Source: Promethearchaeota archaeon (GTDB lineage Archaea; Asgardarchaeota; Lokiarchaeia; Sigyniarchaeales; SOKP01). Taken from it: a stretch of 50,139 nt of DNA. Made by a program: the position numbers and the translations under genes. The stretch spans positions 1 to 50,139 of the forward strand of contig JBHLNS010000023.1 of the NCBI GenBank assembly GCA_048941285.1. Reading direction: 5' to 3'. Positions 1 through 50,139 of the stretch are shown here, in pieces (the stretch's first letter is position 1; every line of letters begins with the position of its first letter). The notes under the pieces are model-generated. The model did not search any database, had not been told where the DNA came from, and saw only the letters and a list, made by a program, of their open reading frames with translations.

Positions 1-177
1 TAACTCAAAGTCATCATCAGGTATTTTATACCAGGGATTATTAAACATAATCTTAGTGAATACATAATGAGAAAAACCATTTTCATCTATTCTGCTTTTT
101 TCTGGCAAAGGAGAGATATCTCTAAGATTATCCCCTTTTTGAATCGCATCAGCTTTAGTATCCCAAATTGAGGTCAT
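1..177 (-). CDS. Hypothetical protein, N-terminal part only (runs off the window's left edge)
   Basis: ATG at 177 on the minus strand, open to position 1: MTSIWDTKADAIQKGDNLRDISPLPEKSRIDENGFSHYVFTKIMFNNPWYKIPDDDFEL; divergent from 265..936; not in the ORF track. Confidence 0.7.
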   Translation of the reverse strand, partial: MTSIWDTKADAIQKGDNLRDISPLPEKSRIDENGFSHYVFTKIMFNNPWYKIPDDDFEL

Positions 178-264
178 ACGAGATTATATATTGAAACCGA
201 CTTTTAAAAATTATTAATTTAAAATATAAAAATAGTATTTAAACATAGACTCTATTGATATTAT

Positions 265-936
265 ATGAGCAATTTTTTCAAAATCTATACTTTAACCCCA
301 TGGGATTCACTAAATTCAAAAGAACTAACAGAAGTGAAATTATTTTCCTTAAAAGATATATTTAAAACATTTCCCATAATTGAACCAGAATTTTTTGATG
401 ATTTACTTTCAAATCTATCTAATTTCACACATTATATATGGGTTGAAAGCATAAAAAGAATAATCGGACCTAAAGCTGAGGATTATGATATAAAACCATG
501 GAATTTTATCTGGGGGATGGACAATGATAGAAGAATCTATCAGCTACTTATACAAAAATTAGAAGAAAAAGCAATTTTAGTGGCTTTAGCACCTCCAGAA
601 TTAGCGAAATTATTTACTCAATATAAAAAAGAAGCTATATTAAAAATATTATCCTTACTCAATGATCCTAATCAAATGAAATTTTTAATGGTTTTAGCAC
701 CTAAAGGAAAATCAATTGTTGAAGAACAAAAACTACTCCATATGGACAAAAAAGATTTAGAAAAAATAAAACTCAATAATATGCTCAAACAAATGCCGAA
801 TATTAAAGGACAATGGTTTCCTGAATATTCACCACGTTGTCCAAATTGTAATAAGTTGATTACGCAGATAAAGGGTTTTAATGTGGCGTTTATTAAATTT
901 ATATGTCCTTATTGTGGGTATAAAAAAGATAAATAG
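265..936 (+). CDS. Hypothetical protein with C-terminal Zn ribbon
   Basis: 223-aa ORF; CPNC...CPYCG near the C-terminus; rest not recognised. Confidence 0.7.
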   Translation: MSNFFKIYTLTPWDSLNSKELTEVKLFSLKDIFKTFPIIEPEFFDDLLSNLSNFTHYIWVESIKRIIGPKAEDYDIKPWNFIWGMDNDRRIYQLLIQKLEEKAILVALAPPELAKLFTQYKKEAILKILSLLNDPNQMKFLMVLAPKGKSIVEEQKLLHMDKKDLEKIKLNNMLKQMPNIKGQWFPEYSPRCPNCNKLITQIKGFNVAFIKFICPYCGYKKDK

Positions 937-1035
937 AAGATCTATTTTTATTAAAATCCTCTATAATGATTTTTATTTGATAATTTAATATAGATCTTAT
1001 TATTAAAACTTAAAAGAAAAGGTTATATTTCAAAT

Positions 1036-2571
1036 ATGTTTGTTGCGGCATTAGATTTAGGAACTACAGGATGCAGAACATATATTTTTGATTTATCAGG
1101 TACCGTAATAGCTAGTGATTATCAAGAATGGCAAAGTTTTTATCCTTCCCCATCATTTGTAGAGCAAGATGCTAACGTTTGGTGGACATCCATTAAAATA
1201 ACTATAGAAAACGCAATAAAAAAGAGTGGTATTGATAAAACAAATATAGTTAGTCTCTCAATAACAAATCAAAGAGAAACAATCGTACCTGTTGATAGAG
1301 ATGGAAATCCACTTCATAATGCGTTAGTTTGGCAGGATAGGCGAACCATAGAGCAAGTAGACTATATTAAAACTAAAATTGGTATAGATAAAATATATAA
1401 AACGACAGGATTGACTATTGACCCATACTTCTCAGCAACAAAAATTCTCTGGTTTAAAAATAAAAAACCAGAGATTTATCAAAAAACACACAAATTTTTG
1501 CTTGTTTCAGATTTCATTATACATAAATTAACAGGTAAATTCTGCACAGATTTCTCAAATGCTTCGCGAACAATGTTGTTTGATATTAATAAATTAAAAT
1601 ATTCAGATGAAATTGCGTCTGAACTAGAAATAGATTTAGATAAAATGCCAGATACTTTAAAAAGCGGCGTCGATATTGGAGAAATTGAAACTGATGCTAC
1701 ATTATTCGACAAAAAAACACTCGTTATTACAGGTGCCGGAGATCAACAATCAGCAGCTTTAGGTGTTGGAGTAGTATCTCCTGGTGATGTAAAATGCACA
1801 ACAGGAACAGGAAGTTTTATTTTAGCTTATCTATCACAACCGAATTTCGATCCGATGAAACGAGTTTTATGTAGTTGTCATGCCGTTCCAGGCTCATGGG
1901 TGCAAGAAGCAAGTATATTTACAAGTGGAGCAGTATTAAGATGGTTTAGGGATCAAATAGGAGAAGCAGAATGTAATTTGGTTCAAGAAGGTCAAGACCC
2001 TTATGATTTAATTACTGCTGAAGCAAAAAAGTCATCAATTGGAGCAAATGGGGTGCTTCTAATCCCCCACTTTATTGGTTCAGGAGCACCACATTGGAAT
2101 CCACACGCAAGAGGAATTATTTTTGGATTAGCTTTAGGTCATGAACGCAAGGATCTTTATAGAGCAGTCCTTGAAGGTGTAGCTTATGAGATTCGAAAAA
2201 ATATCGAAGTATTTAAAGAATTAGGAATTGAACCAAAAGAATTGATGCTAACTGGTGGAGGTTCTCGTTCTGATTTTTGGAATCAGATTTATGCTGATGT
2301 ACTAGGAATAACATGTGTTAGAAATATCGTAGAAGAAGCTACTTCTTTAGGAGTTGCTATTTTAGCTGCTTCAGGAGCAGGTATTTTTCCAGATATTGCC
2401 AAAGCAGCTGAAACTTTATGTAAAGTTGATAAAAAGTGGCTTCCCAACAATGAACAGCATAAATTTTATGAAAAATTTTATAATTACTCTTGTGATATGT
2501 ATGAATTGATAAATACCAGTAATATGTACAAGAAATTCGATAAGATAAATCAAAATAAAGATTTTGCTTAA
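1036..2571 (+). CDS. FGGY-family carbohydrate kinase (glycerol kinase/xylulokinase-like)
   Basis: DLGTT, EQD, TNQRET, WQDRRT, DPYFSATK, TDFSNASRTMLFDI, GDQQSA, GTGSF, GGG motifs; NQRET/WQDRR/YFS/ASRT are glycerol-kinase-like. Confidence 0.9.
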   Translation: MFVAALDLGTTGCRTYIFDLSGTVIASDYQEWQSFYPSPSFVEQDANVWWTSIKITIENAIKKSGIDKTNIVSLSITNQRETIVPVDRDGNPLHNALVWQDRRTIEQVDYIKTKIGIDKIYKTTGLTIDPYFSATKILWFKNKKPEIYQKTHKFLLVSDFIIHKLTGKFCTDFSNASRTMLFDINKLKYSDEIASELEIDLDKMPDTLKSGVDIGEIETDATLFDKKTLVITGAGDQQSAALGVGVVSPGDVKCTTGTGSFILAYLSQPNFDPMKRVLCSCHAVPGSWVQEASIFTSGAVLRWFRDQIGEAECNLVQEGQDPYDLITAEAKKSSIGANGVLLIPHFIGSGAPHWNPHARGIIFGLALGHERKDLYRAVLEGVAYEIRKNIEVFKELGIEPKELMLTGGGSRSDFWNQIYADVLGITCVRNIVEEATSLGVAILAASGAGIFPDIAKAAETLCKVDKKWLPNNEQHKFYEKFYNYSCDMYELINTSNMYKKFDKINQNKDFA

Positions 2572-2664
2572 GGAAAGAAATTAATTGATAATAATCAATT
2601 TTATATATTTAGAATGTTATTTGTTCTATAATTAAAACTACTTACAGATAAGAAAAAGAATTAA

Positions 2665-3282
2665 GTGAAGAAAATGGAATATGAATCTTCAAATTTAGCT
2701 AAAGAATACAGGAAAAGTCAGAGAGTTATAGCTTTGATATTTTTTATAATAATAGTTATTGCTAGTATAGTTTCACTATTAGGTGTTGTTTGGACTTTTG
2801 CGGATATCTTTATTGGTACAACTGGAAAATGGGAACAATTTTTAGCGCTCAATTTAGGATATAAAATAGCTATCATTGGTGGACTTTTAGCTGGCTTGTT
2901 TTTTCTTCTTGTCTTCTTTTTTGGATTATTTAAAAAGACTTCACGGTCGTTAATTCATTTTATCTATAAAAAGAGAGAGCTTGAAGAAAAATATAAAAAT
3001 CGTACTGATGTAAAAATTGCAGCATGGGGATTATTAATCAGTTTAATTTGTATTATTGGTGGAACGATTTTTGCAATTATATGGGATATTTTTATTAGTG
3101 GTTCAGGAGATCCATCAATAATCCTAACTCTATTGGGAAGTACAGGTCCACGAGTACTATTTATTGGAATTGGACTCTTTATGTTGGTTGGAGTTATTCT
3201 TTTTATGATATACTTTTGGAAGAATGGATATTATTTAATATTGAAACTCCTTGGTGGATTAGAAAAAGAAAAGAAAAAATAA
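2665..3282 (+). CDS. Hypothetical 4-TM membrane protein (start may be ATG at 2674)
   Basis: Four long hydrophobic segments arranged as two similar hairpins, with basic loops and tail. Confidence 0.75.
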   Translation: MKKMEYESSNLAKEYRKSQRVIALIFFIIIVIASIVSLLGVVWTFADIFIGTTGKWEQFLALNLGYKIAIIGGLLAGLFFLLVFFFGLFKKTSRSLIHFIYKKRELEEKYKNRTDVKIAAWGLLISLICIIGGTIFAIIWDIFISGSGDPSIILTLLGSTGPRVLFIGIGLFMLVGVILFMIYFWKNGYYLILKLLGGLEKEKKK

Positions 3283-3403
3283 CTATATTATTTTTTTTGG
3301 TTAAATTAGAAATCTTTTGCTCTTTTATTTTTTTTATATAAATAAATTCTCTTGTAAATTCAAATCAATATTTTAATCAATCTAATAACGCCAAATTGAT
3401 AAC

Positions 3404-4930
3404 ATGGCTGTTAAAGTTGGAACTGTTTTTAATTATTTACAATTGCCTAATGTGTCTAAGTTCCCTTTTGTCATAAATAAAAGGCAAGATGATATTTTCA
3501 TTCAAAAAGGACTATTTGTCTATACAAAATCTTATGAAGGTTTTTTAATTGGTATTATCGAAGAAATAATCTTATTGAATGAATATTTTACTGATGCATT
3601 AACAATTAAAGCTTATAATAATAACAATAATCCAAATATTTTAAAAGGGCTCTTTCCAAGTGAAGATTTTGAATTTGCTATTGCTATCGTTAGATGTTTA
3701 GGATTAATTAAATTCAAAGAGAATAAATCAAAAGAAATTGAGAAGGTTCAACGAATGACATTTCCAGCTAGCCCTGGAAAAGGAGTATATATTGTAGAGG
3801 AAGATATTCTTTTTAAATTCCTTGGATTCGATACTGATTATGGATTAGATCTCGGACAAGTAAAAGTTTCCTATTCTAAAGCTAAAATTAATATGAATAG
3901 ATTGTTAAACAAACATTTTGCTATTCTCTCTATTTCAGGAGGGGGAAAAAGTTATCTTACTTCAGTACTTATTGAAGAGCTTCTATCTAGAAATGAGGAT
4001 TACGGCACTCCAGCTATTATATTATTTGATGTTCATGGAGAATATACATACCTAAAAGATATTCCTGAATTGAAAAATAAAATAAAAATACATGATATTT
4101 CTTATTTTCAAATTGGAATCCCAAAATTATCAGTTTATTCTTTTAAGAAATATCAAGAGCAAATTTCATTTGTTCAAATAAGAGAACTTTCAAAATATAT
4201 AAAAAGATTAAAAAGAGACAAAAATACAAAGAATCAATATACATTAAATGACATAATTGAACAGATAGAAAATGACACTGAAGGAAATCGTAGTACAAAA
4301 CAAGCTTTAGTTGGCTGGCTATCCGATTTAAAACGACTTACACTATTTGGTTCTCAAGAAAATCCAATCTTAAACAATATCGTAAACAAACAAGAATTAA
4401 CTATTTTTAACTTTCAAAAAGAGATTAGCATTAGAAAAAAGCAGATTATTGTCGATTACATTTGTAATCGATTATTTGAACTTCGAAGAATAAATGAAGT
4501 TCCTCCTTTTTTACTTATTGTAGAGGAAGCGCATCAATTTTGCCCTGAAGCAGCCCATGTTAATGCGATTTCAAAACCTATAATTGAAATGATTGCTAGA
4601 GAAGGAAGGAAATTTATGGCTTGTTTATGTTTAATCAGCCAGAGACCTAAGAAATTAAGTACTACTGCTTTATCACAATGTAATTCTAAACTAGTTTTAA
4701 ATATAAAAAATCCATATGATTTAAAACATTTAATGGATAGCTCAGAGGCAATTACTAAAGAGTATGCTAGTATGATTTCGAGTTTAGGAGTAGGAGAAAT
4801 GTTATTAATGGGAAATGCTGTAAATTATCCTGTTTTCATTGATGTTAGAGAAAGAAATTTCAAGTCAAAAAGCGAAGAGATATCATTATCACAATTTTGC
4901 GTAAATTGGCAAAATAAAGAACTAAAGTAG
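3404..4930 (+). CDS. HerA/FtsK-family ATPase (DUF87-type, N-terminal HAS-barrel-like region)
   Basis: KHFAILSISGGGKS (Walker A), FDVHGEY, IVEEAHQF (Walker B), AREGRK, SQRP. Confidence 0.88.
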   Translation: MAVKVGTVFNYLQLPNVSKFPFVINKRQDDIFIQKGLFVYTKSYEGFLIGIIEEIILLNEYFTDALTIKAYNNNNNPNILKGLFPSEDFEFAIAIVRCLGLIKFKENKSKEIEKVQRMTFPASPGKGVYIVEEDILFKFLGFDTDYGLDLGQVKVSYSKAKINMNRLLNKHFAILSISGGGKSYLTSVLIEELLSRNEDYGTPAIILFDVHGEYTYLKDIPELKNKIKIHDISYFQIGIPKLSVYSFKKYQEQISFVQIRELSKYIKRLKRDKNTKNQYTLNDIIEQIENDTEGNRSTKQALVGWLSDLKRLTLFGSQENPILNNIVNKQELTIFNFQKEISIRKKQIIVDYICNRLFELRRINEVPPFLLIVEEAHQFCPEAAHVNAISKPIIEMIAREGRKFMACLCLISQRPKKLSTTALSQCNSKLVLNIKNPYDLKHLMDSSEAITKEYASMISSLGVGEMLLMGNAVNYPVFIDVRERNFKSKSEEISLSQFCVNWQNKELK

Positions 4931-5194
4931 TTCAGAAGTTAAATCTTCTCTTAGTATATTATTATTTTTATTAAGTACAATCATTTTTTTATTTTTTGAA
5001 ACGCGGAAAACATTAATTAAACCTATGCTTTCTAATTTCATGAACATTTCTTCTAATAACAATGAATTAATGAAAGGAAATTCTTTTTTAAGAAGCTCTT
5101 CGAGCCTTCTATCTAAAATCTCTCCTTTATTTTTTATTAGTATATCTATAACAGAATTCAAAATTGGTTTCTGATTCCATCGATGGGATTCGAT
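4922..5194 (-). CDS. Small winged-helix-like protein downstream of cdc48 (track start is TTG 5161; proposed start ATC 5194)
   Basis: ...EEMFMKLESIGLINVFRVSKNKKMIVL is a wHTH-like pattern; frame is open upstream to TGA at 5201-5203; AGGTGA lies 6 nt before ATC 5194. Confidence 0.7.
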   Translation of the reverse strand: MESHRWNQKPILNSVIDILIKNKGEILDRRLEELLKKEFPFINSLLLEEMFMKLESIGLINVFRVSKNKKMIVLNKNNNILREDLTSELL

Positions 5195-5265
5195 ATTATT
5201 TCACCTGTTATTCAAATTGAGATTTAGTATATTATATCTCTAACCCTAAATTAAGTTTATGAATT

Positions 5266-7497
5266 TTAAACAAACAATCTGTCTTCTTTAGATTCTTCAA
5301 TTCTTCTACTTTTTAATTTTTCTCCAAATTTTTCATACCATTCAATTATTTCTTTGGATAAAGTAGGATTAACCATTTTTCTTGCTTCTTTAAAATGTTC
5401 CAAGGACACCTTTCGCGCTCTTATATTTTCTCTTAAAGCAATCATAGCTGCTTCACGACACCACGTCTCTATATCTGCTCCAGAAAAACCCTCAATCATA
5501 TTATTTAGGCTTTCTAATTTTATATTACTTGCCAATGGCATGGCTTTAGTGAAAATCTTTAGAATTTCTAGCCTTCCCATTTCATTTGGTTGGGGCACTA
5601 GCAAAATCCGATCAATCCTCCCTGGTCTTATTAAAGCGGGATCTAAGATATCAGGTCGATTAGTAGCAGCAATTACAACAATGTCTTTCATTACTTCTAA
5701 TCCATCCAATTCCGTTAAAAATTGAGATAAAACTTTTTCAGTCACACCTGAATCTGAAGTATGTCTACCTCTACTAGGTGCAATTGAATCGAATTCATCA
5801 AAAAAGATAATACAAGGAGATGCCATTTTAGCTTTGCGGAAAATCTCTCTAATTGCTTTTTCTGATTCTCCCACCCATTTAGATAAGAGCTCTGGCCCTT
5901 TTATTGATATAAAATTTGCTTTACTTTCAGTCGCTACAGCTCTCGCTAATAAAGTTTTACCACATCCTGGGGGTCCATAAAGTAGAATTCCTTTTGGCGG
6001 TGTTATTCCCATGCGACTGAATATACTAGGATTTGATATTGGCCATTCCACCGATTCAATCAACTTCTGTTTTAAATCATCCAAACCACCTACTTCACTC
6101 CATGGAACATTTGGAACCTCTACAAATACTTCTCTTATTCCAGAAGGCAAAATTTCCTTTAATGCGTCATCAAAATCTTCTTGAGTAACCTCGATTTGTT
6201 CTAATAGTTCTGGATCGATTACTTCTGATTCTAAGTCAATTTTGGGTAAATATCTTCTTAAAGCGGACATCGCAGCTTCTCGGCAAACTGCTGAGATATC
6301 TGCTCCCACGAATCCGTGAGTAATTTGGGAAAATTCCTTTAATGAAATTTTCTTATCAAGAGGCATATTTCGCGTATGTATTTGAAAGATCTCTCTCCTG
6401 CCTTTTTCATTTGGAACCTTTATCTCAATTTCACGATCAAATCTACCTGGACGTCTTAATGCAGGATCTAAACTATTTGGTCTATTAGTTGCTCCGATTA
6501 CTATTACTTTACCTCTACCATGTAATCCATCCATTAACGCTAATAACTGTGCGACAACTCTGCGTTCTACTTCCCCTGTTACAGTTTCTCTCTTAGGGGC
6601 AATTGCATCAATCTCATCAATAAAAATAATAGCAGGGCTCTTCTCTTCTGCTTCTATAAAAATTTTTCGTAACTTTTTTTCAGATTCCCCATAAAATTTA
6701 CTCATAATTTCTGGACCATTTATTGATATGAAATGTGCCTCACTTTCATTAGCTACAGCCCGAGCTAACAATGTTTTTCCACAGCCTGGTGGCCCTCTTA
6801 GGAGTACTCCTTTGGGTGGATCAATTCCCAAACGCTTAAACAATGATGGGTGTCGTAAAGGTAATTCTACCATTTCTCTAACTCTTTGTATCTCTTTGTC
6901 TAATCCACCAACATCTTCATATGTTAGATAGTCAAGTCCCCTTTCCTCCTCTTCAATGATTCTTTCGCTCAGATTGAGTATTGTATCTTGTTTAATAATA
7001 CATACTCCCTTAGGTCTCATACTTATAACCTTAAAGGTGATCTCTCTGCTGATTCCAATAGAAATAAAAATATAATCATCCATTGTGATGGGATAATTGT
7101 TTAATTTCCTTTTTACAAAACTTTCAAGACGGGGATCAATTTTAATTGAAAAGTTTGAGGGCGCTAAAACTACATGTTGAGCAATCTCAGCTTTAACTTT
7201 TCGAATTTCAATAGTATCATCGATTCTAGATCCTGTATTTTTTTGAAGTCGAGAATCAACACGCACAATTCCTAAACCATTATCTTGGGGATAACTTGGC
7301 CATGCAATTCCAGCACTTTCTTTCTTGCCATTAACAGAGATGACATCACCAGTTTGAATATTTAACTTTTCCATTGTTTTTGGATCAATTCGAATAATAT
7401 TGCGTCCAATATCCCTTTTTTTAGCCTTTTGAACTCGTAAGGTTACACTAGGATTTTCCTCATCTTTCTCCTTATCAGTATTCTCTTTTGATGACAT
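5266..7497 (-). CDS. cdc48: CDC48/VAT (p97-like) AAA+ ATPase
   Basis: N-domain plus two AAA modules: GPPGCGKT twice, FIDEID/FFDEFD, ATNRP..LDPAL.RPGR. Confidence 0.97.
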
Positions 7498-7594
7498 GAT
7501 ATGATGATTTTTCCTTGTTGTATTTATTCAATATAGAAAAATATTAATTTTGTAAAAATTTTTGCTTTTTCTTTATCAAGATTTTTTATGTTTT

Positions 7595-8641
7595 TTAAAA
7601 AAAATCGTCTAGTGAGACTTGGACTTTTGAAGAGTCTAATTTCCTCAATCTTTCTAAAGCATTTTCTACTCTTTGTCGGGAAAAATTATGTTGCTCAATT
7701 AACAATTCCTCTAGTTTCTCAAAATCGATTTTTTTTTGTTTTGGTATATTATAATCCTTCTTAACATCGGGATTTAAAAATATTTCTTTAATTTGGGCGA
7801 TTAATTCTAAATCTATTATAATTTCCTTACCCCCTATTTTAATTTGATTTTTCATTATATTTTCTATTGTATTATATTTTCGAATTAAATCTAATGCTGT
7901 TTTTTGGCCAATTCCTTTTATACCTTCAAAAAAATCAGTACCTATCATTATTCCCATCTCAATGAGTTGCTCTCTAGTTATTCCAAGATTGTTTAAGAAT
8001 TTGTTTAATGACACATATTCAATATCTAATGTAACAGTTGTATCTTTTACCTTTCTACTTCGACTTATGGCAAAATTTCTAAGCAATCTTTCCCCTCCAA
8101 ATAACAGAGTGTCATAATCTTGCGAAGCACATGCCCAGGCATCTCCTTTTTCAACTATATATGCTGATTGAGCTTCTCCTTCAGAGCTGGCTTGAATTAT
8201 TGGAATTCCCATAAATTCAATCAGCTTTTTACTCTCATCAACCATTCCTGCATCTAAAATAGAGGTAAATTGGGCAAATTTCTTAGCTTCTTTAAAATCC
8301 TCCTCATCTTGGGCTTTAATCATTTTCTCCTTGGCTTCATTTTTTATTTTTTTTCTTTCTTTTATTGTATCCAGTTTCAATTCAGATGGTATTCCATCAA
8401 AAACATACATAGGATTGATATTGTGCTCTAAAAAATTAATTGACCTATAGAAAAGTCCTGATAGATGTGATGTCACGTTTCCCTGGTAATCTTTCAAAGG
8501 GGTTCCATCTTTTTGTCTTATTATAGCTAAAAACTGATAAATTGTATTGAATGCATCAATAGCAATGCTTTTTTTAAAGAGATTCTCAAATGTAATAGTT
8601 CTTTTAACTTCATTTACTAACTCATTAATTTTAACGCCCAT
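7595..8641 (-). CDS. fen: Flap endonuclease 1
   Basis: MGV start, DAFNTIYQFL, TSHLSGLFYR, EGEAQ, SQDYDTLLFG, GTDF, C-terminal PIP box QVSLDDFF. Confidence 0.97.
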   Translation of the reverse strand: MGVKINELVNEVKRTITFENLFKKSIAIDAFNTIYQFLAIIRQKDGTPLKDYQGNVTSHLSGLFYRSINFLEHNINPMYVFDGIPSELKLDTIKERKKIKNEAKEKMIKAQDEEDFKEAKKFAQFTSILDAGMVDESKKLIEFMGIPIIQASSEGEAQSAYIVEKGDAWACASQDYDTLLFGGERLLRNFAISRSRKVKDTTVTLDIEYVSLNKFLNNLGITREQLIEMGIMIGTDFFEGIKGIGQKTALDLIRKYNTIENIMKNQIKIGGKEIIIDLELIAQIKEIFLNPDVKKDYNIPKQKKIDFEKLEELLIEQHNFSRQRVENALERLRKLDSSKVQVSLDDFF

Positions 8642-8711
8642 TTCTAGGTTAAACCCTATTTTCTATATATATTTATAATACAACTTATATAATTACCACT
8701 AATATATTATT

Positions 8712-9248
8712 TTATTTTTTTGGTCGTCTTCTTAATTTTGATCCACAAATTTCACAAATTTTGTTAAAATCCTCAGAGCTATGAACTTTTTTGCAATACG
8801 GACAAAAAATTTCCCAGATTATCTTTGATTTAATACCATCTTTATACAAAGAATGATAAGGTATATTTAATTCTGCACAAATATTTTCAATAGAATAATC
8901 ATTACTATAAATCTTTATATTCTCTCCCTGAGTTTCTATTAATTCTAGACTTATTGCTAAAAGCTCCTTATCTGGGTCAGATAAAGCATTAAAATCTCCA
9001 GTATTTTTAGAAACTTCACTAATTTTAGTAATATATTCATTTTTGGGAACCTTAATTTTTAATTTATTAGTCCCAATTGCAACTTTAATTCTATTTAGAA
9101 TATTTCTATTTTTTTCTTTATATCTACTATCATTCACTTCTTCGATTATCGAGGGAGTTGTATAAATTATCCCTTCGATTAGATTAAAATCAATTCCAGT
9201 AAGGAAAATATTAGTATCAAAAATATAAATTGAAGCTTTTTTTTTCAT
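8712..9248 (-). CDS. nob1: Nob1-family PIN endoribonuclease with Zn ribbon
   Basis: FDTN, LSDPD, SNDYSIEN (PIN acidic motifs), CPYC...CEICG. Confidence 0.88.
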   Translation of the reverse strand: MKKKASIYIFDTNIFLTGIDFNLIEGIIYTTPSIIEEVNDSRYKEKNRNILNRIKVAIGTNKLKIKVPKNEYITKISEVSKNTGDFNALSDPDKELLAISLELIETQGENIKIYSNDYSIENICAELNIPYHSLYKDGIKSKIIWEIFCPYCKKVHSSEDFNKICEICGSKLRRRPKK

Positions 9249-9305
9249 ATTGCCATTCTTCGGTGATCCATATTAGAATATTTCTATTCAAATTGAACTA
9301 AAATA

Positions 9306-10205
9306 TTATAACTCAGGAGAATCATCAATAGGTACTCTTCTTACAGTACCAATAATTTTCTTTCTTAATCGGGTATAATAGCTTCCAGGAAACCGTATAA
9401 ATTTAATTTGAGAATTTGCTTTACGAATCCTTACTTTAGTATTAGGAGCAATTCTTCTAATTATCTGTTGACCATCTATGACAATTTTAGCATCTAATCG
9501 TGGCCTTAAAAGTTGAATTTCAATTTCAGAACCTAAAGGGACGACTATTGGTTTCAAACCAGACCTAGCAAAACTATTTAGTGGAGTGATCTGCATAATT
9601 TCCATATTAGGATTTACAATTGCTCCACCCGCACTTAGGTTATAAGCTGTGGATCCTGTAGGTGTTGAGATTATTACTCCATCTAGATAACTTCGATTTA
9701 GAAAAATTCCATCAATTCTAACTGACACTTGCAAAACTTTTGAACTTTTAGAAGATACTATTAAAACTTCATTCAAAGCATTACTCAATTTAATTTCACC
9801 TGAATTTTTAGCTACATAAGCTGTGATTTTGGAACATACTTCTAATGTAAATTCTCCGTTTAAAATTCTTGTTAAATCTTTAAATATTGTTCGCCCATTT
9901 GATTCGTCTAAAAAACCAATTGACCCTACATTTACTCCTAAAATTGGAGGTGGATTCTGTTGTGATAAACTGCTAGCAACTCTTAATATAGACCCGTCTC
10001 CTCCAACAATCACTATGAATTTAATGTTTTCAGCATTCATTTCACCTAAATCCATACCATGATGCGGAAAAATCTTTGGAGCAATTCTGGTTTCCAGATA
10101 AACTATTTCACCTTTTTGAACTAAGAATTCAAAAATCCTCCTCGATAATTTAATTGCTCTTTCAGAATCCAATCTACAAGCTAAAGCTATTGGTTTTTTC
10201 TCCAT
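9306..10205 (-). CDS. nadK: NAD(+) kinase
   Basis: GGDGS, G..GFL, LNE, DG.IISTPTGSTAYNLSAGG. Confidence 0.95.
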   Translation of the reverse strand: MEKKPIALACRLDSERAIKLSRRIFEFLVQKGEIVYLETRIAPKIFPHHGMDLGEMNAENIKFIVIVGGDGSILRVASSLSQQNPPPILGVNVGSIGFLDESNGRTIFKDLTRILNGEFTLEVCSKITAYVAKNSGEIKLSNALNEVLIVSSKSSKVLQVSVRIDGIFLNRSYLDGVIISTPTGSTAYNLSAGGAIVNPNMEIMQITPLNSFARSGLKPIVVPLGSEIEIQLLRPRLDAKIVIDGQQIIRRIAPNTKVRIRKANSQIKFIRFPGSYYTRLRKKIIGTVRRVPIDDSPEL

Positions 10206-10301
10206 GACCCTAGGATTTTCTATTAAAAATTATATTTTAATCTTGATATATTTAAAAAAATAATGGATACTTAAATTAATGTTTGTTCTGAACTAGTTAT
10301 T

Positions 10302-10730
10302 CTAATTACTGAAAACTCTATTTATGAGTGTTTTTCCAGCCAGTTGCCAATATTCTACTTGAGTTGTTGAGATCATTTTAGGGTTAGCTTGAAGTTCCTT
10401 TAATTTTTTCTTTAATTCCTCTTCTTGAGGCCAAGCAACATCAAATGATTCATAAGATTCTAAATCCATGATGTTTATTGCGTTATCCTCAATAAAATTA
10501 ATCTGCGCATTTCCTTTAGTGATCTCGGGAATTTCTACCATATGGCCGCTCGGGATCGTTATTGAACGTTTGTTATTATCAAACATACCAACACATACGA
10601 CTCTTACTTTAGCATGACCGTGTTTCCCACTTTTAGAGCGTTCCGTACTTTTTATTATACATGGTTCTTCATCAACCATGATATATTGTCCGGTTTTTAA
10701 TTTTTGTATCTCTGTTCTTCTTATAGACAA
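10302..10730 (-). CDS. eif5a: Translation factor aIF5A/eIF5A
   Basis: Hypusine-site motif SKSGKHGHAK; MDLESYE; TTG start preceded by AGGTGG. Confidence 0.96.
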   Translation of the reverse strand: MSIRRTEIQKLKTGQYIMVDEEPCIIKSTERSKSGKHGHAKVRVVCVGMFDNNKRSITIPSGHMVEIPEITKGNAQINFIEDNAINIMDLESYESFDVAWPQEEELKKKLKELQANPKMISTTQVEYWQLAGKTLINRVFSN

Positions 10731-10882
10731 TTACATTTCCACCTTAGTTTGTATATTTCTATCCAAATATTTTTAATTTTGACATTTCTTTTAATTTATG
10801 ATATATTATATTTTTTCCAAAAAAAATATTAGTTTTTACCTACTATTTCAAATACTTTATAAAAATTATCTACTGTGACATA

Positions 10883-12265
10883 ATGGTTTTAGAGAAACTA
10901 GGAAGGTCATTGGATAGTGCAATTAGAAAGATTAGACGACTTCCATCAGTGGATAAAGATGCTATTAATGCTCTTATTCAAGAATTACAAAGAGCATTGC
11001 TTGGATCCGACGTGAAAGTCGAACTAGTGTTTGAAATGACTGAAAATATCAGAAAAGAGGCAATGAATACTCAACTTCAGAAAGCAAGAAGAAAAGATTT
11101 TGTTATAAAATTAATACATGACGAACTTATAAGACTACTTGGAGGAAAACCAGCACCGATAAGAATAAAGCTTGGGAAAAAAAATGTAATTTTGCTTGTA
11201 GGCATCCAAGGTTCTGGTAAGACTACGACAATTGCAAAATTAGCAAAATATTATAAAAGTAAAGGTTATAAAATCGCAGCATTAACAACAGATACTTGGC
11301 GACCTGGAGCATATGAGCAATTGGAACAATTATCAGAACAAGTAGGTATCAAATGTTATGGAAATCCTAATGAGAAAAATGCAATTAAGATAGCAATTCA
11401 AGAAACAAAAAAGGCAATAAATGACGGAAATGATATTATCATTGTCGATACGGCTGGTAGACATAAAGAAGAAAAAGAATTAATGAAAGAAATGGCGATT
11501 CTTGAACAAAAATTAAAGCCAAACGAAATTATATTAGTAATAGATGGTACTCTCGGTCAACAAGCGTTCAACCAAACTGAAGCTTTTGCTCAAACCACAA
11601 ATTTAGGCTCAATTATAGTCACTAAGTTAGATGGGACCGCTAAAGGTGGTGGTGCCTTATCAGCCTGTGCAGCTTCTAATGTCGGTATTAGATTTATTGG
11701 TATGGGTGAAAAAATTGATGATTTTGAAGAATTTGAACCCTCAAAATTCGTAGGTACACTACTAGGAATCCCTGACATTGAATCACTAGTTCAGAAAGTA
11801 CAGGAAGCCGAAGTTGATATTGAACCAGAAATGGTTAAAAGGATGATGCACGGGAAGTTTACTCTTGATGATTTATACTTACAGCTTAAAAGCATTAAAA
11901 AAGTAGGTAAATTTAAACAAATTTTATCTATGATGGGAGGCGGAAATATCCCAGATGCTTTAAAAGAGGATGCTGAAGCTAATCTTGCAAAATGGGAGGT
12001 TGTACTTAGTTCTATGACTCAACAAGAAAAAGAAAACCCTAAACTAATAAAAAAGACTCGAAAAAGACGCATAGCAATTGGAAGCGGAACACAATATTCT
12101 GTTATAAATAAAATGCTAGATCAATACAATCAAATGAAGAAATTTATGAAGAGATTTCTTCAAATGCAGAAGAAAGGAAAAAGTCCTTTTGGAGGCCCCG
12201 GAGCTGCTGGTTTTCCTGGCGGAAAAGCTGCAGCTGATTTTATGAAAAAATTAGGTAAATTTTAA
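10883..12265 (+). CDS. srp54: Signal recognition particle protein SRP54
   Basis: GIQGSGKTTT, DTWRPGA, DTAGRH, TKLDGTAKGGGALS, Met-rich M domain. Confidence 0.97.
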   Translation: MVLEKLGRSLDSAIRKIRRLPSVDKDAINALIQELQRALLGSDVKVELVFEMTENIRKEAMNTQLQKARRKDFVIKLIHDELIRLLGGKPAPIRIKLGKKNVILLVGIQGSGKTTTIAKLAKYYKSKGYKIAALTTDTWRPGAYEQLEQLSEQVGIKCYGNPNEKNAIKIAIQETKKAINDGNDIIIVDTAGRHKEEKELMKEMAILEQKLKPNEIILVIDGTLGQQAFNQTEAFAQTTNLGSIIVTKLDGTAKGGGALSACAASNVGIRFIGMGEKIDDFEEFEPSKFVGTLLGIPDIESLVQKVQEAEVDIEPEMVKRMMHGKFTLDDLYLQLKSIKKVGKFKQILSMMGGGNIPDALKEDAEANLAKWEVVLSSMTQQEKENPKLIKKTRKRRIAIGSGTQYSVINKMLDQYNQMKKFMKRFLQMQKKGKSPFGGPGAAGFPGGKAAADFMKKLGKF

Positions 12266-12290
12266 AATTAATTTCCTATCACATATCAAA

Positions 12291-12947
12291 TTGAGTATTT
12301 TGGTCAATTTCTTATTATTATTAGAAGAGATCACTATTTACTCTAAAAATGATATTGATCAAGGAAAAACACCTCCTAATGTCTATATGATCTGTTCATG
12401 TATCAGAGAAGCTTTTTGTTTATCATATGCCATAAGAAAAGATAATTTTTTATTTCTCTATTTTCAAAGAGAACATATTTTAACTAAATTTGACGGTCGA
12501 ACAATACGATATTTAGGTCCCGATGAGAGATCTCAAGCAATATTATTAAATAAAGCAGTGACAAAAATCTACGAAACTTTCGATATTGTAAATAATAGAT
12601 GGATTGAATCGACTCCAGGAATATCAAGTAAAAAATTTGCTAATGATCTCGAATTTATTGAATTCTTTAAATCAATATCCTATGGAAAAAATTATTTTAT
12701 AATGGATTTACCCCAAGATAAACATGAAAATATAAAATTACTTAATTTAGATAAAAATTTCATACCAATAGACCATTCGGATTTCTTTATAATTCCAACT
12801 TCTAACATCCAAAAAAATCATAAGACTATAATAGAGATGTTAAAAAAAATAAAAAATATTAATATTCTTTCTCTTCCAATGATAAAATCTATAGAAGATA
12901 AAATTTTATATATTAATTTTCGAAAAGATCAACAAAGCATATCATAA
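12291..12947 (+). CDS. TrmY-like (tRNA pseudouridine-54 N1-methyltransferase, SPOUT) protein, divergent
   Basis: C..EAFCLSYAIRKD, LGPDERS and STPGI match the TrmY N-half; the C-terminal GDHxG knot motif is not seen. Confidence 0.6.
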   Translation: MSILVNFLLLLEEITIYSKNDIDQGKTPPNVYMICSCIREAFCLSYAIRKDNFLFLYFQREHILTKFDGRTIRYLGPDERSQAILLNKAVTKIYETFDIVNNRWIESTPGISSKKFANDLEFIEFFKSISYGKNYFIMDLPQDKHENIKLLNLDKNFIPIDHSDFFIIPTSNIQKNHKTIIEMLKKIKNINILSLPMIKSIEDKILYINFRKDQQSIS

Positions 12948-12960
12948 AAATTAGAACATT

Positions 12961-14355
12961 ATGATTTTAAAAAACGCCAAAATTTTTTCTGAAGGAATAA
13001 TACGTAAAGGTATTTTACTTATTAACAATGGTATTATATCTACTATCAAATTCAATCCAAAAGATAAAGATTTAGGAAAATTTGTGAAAAAAAATCAAGA
13101 TGGAAATGAGATTGACTGCTTAAATAAATTAGTTTTACCTGGAATAGTAGATATTCATTCTCATTTGCGAGATATGGATCAATGTGAAAAAGAAACATTT
13201 CGAACAGGAACTAAAGCCGCTGCTATTTCAGGAATTACAACAGTTTTTAACATGCCTAACACAAAACCACCGGCGATTTCATCAGATCAAATTAAATTGT
13301 GGATGGAAAAAGCCAAGAATAATATTTACGTGGATGTGGGGTTTATTGCAGGAATTCCTAATGACCTAGATGAAGACGAGCTTAAAAATATTTTAAAATT
13401 AGGAGTTATTGGATTCAAGATTTACCCCCTCGATTCTATTAATGATATTGATTGGGCGGATTCAAAAAATCTTCAAAAACTTCTTGATATCTCATCAAAA
13501 TTCCAAATTCCGATTTTTATACACGCTTCTTATCCCCTATCTCAAGAAGAAAAAGAGAAAATAGAGCAAGAACTTGATTCAACAAACGAAACAATTTTAG
13601 AATATCACGATAGAACTGACCCAGTTTCGGCAGAAGAAAAGTATGTTAATTTTGTTATTGAAAATTATAAAAAATACATTAATATCCATGATTTAGATCC
13701 CAAACTTTATCCAAAAATTCATTTTTGTCATATAAGTTGTATTGAAAGTTACTTGACGATTAAAAGAACAGAAACCTCAAATAGCAACCTAAAAATTAGT
13801 TTTGAAGTTACTCCACATCATCTATTGTTGTCTAATAAAATTAAATTAAGTAATGAGAATTTTGGAAAAGTTTTACCCCCTTTAAGAGGTGAAGAACATC
13901 CTAAATTTTTATTTAACGAATTAAAGGAAGGTCACATTAAATTAATAGGGACAGATCACGCACCTCATAAATTAGAAGAAAAAACTCAAAACTATTTTGA
14001 AGCGCCTTCTGGATTTCCTGGATTCGAAACGTATCCTTTATTAATGCTCAATAAAGTATTCAATTTTCAACTCTCTTTAGAAAGATTTGTTGAAGTAGCT
14101 TCAGAAAACCCAACAAAAATTTTCAATCTCAAGAATAAAGGTTTTATTAAAGAAGGATATGACGCAGATTTAATTATTGTTGATAAAACTAATGATTATA
14201 TAATCGATCCCCATAATTTTAAAACTAAAGCAAAATTCTCTCCCTACGAGGAATTTAGCACTAATGTTCAAATATGGAAAGTATTTTTAAGAGGCATTGA
14301 AATAAGTAATGAAGAATCTGTTCCAACCGGATTAATTATCAAGAAAATGTTATAA
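12961..14355 (+). CDS. pyrC: Dihydroorotase (amidohydrolase)
   Basis: PGIVDIHSHLRD, MPNTKP, EVTPHHL, PPLR, GTDHAPH, APSGFPGFET. Confidence 0.88.
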   Translation: MILKNAKIFSEGIIRKGILLINNGIISTIKFNPKDKDLGKFVKKNQDGNEIDCLNKLVLPGIVDIHSHLRDMDQCEKETFRTGTKAAAISGITTVFNMPNTKPPAISSDQIKLWMEKAKNNIYVDVGFIAGIPNDLDEDELKNILKLGVIGFKIYPLDSINDIDWADSKNLQKLLDISSKFQIPIFIHASYPLSQEEKEKIEQELDSTNETILEYHDRTDPVSAEEKYVNFVIENYKKYINIHDLDPKLYPKIHFCHISCIESYLTIKRTETSNSNLKISFEVTPHHLLLSNKIKLSNENFGKVLPPLRGEEHPKFLFNELKEGHIKLIGTDHAPHKLEEKTQNYFEAPSGFPGFETYPLLMLNKVFNFQLSLERFVEVASENPTKIFNLKNKGFIKEGYDADLIIVDKTNDYIIDPHNFKTKAKFSPYEEFSTNVQIWKVFLRGIEISNEESVPTGLIIKKML

Positions 14356-14414
14356 AGTATAAATGTTTGAACGATATAATAATACATAAAATAATTGAAT
14401 ATTGAAATATTAAA

Positions 14415-15047
14415 ATGCATAGTGAAGAAGAATTTAACTTAGAAGATGGAAAGATTTTATTAAAGTTTGCCAGGGACAATATCGAATTCTATTTAAAAAA
14501 TAATAGGCGCATCCCCATTCCCGATAATATAAAAGAAAAATTTCCGGATAAATATGGTGCTTTTGTTACATTAAATAGGTATAACGTTTCAGGCAACCCG
14601 TTAAGAGGCTGTATCGGTTATATAGAACCTACTTATTCTTTATATGACGTGATTCATAAGGTTTCAATTAGTTCAGCTACAGAAGATCCAAGATTTCCTT
14701 CAGTGTCGATTGATGAAATGGATAACATTGTAATTGAACTTTCAATTTTAACTACTCCAAAGTTGCTTGAAGTAGATAATCCTAAAGATTACATTGATAA
14801 GATCGTTATTGGAAGAGATGGATTAATAGCAGAAAAAGGAATGAGAAGGGGTCTACTTCTTCCTCAAGTTCCTGTAGATCATGGCAGAAATTGGGATGTT
14901 GAGACTTTTCTTTCTCAAACGTGTTCAAAAGCTTGGCTAGATAGCAACGCATGGAAAGAAAAAAGCACCAAAATATATTCTTTTCAAGCTATTCTTTTTG
15001 AGGAAAAAGAACCACGTGGAGAAGTAGTAAGAAAATATCTTAATTAG
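14415..15047 (+). CDS. AMMECR1-domain protein (AmmeMemoRadiSam protein A-like)
   Basis: GAFVTL, LRGCIG, EDPRF, GLLLPQV, C.KA. Confidence 0.93.
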   Translation: MHSEEEFNLEDGKILLKFARDNIEFYLKNNRRIPIPDNIKEKFPDKYGAFVTLNRYNVSGNPLRGCIGYIEPTYSLYDVIHKVSISSATEDPRFPSVSIDEMDNIVIELSILTTPKLLEVDNPKDYIDKIVIGRDGLIAEKGMRRGLLLPQVPVDHGRNWDVETFLSQTCSKAWLDSNAWKEKSTKIYSFQAILFEEKEPRGEVVRKYLN

Positions 15048-15177
15048 TTAAATGAATCTCTTTTCCTAATATAGAAGGTTTATAGAATATTTTGTAAGAG
15101 TAAAAGACAATCTATTTAAAAAGAAACCATTTATTATTTTATAAAAAAGTGTAAATCTTAAACAGAAAAACACCAAA

Positions 15178-16689
15178 ATGAAACCTCCTGAAGATACTAT
15201 TCTAACTATCGATCTCTCATCAAATAAGATCAAAGTAGCTTTAGTAAATGATAAATTAAATTTGGGGCCCTCTCTAAGCCGAGATCTAAAGATTATCAAT
15301 GAGGATGTTGACGGATTTGCTAAAAGATTCGATATGGACGACATGTGGCAGAATTTAAAACATCTTATACATGAAATATTAAAAAATGAAACTGAAAATA
15401 CCAATCTTATCGGAATTTCCTCTTGTGCTCAGAGGATGGCAGTTGTTTTTGTTAATAATAAAGGAGAAATAATTTATGGTGGGCCAAATACTGACGTACG
15501 TGGTATCGATAGCGCATATTTAATAGAAGATGAATTTTCAGAAGAAGAATTATTTCAAATAACAGGGCATAGCCCTTCAATATTGTTTTGTCTTTCTCGT
15601 CTTTTATGGTTCAAAGAGGAAGAAGAAAATTTATATGATAAGATTGATAAAGTTTTTATGTTAGATGATTGGATCGTGTATAAACTTACTGGAGAAGTAT
15701 GCTCTGATTTAACCTCAGCGGGAGAATCTCAACTACTTGACATTAGAAAAGGAAATTGGAGTTTGGATATTATTGAAGCTTTTGATTTTAAACCAGATCT
15801 ATTTCCTGAATTTATTAATTCCGGAGCGATAGCAGGAGAATTAAAAACTGAATTAAAAAAATATTTTGAAATAAAACAGAATTCTATACCTGTGATTAAG
15901 ACGGGTGGAGATACACAAGCAACATTAATAGGAATGGGTGTTATAGAAGACGGTTACATTGGTATAAGCCTGGGGACAACAGCTCCTATTCACTTGGTTA
16001 TAAATGAACCTTTCTTAGACCCAAAATATAATTTTTGGACAACCTTTCATTCTATTAAAGGGAAATGGTTAATTGAAGGGAATTCTGGAAACACGGGAAT
16101 AGTCTATGATTGGCTAAAAAACAATATTTTACCAGATGAAATAAAAAATAAAGATAAAGTCATTGAAGATTATATAAAACAGGTGGCACCTGGTTCCGAT
16201 TCTACATTTGCTTTTCTAGGTCCCGAATTTATGAATATAAAAGACCAAATTTCTCTTAAAAGAGGGGTATTAGTTTTTCCTCCACCTACATTAATAACTG
16301 AAAACCTTCCGAAAATATCTAATTTTGCACGAAGTGTGATTGAAAACATTTGTTTTGGGATTTATGAAAATTATAAAGAGCTCAATAAACTCTCAAATTT
16401 TGACGTTAAATTATACTCTGCTGGTGGAATGGCTAAATCTAATGAGTTTTGCAAAATTCTAGCAAATATTCTTACTCAAGAGATTAAAGTACCTCAATAT
16501 AAGGATTCAGCATTTCTTGGATGTGCAATGAATACACTATTTGCTTTAGGTTTATACGAAAATTATAGAAAGATTGTAGATGAGTTATTAGTATTTAAAA
16601 AATTTTCCGTTCATGATCAAATTTCAAATGAATATAAGAGGGTATTCAAAGAATGGAAGAATTTGAAGAAGCGAGTTAATGATTTATGA
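15178..16689 (+). CDS. FGGY-family carbohydrate kinase, divergent (LsrK/AI-2-kinase-like features)
   Basis: TIDLSS, NTDVRG, RLLWFKE, DDWI.YKLTG, GGDTQA, SLGTT, GGMAKS. Confidence 0.85.
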   Translation: MKPPEDTILTIDLSSNKIKVALVNDKLNLGPSLSRDLKIINEDVDGFAKRFDMDDMWQNLKHLIHEILKNETENTNLIGISSCAQRMAVVFVNNKGEIIYGGPNTDVRGIDSAYLIEDEFSEEELFQITGHSPSILFCLSRLLWFKEEEENLYDKIDKVFMLDDWIVYKLTGEVCSDLTSAGESQLLDIRKGNWSLDIIEAFDFKPDLFPEFINSGAIAGELKTELKKYFEIKQNSIPVIKTGGDTQATLIGMGVIEDGYIGISLGTTAPIHLVINEPFLDPKYNFWTTFHSIKGKWLIEGNSGNTGIVYDWLKNNILPDEIKNKDKVIEDYIKQVAPGSDSTFAFLGPEFMNIKDQISLKRGVLVFPPPTLITENLPKISNFARSVIENICFGIYENYKELNKLSNFDVKLYSAGGMAKSNEFCKILANILTQEIKVPQYKDSAFLGCAMNTLFALGLYENYRKIVDELLVFKKFSVHDQISNEYKRVFKEWKNLKKRVNDL

Positions 16690-16707
16690 AAAATAGTATT
16701 AATTTTT

Positions 16708-17496
16708 TTAATATTTTTTCTTTCTAATAATAGCATCGATATTGATTCCCTTATTCCAGTACCATTCAAACAATTCTTTTGACCATTTTATGAAAATCTC
16801 ATTATCATCAAATAAACATTCACTATAATCTACTTTTCCTTCTCTACTTAAAAATAGTATTGCTCCTTTATCACTTACTAAAAGTGAAATTGTTATTTGT
16901 GTTAACATCCTAATATTTTGTGTGATATTTATTTTTTGATAAAAAGCATGACGATCCTGTAGTTTTTCATACCCTTTTGACTTTAACACATTTTTATCTA
17001 CTAATGCTTTAATATCGATTGATAAATTATTGATTTTTCTCTCTACAGCGGGTAATATTGAATCTTGGAATTGATCTGAGATTGCTAAAATAAATCTTTC
17101 TGATTTCTTAATCATTTCAGACCATAATTCTATGTTTTGCATTGTTCCACTGTTAATTCTTATAGTTTTCAAATTTCCTAATTGTAGAATTAAATTGAGT
17201 GGGAAGCTATCGATGTTATGAGAGTTAAAAAAATTTTCATATTTTAAAGATACTTCAAAAAGCTCTAATATATCTAAAAAAATTTTTCCTATATTTGTAA
17301 TAGTATATTTATTATCCATTGTTTTTTTAACTAAATTTTTTTCTATAAGTCTCTTTAGATGTCGAGAGATTTCTGAACCTCTAATATCCAAATCTTTTTC
17401 TAGTTGGCTGTGTCTTTTTTTCTCTTTATATAGACTTTTAAAAACTTCAAATCGACCTTCATTAGAAAATTCAAAAAATAAATCATTCATTCTCAA
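16708..17496 (-). CDS. Archaeal transcriptional regulator, N-terminal wHTH plus C-terminal DUF1724-like domain
   Basis: FFEFSNEGR...EISRHLKRL..NLV..YTITNIG (ArsR-like wHTH); C-terminal WSKELFEWYW. Confidence 0.82.
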   Translation of the reverse strand: MRMNDLFFEFSNEGRFEVFKSLYKEKKRHSQLEKDLDIRGSEISRHLKRLIEKNLVKKTMDNKYTITNIGKIFLDILELFEVSLKYENFFNSHNIDSFPLNLILQLGNLKTIRINSGTMQNIELWSEMIKKSERFILAISDQFQDSILPAVERKINNLSIDIKALVDKNVLKSKGYEKLQDRHAFYQKINITQNIRMLTQITISLLVSDKGAILFLSREGKVDYSECLFDDNEIFIKWSKELFEWYWNKGINIDAIIRKKKY

Positions 17497-17724
17497 GATA
17501 TATCAGCCTATTTTCAAGATTTTACAACGATTATTTGAATTCTTTATTAGTATATGTATTTAAATCAATTAAAAATTATTTTTATCATTCAAAATTTTAT
17601 TCTATTGATAAAATTGTTTTTAGAGATATTATAGGGATTATTTATTACATTTTATTATCTTTTTATAATAACCAATCTTAATACTGATTTTAATTTAACC
17701 TGAAAAATGAAAACGTGAAAAAAT

Positions 17725-18075
17725 ATGACAGAGCTCAAGAAAATTGAGGATTGCCTGGAAGAAATAAAGAATCGTTACAATCACAATGAAAAGATAAGAA
17801 AAAAATTAGTTAAATATGATGACCCTATTCAAATGAAATTTAATGATACTAACAGAAAAGCATTATTACTGATTAATAAAGATGAGGGAATTGAAGTAAA
17901 AGATAACACTGGAGATGATAGTGCTCCCGTAAAAATTGAATTTACCGGAGAACAAGTGATGATTGATTTATTCAATAAAGAATTAGGTGCTGTTAAAGCA
18001 TATTCCGATGGGAAAATAAAGGTCATTGAAGGAAATATGAGAAGTCTAATGAAACTACGAAGTTTAATGTTTTAA
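17725..18075 (+). CDS. SCP2 sterol/lipid-binding domain protein
   Basis: 116 aa; LFNKELGAVKAYSDGKIKVIEGN..LMKL is the SCP2 C-terminal signature. Confidence 0.8.
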   Translation: MTELKKIEDCLEEIKNRYNHNEKIRKKLVKYDDPIQMKFNDTNRKALLLINKDEGIEVKDNTGDDSAPVKIEFTGEQVMIDLFNKELGAVKAYSDGKIKVIEGNMRSLMKLRSLMF

Positions 18076-18154
18076 CTAAGTCTTTTTTATTTATGATCTA
18101 TTTTTATTATAATACTTATTAAAACAATTTTATTAATTAAAATAGGTGAATATA

Positions 18155-19837
18155 ATGAAAGCATTAATAACAGCAACAATCACAAATGAATGTTTGAAAA
18201 AGTTACAAAAATTAATAGAAATAACTTATGAACCTTGGAGAGAAACTGGTATAATTTATTTCGATGTAAACGAACTGGTGGAAAAACTAAACGATTATGA
18301 TATTTTTATCACTGAAGCAGATGATTTAAAGAAAGAAGCTCTATTTGAGAATACTAATTTAAAACTTATTGTCTCATGTAGAGGTGATCCCTTTAATGTT
18401 AATTTAAAAGCAGCAACCAAAAATCAAATTCCTGTTCTTTATACACCACTTAGAAATGTTGATGCTGTGGCAGAATTAACTATAGGCTTTATGTTGGTGC
18501 TAGCTCGAAAATTACATCTTACTGATCGAATAATCCATTCTGATGATTTTGAAATATTAGAATTTGAAGATTATGTAAAATATTTAAATACTTTTCAGGG
18601 CATTGAATTAAAAGGAAAAACAATTGGTATTATAGGTTTTGGACAAATTGGAAAAAGAGTTGCCGATAGACTTAAACCTTTTGGTGTGGATTTTTTAATT
18701 TATGATCCCTATATAGATGAAAATATAATTAAAGATTATGGCAAAAAAGTTGAGATTGATGATTTAATAAAAGAATCTGATATTATTACAATACACGCCA
18801 TAGCTACTGATGAAAATGAAAATCTGATTAATGAAGAAAGAATTTCAAATATGAAAAAAACAGCATTTTTAATTAATACGTCAAAAGGGAGTATAATTGA
18901 CTACGAAGCCTTGCATAAAGCATTAGAACAGGAAAAAATTGGAGGGGCAGCACTTGATGTTTTTCCTCTCGAGCCTATTGATGAGGATAATGAATTTATT
19001 GAATTAAAAAATGCTATAATCACCCCACATATCGGTGGAAATACGGAGGAGGTAATCGAAAGGCAATCAAAGATTATACTAAATGACATTGAAATATGGT
19101 TAAAGGGTGAAAAACCTCAATTTGTTATGAATCCTGAAATTTTTCAAAAAGACAGAATGAAAAACTTGCGAAAAGATGAGAAGCTTTTTACATTGAAAAA
19201 ACAAATTGTAGATTTATGTCAACAGTTACTAAGGGAAAAACATGTTATCGGTTCTGCAGGTAATGTAAGCTTAAGAGTAAAAACTGATAATGGAGAATTT
19301 GTATTAATAACACCTAGTAATGTACGTTATAGTGAAATGGCCCCTGAAGATATTCTGACAATTGATATGGAAGGCAAGGTCATAGAAGGAAATAGGAATC
19401 CTTCTGTTGAGAAAAAAATGCATTTGAGTATTTACCACGAAAGAGAAGATGTAAATGCTATCATCCATGCCCATAGTATATATTCTACTGTCCTTAGCGC
19501 TTTAAATATGTCAATTCCAGCTATATTTGAGGAATTTGTTCCATATATAGGTGGTGAAGTATTATGCGCCAAATATGGAGAAGCGGGTACTGAAGAGTTA
19601 GCAGAAGGAGTGTTGAAGGCTTTAGAAGAAAGGAATGCAGTCTTGCTCGCAAATCACGGGAATTTATGCTGTGGCAGTCATTTGGATGGAGCTTATACCA
19701 TTTTAGAATATCTAGAAAGAGGTGCAAAGATTTATTATTTAGCGAAACTTATAAAAGAGCCAAATTTATTACCTGAAGATACAATTGACTATGAAATGGA
19801 AATATTTGAAATTTTTAAAGAATCTAAAAAAATTTAA
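18155..19837 (+). CDS. Fusion: D-2-hydroxyacid dehydrogenase (SerA-like) + class II aldolase (FucA-like)
   Basis: N-half: GIIGFGQIG, YDPY, DVFPLEP, TPHIGG. C-half: GNVS, TPS, PSVE..MH, HAHS, LANHG. ATG 18155 follows AGGTGA (the track's GTG 18146 is part of the SD). Confidence 0.9.
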   Translation: MKALITATITNECLKKLQKLIEITYEPWRETGIIYFDVNELVEKLNDYDIFITEADDLKKEALFENTNLKLIVSCRGDPFNVNLKAATKNQIPVLYTPLRNVDAVAELTIGFMLVLARKLHLTDRIIHSDDFEILEFEDYVKYLNTFQGIELKGKTIGIIGFGQIGKRVADRLKPFGVDFLIYDPYIDENIIKDYGKKVEIDDLIKESDIITIHAIATDENENLINEERISNMKKTAFLINTSKGSIIDYEALHKALEQEKIGGAALDVFPLEPIDEDNEFIELKNAIITPHIGGNTEEVIERQSKIILNDIEIWLKGEKPQFVMNPEIFQKDRMKNLRKDEKLFTLKKQIVDLCQQLLREKHVIGSAGNVSLRVKTDNGEFVLITPSNVRYSEMAPEDILTIDMEGKVIEGNRNPSVEKKMHLSIYHEREDVNAIIHAHSIYSTVLSALNMSIPAIFEEFVPYIGGEVLCAKYGEAGTEELAEGVLKALEERNAVLLANHGNLCCGSHLDGAYTILEYLERGAKIYYLAKLIKEPNLLPEDTIDYEMEIFEIFKESKKI

Positions 19838-19864
19838 AGTTTTGTATTTCTCAATATCATTTTT

Positions 19865-20590
19865 CTATTTTATATTATTTATTAATGATTTTAATGCCAT
19901 TTCTGTTGATTCCTCTGCTTGTTGCTTGGTAACCATTCCAATTGTTACAGCACATATATTATGATTTCCAATATATTTAAAAGCTAATTCTGGGTTAATA
20001 GCACCAGCAGCTAGAGTTTTCATAGCTATAAAATAAAAATTTTTCGTTTTATCGACAATTTCTTCCAACTTATTTAAATCTCCCATTAAAAATCCTTGAA
20101 GATTAAAGGGAATCAAAAATACTTTTACATTTAGAGAATTTTCAATGCAATACTTAATTGTTGGTATAGGTTCATGGGTTGCGATTCCAGGAATTATTCC
20201 ATAATCAGAAATTTCATCTAAGAGTTTTAATAAATCTGCTTCTTTTTGATCAGAAATAAGACCATGAACGAATATTATTTTTGCTTCTTTTTCAATTAAA
20301 ATTTCAATTTTTGGATCCACACCGGGATAAGTAGATCCAGTTATCACAAAATCGCTATGGGTTTGACTCATTATCTGGGCGGCTTCCATGATTTTTCCAG
20401 TTGGTATTACCTCTATCCCGCGAGCACCCTTTGCATAACTTGCTTCTAATATTTCTAAAATTGCAACTGGATCATTTAAAAATTTCGAACGCCATTCTAA
20501 TGCTTTATATCCAAATTGACCTGCTCCAATAAAAGGAGAAGTTCCTACGGAAACTAGTGGAATATTGATATCATCGATTTTACAAAAAAT
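19865..20590 (-). CDS. Aldo/keto-reductase-like TIM-barrel protein (track ORF 19865..20389 appears N-truncated; proposed start ATT 20590)
   Basis: In-frame upstream extension IFCKIDDINIPLVSVGTSPFIGAGQFG...; GIATHEP, P.N..G, IAMKTLAAG, TIGM motifs. Confidence 0.75.
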   Translation of the reverse strand: MFCKIDDINIPLVSVGTSPFIGAGQFGYKALEWRSKFLNDPVAILEILEASYAKGARGIEVIPTGKIMEAAQIMSQTHSDFVITGSTYPGVDPKIEILIEKEAKIIFVHGLISDQKEADLLKLLDEISDYGIIPGIATHEPIPTIKYCIENSLNVKVFLIPFNLQGFLMGDLNKLEEIVDKTKNFYFIAMKTLAAGAINPELAFKYIGNHNICAVTIGMVTKQQAEESTEMALKSLINNIK

Positions 20591-20761
20591 ATTAACCCCT
20601 TCCTTAAATAAAAATTAATTTAATCAGAATTTGATAAATAAATAATATATAGAGAATTATAAAATTTTAAGTCAAAATTAATATAAATACATAAAGAATT
20701 TTATTCATAAAAAATAATAGAAATTCAATTTAGCTTCTTATTTGATACTGAGGAGATAAGA

Positions 20762-22846
20762 ATAACACATATTAATGGTGTGATTTGTAATACACTAACC
20801 TTTCATAATCAAGATTTTAAAATCATCGAAAGCTTAAATTCACTCCTTATTCGCCATATTCTTACAAATGATGCCAAATCTCTTCTTCTTTTTGGGAGAG
20901 TGGATGAAATTGATCAATTTTCTCTATCAGAAAAAATTAGATTAATTGAATTAACAGTGAAAATTACAAAGAAGGAAATTCCTATTATGGTTGGACTTTA
21001 TGGTGATCTGGCAGATGATATAATCGAAAAAATCGAAAGTTTGGGTAAGAAATTCGAAAATCTTTATTTTTTGATATCTCCTCCATTAACCGAAAAAAAA
21101 CCTTTAGCTGATATTAAATCTTATTTTGAAAATATTTTTAGTTCTATCGCCTCTAAAAACCAGATATATTTGATAAATAATCCTCCTTTATTTGCAGGAA
21201 ATGAGATTGAACCAACCTTATTAAACAATTTAATCGAATTTCCAAATTTGAAAGGACTCATTGATTCATTTTATAATATTAGAAATTGTAAAGCTTATAT
21301 TCAAAATTTGAATAAAAATTTTTCTGTAATATGTGGCATGGAAGAAAATTCACAAACATTTTTGCAACTTATTCCATTAAACATGAGAAAATACTGTGGA
21401 GTTCTTTCAAGTCTTAGCAATTTAGTTAACATGTGCTCAAAATTATATAATTATGCACTAGAAGACAAACTTTTAGAACTCCTACAAATACAAGAAGAAA
21501 TAAATGATATAAGAAATAAATTGTTTGAAATTAGGACTAATGAAGTAAATGAAAAAATAGCTTTGAAATATGCTTTTCTACATTTATATAGGGATTTAAT
21601 ACCAAGAACTAATCTAGACATAAATAGTCTAGATGAAGAATTCAAAACCCAAATTGCTCCAATAAGTAAAGGAAGAATTGAGGCTACGGTGAAGTATTTA
21701 CTTAATAATAAACAGATTTATCAATTATATTTTCTTGGTGGAAACGATCTTTACCAATTTGATGAAATCATTAATAGGTTTTCAAATATTGATATTTTAG
21801 TTAAGCAGGGCAAAGTAAGGAAGATTAAAGGTCCATATCTTACTGATCTTAACACTCTCTATAGAGTGCATTTTGAAAATAGTCAATTGGTTTTCAGATT
21901 TCATACAAGTCAAATTTTCCAAATTGAAGATTTTATCAAAGAAAAACTATTATATCCCTTTTTGGATAAAAGTTTAGGCTCTAATGTTATTAATTTAAGA
22001 CAGAAAGTTAAACAAATTATTAGTACTAAGACAGGGTCATATTTTTTCAATAAAGAGAACCCTCCAATCATTCCTGTATGTAATTTAATTTATTATGATG
22101 AAACAAAGGATATTATCCCAATTAACTACGCTGTAAATGAATATATAAGAGGGAAACCTTTATTTCAACTTATTGAGAGATATATCAGTGAAGGCAAAAA
22201 TTTACAGACGAAAAAATTTTTGGATTTATTTAATAACTTAGGAGAACAATTAGGAAAATTACATACCATAAAATTTGATTCCTTTCATAAGAATATTAGT
22301 AATATTGGTAAAATTCCTAAAATTTCTTACCTAGATTATATTAATAGTGAATTTGAACAAGACATAAATGAAGCAAAAAGGAATAAAATAGATTTTTATG
22401 ATGAAATTAAGGCTTTCTATCAAGAAAATTCAACATTAATCGAGGAAGAAAATGACTTTGTTCTACTACATAACGATTTCAAAAGTCAAAATGTTATTGT
22501 AAAAGAGGAATTAGGTGCTATAAGAATAAATGGTATCGTAGATTTTGATAATTGGAGTGTTGGTTGTCGAGCTCAGGACTTCATAAAAATTGATTATTGG
22601 ATTCTGAAACCTTTAAACAACCCTTCATTCTATAGCTCTTTTTATGATGCATATTCAAAATTTTACACTATAAATAGAGATTTTAAGAAGAAAATTGATT
22701 TGTATAAATTACTATGGCTTTTAAATGAATATAACATTGAAGCAGAATTGATAAAAAAGTCAGATCAAATGGATATTGTGAAAAAGCCATCAATGTCTTT
22801 AGAAAATTATTTATTCGAAATAAAAACAATAATTCGGTCGGTTTAA
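20762..22846 (+). CDS. Fusion: degenerate DapA/NanA-like TIM barrel + APH/choline-kinase-like phosphotransferase (track start GTG 20780; proposed start ATA 20762)
   Basis: N-half follows the DapA pattern (FSLSEKIRLIE, IPIMVG, PP, NNP..AG, FPNLKGLIDS, SSLSNL). C-half has LGKLH, LLHNDF..QN and GIVDFD. Confidence 0.82.
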   Translation: MTHINGVICNTLTFHNQDFKIIESLNSLLIRHILTNDAKSLLLFGRVDEIDQFSLSEKIRLIELTVKITKKEIPIMVGLYGDLADDIIEKIESLGKKFENLYFLISPPLTEKKPLADIKSYFENIFSSIASKNQIYLINNPPLFAGNEIEPTLLNNLIEFPNLKGLIDSFYNIRNCKAYIQNLNKNFSVICGMEENSQTFLQLIPLNMRKYCGVLSSLSNLVNMCSKLYNYALEDKLLELLQIQEEINDIRNKLFEIRTNEVNEKIALKYAFLHLYRDLIPRTNLDINSLDEEFKTQIAPISKGRIEATVKYLLNNKQIYQLYFLGGNDLYQFDEIINRFSNIDILVKQGKVRKIKGPYLTDLNTLYRVHFENSQLVFRFHTSQIFQIEDFIKEKLLYPFLDKSLGSNVINLRQKVKQIISTKTGSYFFNKENPPIIPVCNLIYYDETKDIIPINYAVNEYIRGKPLFQLIERYISEGKNLQTKKFLDLFNNLGEQLGKLHTIKFDSFHKNISNIGKIPKISYLDYINSEFEQDINEAKRNKIDFYDEIKAFYQENSTLIEEENDFVLLHNDFKSQNVIVKEELGAIRINGIVDFDNWSVGCRAQDFIKIDYWILKPLNNPSFYSSFYDAYSKFYTINRDFKKKIDLYKLLWLLNEYNIEAELIKKSDQMDIVKKPSMSLENYLFEIKTIIRSV

Positions 22847-23004
22847 TTTTCATTGTACTTTCATATTTTTTCTTAATTATGCCTAATTGGGTAATAAATA
22901 AAATTAAAAAAAAATATGGAATAAGTTAATAAAGATATCTTTTAATTTTTTCTTAGCTTATCTATTAGAAAAAGATTTAAGCACAAATTTAGTATAAGTA
23001 AATC

Positions 23005-23922
23005 ATGTCTCGCTATAACGAAGAATTAAAATTTGCTATAAATATTGTTAGAGAAGCATCTATAATAACTGAATGGTTTAGACAAAAAGGATTTGAATCC
23101 TTCTCAAAATCAGATCAATCACCCGTGACTATAGCAGATTTTGCCTCCCAAATATATATAATTTCTCAATTAAAGGATTGCTTTCCTGAGGATGAAATTA
23201 TAGCGGAAGAGGAGAATGTTGATTTTATAAATAGTAAGTCAGAAGATTTGATAAATCAATGTTTTAGTGAATTAAATTTAAAAAAAATGAAATATGTCAA
23301 AGAAAATGTAAAATTTCGAGGCCAATCATCTGAACGTCAATGGACAGTAGATCCAATTGATGGAACTATTGGATATCAAAAGGGATTGCCCTATGCAGTA
23401 GGTGTTGGCTTTATGATAAAATCTAATCCCAAAGTTTGTGCTATAGCAGTACCAAACTATAATAAGGAGCCATTAGCTATTTTTAGAGCAGAGGAAAACC
23501 AAGGGTCTCAAGTTTCATATAATAATAAAAATTTCTATCCAATTAAGGTAAGTCATATTAAAAGTATAGATAACATTCGTTTATGTCATTCATTACATTA
23601 TGATCAACCTTGGGTTCTTAATTTTGCAAAAAAAATTGGTATTAATAACTTCATTCAAATTGATAGCATGACAAAATTTTGTATGATTGCTGATGGAACT
23701 GCTGATCTGTATTTGAAACCTTTAGAAATAGCCCATTCATTTACATGGGATTTTATGCCGGGAGATTTAATTGTAAAGGAAGCAGGTGGAGCAGTTACAG
23801 ATTTAAATGGTGAAACCTTAAAATTTAAAAAAGAAAAATGTTTATGGACCGCACCTGGAATTATTTCTTCAAATGGGATTCTTCATAAAAGAATTTTAGA
23901 GCTGTATCATGAAAATCTTTGA
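23005..23922 (+). CDS. Inositol monophosphatase / 3'(2'),5'-bisphosphate nucleotidase family (HAL2/CysQ-like)
   Basis: KSDQSPVTIADFASQ, AEE, DPIDGT, WD..PG.LIV.EAGG.VTD. Confidence 0.92.
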   Translation: MSRYNEELKFAINIVREASIITEWFRQKGFESFSKSDQSPVTIADFASQIYIISQLKDCFPEDEIIAEEENVDFINSKSEDLINQCFSELNLKKMKYVKENVKFRGQSSERQWTVDPIDGTIGYQKGLPYAVGVGFMIKSNPKVCAIAVPNYNKEPLAIFRAEENQGSQVSYNNKNFYPIKVSHIKSIDNIRLCHSLHYDQPWVLNFAKKIGINNFIQIDSMTKFCMIADGTADLYLKPLEIAHSFTWDFMPGDLIVKEAGGAVTDLNGETLKFKKEKCLWTAPGIISSNGILHKRILELYHENL

Positions 23923-24097
23923 AATAAAGTAGCTTTTCTGAGTGAACGGGATTCAATTTATATAAATGAAAATCTGAACCAAAAATCTTATAAGTAATAT
24001 CAATTGAGCTTAATTCTTCTAATTAGATAAAATCACTTTTGAATTCATCAATGCCTACCCTAACAGTATTATTAAAGAAAGGTATAAACGAATTTAA

Positions 24098-25186
24098 TTA
24101 AATTCTAGCAAATTCCAAAAGATTTGTCTGTTTTATTTTTAAGTTCCTATCAAAATTAGACAACTTTATTCCCAATAACCTGATCTTTTTTTTGTTATAT
24201 TTAAATTCTTTATATAAATCCAATACTGTTTTTAAGACAGTTGTTTGATCCTGAATGGGGAGATCATAAGATTTTGAGCGAGTATAAGTTTCAAATCCAG
24301 TTAAGCGAATTTTTAGGGTTATTGTTCTATAAGAAATATGATGTTTAATAACAGTTTTATGAATTTTCTGATTAATCTCCTCTAATTTTTTCAATATAAT
24401 AGAAAAATCATTAGTATCTTCATAAAAAGTCCTTTCTGCACTAATTGATTTCCTTTTTTCATGAAATTCTTTTACTTTGCGATTATCTAAACCATTCGCA
24501 ACATTCCAGATCCATCTTCCATGTTTTCCAAATAACTCTATCATCTTAGGTAAGGGCGTATTTATTATATCTCCAATTTTTTTTAAACCAATTTTATAGA
24601 AATAAACTTTAGTCTTCTTACCAATCCCTGGAATTCGGGTTATATCCATATCCTTCAAGAAAAAAGCAATATTTTCGGGATTTACAACAGTAATACCATT
24701 AGGTTTATTTTCATCAGATGCAATTTTTGCTAAAGATTTTGTAGGTGCGATGCCTATTGAGATGGTAATACCAATCTTTTCTATTATTTCTCTCTGAATT
24801 TTTTTTGCGATTTCTTCAGCCTCGCCGTAATCCTGAGTTTTACCTGTTAGTTCTAAATACGCTTCATCGGTACCTACTCGCTGAAAATCATCACTATAAC
24901 TCTCAAGAATCTCCATAACCTGACTTGACACTTTATAATATTTGTCACCATTAGGTCTTAAATAAATTCCATGAGGACATCTTCTATAAGCTTGAGATAT
25001 GGGCATAGCTGAATGTAATCCATATTTTCTTGCTTCGTAATTGCAAGTTGCTATAACTCCTCTTCCTTTACCTTCTTTTGGATCTGCTCCTATTATAACA
25101 GGTTTATCTTTATATTGTGGGTTGTCTCGCATTTCTACAGCAGCAAAAAAGCAATCAAGATCACAATGTATAATAATGCGATTCAT
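24098..25186 (-). CDS. dinB: Y-family DNA polymerase IV (DinB/Dpo4)
   Basis: HCDLDCFFAAVE, CNYEARKYG, TDEAYL, LAKIASD..KPNG, IPGIG, C-terminal PIP-like QTNLLEF. Confidence 0.96.
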   Translation of the reverse strand: MNRIIIHCDLDCFFAAVEMRDNPQYKDKPVIIGADPKEGKGRGVIATCNYEARKYGLHSAMPISQAYRRCPHGIYLRPNGDKYYKVSSQVMEILESYSDDFQRVGTDEAYLELTGKTQDYGEAEEIAKKIQREIIEKIGITISIGIAPTKSLAKIASDENKPNGITVVNPENIAFFLKDMDITRIPGIGKKTKVYFYKIGLKKIGDIINTPLPKMIELFGKHGRWIWNVANGLDNRKVKEFHEKRKSISAERTFYEDTNDFSIILKKLEEINQKIHKTVIKHHISYRTITLKIRLTGFETYTRSKSYDLPIQDQTTVLKTVLDLYKEFKYNKKKIRLLGIKLSNFDRNLKIKQTNLLEFARI

Positions 25187-25369
25187 TATTCAACGAAGGA
25201 GAGATATTTGATTTAAGATTATATTTACCGAGTATGTTATTTAAAATTAATATTTAAAAAAATAGACTTTTACAAATTAATGGATTTAAAAAATTTATAA
25301 CTCTTAATGTGAAATCAAGAAAAATTATACTCAAAATATATTTTTAATTGAGGTTTAATTATTGAATTT

Positions 25370-26050
25370 ATGGCATTAAATAAAGAAGATCAAGTTCGAA
25401 TTGAAGTCGTTAGGGGAGCAAAAGCAATTTTCTCAAAGGGATTAGTGGAAGCTGGAGAGGGTAATGTTAGCGTGAGGAATGGAAAGAAGGAAGAATTTTT
25501 TATCACACCTTCCTTCAATCAATATGATATACTCAAAAAAGATGAAATTGTTCATCTAAATTTTGATGGAATTCCTTTAAGTGCTGGAAAATTACCTTCA
25601 ACAGAAGCAAAAATGCATATTGCTATTTATAAATCAAGACCGAAAGTTCAAGCAATAATTCACACGCACTCACCATTTGCAACCATGCTTTCAATCGTAG
25701 GAAAAGGTATTCCAATTATTATGGAAGAGATGTACGCATTCTTAGGCGGTTCAGTTGATATTTCTGAATTTGGAAAAGCTCAAACAGGAGAAATTGGAGA
25801 GACAGCGCTCAAAGCTCTGGGTATAAAGAATGCGGCTATATTAGCTAACCATGGTGTTATAGTATGTGGAAAATCATTAGATCATGCAGTTAAATTTGCA
25901 GAACTAGTGGAAAAACTTGCAAAAATGTATTGGGGTGCTTTACAAATAGGGAAACCAAATATTATCTCCGAAGAGCATCTTGAACGATTTCAAAAAATTT
26001 TTAATAGCCTATTTGCTAATTACCCTCGAAGTATGCGGACAAAAGATTGA
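25370..26050 (+). CDS. Class II aldolase/adducin-family protein (FucA-like)
   Basis: GNVS, ITPS, PSTE..MH..IY, HTHS, LANHG. Confidence 0.92.
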   Translation: MALNKEDQVRIEVVRGAKAIFSKGLVEAGEGNVSVRNGKKEEFFITPSFNQYDILKKDEIVHLNFDGIPLSAGKLPSTEAKMHIAIYKSRPKVQAIIHTHSPFATMLSIVGKGIPIIMEEMYAFLGGSVDISEFGKAQTGEIGETALKALGIKNAAILANHGVIVCGKSLDHAVKFAELVEKLAKMYWGALQIGKPNIISEEHLERFQKIFNSLFANYPRSMRTKD

Positions 26051-26078
26051 AAAGATTAAATTAATGCAGTGAAAAATT

Positions 26079-26909
26079 ATGGAATTGGGTATTAGTAGCT
26101 TAGGACATATTATTGATATCGCTCGAATTGGCAAATTTAAAAATCTTGCAGATTTACTCTTCAATGCAACAGAGCAATGCCTCAATTTCGCCGAAAATTA
26201 TGGGATTAAAATCGTAGAGTTAGTAATTGAACCACCTCAAGCACTAAATGATGAATTCAAAGATAATCTTATTAATCTAGTAAATTCTTATTCAATAGAA
26301 AAACAAATTCATGGGCCCTATATTGATTTAAACCTTTGCTCTCATAATAATCTTATATCTAAGACATCGATCGAATTAAATATTAAAACTATCCAATTGT
26401 GCTATCAAATAGCTGCTAGTGTTTTAACAATTCATCCTGGATTAGCTAATTCAATGTTAAGTTCAATTAGGAAAATAAATAAAGAACAATTAAAAAATGC
26501 AATTCATAAATTACTGGATTTTACGATTAATCAGAAGTTGTTAATCTGTTTAGAAAATATGCCTCAGAATGCCTATATTATGACCGATGATTTAGATATT
26601 GATCAGGTATATCGAATTATCAATCGAAAAGATCTTTATTTTACTTTTGATACTAGTCATTTTTATACTTGCGATGGAAATATGAAAGATTTGTGGGCGA
26701 AATATCATCATATCATTAAAAATATTCATTTAGTAGATAATTTTACTAAAAATTCTGATACACATCCTCCCTTAGGTTCAGGAAAGATTGATTTTAAAGA
26801 AATTTTTGAGGTACTGAGAAGTTATAATTACAAGGGACCACTAATTATTGAGTTATCTTCCATAAATTCATTAAATCAAAGTATTAATTTTATAAAAAAA
26901 TTCTTATAA
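26079..26909 (+). CDS. Sugar-phosphate isomerase/epimerase (xylose-isomerase-like TIM barrel)
   Basis: HGPY.DLN, HPG, LENM, FDTSH, IHLVD, DTH.PLGSGKID, IIE. Confidence 0.88.
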   Translation: MELGISSLGHIIDIARIGKFKNLADLLFNATEQCLNFAENYGIKIVELVIEPPQALNDEFKDNLINLVNSYSIEKQIHGPYIDLNLCSHNNLISKTSIELNIKTIQLCYQIAASVLTIHPGLANSMLSSIRKINKEQLKNAIHKLLDFTINQKLLICLENMPQNAYIMTDDLDIDQVYRIINRKDLYFTFDTSHFYTCDGNMKDLWAKYHHIIKNIHLVDNFTKNSDTHPPLGSGKIDFKEIFEVLRSYNYKGPLIIELSSINSLNQSINFIKKFL

Positions 26910-26956
26910 TATATTAATAATTTTTATTAAAAATAAAAAAAGTCTCGTGATCTATA

Positions 26957-27355
26957 ATGAGCCCAATAATCTCTCTTCAAGTTAGCGATGAATTATTAGA
27001 AAGATTCGAAAGAGTAAGAAAATTAAGTGGATTTACATCCAAGAGTGAAGCGTTAAGGGACTCAATCTTTAGCTTTATTGAAAGACATGAAAAATACGAG
27101 GATTTAGAAAATGATATTTTAATAATGACCATTAGCTTAGTGTATCCCTTCAAGGATTTAATAATTGATCAAATTACTGATCTATATTCACGATTTCATC
27201 AGATTATAAAAACTATAACAGATTGGAGGATCGTTGATAAAAAAATTGAATTAATCTTAGTTGTAGGAGAATTTAATATAATCAATGATCTTTATAAAGA
27301 ATTAGCTAAAATAAAGGATATAATTTGTTCAATTAGAGAAATAGTTATAGATTAA
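26957..27355 (+). CDS. CopG/NikR-like ribbon-helix-helix regulator with ACT-like C-domain
   Basis: IISLQVSDELLERFE...GFTSKSEALRD (RHH); C-domain has the NikR layout but no His/Cys ligands. Confidence 0.82.
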   Translation: MSPIISLQVSDELLERFERVRKLSGFTSKSEALRDSIFSFIERHEKYEDLENDILIMTISLVYPFKDLIIDQITDLYSRFHQIIKTITDWRIVDKKIELILVVGEFNIINDLYKELAKIKDIICSIREIVID

Positions 27356-27364
27356 AAAATAAAG

Positions 27365-28219
27365 TTAATCAAATCGAAGTGAAAAATCCACTTGCTCAGA
27401 AGGAAATTGAGTAATTAGACCTAGACTTATAATATCAGGTTCTGACAATAAATAATCTATGATATTCTCTTGAGTTATTCCACCAGAAACTTCAACTATA
27501 ACCTTATCTCTAAGATTATTTTCTTTCAAGGAATTAATAGCATCTTCAACTTGATCTGGATCCATATTATCTAACATCACAATTTCTGCCCCATTTTTGG
27601 CAGCGATTAACACATCTTCCTCTTTTTCAATTTCTATCTCAATTTTTTTTGAAAAACTATTCCTTTTTTTAATATCATTTAATAACTTTTCAACATCTCC
27701 ATCATAATACTTTAAATGAGTATCCTTTAAGAGAACCATGTCATCTAGAGAAAATCTATGAGTATCTGCAAATCCTAATTCAGCAGCTTTTTTTTCAAAT
27801 ATTCTTATTCCTGGTGTTGTTTTCCGAGTACAAGCAATTTTAACATTTTTACCAGAATCTTTAATTATATCATAATATTTTCTAGCTGTAGTTGTTATAG
27901 CACTCATATGTGTAATTAGGTTTAATCCTGTTCTTTCTCCTAATAAAATCTCTCTTGTATTTCCTTCTAACTCTACAATTATATCCCCCTTATCAACCTC
28001 TTCTCCATCACTTTTCATAAATTTTGTTGTTACATTTAAGAGATTATACAAAATTTTTAATTCTGATAATCCTGAAACATACCCAAAGCTTTTAGTGAAG
28101 ATTTTTGCTGAAGATCTTGCATTCTCTGGTATAATTTTCGAACTCACATCAATAAACATACAATCTTCATTCAAAAATTCTCTTAACTTTTGTTCAATTA
28201 GAATCTTATTATAGCTCAT
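27365..28219 (-). CDS. nadC: Quinolinate phosphoribosyltransferase (nicotinate-nucleotide pyrophosphorylase)
   Basis: ER..LN, TRKTTPG.R..EK, HRFSLDD.VL.KDTH, MLDN, EVSGGI; ATG 28219 preferred over GTG 28228. Confidence 0.95.
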   Translation of the reverse strand: MSYNKILIEQKLREFLNEDCMFIDVSSKIIPENARSSAKIFTKSFGYVSGLSELKILYNLLNVTTKFMKSDGEEVDKGDIIVELEGNTREILLGERTGLNLITHMSAITTTARKYYDIIKDSGKNVKIACTRKTTPGIRIFEKKAAELGFADTHRFSLDDMVLLKDTHLKYYDGDVEKLLNDIKKRNSFSKKIEIEIEKEEDVLIAAKNGAEIVMLDNMDPDQVEDAINSLKENNLRDKVIVEVSGGITQENIIDYLLSEPDIISLGLITQFPSEQVDFSLRFD

Positions 28220-28274
28220 ATTTCGCACAACCTAGTATAGTATTATTATTATAGTTTAAAATTTAATTAAAATT

Positions 28275-28913
28275 ATGGTAGAAAAAGAAAAATTATTGAT
28301 CAAAAATGATGAGATTAATCTTGAAGCGGAATACTATCGGTCAAAAAAGAATCTAGATAATCCAGCAATTTTAATTTGTCATCCGCATCCACAATATGGT
28401 GGGAATATGTTTAATAATGTTGTGTCTGGAGTTTTTAATGAATTAATTGAAAATGAAATTTCTGGTTTAAGGTTTAATTTTAGAGGTGTTGGAAGATCAA
28501 CTGGAAATCATTCGGATGGAACTGGAGAATTGCAAGATGTAAAAACTTGTATTGATTTTCTAGCAAATGAGAAAAATCATGAAAAATTAATCATATGTGG
28601 GTATTCTTATGGTGCTGCTATAGGATGTTCTGCGATAAATTACTCAAATAAGGTCATTGGCTATATTTCTATATCATTTCCTTGGGATTTTGTAGGTTCT
28701 ACATATAAAGTACAATCACAATCTGATAAACCAAAATTATTTATCCAAGGTGATCAAGATACAATTTCTAGATTTGAAACATTTGAAGAAAATTTCAGTT
28801 ATTATTTGAACCCAAAGATTAAAAAAGTAATATCTGGAGCAGATCATTTTTACTGGGGCTATGAAAAGCAAGTTGCTTCTGAAATCTTAAAATTTTATAG
28901 CTCATTAATCTAA
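28275..28913 (+). CDS. Alpha/beta hydrolase (COG2945-like)
   Basis: HPHPQYGG.M.N.VV, RFNFRGVG.S, GYSYG (nucleophile), QGDQD, GADHF. Confidence 0.92.
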   Translation: MVEKEKLLIKNDEINLEAEYYRSKKNLDNPAILICHPHPQYGGNMFNNVVSGVFNELIENEISGLRFNFRGVGRSTGNHSDGTGELQDVKTCIDFLANEKNHEKLIICGYSYGAAIGCSAINYSNKVIGYISISFPWDFVGSTYKVQSQSDKPKLFIQGDQDTISRFETFEENFSYYLNPKIKKVISGADHFYWGYEKQVASEILKFYSSLI

Positions 28914-28918
28914 GTTTT

Positions 28919-29956
28919 TTAAGAAAATTTTAATAAAACTTTTCCAAATTGTTTTCCTTCAGTTAAATATTTCTCGGCATCCTTGACTTTTTCAAATGGA
29001 TATATTTTATCGATAATAGGGATTAATTTACCCTTAAATACTAATTTCATTACAGCTCTAAATTCTCTCTGATTTGCCATTGTTGACCCTTTTATTTCCA
29101 AATGTTTCCAAAAAATATTTGCTAAATTAAATTCCACTTGTGAACCTGATGTAGCACCACATGTGATTAATCGACCTCCAGGATTCAATAATCGAATGCT
29201 TGTGTTAAATGTGTCTATTCCAACATTATCAATGACAATATCTATACCCCTTCTATTAGTCAATTCCTTATATACATATTGAGTATAATCCTTCACTTCT
29301 TTATAATTTATAACGTAATCTGCTCCTAGTTGTTTTGCTTTTTCAACTTTTTCTGGTGAACTAGTTGTAGTGATTACTTTTGCACCATAATATTTAGCTA
29401 TCTGAATAGCTGCTGAAGAAACACCACCTCCTGCTCCATGTATAAAAACATAATCACCCGGTTGTGTAGCCCCTAGAGTGGTTAACATTCTATATGCAGT
29501 TAGAAATGTTAATGGTGCTGCCGCTGCCTTTTCTAATGAAAAAGAATTAGGCACTTTAAGAACATTGATCTCTGGTAATTTAAAGTATTCAGCAAATGTA
29601 CCCCATTGATGTTCCCCCTTAATTGAAAAATTTTTACATAAAACTTGTTCTCCTGATAAACACATTTCACATTTACCACAAGAAATGCCTGGATTAATCG
29701 TGACTTTATCGCCAATTTGTAAAGTTGAAACTTCTGAACCAATTTCTTTTACAATTCCACTTCCGTCAGCGCCAATTACATGTGGCATTTTTAAAACTAA
29801 ACCAGACCACCCCTTAACTATAAATAAATCTAAATGATTTAGAGAGGCATATTGCGTCTTAATTAAAACCTCATTTGGTTCTACGTTTAAATTATCAACT
29901 TCACCAATTTGGATATTATCTAAACTTCCATGTTCATAAATATAAGCTGCTTTCAT
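28919..29956 (-). CDS. Zn-binding MDR dehydrogenase/quinone-oxidoreductase-like
   Basis: NHLD, PHVIGADG.G, CGKCEMC...C (structural Zn), GAGGGV, GK.FGKV. Confidence 0.92.
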   Translation of the reverse strand: MKAAYIYEHGSLDNIQIGEVDNLNVEPNEVLIKTQYASLNHLDLFIVKGWSGLVLKMPHVIGADGSGIVKEIGSEVSTLQIGDKVTINPGISCGKCEMCLSGEQVLCKNFSIKGEHQWGTFAEYFKLPEINVLKVPNSFSLEKAAAAPLTFLTAYRMLTTLGATQPGDYVFIHGAGGGVSSAAIQIAKYYGAKVITTTSSPEKVEKAKQLGADYVINYKEVKDYTQYVYKELTNRRGIDIVIDNVGIDTFNTSIRLLNPGGRLITCGATSGSQVEFNLANIFWKHLEIKGSTMANQREFRAVMKLVFKGKLIPIIDKIYPFEKVKDAEKYLTEGKQFGKVLLKFS

Positions 29957-30055
29957 TGTGAATATAATTTTCCATTATGCTTTTTGAAATTAATCATTAT
30001 ATTTTAAAAATTAAAAATCAGAAAGAGAAAGACATAAAAACTATGAGAAAGTGGA

Positions 30056-30454
30056 TTATAAACTTGAAAGTTTTTCTAAATCTGCTTGCGAATTATCTAC
30101 TGCCCAATTAAGAAGTTGGTCAAAATATCTTTCCACATCCTCACTTTCAGGAGCTTTTGATAAAATTGCTAAAAGGAATTGATTTTTATTGTCAGGCATA
30201 ATTATATTTCTCATCATTATGAAATCTTCTTTATATTTAATCTTCATGCTCTGGATTTCGGAAAGTCCCAACTCCTCTGCAGCTTTATATGCTGAATCAC
30301 TTAATAATGATCCCATAGCAGCCACTACACGTTCATCAATTTTTTCTTCTTTTTGAGAAGCCAACACGAGACCTGTTGAAGTTGCGAAAAGTGAAGCTCG
30401 AAAATTTCCATTTTCATTCAGTTCTTTGAGTACCAATTCAAGTCTACTTACCAA
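30056..30454 (-). CDS. Roadblock/LC7 (LAMTOR/MglB-like) domain protein
   Basis: ASLFATSTGLVLAS...VAAMGSLL...AAEELGL roadblock pattern; 132 aa. Confidence 0.85.
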   Translation of the reverse strand: MVSRLELVLKELNENGNFRASLFATSTGLVLASQKEEKIDERVVAAMGSLLSDSAYKAAEELGLSEIQSMKIKYKEDFIMMRNIIMPDNKNQFLLAILSKAPESEDVERYFDQLLNWAVDNSQADLEKLSSL

Positions 30455-30720
30455 ATCTACACACTCTCAATATAGATTTTTTAAATATTATCACAATTAA
30501 AGGTTTTATATTTTATATATGCATAATATTTTATTCTAACATACTTACATAAAATTTCCTTGTATAAATAATATGAGTTATTTTATATATAAAATTATTC
30601 AGTATGGATTTTATAGTGCTTCTTAGACTTTGTCTCTTAATTATAAATGATATTCTCGTCTTTTAACTGTGGAGCAATTTATAACCATTGTATTTTACTA
30701 ATTACATGTCAAGAACATTC

Positions 30721-31239
30721 TTAATTTTTGAGGGTGATAATAAATACTGATAAAATATCATCCTCATCAATATTTAAAGTAATTACTGTAGGTCTTGCCA
30801 CAGGCTTCATAAATCCGGGTTTTTCCTGAGGAGCTTTTGGTTCAGTTGGAGATCCTGGATTTAAAAGAAGTAGATTTTTATCAGTTCCTTTAATCAGAGG
30901 TTGATGAGTATGTCCAAAAATTAGAATACGTAAATCATGCTTTTTAGCAAAATCCTCAACTTTATCAGGAAGTATATGAATCACACCAATATTATATTGG
31001 CCTATTGAAAATTTGATAAAATTTTCTAAATGATTGATTTTATCAAGATTTCCTTTAACACATCTAGTTGGTGCGATTCTTTTTAACTCATCTAAAAAGA
31101 ATTTTTGGCAAACATCTCCAACATGGACAATTTCATCAACATCCTTAAAAGCTTCTTTGAGTTGGTTTAATAATTTAGAGATTTTCTCTTTTCCATAATC
31201 ATTTGTGATATGTGTATCAGAGATTATCCCTAGTTTCAT
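30721..31239 (-). CDS. YfcE/MJ0936/Vps29-family metallophosphoesterase
   Basis: ISDTH, HVGD, VKGNLD, FGHTH, NPGS. Confidence 0.92.
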   Translation of the reverse strand: MKLGIISDTHITNDYGKEKISKLLNQLKEAFKDVDEIVHVGDVCQKFFLDELKRIAPTRCVKGNLDKINHLENFIKFSIGQYNIGVIHILPDKVEDFAKKHDLRILIFGHTHQPLIKGTDKNLLLLNPGSPTEPKAPQEKPGFMKPVARPTVITLNIDEDDILSVFIITLKN

Positions 31240-31254
31240 TAATCTAGCACTCCT

Positions 31255-32331
31255 CTAAATTGTTATCATAAAACTCATTATAAAAATTATCATTGCTATT
31301 ACAATATCAATAAAAACCCGAAAAACTATATCTCCTTTTGTCTCTTCAATAGTATTATCTCGTCTAAAATATTCTTTAAGCATACTTAATCCAATTGAGA
31401 GCCCTTCTTTTATTTGAGAATAATACCATACAAATAATATACATCCGATAATAATTAAAGGATAGTATAGATAAAATCCTACAATTATAAAATTATTTCC
31501 TTGTAAGAAACTCCAAATGGCATGAGCAGAGATAATATTATTCAGGGCATGCGCTATTATAGCAGGAATTATCCATTTTCTTCTAATTACCAATAAAGAA
31601 AGAATTATCCCAATAAAAAATGCTTCGGCAAACCAAATAATTGGATACCAAAAAGGATAAGCCCTACTCACTGGATCTATGAAATAAGCAAAATGCCCTA
31701 ATCCAAAACAAAGTGCTGATATTATCACTGCTGAGTATTTAAAAAAGAATTCACTTCCTCTTTTAGTAATTATTCCTCTAAAGATAGTTTCCTCAGAGAC
31801 TCCTACTGAAAACTGAATTACTATTGCCGAGATAAGAAATAAGAAATAATTATTTTCTTCTAAATAAACTTTATTTATAAGATTGGAAGTAAAAGTTTCT
31901 GCTTGATATTCAAGCATCCTAGGTACTAATAAATATGTAAAGAAACTGATAGGTAAGAAGACAAGGAAAAATATTAATATACCGTACAAGATTTGATATT
32001 TATAATTCTTTTTAGTTATTTTATATAATTTTAAATGTCCAATTGCCGCTGAAATATCTTCTTCTATAATTAAATCTCTTTTTTGAGGTTCAAAAATTAA
32101 GTTAAAAACATATAACACACCGGGTACCGCGACTAATATTACTATTGCTCTAACCAAATAGAATAATGTGCCATAAAGTATAGAGCTATCATCAATAAAT
32201 AGAGGAATTACGAAGAATGGGATCAATAATAACCCAAATACGATAATAAATACCCAAACTAATTCATATATGAAAAAACGGAATCTCTTACCAGCAATCT
32301 GTTTCTTCCTATTTTGGCTTATTCGTTTCAT
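31255..32331 (-). CDS. CPBP (Abi/Rce1-type) intramembrane glutamic protease
   Basis: Multi-TM; EETIFRG, FGLGH, AHALNN. Confidence 0.9.
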   Translation of the reverse strand: MKRISQNRKKQIAGKRFRFFIYELVWVFIIVFGLLLIPFFVIPLFIDDSSILYGTLFYLVRAIVILVAVPGVLYVFNLIFEPQKRDLIIEEDISAAIGHLKLYKITKKNYKYQILYGILIFFLVFLPISFFTYLLVPRMLEYQAETFTSNLINKVYLEENNYFLFLISAIVIQFSVGVSEETIFRGIITKRGSEFFFKYSAVIISALCFGLGHFAYFIDPVSRAYPFWYPIIWFAEAFFIGIILSLLVIRRKWIIPAIIAHALNNIISAHAIWSFLQGNNFIIVGFYLYYPLIIIGCILFVWYYSQIKEGLSIGLSMLKEYFRRDNTIEETKGDIVFRVFIDIVIAMIIFIMSFMITI

Positions 32332-32442
32332 CGAAAATCACATTTCTGATTTGAATAAAAAATTATTGAATTAAAAAATTATAAATCTTGCTATTTAATC
32401 ATGAAAAGACTCCAATAAACATTTTGTTGAGATTATATCATC

Positions 32443-33624
32443 CTATTTGTACATGAAGGATCCAAATTCTGATTTTATTTCTAATGAATTCTTGTCTTTT
32501 CGATGAGATTTCTCACAATATCCAATTATTTTGGAATCAATTTCATATTTTTTAGCAATTTTCATAATCTCTGAAGCTATAGACTCATTGCATAGAATTT
32601 CCATCCTATGTCCCATATTGAAAACACGAAACATCTCTTTCCATTGAGTTTCAGATGATCTTTGAATTAATTCAAATATTTTTGGAATTTTAAAAAGATT
32701 ATTTTTAACATAATTTATTCCCTCTCCAAAATTTATAGTTTTTGTTTGACCTCCTCCTGTATTATGTATAATCCCATGAATATCTTTTCTATATTTCTCA
32801 ACAACTTCCCTTATAATTGGAGCATAAGTTCTTGTAGGTGATAATAAAGCTTTTCCTATAGATAAATTGAGTTCATCAATTTTTTCTGTTAATTTATACT
32901 TACCAAAGAAAATAAATTTCTCATCAAGATTTTGATCATAACATTCTGGATATTTATCGTAATATTCATGTGAAAGTAGACCATGTCTAGCTAATGTTAA
33001 TCCATTACTTCCAATTCCACTATTATATTCACCTTCATAAGAAGCCTTACCATAACTAGCTAATCCAATTATGATATCATCAGATTTAATGTTGTTTGCA
33101 TCGATAACATCCTCCCTTTTCATTGTTGTGAAAGCAGAAGCATCTACTACAAGGGTTTTCACTATATCTCCAATATCCGCAGTTTCCCCACCACACATCT
33201 TTATATTCAAGCCCAGTGATTTTAATTTTTCACTATACTCATAATACTCTTTAATTATTGTTCCTACAACGTCTCCATTTATATGTCGACGATTTCTTCC
33301 TAAATTATTCGAAAAGAAAATATTCCCTGTTGCCCCTACGCACAAAATATCATCGAGATTCATAACCATAGCATCCCTAACAATACCTTTAAAAACCGAA
33401 ATATCCCCAGTTTCTCTATAATACATATACGCTAAGCTAGCTTTTGTACCAGCTCCGTCAGAATGAAAAACGGAACAGTAATCCTTTCTATCATCAATAT
33501 CTTCTATAACTCGACAAAAAGCACCTGGAAATAACCCTTTATCAATTGATTTAAGAGCTTTATGGACGTCTTCTTTCTTTGATGAAACACCTAAAGTATT
33601 ATATAAATTTTCATCTTCTGACAT
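32443..33624 (-). CDS. purM: AIR synthase (phosphoribosylformylglycinamidine cyclo-ligase), long variant
   Basis: GVSSKKEDVH, DGAGTK, MNLDD..CVGA, GGETAD, GSNGLT.ARH, LLSPTRTY, FNMGHRME; downstream of purB. Confidence 0.9.
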   Translation of the reverse strand: MSEDENLYNTLGVSSKKEDVHKALKSIDKGLFPGAFCRVIEDIDDRKDYCSVFHSDGAGTKASLAYMYYRETGDISVFKGIVRDAMVMNLDDILCVGATGNIFFSNNLGRNRRHINGDVVGTIIKEYYEYSEKLKSLGLNIKMCGGETADIGDIVKTLVVDASAFTTMKREDVIDANNIKSDDIIIGLASYGKASYEGEYNSGIGSNGLTLARHGLLSHEYYDKYPECYDQNLDEKFIFFGKYKLTEKIDELNLSIGKALLSPTRTYAPIIREVVEKYRKDIHGIIHNTGGGQTKTINFGEGINYVKNNLFKIPKIFELIQRSSETQWKEMFRVFNMGHRMEILCNESIASEIMKIAKKYEIDSKIIGYCEKSHRKDKNSLEIKSEFGSFMYK

Positions 33625-33636
33625 CTAAACCAAGGT

Positions 33637-34995
33637 TTAAAAATTATATTTAGCTTTTAGAAATTTTGTTAAATTATCTACTTGTTTAACAGCTGTACCA
33701 ATATATTTATGCGGATCAAAAAAATTCTTTAATTCCTCTTTCGAAAATTTTTCCATAATTTGTTTATTACCAATTAAGATCTCACTCATATTTATTTTTT
33801 CTTTTCGAGCTTTAATTGATGCTTTTCTTAAGATTTCATGCCCTTCTTGCCTTCCTATTCCTCTATCAACTAAATGAACCATAATTTTTTCAGTAAGACA
33901 AGCGCCTTTAGTAAGATTAAGATTTTCTTCAATTTTTAATTCGTCAAATTCTAAGCCTTGTAAATTTTGGGTTAATTGCTTAATCATATAATCCAATAAT
34001 ATAAAATTTTCAGCAAATATTATTCTCTCAGAAGCAGAATTTGTGATATCTCTTTCATCTTCGAGTATTATGTTATCTAATGCAACATTAACGTGTGATT
34101 TTAAAATTCTAGCCAAACTACATATCCTTTCTGATTTATGGGGATTTCTCTTGTGAGGCATTGTTGAACTTCCCACTTGAAGGTTCTTAAAAGGTTCAAA
34201 AATTTCTGCAATTTCATTTCTTTGTAAAATTCGGTTCTGCCTTGCTATTTTTGCCAATGTTTGGCCAATTAAAGCAGTTAAAAAAATGACTTCAGCATGC
34301 CTATCTCTCTGGATTATTTGATTTGCAATAAGGACAGGATTTAAGTCAAGTTTTTTCATTACCAATTCCTGAATTTCAATTCCTCTTACACCAAAACTAG
34401 CCATTGTTCCTACAGCACCAGACATTTTACCAAAAGATATTCTATTTTTGATCTCAGAGATTCTTTCTAAATGTCTATTTACTTCATATGCCCATACACC
34501 AAATCTCATTCCGTAAGTAGTGGGAATTGCATGCTGACCATGAGTTCTACCTATGCAAACTAGGCTTTTTTTTTGTTCTGCGAGATCAACTAAAACCTTC
34601 AATAAATCTAGTAGGGTATCATAAAGATAATTTAAAGCTTCTTTTAATTGTAAAGCAGTAGCAGTATCTTCAATATCATAACTTGTCGCTCCTAAGTGGA
34701 CATATTTACTTGCGTTTTCTTTACATTGTTCCGCTAATGCTTTAACCATTGCCATTAAATCATGATGAATTTCTTCATCTATTTCTTTTACTCTTTCTAA
34801 TTTTACATAATTTAAATTCGCCTTTCTACTAATTTCATCTGCAGCTTTATGCGGAATATTTCCTAATTCGGCATGGACTTGCGCTAATGCGACTTCAACT
34901 TTCAGCCAATTTTCTAATTTCACTTCTTCAGTAAAAAATTTTGCTATCTCAGTCCTATATCGCGTTTCTATTGGATGAATAAATTTGTGATCCAT
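33637..34995 (-). CDS. purB: Adenylosuccinate lyase
   Basis: HHD, HLGATSYD, GRTHGQHA.P, GSSTMPHKRNP..SE. Confidence 0.97.
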   Translation of the reverse strand: MDHKFIHPIETRYRTEIAKFFTEEVKLENWLKVEVALAQVHAELGNIPHKAADEISRKANLNYVKLERVKEIDEEIHHDLMAMVKALAEQCKENASKYVHLGATSYDIEDTATALQLKEALNYLYDTLLDLLKVLVDLAEQKKSLVCIGRTHGQHAIPTTYGMRFGVWAYEVNRHLERISEIKNRISFGKMSGAVGTMASFGVRGIEIQELVMKKLDLNPVLIANQIIQRDRHAEVIFLTALIGQTLAKIARQNRILQRNEIAEIFEPFKNLQVGSSTMPHKRNPHKSERICSLARILKSHVNVALDNIILEDERDITNSASERIIFAENFILLDYMIKQLTQNLQGLEFDELKIEENLNLTKGACLTEKIMVHLVDRGIGRQEGHEILRKASIKARKEKINMSEILIGNKQIMEKFSKEELKNFFDPHKYIGTAVKQVDNLTKFLKAKYNF

Positions 34996-35301
34996 ATTTC
35001 CTTCTATTTTAATTTAATCTTAATTAAAATAATGTATCACTATGAAATATATCTTATTTTATTAGAGTTAAAATAATTTAATTTTACTAAGATCATATAA
35101 TTTTAAAAATCAAAATATATAAGTGAACTCTCGGAATCAAAATATCGAGACAACAAATATGACTTTTTTTAAAATAAATAACTTTTAGTTTACAATTAAC
35201 ATAGAAGCCTGTTTAATGAAGTATTAATTCTTATAAGCGAGAAATCATTAAATCGCTTGGCAGCTTAAAGTTAAAATATATTATCAATTACAATTATCTG
35301 T

Positions 35302-35499
35302 ATGATTAATGGGCAAAAATACTTCTTTTTTAGGTGTTACAATTGTGGAGAATGGTATTATACTAACAAAATTATTAAATTAAAAAAATGTTGGAAATGT
35401 AACCATTCTTTTTTGTTCAAGAATTCAGCAAAATTTTCACAGATTTGTTCAATTAAGGATGCAATCTCAATTGTTAAGAAGTTAAAGAGTAGAAATTAA
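35302..35499 (+). CDS. Small Zn-ribbon protein (DUF1922-like)
   Basis: 65 aa; FRCYNCG.W.Y...KKCWKC. Confidence 0.7.
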   Translation: MINGQKYFFFRCYNCGEWYYTNKIIKLKKCWKCNHSFLFKNSAKFSQICSIKDAISIVKKLKSRN

Positions 35500-35572
35500 T
35501 AAAAAAGAAACATATTTAAGATATTCTTCTCTTTTTTTGGTGACATACTTATAATCAATTTTCATTAACATA

Positions 35573-37054
35573 ATGAAGAAGAATTACCCTCAACCAAGAA
35601 ATATGGAAATTTCAGACGATCTAAAACGAATTGATGAAACGTTAATTAATCAGCTTAATCAAATTGCGAAGGAAAAAGTAGAATATTGGGATATCAGAGC
35701 TGAAGTGAATAATGGGACCAGTTTAGACTTCACTAACCAAAAAAGTAAGGAAATATCTTCTTTTGAACTTATTAATTGTGGAATACGAGCTTTCAAAAAT
35801 GGTGGATGGGGATTTTCAGTGCTAAAAGACCTACAAAAAGATTCTATAAAAGTAGGCTTACAAAAAGCAATTAAATTAGCTAGATTAACTGAATCATTAA
35901 CTAAAATCAAGTTTAATATTACTCAAAATGATTTATTGATCAAAAATTATAAGAGTGAGAGTAAAAAGAATGTAGAAAATATCGATATTAGTGATAAAAT
36001 TAACCTTATTAAAAATCATGAAAAAGTAGCTGGAAATTATTCAAAATATATAAAAAATACTCATACACTCTATATGGATGGACATTCTCAAAATTTGTTC
36101 TTAAATTCTTTTGGTAGCAAAATAATTCAAGAATTATCATTTGTACGGTTATTTTGTATGGTTTATGCTAATAAAAACGGAGCTACCCAAAGTTCAGTTA
36201 ATTCTGTTGCGGGTGTTGGAGGGTATGAAATTGCAGAGACAGATGATGCAAAAGATTTAAGCAGAAAAACTGCTAAAGAGGCAGTGGAATTATTGGATGC
36301 GAAATCTCCAATTGGTGGCAAATTAACTGTTATAGCAGACTCTAAATTGACTGGAACAATAATCCATGAAGCCTTTGGACATGCTTGTGAAGCAGACCTA
36401 GTTTTAAATGATGAAAGCATTTTAAAAGGAATGATTGGAAATAAAGTTGCTTCAGAGCAGGTCACTATTATAGATAATCCCTCAATGGGCCAAGGAAAGC
36501 AATTTAATTTACCATATGATTTATTTGGAAGTTACTTTATCGATGATGAGGGAATTCCTTCACAGAAAACAATAATCATCGAAAATGGAATACTAAAAAA
36601 TTATCTACATAATTTAGAAACCTCCTCAAGAATGGGAGTTCCTCCGAATGGGCATGGTAGAGCATCCACAAGTTCTGAAAGACCTCAAGTACGGATGGGC
36701 TTTACCTACATAGAACCAAAAGACTGGAGTTTAGAAGAAATAATTGAAGAAACAAAAAACGGAATTTTATGTGAGGATTTTCAATATGGATATACTGATC
36801 CAACAACTGGTAATTTCCAATTCAAATGTAGATTTTCACGTATAATTAAAAATGGAGAAGAAAAAGAGATCTCTAGAGATGTTTCCCTTAGCGGTATGAT
36901 TCTTGAAGCATTAAACAAAATATCAGCAATTGGTAACAAATCAACTTTCAACTACTCTGTAGGAATCTGTGGAAAAGGAGGACAACATGTTAGAGTATGT
37001 GATGGAGCGCCCTATATACGAATAGAAGATATTACTGTTGGAGGCTTGAGTTAA
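35573..37054 (+). CDS. tldD: TldD-family metalloprotease subunit
   Basis: HEAFGHACEAD, DDEG, GHGRA, CGKGGQ...G.P. Confidence 0.93.
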   Translation: MKKNYPQPRNMEISDDLKRIDETLINQLNQIAKEKVEYWDIRAEVNNGTSLDFTNQKSKEISSFELINCGIRAFKNGGWGFSVLKDLQKDSIKVGLQKAIKLARLTESLTKIKFNITQNDLLIKNYKSESKKNVENIDISDKINLIKNHEKVAGNYSKYIKNTHTLYMDGHSQNLFLNSFGSKIIQELSFVRLFCMVYANKNGATQSSVNSVAGVGGYEIAETDDAKDLSRKTAKEAVELLDAKSPIGGKLTVIADSKLTGTIIHEAFGHACEADLVLNDESILKGMIGNKVASEQVTIIDNPSMGQGKQFNLPYDLFGSYFIDDEGIPSQKTIIIENGILKNYLHNLETSSRMGVPPNGHGRASTSSERPQVRMGFTYIEPKDWSLEEIIEETKNGILCEDFQYGYTDPTTGNFQFKCRFSRIIKNGEEKEISRDVSLSGMILEALNKISAIGNKSTFNYSVGICGKGGQHVRVCDGAPYIRIEDITVGGLS

Positions 37055-38428
37055 ATGCAGGATTCAGATATTTATTCTATAGCAGATGCTTGTTTCAAGT
37101 TAATTGACAAACAAAATTCAGAGATTAAATGTACAGATATTTACTTTGAAAAGAGTAATTATATTAATATTGAAATTGAAGAAAACTCAATAAAAAATAG
37201 TGAGACTGGAGAAGATAATGGAGTGTCAATAAGGGTTATCAATAAGAAAGGATCACTTGGATTTGCGTATTCAAATAAACTTAATAGAAAGACTGTGGAG
37301 AATTTATGTAAAACAGCAATCAAAATGATGAAAGTTGCGACACCTGATCCCGATTTTAAGAATTTGCCATATGCATTCACAAACTATCCTATCGTTAATG
37401 GTTTATATGATAAGAATTTAAAATATCTACAAATAGAAGATTCTATAAATTATGCTGAAGATTTGATCAGAATTTGTAAAGCTGATGAGATGGCAATTTC
37501 TCAATCTGGTAATTTTGCTTCAGGTTATTCAAAAATATTTATTTCTAATTCTAACGATTTAAATGTATCACGAAAAGAAACTCGTTGTTTAATATCCTCA
37601 AATATAATCGTTAAGGATAAAATTAGCAATGAAACATCTTCTGGATATGAAAGGCAAATAGAAAGAAGTTTACGTAAATTAGATCCTATAAACGTAGCAA
37701 ATCTAGCCCTCCAAGATGCTAAACGCAATCTCAATAGAAGGAAAATTAAAAATATGAAAGCGCCCGTAATTTTAACTCCAAAAGGAACAATAAGTCTAAT
37801 ATTAAGACCGATTGCTGCTGCAATTAATGCTGATACTTTTCAATATAAAAGAAGTTTCCTAGTTGATAAAAGAAATGAGAAAATAGGATCAGATTATTTG
37901 AACATAGAAGACAATGGTTTGATACCTGGTGCTGCGGGTTCTCAGATATTTGATGATGAAGGAGTACCCTGTAAAGATAAGAAGATCTTAGAACGAGGAA
38001 GGTTTCTTAAGGATGGTTTATTGCATAACAGTTATACAGCTGGAAAAGAAGGAGTTGAAAGTACTGGAAATGCATCACGAGGCTCCTATATTTCAATTCC
38101 CGCAATTAGTATTACTAATTTTATTATGAAACCCGGTGATTTCACATTAGAAGATATGATCAAAAACATTAAAAAAGGAATTTTATTGAATTATACAGGA
38201 GATTCTCCTAATATCTCCACAGGTGATTTTTCAGGCTTAATATTACATGGAAATTTAATCCAAGATGGAGAAATAAAGGATCCCTTAAATGAAACAATGA
38301 TAGGTATAAACTTAATGGATTTATTCCAAAATGTTGATGCGGTTTCAAAAGAATATAAAACTTATGGAGCATTTCAAGCTCCATGGGTGAGAATAAAATC
38401 AGTAAATATAATTGGAGGAGTAAATTAA
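37055..38428 (+). CDS. pmbA: PmbA/TldE-family subunit
   Basis: Starts immediately after the tldD stop; FDDEG, STGNA.RG, GDFS; lacks HExxH. Confidence 0.9.
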   Translation: MQDSDIYSIADACFKLIDKQNSEIKCTDIYFEKSNYINIEIEENSIKNSETGEDNGVSIRVINKKGSLGFAYSNKLNRKTVENLCKTAIKMMKVATPDPDFKNLPYAFTNYPIVNGLYDKNLKYLQIEDSINYAEDLIRICKADEMAISQSGNFASGYSKIFISNSNDLNVSRKETRCLISSNIIVKDKISNETSSGYERQIERSLRKLDPINVANLALQDAKRNLNRRKIKNMKAPVILTPKGTISLILRPIAAAINADTFQYKRSFLVDKRNEKIGSDYLNIEDNGLIPGAAGSQIFDDEGVPCKDKKILERGRFLKDGLLHNSYTAGKEGVESTGNASRGSYISIPAISITNFIMKPGDFTLEDMIKNIKKGILLNYTGDSPNISTGDFSGLILHGNLIQDGEIKDPLNETMIGINLMDLFQNVDAVSKEYKTYGAFQAPWVRIKSVNIIGGVN

Positions 38429-38919
38429 CTAGTTATATTTAATCGCAAGTAAGTCATATCAAAATATTCTTCAATCTCATGTTTAATTTGCCATAATTCA
38501 GCAATAATTATCTGATTCTCCCCTACATCCGAAAAAGATATATTATATTCTCCATAAATTTGAACCTCTTTTGGACTTAAAGAAAAATTACCAATGGTTT
38601 GATAAAGCGTTCCATTTGAGCCATTTGAACTTAAAATAGTATCATCATTTCCCTTTTTAATTTTAAATCCAAACATAAATTCTCTATTTAAACGATTTTC
38701 AACAGTAAGAAAAAATGAAACGGTTTCATTTACAGTAGCTTCTTTTTGATAGTTTCCTGCTTCCTGGTTCTCATTTAAAATGCCAACTGTAATATAACCT
38801 GGCTCGGGTATTAATATAAAATATATGATAAATCCTGAAACAACTAATATTCCCAAAATTAGACAAAGTTTTAGCAAATTTTCAAAATGCTCATTGCTAA
38901 TTTTAAAATTGCCTCTCAT
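38425..38919 (-). CDS. DUF1616-like membrane-anchored protein
   Basis: One N-terminal TM, then ILNENQEAGNY and an Ig-like beta region; ATG 38919 overlaps the end of the upstream epimerase gene. Confidence 0.65.
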   Translation of the reverse strand: MRGNFKISNEHFENLLKLCLILGILVVSGFIIYFILIPEPGYITVGILNENQEAGNYQKEATVNETVSFFLTVENRLNREFMFGFKIKKGNDDTILSSNGSNGTLYQTIGNFSLSPKEVQIYGEYNISFSDVGENQIIIAELWQIKHEIEEYFDMTYLRLNITS

Positions 38920-39973
38920 TATCTTTAAACCATGCAATAGTTTTTCTTAATCCTTCTTCAAGTGAAGTTGTTGGTTCCCAGTCAAGTATCTTCTTAGCTT
39001 TTTCTATTATCGGGCATCTATATATAGGATCGTCTATAGGTAATGATTTAAAAACTATTTTTGAATTAGAGTTAGCTAATTCCTTTATAATACGAGCTAG
39101 TTCTAAAATGGTAAACTCTTTATTATTCCCTAAGTTAATGACTTCTCCAATGGCTTCATCTTTAAACACCATTTTGAGTATCCCCTCTATCTCATCTACA
39201 ACATAAATAAAAGACCTAGTCTGAGATCCATCCCCAAATACAGTTATGTCTTCATCATGAAGGGCCTGATATATAAAATTAGGAACAACCCTCCCAAATT
39301 CAGGGCCATGTCGTATTCTAGGGCCCGACGTATTAAAAATCCTAACTATCTTCGTTCTCATTTTATGTTGAAGTTCATAAGCTTTAATAAAAGCTTCTCC
39401 AGCTCGTTTTGATTCATCATAACAACTTCTGGGGCCAACTGGGTTAACATGCCCAAAATAACTTTCTGGTGTCGGAATAGCTTCTTTTGGAGGATTTCCA
39501 TAGACTTCAGATGTACTCGTATAAAAGAAAATGGCATTGTGGAATTTTGCGATTCCTAGGGAATTAAGAGTACCCAAAGTATTACTTCGAAGAATAGATA
39601 TAGGTTCTTTCTGAAATTCAAATGGAGATGCTCTACTTGCCATATGCATAACGATATCAATTTTATTAATATCTCCTATACATATACCTAAAGGGTGATA
39701 ACTCATACCAAAATATATTGGATAGGAAATATCATGATTGATAAACCGAAAGTTTTTTTTCTCCATCAAATGTAATATATTTTTAGGTTTCCCAGATGAT
39801 AAGTTATCTAAACAGATACAGTAAGCTCCCTGTTCAACTAGTACATCACAAACCCAAGAACCAAGAAAACCAGCACCACCAGTCACTAGAATTGTTTTGC
39901 CTTCAAAAGAAATATTATCTTTTTTAATTCTTTTAACTATTTCTTGAATATCTTGGTTAATATCATAGTTCAA
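38903..39973 (-). CDS. UDP-glucuronate decarboxylase-like NAD-dependent epimerase/dehydratase
   Basis: TGGAGFLGS, ASRASP, STSEVYG, VNPVGPRSCYDESKR, RIFNT.GPR, GDGSQTRSF. Confidence 0.92.
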   Translation of the reverse strand: MNYDINQDIQEIVKRIKKDNISFEGKTILVTGGAGFLGSWVCDVLVEQGAYCICLDNLSSGKPKNILHLMEKKNFRFINHDISYPIYFGMSYHPLGICIGDINKIDIVMHMASRASPFEFQKEPISILRSNTLGTLNSLGIAKFHNAIFFYTSTSEVYGNPPKEAIPTPESYFGHVNPVGPRSCYDESKRAGEAFIKAYELQHKMRTKIVRIFNTSGPRIRHGPEFGRVVPNFIYQALHDEDITVFGDGSQTRSFIYVVDEIEGILKMVFKDEAIGEVINLGNNKEFTILELARIIKELANSNSKIVFKSLPIDDPIYRCPIIEKAKKILDWEPTTSLEEGLRKTIAWFKDNERQF

Positions 39974-40149
39974 TTTTCATAACCTTGGTACGTTTTAATA
40001 TAGTACTTTTTATTTATTGTGGTAAATAAATTTTTCTTTCTAATATTAACTGCTTTTTACTATTTAGAGTAAATATCAAATCTGGACTTTTAAATTTTGA
40101 AAATATAGTAATATTTCAAAAATACTGAATAATTAAGTAAAATTAACAT

Positions 40150-40734
40150 TTAATTTGTTTTTGAGCCACAATATTGGCAAAATTTTAGCTCTAATGGATA
40201 GTGCTTCCCACAATTGGAACATTTTTTCAATGAATTTTTGAGAATTTCACGGCCTAACATTTCAAAAGCTTTTTCAACATTTTCACCCGTTTTTGCTGAG
40301 GTGCTTAATATTTCTCCTTGAAATTTATGTTTTTCAAATATTTTCATCGCTTCTTCTTTCTTTATTTTTCTTTTTAAATCCGATTTTGCTTCAATTAAAA
40401 TTTTAGTTTTAGGTGAATTAGGAACAGATGAGATTACGTTTATCCAATCATAAAGATCATTTAGGGATTCGTCATTTGTAACATCATATAGCATTAAAGC
40501 ACCTGAAGCCCCAGATACATAGGAGGGAAATAATAATCGAAATTTCTTTTCTCCAGCAAAATCCCAAATGTTCAATAATATTTCTGTGTCATCAACTATC
40601 ACTTTTTTAGTCTCAAAGTCAACTCCAATTGTAGATAACGTCGATTTCTCGAATTTACCTGTTGCATATCTGCGAATCAAGCTTGTTTTTCCTACATTTT
40701 TAGCGCCAGCAACAACGACTTTAAATTTTATCAT
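40150..40734 (-). CDS. Rab/Ras-like small GTPase with C-terminal Zn ribbon
   Basis: G1 GAKNVGKTS, G2 STIGVDF, G3 WDFAGE, G4 AKSD, G5 TSAK; CSNCG...CQYCG. Confidence 0.93.
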   Translation of the reverse strand: MIKFKVVVAGAKNVGKTSLIRRYATGKFEKSTLSTIGVDFETKKVIVDDTEILLNIWDFAGEKKFRLLFPSYVSGASGALMLYDVTNDESLNDLYDWINVISSVPNSPKTKILIEAKSDLKRKIKKEEAMKIFEKHKFQGEILSTSAKTGENVEKAFEMLGREILKNSLKKCSNCGKHYPLELKFCQYCGSKTN

Positions 40735-40868
40735 ACTTTACATCGCTCGATTTTTTTTAAAACTAGAATCCTTACTCAATTAAAGGCAATAATATTATAA
40801 ATTATTATTGAAAAAATTAAAAATCTTTTTTATTGTTTTAATAAATTAACGATTTTATTATTAGCAAT

Positions 40869-43214
40869 TTATTGGTCATTTTTATACTTATAACGACCTA
40901 TTTTATAGATTTCTTGAGCAATTTTTTTTCCAATATTATCTATTTTTGTCAAATCGGGAATATCTGCTAGGAAAACCTTTTGTAAAGTTTTTAATTCTTT
41001 CAATAAATTTTTTGCCCGGAGAGTGTTTACACCAGGTATTCCCGCGACAATATATTCTAATAAACGTGATGTTTCAATGGGAGCTTTTTCAAATCTTAAT
41101 TTAGGTGAAGATGATGTAATGGATTGTTCTTTCTTTGCTAATTGATATAAAAATTGAGCTGTCTCAATAACGCTTTCGGTCTTATAGATTGAAATTCCCA
41201 AATTAAGAATAATTGAAATAATTGCGCCATAGAGTGCATTTTCACTTATATTTGAATGTTCAAATGGATTTCCCTCTAAAATCAAAATTGGTCGTGTAAA
41301 CTTCTCTCCTAGTTCACTCAATTCAGTGAATAATCTACCATCGATGATAGAATCATTAAAATCTTTCGCAGATTTTCTTTCAATTCCCACTCTTTCTGAA
41401 ATAACATAATCTGCCACCATTAATTTTTCTAACTTAATTTTAACACCCATTAATGAAAGAGTTCTTACAACTGGAGATGCAGTCTCTCGCGTATCGCAAA
41501 GAATCTCAAAATTATCTGCATTTTCAATTTGCTCAATTGAACTTAGATCAGGATCCTCTTTATGTTTTAAATCGCTTTCTTCACTTTTTTCAGAGGAAAT
41601 AAAATTAAAAAGATCCGATTGCCCTAATTTTGACTTAGACTCTGAGTTTTTCATTTTATCTAAACTTACTTTCATACTTTTTTCTTTAGATTTTTCTGCC
41701 CAATAATAACCTTCATCTCTAGTACCTTCCGCCATTAACACAAAAACTTTTCCTTCTTTTTTTCTACCAGTACGTCCACGACGCTGAATAGAACGAATCG
41801 CACTAGGAACAACATCATAAAAGATTACTAGATCGCACTCTTCAATATCTAAACCCTCTTCAGCAACACTCGTTCCAACTAATGTATTGTAAATTCCCTC
41901 TTTAAATTCACTCAGTAGATTTATTTGCTCTTTTTGAGTTAAACCTTTATCCAATCCTCTTGTAGCTTGCCCTACAAACTTATGAATTCTAATTATTTCA
42001 TCTTCTTTAAATAACCTTACTATATTATTAACGGAATCCCGAAAATGACAAAAAACAAGTATTCGAGAATTTGGATTTGTTTTTATCTGATCAGTTAGAA
42101 TTTCCTTTAACTTTTCTATTTTTGGATGTACAATTCCTTTAGAGTAGAGTATATTTGTTAAATCTTTAGCTTGTTTAAACTCTTTATCATAAAATAGTTC
42201 TTTTAAAGATTTATTAGCGGTATTTTTCTTAATTTTCTCCTCATTTTTTTCAAAATAATCCTTAAGAGCACTTACACCCTGAGTTTCTATTAACTCAGTC
42301 ATATGAGATAATCTAATCGCATTAGCAGTGACTTTTTTTGCATTAAACATCTGAAATTTTTCATCATTTGCTCTCGCTGTAGAAATTCTTCGATTAATTA
42401 AAATGTTTAATTTTAATAAATCCTTCCTAGTAATTTTGTTGATATCATAAGAGCCAAGTAAATCATTTTCCTTCAATATCTTATAACACGCCTTTAATTT
42501 CTGTTCAAGAATCTTTTTAACTTCTAAAAATTCACTTGGGAGCTTAATTTTTATCCATTCATTATCTACTTTATGAATATATGGTTTAACATCGGAATCT
42601 TTTTCTGTTCGAATTTCAATATGGTTAATATACAAATTCTGTTTAATCTCATTAATCTTACCTTCAGTTGAGCCCGGACTTGCTGTAAGACCTAAAATTT
42701 GAGCGTGATTCGACATATCCATGTATTTTTTGGCTAAAAAACAATAAGCGTAATCTCCTACTGCTCTGTGACACTCATCAAAAATCAATAATGAAACATC
42801 TTTAATTGAATATAATCCAGAAATAAGGTCATTTTGGAGAACTTGAGGTGTCATAAAAGCAATTTTTATATTATCCCATAACACTTCCCTTTTTTCAGGT
42901 GAGATTGCTCCTGTAAGAGAAATAAGTGTTTCTTCCGGAAGAGTAGTTAACTTTAAAAATGAATTATAGTGTTGTTCCACTAGCGGTTTTGTAGGCGCTA
43001 AAAGAATTACTTTTGAATTATTAATTTCTGTTAATCTTTGTACAGCAAGCATTAGAGCTATAATAGTTTTACCTAAACCTGTTGGTATAACAACCAAACA
43101 GTTTCTATTTAAACAATTTATAAAAATACTCTCTTGATATTCTCGTCGAGATACAAAGTTTTCTTTAATTAATGGATGAGAAATATACTCTTCATTTGCA
43201 GTTACTAAAATCAC
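40869..43214 (-). CDS. hef: Hef helicase-associated endonuclease (FANCM/XPF-like)
   Basis: PTGLGKT, DECH, TASPG, EEGLDI, QRRGRTGR; ERKSAKD nuclease motif; C-terminal HhH2. Confidence 0.96.
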   Translation of the reverse strand: MILVTANEEYISHPLIKENFVSRREYQESIFINCLNRNCLVVIPTGLGKTIIALMLAVQRLTEINNSKVILLAPTKPLVEQHYNSFLKLTTLPEETLISLTGAISPEKREVLWDNIKIAFMTPQVLQNDLISGLYSIKDVSLLIFDECHRAVGDYAYCFLAKKYMDMSNHAQILGLTASPGSTEGKINEIKQNLYINHIEIRTEKDSDVKPYIHKVDNEWIKIKLPSEFLEVKKILEQKLKACYKILKENDLLGSYDINKITRKDLLKLNILINRRISTARANDEKFQMFNAKKVTANAIRLSHMTELIETQGVSALKDYFEKNEEKIKKNTANKSLKELFYDKEFKQAKDLTNILYSKGIVHPKIEKLKEILTDQIKTNPNSRILVFCHFRDSVNNIVRLFKEDEIIRIHKFVGQATRGLDKGLTQKEQINLLSEFKEGIYNTLVGTSVAEEGLDIEECDLVIFYDVVPSAIRSIQRRGRTGRKKEGKVFVLMAEGTRDEGYYWAEKSKEKSMKVSLDKMKNSESKSKLGQSDLFNFISSEKSEESDLKHKEDPDLSSIEQIENADNFEILCDTRETASPVVRTLSLMGVKIKLEKLMVADYVISERVGIERKSAKDFNDSIIDGRLFTELSELGEKFTRPILILEGNPFEHSNISENALYGAIISIILNLGISIYKTESVIETAQFLYQLAKKEQSITSSSPKLRFEKAPIETSRLLEYIVAGIPGVNTLRAKNLLKELKTLQKVFLADIPDLTKIDNIGKKIAQEIYKIGRYKYKNDQ

Positions 43215-43405
43215 CAGTAAATTGGGGATAATTCTAGCTATTGAAGATAAAATTTAATTGTAATATTTAAACTAACGGACTTTATAAGATCATTAAAAAA
43301 TACTTAAATTCTTAAATCGAATTAACAATAATTTAATAATTTGAATTAATTAAAGAGTAAAGAAACATTTAATTCGTATGACTGACTAATTTTAAATAAA
43401 AGAAA

Positions 43406-43509
43406 GCGCGGGTGGTCTAGTGGTATGACGACATTTATTTTGCCTATCGCATATAAAGCGTTAAACGCTCACACCGTGTAAATCAGGGGTTCAATTCCCC
43501 TCCCGCGCA
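43406..43509 (+). tRNA. tRNA-Val(CAC), intron-containing, CCA not encoded
   Basis: Acceptor GCGCGGG/CCCGCGC + A73; D-arm GTCT-AGTGGTA-TGAC; T-arm AGGGG-TTCAATT-CCCCT; after intron removal the anticodon stem is ACACG/CGTGT with loop CTCACAC (anticodon 43470-43472). Confidence 0.9.
43433..43464 (+). other. 32-nt tRNA intron at position 28/29 (29/30 gives the same spliced product)
   Basis: Central helix GACG(43427-30)/CGTT(43459-62) with 3-nt bulges ACA and AAA; cutting after the second nt of each bulge restores the stem. Confidence 0.8.
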
Positions 43510-43622
43510 TTATTAAATCTATTATTCATTATATATATACTAAAATCTTGATTAAAACCAAAAAAGTTATATGAAATTATGCATTTTCACAAGTTAAATT
43601 ACTCTTTTTTTCGGGTTTAATT

Positions 43623-43925
43623 ATGTCTAGTTTTTTGGAATCTAGAGAGCTAAGAAAGCAATATAAGAAAGTTAGAGATTATGTTAAGATCGGACCAATT
43701 TTTCTCACTAGGTATGAAAAAGCCAGAATCGTCGGAGCTCGGGCTTTACAGATATCCTTCGGCGCCCCTATCCTTGTAGAGAAGCCTAAGAACATGATTG
43801 ACCCTATTAAAATAGCCCAGTTAGAACTTAGATCAAGAATCTTGCCACTTACTATCAGACGTGAGAATCCCAGTGAAGAATATCAAGATATACCTATAAA
43901 TAAGTTGATATTAAAAAAGGATTAA
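43623..43925 (+). CDS. rpoK: RNA polymerase subunit Rpo6 (K/omega)
   Basis: [24 protein letters not shown]...LPLTIRR. Confidence 0.97.
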
Positions 43926-43940
43926 AACTAAATTCTGTGT

Positions 43941-44399
43941 TTATTGAACACGATATTTTCCACGTTCAGTTAAAAAATAGACTGATTTATCTCCTACCAT
44001 TTCGGATTCTAAATATCCTTTCTCCAATAATTTGTCAAGAATTTTTTCTAATTCTCCCCTATTAAAACCAGGGATTCCTAATGGTATCCTTGATTGGTTA
44101 GCAATTATCGCAATTCTTTCCAAAAATAATCTTTTCCCCATAAATGTTTCAAGGATAGTAATTTCATCATTTGATAATCTCTCAAATTGATCATGTTCCA
44201 GATAGCGTTCTTTCAGGGTTTGGGCTAGGTCTCTAGCCTCTGGACTAATTTTCTGTTTCTTAATTTCAACATGTTTTAATGTAACTAGATCCTTTGCAAC
44301 GATTTTTTTTTTATCTTCACTTATTTTTTCTTTATAAACTTTATGTTGTTCTTTTTCCTCGTTTTCTTCTTCAGCAGGCTGATCATTTTTATTTTCCAT
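43941..44399 (-). CDS. Hypothetical protein, charged N-terminus and C-terminal winged-helix-like region
   Basis: ELEKILDKLLEKGYLE...VYFLTERG. Confidence 0.65.
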   Translation of the reverse strand: MENKNDQPAEEENEEKEQHKVYKEKISEDKKKIVAKDLVTLKHVEIKKQKISPEARDLAQTLKERYLEHDQFERLSNDEITILETFMGKRLFLERIAIIANQSRIPLGIPGFNRGELEKILDKLLEKGYLESEMVGDKSVYFLTERGKYRVQ

Positions 44400-44444
44400 A
44401 TTATTACCATAAGGAATTTAATTATAAAAATTTATATTTAAATA

Positions 44445-45011
44445 ATGAAAAAGGTCCTAGAATTAAAAACGGGAGAAACAATAATTATTAGACATTTAAT
44501 TAAATCCGACATCAATGGTGTTTGGAATAATTTTAATGAAGTTATTGATGAAGGCTTATACCTACCTGTATTTTTCCCAGTGAGATCTCAATTAGAGAAA
44601 GATTCATGGTATCATAATATCAAAAAAGAGAAAGAAATTTGTATAGTTGCAGATAATCCAGATCTTAAACCCCCCTACAATATTATAGGTCAATGTGAAA
44701 TTTCTAATTCTAATTGGGATGCTGCTGCGCATGTAGGTACTTTAGGGATAATTGTAAAACAAAAATATCGAAATTTGACTATTGGAAGAAATCTTATTGA
44801 TATTGCCATTCGAGAATCCAAAAGACTCAATAATAAAGAAAAAATTCTCTTAAGTAGTTTTTCAACCAACGAGAGAGCTATTCATGTATTTACAACATTA
44901 GGGTTTAAAGTTATTGGTGTAAGAAAAAAGCAATTTTTAATGGATTCAAACTATATTGATGAAGTTTTGATGGAACTATGGATTGATAATTATATAAATC
45001 AAAATCATTAA
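44445..45011 (+). CDS. GNAT-family N-acetyltransferase
   Basis: HVGTLGIIV...YRNLTIGRNL, N.RAI.VF..LGF..IG.R..Q, YIDEVLM. Confidence 0.88.
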   Translation: MKKVLELKTGETIIIRHLIKSDINGVWNNFNEVIDEGLYLPVFFPVRSQLEKDSWYHNIKKEKEICIVADNPDLKPPYNIIGQCEISNSNWDAAAHVGTLGIIVKQKYRNLTIGRNLIDIAIRESKRLNNKEKILLSSFSTNERAIHVFTTLGFKVIGVRKKQFLMDSNYIDEVLMELWIDNYINQNH

Positions 45012-45140
45012 TAATTAATAATCTCATTTTACCCACTCAAAATTGAGACATAATTGTTAGAAAAATTTGTATAGAAATCTATTAATAACTATATTCTATT
45101 ACTTTCATTTAATCAGAATATTATTCATAATTATCAAATT

Positions 45141-45749
45141 ATGTTAAAATACAAAATTTGTGTAGCAGGTTCCAAGGGTGTTGGAAAATCCTCACTTATA
45201 ACTAGATATGTAGATGACACATTTAATGAGAAATCAATGAAAACGATTGGAGTATCTTTTAAAAGAAAGGAGATTAAGATAAAGGAAAATTTAAGTATTG
45301 AATTGAATATCTGGGATTTTGGAGGTGAAGAAAAATATCGGATTCTGTTTCCTGCTTATGTAAATGGTGCTGCAGCTGCTTTATTACTCTATGATACCAC
45401 TGATAAGAATTCTTTAGATGATATTAAGAATTGGGTTCAAATTATTGACGATAGTTCTAAAGAAATCATCAAGATAACAATTGGTACGAAAACAGACTTA
45501 AAGGAACAACGAGAAATTTCTAAAGCTGATGCTGTTAAAATTAGTGCTAAATTCAACTGTTATGGAGACCCTATTGGCACCTCATCAAAAACTGGTGAAA
45601 ATGTCCGAAAAGCATTTCACAACGTTGTAGAAGCAATTATAGAAAAAAAATTGCATGAATGCAAAAGTTGTGGAGAATTTTTTTCTAAAAAATTAAAATA
45701 TTGCAATTTTTGTGGAAAAGAAATTACAATTAGTTCCGTCATATCTTAA
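45141..45749 (+). CDS. Rab/Ras-like small GTPase with C-terminal Zn ribbon (paralog of 40150..40734)
   Basis: G1 GSKGVGKSS, TIGVSF, WDFGGE, TKTD, TSSK; CKSCG...CNFCG. Confidence 0.93.
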   Translation: MLKYKICVAGSKGVGKSSLITRYVDDTFNEKSMKTIGVSFKRKEIKIKENLSIELNIWDFGGEEKYRILFPAYVNGAAAALLLYDTTDKNSLDDIKNWVQIIDDSSKEIIKITIGTKTDLKEQREISKADAVKISAKFNCYGDPIGTSSKTGENVRKAFHNVVEAIIEKKLHECKSCGEFFSKKLKYCNFCGKEITISSVIS

Positions 45750-45754
45750 ATAAG

Positions 45755-46585
45755 TTATAAATCCTCTTTCTCTCTCCTATAGAGTGATGGTGGAATTCTC
45801 GCACTTTCTAACGGTTTACTTTTAAGCTTTTGAACAAATACTTGAAGCTCCATCTTAGCATTTTCAATTGACGATTCGATTTCTTTCTTAACATTCTCTT
45901 CACCAAGAACAAAATCTCCATGGCTCGGAAAAAAACTGTTAATTCTCAATGTATTTAAAATGTGTAAGGAGTTAATATATTCAGAAATTGAACCAGACTC
46001 ATAAATATTAGTAATAGCTCCCTTATACAACGTATCACCTGTAAAGATATATTGCTTAACTGGTTCATAAAGACAAATACACCCTGATGTATGACCTGGA
46101 GTTTCCACAATTTTCAAAACCACATTTCCTAAATCAATGATATTTCTATCTTCAAGCCAGATATTAATCTTCAAATTAGATAAATCTACACCCCATTTTT
46201 TGCCCTTTGTTATCAACTCATCAGTGTGTTGGATTTTTGTGGCAGCCCACCTATGTGCGGCAAATGGGCATTGAAGATAAGCATTAGAACTAATATGATC
46301 AAAATGTTCATGAGTATTGACTACTAAATTTATATCTTCAATTTTTAACCCTACCTCTGTTGTAAGCAGATAATTAAGACTATTAAATTTAGTGATAATC
46401 CCTGTATCTATTAGTAAATTTAAATTTTCTCCAATAATTAGATAAACATGACAACCAGGTCCTCTTGTATGAAATTGATATACATTAGGTTTTATAAGGT
46501 TTAGGCTATACCCTGCTTTCCCATAAATATCATCCTCTTTAATTAAGCGTGGTGTAAATATCGCAGATTCTTTAATTCTGTCCAT
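45755..46585 (-). CDS. MBL-fold metallo-hydrolase
   Basis: LIDTG, THEHFDH, TPGHT, FTGDT, PSHG. Confidence 0.92.
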   Translation of the reverse strand: MDRIKESAIFTPRLIKEDDIYGKAGYSLNLIKPNVYQFHTRGPGCHVYLIIGENLNLLIDTGIITKFNSLNYLLTTEVGLKIEDINLVVNTHEHFDHISSNAYLQCPFAAHRWAATKIQHTDELITKGKKWGVDLSNLKINIWLEDRNIIDLGNVVLKIVETPGHTSGCICLYEPVKQYIFTGDTLYKGAITNIYESGSISEYINSLHILNTLRINSFFPSHGDFVLGEENVKKEIESSIENAKMELQVFVQKLKSKPLESARIPPSLYRREKEDL

Positions 46586-46664
46586 AGTAAATCACATTGA
46601 GCTAAAATAATACATTTTAAATATTATGTATGTTAAGAACAATAAAAATCAATCTATTTGAGAA

Positions 46665-48107
46665 TTATGGAAACTTTAACCTTCTGTGATATTCTTCTAG
46701 ACTCTTTTGATCTAAAGGATTTTCGTTTAAAAAAATGAAATTTAGATTTTGTAAATTCTCAATACTTTCTCTTCTAAATTCTGAAATGTTATTTCTTCCA
46801 AGATGTAACATAATAAGACTATGTAAACTGTCTAAATTGTTTACCTTTTCTAATTCATTATTATCTAAATATAACTCTTGTAAATCTGCTAGATTCTGAA
46901 AACCTTCAATTTTCCTGATTTTATTATTAGAAAGCTCTAACTTTTTTAACTTTAATAAATTTTCAAGAGATTCAATTCTTTCAATTAAATTATTTGAGAG
47001 ATATAATCCTTTTAAATTATCAAGATGTAATAATCCTTCAATTTTAGAAATTTGATTATTATTGAGATATAACCACATTAAATTTTTCAAATTTTGAAGT
47101 GCTGTTACTTTTTGAATTTTATTGAAAGAGAGGTTTAATCTATTTAATTTAACTATACGCTCAAGATTTTCTATTTGAGTAATCTGATTATGGCTCAAAT
47201 CTAAAGTTTCTAAATTAATTAAATTGTGTAAATTTTCGATTTTTTTTATAAAATTTTGACTCAATAAAAGCCTCTTTAGATTCTTTAAGGATTGAAGACC
47301 TTCAATTTTTTGGATTTGGTTATTTGATAAATTTAATTCCTCTAATTGATCTAATCCATCTAAATTCTCAATTTTTTCTAATCTATTATGCGATATATCC
47401 AAAGTATGTAATTTCTTTAAAATCTGAACACCATCCAGAGTTTCAAGATTGTTTCGATGTAAATGAAGGTGTTCTAAATCTTTCAAGCAATCTAATGATT
47501 TAATATCTGCAATTTTAGTTAAATTAGAACTCTCACAATTCAGATATATAATCTTCCCTTTCTTCAAGCTTACGTGATAACCACATTTGATCTTATAATA
47601 TTTACTTAAAATAACGTTTATACAGACATCTAGAAATAATTTAGGTATGGATTCGTCATAATTATAATTAAAAATTTCTCTTGGAAATTCTTTTTGTCTC
47701 AATTCAAAATCTTTTTTAATTACGTCTGTGAGATAATCTACTAATGCTTTATGGGCTCTATAATTTTCTATTGAATTTAAGACTCTAATAGCAAAGATTT
47801 GTTGTTCTATATTATCTAATTTCTTTAGTGCATAACTTAATAAAGGAATTAATTTCTTATTCTGCAAATATTTATTTTTTAATAGTTCCCCTGCTACTAA
47901 TCTTATTTTTGGATCTTCATCTGAAAGAAATAATTGCTCAAAAAATTTGAAACTCTTCCCATCATCAATTAAACCATAATTTATTAAAGCAATTTGGCGT
48001 AATTTCTGATCAGTTGAGCTATCAATCCACTCCTTTAGCAGAGCTAAGCCTTGCTTTTTTCCTATTTGATCTAAATGTTCTATAATATAATCTGGATCTA
48101 ATTCCAT
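46665..48107 (-). CDS. N-terminal HEAT-like + SDS22-type leucine-rich repeat protein
   Basis: LFLSDEDPKIRLVAGELL (HEAT-like), then about 12 22-aa repeats LxxLxxLxLsxNxIxkIe. Confidence 0.92.
   Translation of the reverse strand: MELDPDYIIEHLDQIGKKQGLALLKEWIDSSTDQKLRQIALINYGLIDDGKSFKFFEQLFLSDEDPKIRLVAGELLKNKYLQNKKLIPLLSYALKKLDNIEQQIFAIRVLNSIENYRAHKALVDYLTDVIKKDFELRQKEFPREIFNYNYDESIPKLFLDVCINVILSKYYKIKCGYHVSLKKGKIIYLNCESSNLTKIADIKSLDCLKDLEHLHLHRNNLETLDGVQILKKLHTLDISHNRLEKIENLDGLDQLEELNLSNNQIQKIEGLQSLKNLKRLLLSQNFIKKIENLHNLINLETLDLSHNQITQIENLERIVKLNRLNLSFNKIQKVTALQNLKNLMWLYLNNNQISKIEGLLHLDNLKGLYLSNNLIERIESLENLLKLKKLELSNNKIRKIEGFQNLADLQELYLDNNELEKVNNLDSLHSLIMLHLGRNNISEFRRESIENLQNLNFIFLNENPLDQKSLEEYHRRLKFP
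46710..47540 (-). repeat. Coding tandem LRR array (~66-nt period)
   Basis: Consecutive units such as LEELNLSNNQIQKIEGLQSLKN / LKRLLLSQNFIKKIENLHNLIN / LETLDLSHNQITQIENLERIVK; boundaries approximate. Confidence 0.85.
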
Positions 48108-48246
48108 TTTGAATTGGTAAAAATCCTAATTTTTTCAACAGTAGCTTAATTTATCACATATGATAGAATAAATTTTTTCACAATATTGATATATCTGTTT
48201 TAATCATACATTATAATTTAATCATTTCAAATTTAGATGAATAAAA

Positions 48247-48789
48247 ATGAAAAATCATGAGAATTTTATGGTTTATGAGCTCGATGATTCGGGAGAAAAG
48301 ATAAAAGTTGAACTAGCCGAAGAAAAACTCCAATCATTCTTGATATCTCATCCAGAGCAAGTATTTATAATTATTCGGGAAGATTTAAAAAGAATTTTCA
48401 TTTGGAAAGGACCAAAATCTTCAATTCGTAAAAGATTTATCAGTTCTAGAAGTACAATAGCTCTCCAAGAAGAACTTAGAATGGGATGTGGACTTCTTCC
48501 TTGCAAGATTATCTCAGTAGATGTTGGAGATGAACCTTTAGAATTTTTAACTGCCTTCCATTTTCCACCTGCAGGGAAAGCCTTAAGAAAAATCATAATT
48601 ATGATGGGAGAACTTAAAGAAGTAGAGATTATAAGAAAATATCTTCCAGATATCTTTCCTAAGGATCTACTAGAAAATTCTAAAATTGACGGGCTTCCAA
48701 CCTTTACTCCTTTGACTTTTGAATATTTTAAATCTTGTGGAATTTTAACTCGATTTCACAATGATAAAATAGTATTTTTTGAAGATTAA
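48247..48789 (+). CDS. Single gelsolin-like domain protein with unknown C-terminal region
   Basis: VFIII...RIFIWKGPKSS.RKRF...KIISVDVGDEPLEFL matches the gelsolin repeat pattern (IyiWxG, GxEPxxF); adjacent to actin. Confidence 0.78.
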   Translation: MKNHENFMVYELDDSGEKIKVELAEEKLQSFLISHPEQVFIIIREDLKRIFIWKGPKSSIRKRFISSRSTIALQEELRMGCGLLPCKIISVDVGDEPLEFLTAFHFPPAGKALRKIIIMMGELKEVEIIRKYLPDIFPKDLLENSKIDGLPTFTPLTFEYFKSCGILTRFHNDKIVFFED

Positions 48790-48928
48790 TGTTTTGTGCT
48801 TGGATCTAAAATGATTATTTCCAGATTAATTTCTTCGGAGGGCTTCCAACAATTTAGGATTTTATTTAACAATCCAAATGCCTCTCAAATTAAACAAAAA
48901 ATGTATCTCGAATTTGAGGAAATAACAA

Positions 48929-48950
48929 TAAAAAAAGAAAAATAAAAAAA
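48929..48950 (-). terminator. Oligo-T tract, probable archaeal terminator of the actin gene
   Basis: Long A-runs on + (T-runs on -) about 25 nt after the actin stop. Confidence 0.45.
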
Positions 48951-48975
48951 CTTAAAATATTAATTCCCGTTCGAT

Positions 48976-50121
48976 TTAGAAGCATCGATGAATAACTTGT
49001 GGGCCCATCTCTTTATATTCTCTGCGAGTCACCCACATTCGATGGAATGTCTTTAATGAACTCAAAATTGAGCCACCAATCCAGACAGAATACATACGTT
49101 CTGGAGGTGCGATGATCTTAACGTCTACGCTCTCTGGAATTTGCTCCTTTATCTCTTTCGTTAATCTTTCCTTAATTCCTGGAAACATTGTGGAACCACC
49201 AGAAAGTACAATATTACTATATAAATCTCTTCGAAGATCAACATCGCATTCTGAAATAGCACCAACGATAACATCATCAAGAGGCTCTAATTCCTTCCCT
49301 ATGACACTTGGGTTGAAGAAGCATTCAGGGGCTAAAAATCGCTCCACGCCGACATTGATGGTCTCACCGTCAGGAAGCATATAGCTTTTCTCCATTCCGG
49401 CGACTTTCTTACTTAACATCATCTCCTTCTCAGGATCAATAGCCACATAGCACAATTTCTCCTTTATATCTCTCACTATTTCTTTTTCTGCTGACGTAGT
49501 GAAAGAATATCCTTTTTGTCGAAGCAGTCTCTGTAAATAGGTTGTAATATCCCGGCCAGCAAGATCAATTCTTTGAATAGCGTGACTTAAAGCAAAACCC
49601 TCGAAAATTGGCACAACGTGGGAAACACCATCACCAATATCTATAACACATCCAGTAGTACGACCAGAAGCATAAAGACTCAATACTGCTTGCATAGCAA
49701 CGTAAAGTGCAGGAGTATTAAAAGTCTCAAACATGATTTCCGCCATTTTTTCACGATTTGGTCGTGGATTTAATGGTGCTTCTGTTAAAAGTACTGGATG
49801 TTCACTCGGATCAATTCTTAAGTCTGTGTAAAAAGTATAATGCCAGATTTTCTCCATAGCAGTCCAGTCTTCAATGATACCATGTTCAACAGGGAACATT
49901 AACTTTAAAACGCCTTTTAATTGCATAGCTTCCTCACCAATATAGTATTCCCGAGTATAATGCTCAACATCAGTCATGATGCTTTCATACTTGGGATATC
50001 CAATTAGTGTAGGGAAGACTGACCTTGGTTGATCTTCACCAGCAAATCCATTTTTGGAGATCCCGGTACCATTATCAACAACCAGGGCTTTTGCGTTCAA
50101 AAAGCTTTCTTCCTCTGCCAT
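48976..50121 (-). CDS. Asgard actin (Lokiactin-type)
   Basis: [99 protein letters not shown]. Confidence 0.98.
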
Positions 50122-50139
50122 ATTTCTAATTCAGCTCTT

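Follow-up and report, generated by a model that had tools for sequence, protein, structure and literature searches.

The window is the whole stretch of 50,139 nucleotides analysed here, from contig JBHLNS010000023.1 of a Promethearchaeota archaeon. On its forward strand lies a single open frame that joins a degenerate aldolase-type barrel to a kinase domain, with the following features.

20750..20755, forward strand: GAGGAG, a Shine-Dalgarno-like element by reading of the sequence
20780..22846, forward strand: the whole fusion reading frame, 688 amino acids plus stop, with a GTG start at 20780; ATA at 20762 is a possible alternative
20780..21574, forward strand: residues 1-265, (beta/alpha)8 barrel of the DHDPS/NAL type with a degenerate catalytic site (Pfam PF00701, AlphaFold2, Foldseek)
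20894..20908, forward strand: residues 39-43, GRVDE, replacing the pyruvate-carboxylate motif G-(S/T)-T-G-E (alignments)
21173..21184, forward strand: residues 132-135, INNP, with Ile132 at the catalytic Tyr position of Y-N-N-P (alignment with lysine-keeping relatives)
21254..21268, forward strand: residues 159-163, GLIDS, with Ile161 at the Schiff-base Lys position (alignments)
21575..21814, forward strand: residues 266-345, the linker to the kinase N-lobe with the preceding C-terminal helices of the aldolase domain (AlphaFold2 model, conservation)
21815..22843, forward strand: residues 346-688, kinase domain of the APH/choline-kinase fold (PF01636, AlphaFold2 domain model, structural matches)
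21896..21898, forward strand: Arg373 of strand beta3, occupying the position of the ATP-binding Lys (alignment of 110 fusions, AlphaFold2 model)
21941..21943, forward strand: Glu388, the helix-C glutamate (alignment of 110 fusions, AlphaFold2 model)
22469..22492, forward strand: residues 564-571, HNDFKSQN, the catalytic-loop (Brenner) motif with Asp566 and Asn571 (alignments)
22541..22549, forward strand: residues 588-590, DFD, with Asp588 corresponding to the Mg-binding Asp of APH(2'')-Id, I-D-F-G-D (alignments)

The earlier note began the gene at the in-frame ATA at 20762, which is not among the listed start codons. GAGGAG ends 6 nt before this ATA, and the ATA aligns with the Met of orthologues starting M-x-x-I-N-G-V-I-C. 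From this spacing and alignment, the true start would be either 20762 or 20780. A scan for promoters and terminators gave sites no more numerous than in shuffled sequences.

The layout proposed in the earlier note, a DapA-like barrel followed by an APH-type kinase, is borne out by Pfam, AlphaFold2 and Foldseek. Pfam DHDPS covers residues 6-264 (E 1e-16, 60.9 bits, cut-off 22.1) and Pfam APH residues 428-604 (E 3.6e-11, 43.7 bits, cut-off 23.2), while Fructosamin_kin (PF03881) is also matched with 23.2 bits against a cut-off of 22.4. The two-domain architecture is well above chance, since both Pfam domains are present in 114 of the 120 listed homologues. The full-length AlphaFold2 model (mean pLDDT 90.7, pTM 0.81) shows eight strand/helix repeats and then a bilobal kinase, and the high pTM of this two-domain chain suggests a fixed arrangement of barrel and kinase. 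The best Foldseek matches of the model are DHDPS/NAL structures with a target-normalised TM of about 0.8, which agrees with a TIM-barrel fold. Modelled alone, the kinase domain reaches a pLDDT of 90.3 and a pTM of 0.89. A search of the ESM Atlas turns up the cluster of the protein itself, with 157 members from Archaea, and beyond it no more than generic APH clusters at 0.89. The earlier note knew of no described protein with this architecture, and no description of a DHDPS/NAL barrel-kinase fusion was found in the literature listings searched.

The fusion is genuine; it is conserved, and selection acts on it. Without interruption it recurs in 63 Asgard loci, counted at species level, as well as in additional metagenome contigs. 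Within the organism's own family, 86 of the 134 genomes sampled have it, and within its genus, 51 of the other 53 sampled. Among the sampled genomes, the two-domain protein is limited to one order of Loki-type Asgard archaea. The mean column identity across 23 proteins is 68%. The possibility that the frame is an assembly artefact, raised in the earlier note, or a decaying pseudogene can be practically discounted; the same unbroken fusion recurs across loci and genus genomes at this level of identity, and we found no point in favour of such an origin. Contigs of four DNA sequencing runs gave matches of 31-298 letters, none of them spanning the stretch; one 298-letter piece of run X2, which is from the same study as the possible source, agrees with 21598-21895 at every letter and is not counted as evidence.

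The surroundings of the gene are conserved as well, with SRP54, an RNA methyltransferase, an amidohydrolase, AMMECR1, an IMPase-family gene, DinB and NadC. Most of the 63 loci share several of these genes (DinB in 53, AMMECR1 in 49, the IMPase-family gene in 44). This neighbourhood is class-wide housekeeping synteny and says little about function. A cassette of FGGY, HTH, SCP2 and 2-HADH-aldolase-II genes near the fusion varies in its presence among the loci, and a pathway reading from the neighbourhood was dropped on account of both. In distant loci, small reading frames separate the fusion from the IMPase-family gene, and these were uninformative.

The catalytic motifs of the barrel were read from alignments to solved DapA and to relatives that keep the lysine, and all three changes described in the earlier note are present. 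In the pyruvate-carboxylate motif (GTTGE in DapA-type proteins), only Gly39 and Glu43 remain. The Tyr of Y-N-x-P in strand 5 is Ile132, and the Schiff-base Lys of G-I-K-D-S in strand 6 is Ile161. Directly after GLIDS, Phe164 stands in place of the Ser/Thr of working relatives. Across the 110 full-length fusions, the Schiff-base position is Asn in 69, Ile in 30, Lys in 6 and another residue in 5, i.e., the lysine is absent from 104. The change from Ser164 to Phe is found in 88% of the lysine-less forms and in none (0%) of those that keep the lysine.

Positions conserved to at least 85% in the lysine-keeping forms were then scored in the lysine-less clade. There, 21 of 48 such positions in the barrel are relaxed or changed, while the kinase shows this at 11 of 56 (Fisher p 0.011, with the related proteins not being independent). 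The relaxed barrel positions include the pyruvate-site motifs: T-G-E-G at 41-44, Tyr132, Lys161, P-S-I at 210-212 and the G-K-x-Q-R loop at 256-260. The former pyruvate pocket thus appears to be free of constraint in this clade. No lysine was found that is fixed in the lysine-less clade and missing from the lysine-keeping forms, so no compensating lysine from elsewhere seems to have taken the Schiff-base position. The barrel in the window is predicted to be unable to form a lysine-pyruvate Schiff base and, with Ile161 and a relaxed pocket, would be neither an aldolase nor, probably, a sensor of keto acids.

It could be argued that the barrel is still an enzyme by a chemistry other than the Lys161 Schiff base, e.g. 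with another lysine or a metal, as the domain is under purifying selection and the lysine-less clade keeps Lys221 at 99%. However, Lys221 is also the commonest residue in the lysine-keeping forms (56%), and the secondary structure of the model places it in the helix that follows strand 8 rather than at a strand end. Further, Tyr132, T-G-E-G and the G-K-x-Q-R loop were lost or relaxed along with the lysine, and all characterised members of the DHDPS/NAL superfamily known to us use the strand-6 lysine. We consider this reading very improbable.

Fold and superfamily are shared with DapA. Throughout the family, also in its working members, Pro-Pro takes the place of the Tyr106/Tyr107 pair of DapA and Phe that of Arg138 (E. 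coli numbering); in the window protein, the places of Arg138 and Tyr107 hold Phe and Pro/Leu, respectively. The score against the dapA equivalog TIGR00674 is 69.6 bits, below the cut-off of 206.15, and a separate ordinary DapA-type gene (292 bits) is found on another contig of the same genome. The public name of the fusion, 'dihydrodipicolinate synthase family protein', misleads metabolic reconstructions of Asgard archaea, in which the protein should be entered neither as DapA nor as an aldolase of any kind.

The relatives of the fusion reveal how it may have arisen. In nine loci (L066, L067, L069, L072, L090 and L091-L094), aldolase and kinase are separate genes on one strand, the kinase gene directly following, with a spacing that ranges from an overlap of up to 46 nt (by the longest-ORF rule) to a gap of up to 39 nt. 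The five split-pair aldolases whose motifs were read (L066, L091-L094) all keep Lys, Tyr and G-S-T-G-E. Among the full-length fusions, 6 of 110 keep the lysine. Two of the lysine-keeping fusions, L049 and L065, share their syntenic position with the lysine-less fusions and are for that reason taken to be orthologues of these. From these intermediates, the two halves appear to have begun as two adjacent working enzymes that later fused. The lysine state requires at least two changes on the trees and a single lysine-less clade with one loss is rejected (p-AU 0.0046), i.e., the lysine was probably lost at least twice independently.

We suggest that the protein originated from a tightly coupled gene pair, in which a Schiff-base (class I) DHDPS/NAL aldolase was followed by a small-molecule kinase of the APH/choline-kinase fold. 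The ancestral aldolase would have been closest to the YagE/KD(P)G-type aldolases of 2-keto-3-deoxy sugar acids. The two genes would then have fused, and the aldolase active site would have been abandoned later, at least two times independently. This gives a natural series from an enzyme to a non-catalytic module in which the stages are alive today: coupled genes, fusions with both sites and fusions with a dead aldolase. In some lineages the kinase site, too, seems to be disappearing. The stages can be compared directly, for example the lysine-keeping L065 fusion with the window protein, and such a comparison could reveal what the dead barrel contributes to its partner. As in other pseudoenzyme domains beside a working paralogue or partner, catalytic residues are lost while the fold and purifying selection are kept. 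We know of no described DHDPS/NAL barrel that serves as a pseudoenzyme partner domain, and none was found in the full-text literature searched.

Structurally, the neighbours of the kinase model are all small-molecule kinases: APH(2''), APH(4), APH(9), homoserine kinase II, maltokinase, FN3K, choline kinase, MTR kinase and NahK, with Z of 17-21 over 260-325 aligned residues and Foldseek E of about 1e-10. APH structures are matched with Z of up to 20.7. The bilobal fold is shared with the APH, choline kinase, FN3K and homoserine kinase II families, and H-N-D-x-x-x-x-N and D-F-x align with APH(2'')-Id. However, the identity to 28 structures at Z of at least 16.7 is only 9-18%, and the family differs from APH-type kinases in its beta3 Arg, in the motifs Y-Y-D-E-T-K and K-E-K-L-L-x-P-F-L-D and in the fusion to the barrel. 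In NCBIfam, the kinase domain reaches no subfamily model. In strand beta3, residue 373 is Arg in 106 and Lys, the usual residue, in 4 of the 110 fusions, and residue 388 in helix C is Glu in 97 and Gln in 13.

The earlier note described the kinase as intact. This is true of the copy in the window, which keeps both HNDFKSQN and DFD, but it does not extend to the family as a whole, since 26 of the 110 full-length orthologues lack the catalytic Asp566 and/or the first Asp of DFD. Asp566, and with it the H-x-D-x-x-x-x-N loop, is lost in 8 (HNN in 6, HNG in 1, HCN in 1) and Asp588 in 19 (Gly in 14, Asn in 5), with one orthologue having both changes. At least 12 events of Asp loss are needed on the tree, some of them within the window protein's own 11-row clade (P0006, P0007, P0009 and P0017). 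Because of these repeated losses, kinase catalysis may not be the conserved job of the family.

Taken further, both halves could be catalytically dispensable, with a conserved role as a scaffold or as a nucleotide- or ligand-binding switch, and the kinase motifs in the window would then be ancestral residues that are not yet lost. The orthologues with a changed Asp are still full-length and conserved, Asp566 and Asp588 vary more than Asn565, Asn571 and Asp590, and the aldolase half has already lost catalysis. On the other hand, both Asp are kept in 84 of 110 proteins, the window protein included, and Asn571 in 109; no more than the 11 of 56 kinase positions are relaxed; and some kinases without the DFG-type Asp remain active, e.g. 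CASK. We regard this reading as unlikely, but with a real minor chance. To the same limited degree, it is conceivable that the job of the protein in this Asgard order needs neither enzyme and is that of a pseudo-aldolase/pseudokinase scaffold or a nucleotide-bound switch. If so, eukaryote-style pseudokinase signalling modules would have an equivalent in Archaea, with all intermediates alive: active split pairs, active fusions, fusions with one dead half, and fusions dead in both halves.

For the window protein itself, the kinase half, in which no catalytic-loop or metal-binding residue is missing, is likely the working part. It is predicted to phosphorylate a small molecule, and this may be a sugar or sugar-acid derivative. 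The barrel would be kept as its structural partner, holding, stabilising or assembling the kinase. Among the 104 lysine-less proteins, the mean pairwise identity of the barrel (58.4%) is about that of the kinase (59.7%), and in the linker, residues 266-345, 19 of 80 positions (24%) are at least 95% conserved. That a barrel with a dead site is conserved as well as its kinase favours a structural role, which we reach by elimination. An oligomerisation scaffold, as proposed in the earlier note, is possible; a homodimer prediction with two copies of barrel residues 1-318 gave a median score of 0.40 against a mark of 0.42, which weighs on neither side.

The same note also saw the dead barrel as a metabolite sensor, which would bind a keto acid or sugar and allosterically control a small-molecule or protein kinase. 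Several polar residues of the barrel are indeed invariant in the lysine-less clade (Asp162, Glu188, Asn214, Arg203 and Asn133/134), 23% of the positions in the C-terminal-face loops are at least 95% conserved compared with 14% and 9% elsewhere, and 14 of 29 kinase-domain sequences weakly match an SrkA-type Ser/Thr kinase model. However, the pyruvate-binding positions are the very ones that turned variable, which argues against a keto-acid sensor, and the former lysine is now neighboured by Phe164. The difference in entropy between the C-terminal-face loops and the rest of the barrel, taken as a sign of a kept pocket, is not significant (Mann-Whitney p 0.14), and no clade-specific gained lysine or other new polar constellation is seen. 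A ligand sensor is in our opinion rather improbable. A fused former aldolase-kinase pair, in which the dead barrel is kept as the structural partner of a working small-molecule kinase, is the best explanation, and we give it an even chance.

The split pairs resemble the KdgA-KdgK gene pairs of the archaeal branched Entner-Doudoroff pathway, in which the gene of a DHDPS-family sugar-acid aldolase (the KD(P)G aldolase) lies beside that of the KDG kinase. However, KdgK has the PfkB/ribokinase fold while the kinase here has the APH fold, and the aldolase half of the window protein is dead. A profile of the working aldolase relatives finds YagE best (E 1.3e-29), followed by Bacteroides DHDPS, the KD(P)G aldolase 4uxd (1.1e-25) and the C. 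glutamicum NAL. The barrel shares the (beta/alpha)8 fold of YagE/YjhH and the archaeal KD(P)G aldolase, and its working relatives keep the G-S-T-G-E, Y-N-N-P and G-I-K-D-S of this type where the window protein has GRVDE, Ile132 and Ile161. The lead towards sugar acids comes from these ancestral forms and from single loci.

Individual loci have further neighbours. In L091, the split pair immediately follows a BNR_2 sialidase-like gene and has a GH2 beta-galactosidase next to it. The split pairs L066 and L067 lie beside Thi4, ThiDN, ThiC and a NUDIX gene; other split pairs have no thiamine neighbours, and a link to thiamine is kept as a lead alone. In L096, a stand-alone paralogue of the aldolase is found beside two MFS sugar transporters and a Zn-dehydrogenase.

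The fusion gene of the window is a single open frame:

20780..22846, + strand, fusion ORF, 688 codons, GTG start

In Pfam, DHDPS (PF00701) covers residues 6-264 and APH (PF01636) residues 428-604, both above cut-off, with a weaker fructosamine-kinase match. The NCBIfam dapA equivalog gives 69.6 bits, below its cut-off of 206; an ordinary DapA-type gene (292 bits) is present separately, on another contig of the same genome. The gene starts at either 20762 or 20780. GTG 20780 is the only canonical start, with no in-frame ATG, GTG or TTG upstream of it. An in-frame ATA lies 18 nt upstream, at 20762. GAGGAG precedes it at a spacing of 6 nt (region 20750-20764), and the ATA aligns with the initiator Met of orthologues whose sequence opens M-x-x-I-N-G-V-I-C. 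Thus, the start at 20762 proposed in the earlier note falls on an ATA codon but fits in spacing and alignment, and a non-canonical start is possible from these features. The choice leaves the other results untouched.

The barrel motifs were read from an alignment to the solved DapA structure 6t3t_B (E 6.6e-8) and from MAFFT alignments with relatives. Residues 39-43 read GRVDE where the DapA-type motif has G-T-T-G-E, Ile132 occupies the Tyr position of Y-N-x-P, and Ile161 occupies the Schiff-base Lys position of G-I-K-D-S. Both alignments bear out the three changes noticed earlier (GRVDE, I-N-N-P and G-L-I-D-S). The HMMER pairwise alignment shifts the Tyr position by one residue, but the I-N-N-P register is right, because lysine-keeping relatives read Y-N-N-P in the family alignment.

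An AlphaFold2 model of the full-length protein, built on a 126-row alignment (mean pLDDT 90.7, pTM 0.81), contains eight strand/helix repeats, with strands at residues 2-4, 34-37, 69-73, 96-99, 128-133, 157-162, 181-185 and 206-210, followed by C-terminal helices and a bilobal kinase. The proposed barrel fold is thus recovered, and Foldseek ranks DHDPS and N-acetylneuraminate lyase structures highest (target-normalised TM about 0.8).

The architecture is not an assembly artefact, as the fusion is present in 63 loci at one genome per species, all labelled Promethearchaeota-type, and in 93 of 400 sampled genomes of the phylum (E <= 1e-25). Matches occur in 86/134 sampled genomes of the window's own family, in 51 of 53 further genomes from its genus, and in 3/14 and 3/4 genomes of two further families of the same order; at this threshold the sample has none in families beyond these three. 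A word-index search gave 163 matches in all. Both Pfam domains are present in 114 of the 120 matches listed, identity to the query is 48-77% (its own record aside), and the named ones are all Asgard, all called 'dihydrodipicolinate synthase family protein'. Full-text searching turned up no description of the barrel-kinase architecture in titles and abstract openings. The changed motifs and the 63 loci show that the aldolase is indeed dead and that the fusion is genuine and conserved.

Is the dead barrel under less constraint than the kinase? Across 104 lysine-less proteins, i.e., those without the Schiff-base Lys at position 161, mean pairwise identity is 58.4% in the barrel versus 59.7% in the kinase, and the linker is the most conserved stretch (19/80 positions at >=95%). 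Of the positions at least 85% conserved across lysine-keeping forms, which are far more diverse, the lysine-less clade shows relaxation or change at 21 of 48 in the barrel and relaxation at 11 of 56 in the kinase (Fisher p 0.011, with relatives that are not independent). The relaxed barrel positions take in active-site elements: the end of strand 1 (4, 7, 9), T-G-E-G (41-44), G-x-x-G (72, 75), Tyr132, Phe138, I-K (160-161), Ser164, P-S-I (210-212) and the G-K-x-Q-R loop (256-260). Ser164 is Phe in 88% of the lysine-less forms and in no lysine-keeping form. A replacement Schiff-base lysine was sought, and no new lysine is fixed in the lysine-less clade. Loops of the C-terminal face are slightly more conserved than the rest of the barrel, a difference that is not significant.

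Because the active-site positions are relaxed and overall conservation of the barrel matches that of the kinase, the pyruvate pocket has probably been lost with the fold retained. This argues against a keto-acid sensor and weakens the metabolite-sensor role suggested earlier alongside that of a scaffold; by elimination, it points to a structural role of the barrel toward the kinase.

The kinase domain modelled alone (pLDDT 90.3, pTM 0.89) matches small-molecule kinases only, namely APH, choline kinase, FN3K, homoserine kinase II, maltokinase, MTR kinase and NahK, at Z 17-21 and 9-18% identity. No single group stands out, and sequence profiles agree. H-N-D-F-K-S-Q-N lies at residues 564-571 and D-F-D at 588-590; in a profile alignment to APH(2'')-Id, Asp566 falls on the catalytic Asp and Asp588 on the Asp of I-D-F-G-D. 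Helix C has Glu388, and strand beta3 carries Arg373 instead of Lys, the only canonical residue missing.

The window copy therefore retains the motifs behind the earlier description of an intact kinase, but this does not extend to all orthologues. The catalytic Asp is absent in 8 of 110 fusions (HNN 6, HNG 1, HCN 1) and the first Asp of D-F-D in 19 (G 14, N 5), so that 26 lack one or both, a single protein having both changes. These losses need at least 12 changes on the tree, and four variants (proteins P0006, P0007, P0009 and P0017) sit in the window protein's own 11-row clade. Both types occur in uninterrupted ORFs of species-level genomes (first-Asp variants at, e.g., loci L005, L006, L009, L022, L027, L028, L037 and L060; HNN variants at, e.g., L010, L022, L027, L041 and L045). 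Mainly because of these 26 orthologues, we have only moderate confidence that the kinase of the window protein is active. The same 26 underlie another reading, which we consider unlikely: that the conserved job needs neither enzyme, the protein being a pseudo-aldolase/pseudokinase scaffold or a nucleotide-bound switch.

The origin of the fusion can be followed in its relatives. An exhaustive representative search recovered distant fusions as well as stand-alone relatives of each half: aldolase-like proteins of about 325 aa and kinases of about 385-420 aa. Lys and Tyr are kept in all ten aligned stand-alone aldolase-like proteins, as is the Thr of G-x-T-G-E except in P0137 (G-S-M-G-E). Nine loci (L066, L067, L069, L072, L090 and L091-L094) hold split pairs in which a kinase gene directly follows the aldolase gene on its strand; the two overlap or are separated by no more than 39 nt. 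At the Schiff-base position, 6 of 110 full-length fusions have K, 69 have N, 30 have I and 5 have another residue. The lysine-keeping fusions at L049 and L065 are orthologues of lysine-less ones, since their syntenic place is identical. In both a FastTree tree of 110 fusions and an IQ-TREE tree of 32, lysine-keeping forms are basal, most lysine-less forms group in a single well-supported clade that excludes L063 and L052, and the lysine state needs at least two changes. A tree constrained to a single lysine-less group is 36.4 log-likelihood units worse (p-AU 0.0046); the group was defined only once the tree had been inspected, and L063 is a long branch. The fusion belongs to a known class, the pseudoenzyme modules, and an unusually full series of its intermediates survives in living relatives.

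Our best guess for the ancestor is a sugar-acid aldolase working with a kinase that acts on the preceding or following step, by analogy with KdgA and KdgK. The profile of the working aldolase relatives best matches YagE, a 2-keto-3-deoxy-galactonate aldolase (E 1.3e-29), followed by Bacteroides DHDPS, Acinetobacter-type DHDPS, the KD(P)G aldolase 4uxd and C. glutamicum NAL. At L091:6772-13392 a BNR_2 sialidase-like gene lies directly 5' of the split pair and a GH2 beta-galactosidase after it, a setting in which the ancestral enzymes may have been linked to glycans or sialic acid. Stand-alone paralogues at L096 and L097 adjoin two MFS-type sugar transporters, near a Zn-dehydrogenase (L096) or an inositol-1-phosphate-synthase-like gene (L097). 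Split pairs at L066:957-5116 and L067:2043-4760 adjoin ThiC and a ThiD-ThiN fusion, L066 additionally having Thi4 and a NUDIX gene; L068, L072, L093 and L094 adjoin proteasome, JAB or CxxCxxCC genes.

Around the fusion, the gene order in the window is NAD kinase, aIF5A, SRP54, RNA methyltransferase, amidohydrolase, AMMECR1, an FGGY kinase/HTH/SCP2/2-HADH-aldolase-II cassette, a 174-aa ORF, the fusion, an IMPase-family gene, DinB, aldolase II, a xylose-isomerase-like TIM barrel, NikR-like and NadC. This is conserved synteny and not diagnostic. Lying between AMMECR1 and the fusion gene, the cassette occurs in many, though not all, of the 63 loci and comprises the FGGY kinase (15178-16689), an HTH regulator, an SCP2 protein and a 563-aa D-2-hydroxyacid dehydrogenase fused to a class II aldolase/adducin domain (18146-19837, +). 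The 174-aa ORF (19865-20389, -), with no Pfam match at E <= 0.01, is conserved in 33/63 loci as the immediate upstream neighbour of the fusion gene, in divergent orientation. The IMPase-family gene (23005-23922, +), which may resemble HAL2/CysQ-type nucleotidases, is directly downstream on the same strand in 44/63, and starts only 33 nt past the fusion stop in metagenome loci L073, L074 and L077. A small Roadblock/LC7-domain protein (30056-30454, -; PF03259, E 3.3e-5) is conserved in 33 loci and belongs to a family frequently noted in Asgard genomes. The same genome holds another unusual DHDPS-barrel fusion (L002:1-1131, contig C42, gene cut by the contig start), in which a second DHDPS-family barrel with intact G-I-K-D-S-S carries a Fae domain (formaldehyde-activating enzyme; PF08714, E 9.8e-55) at its C-terminus.
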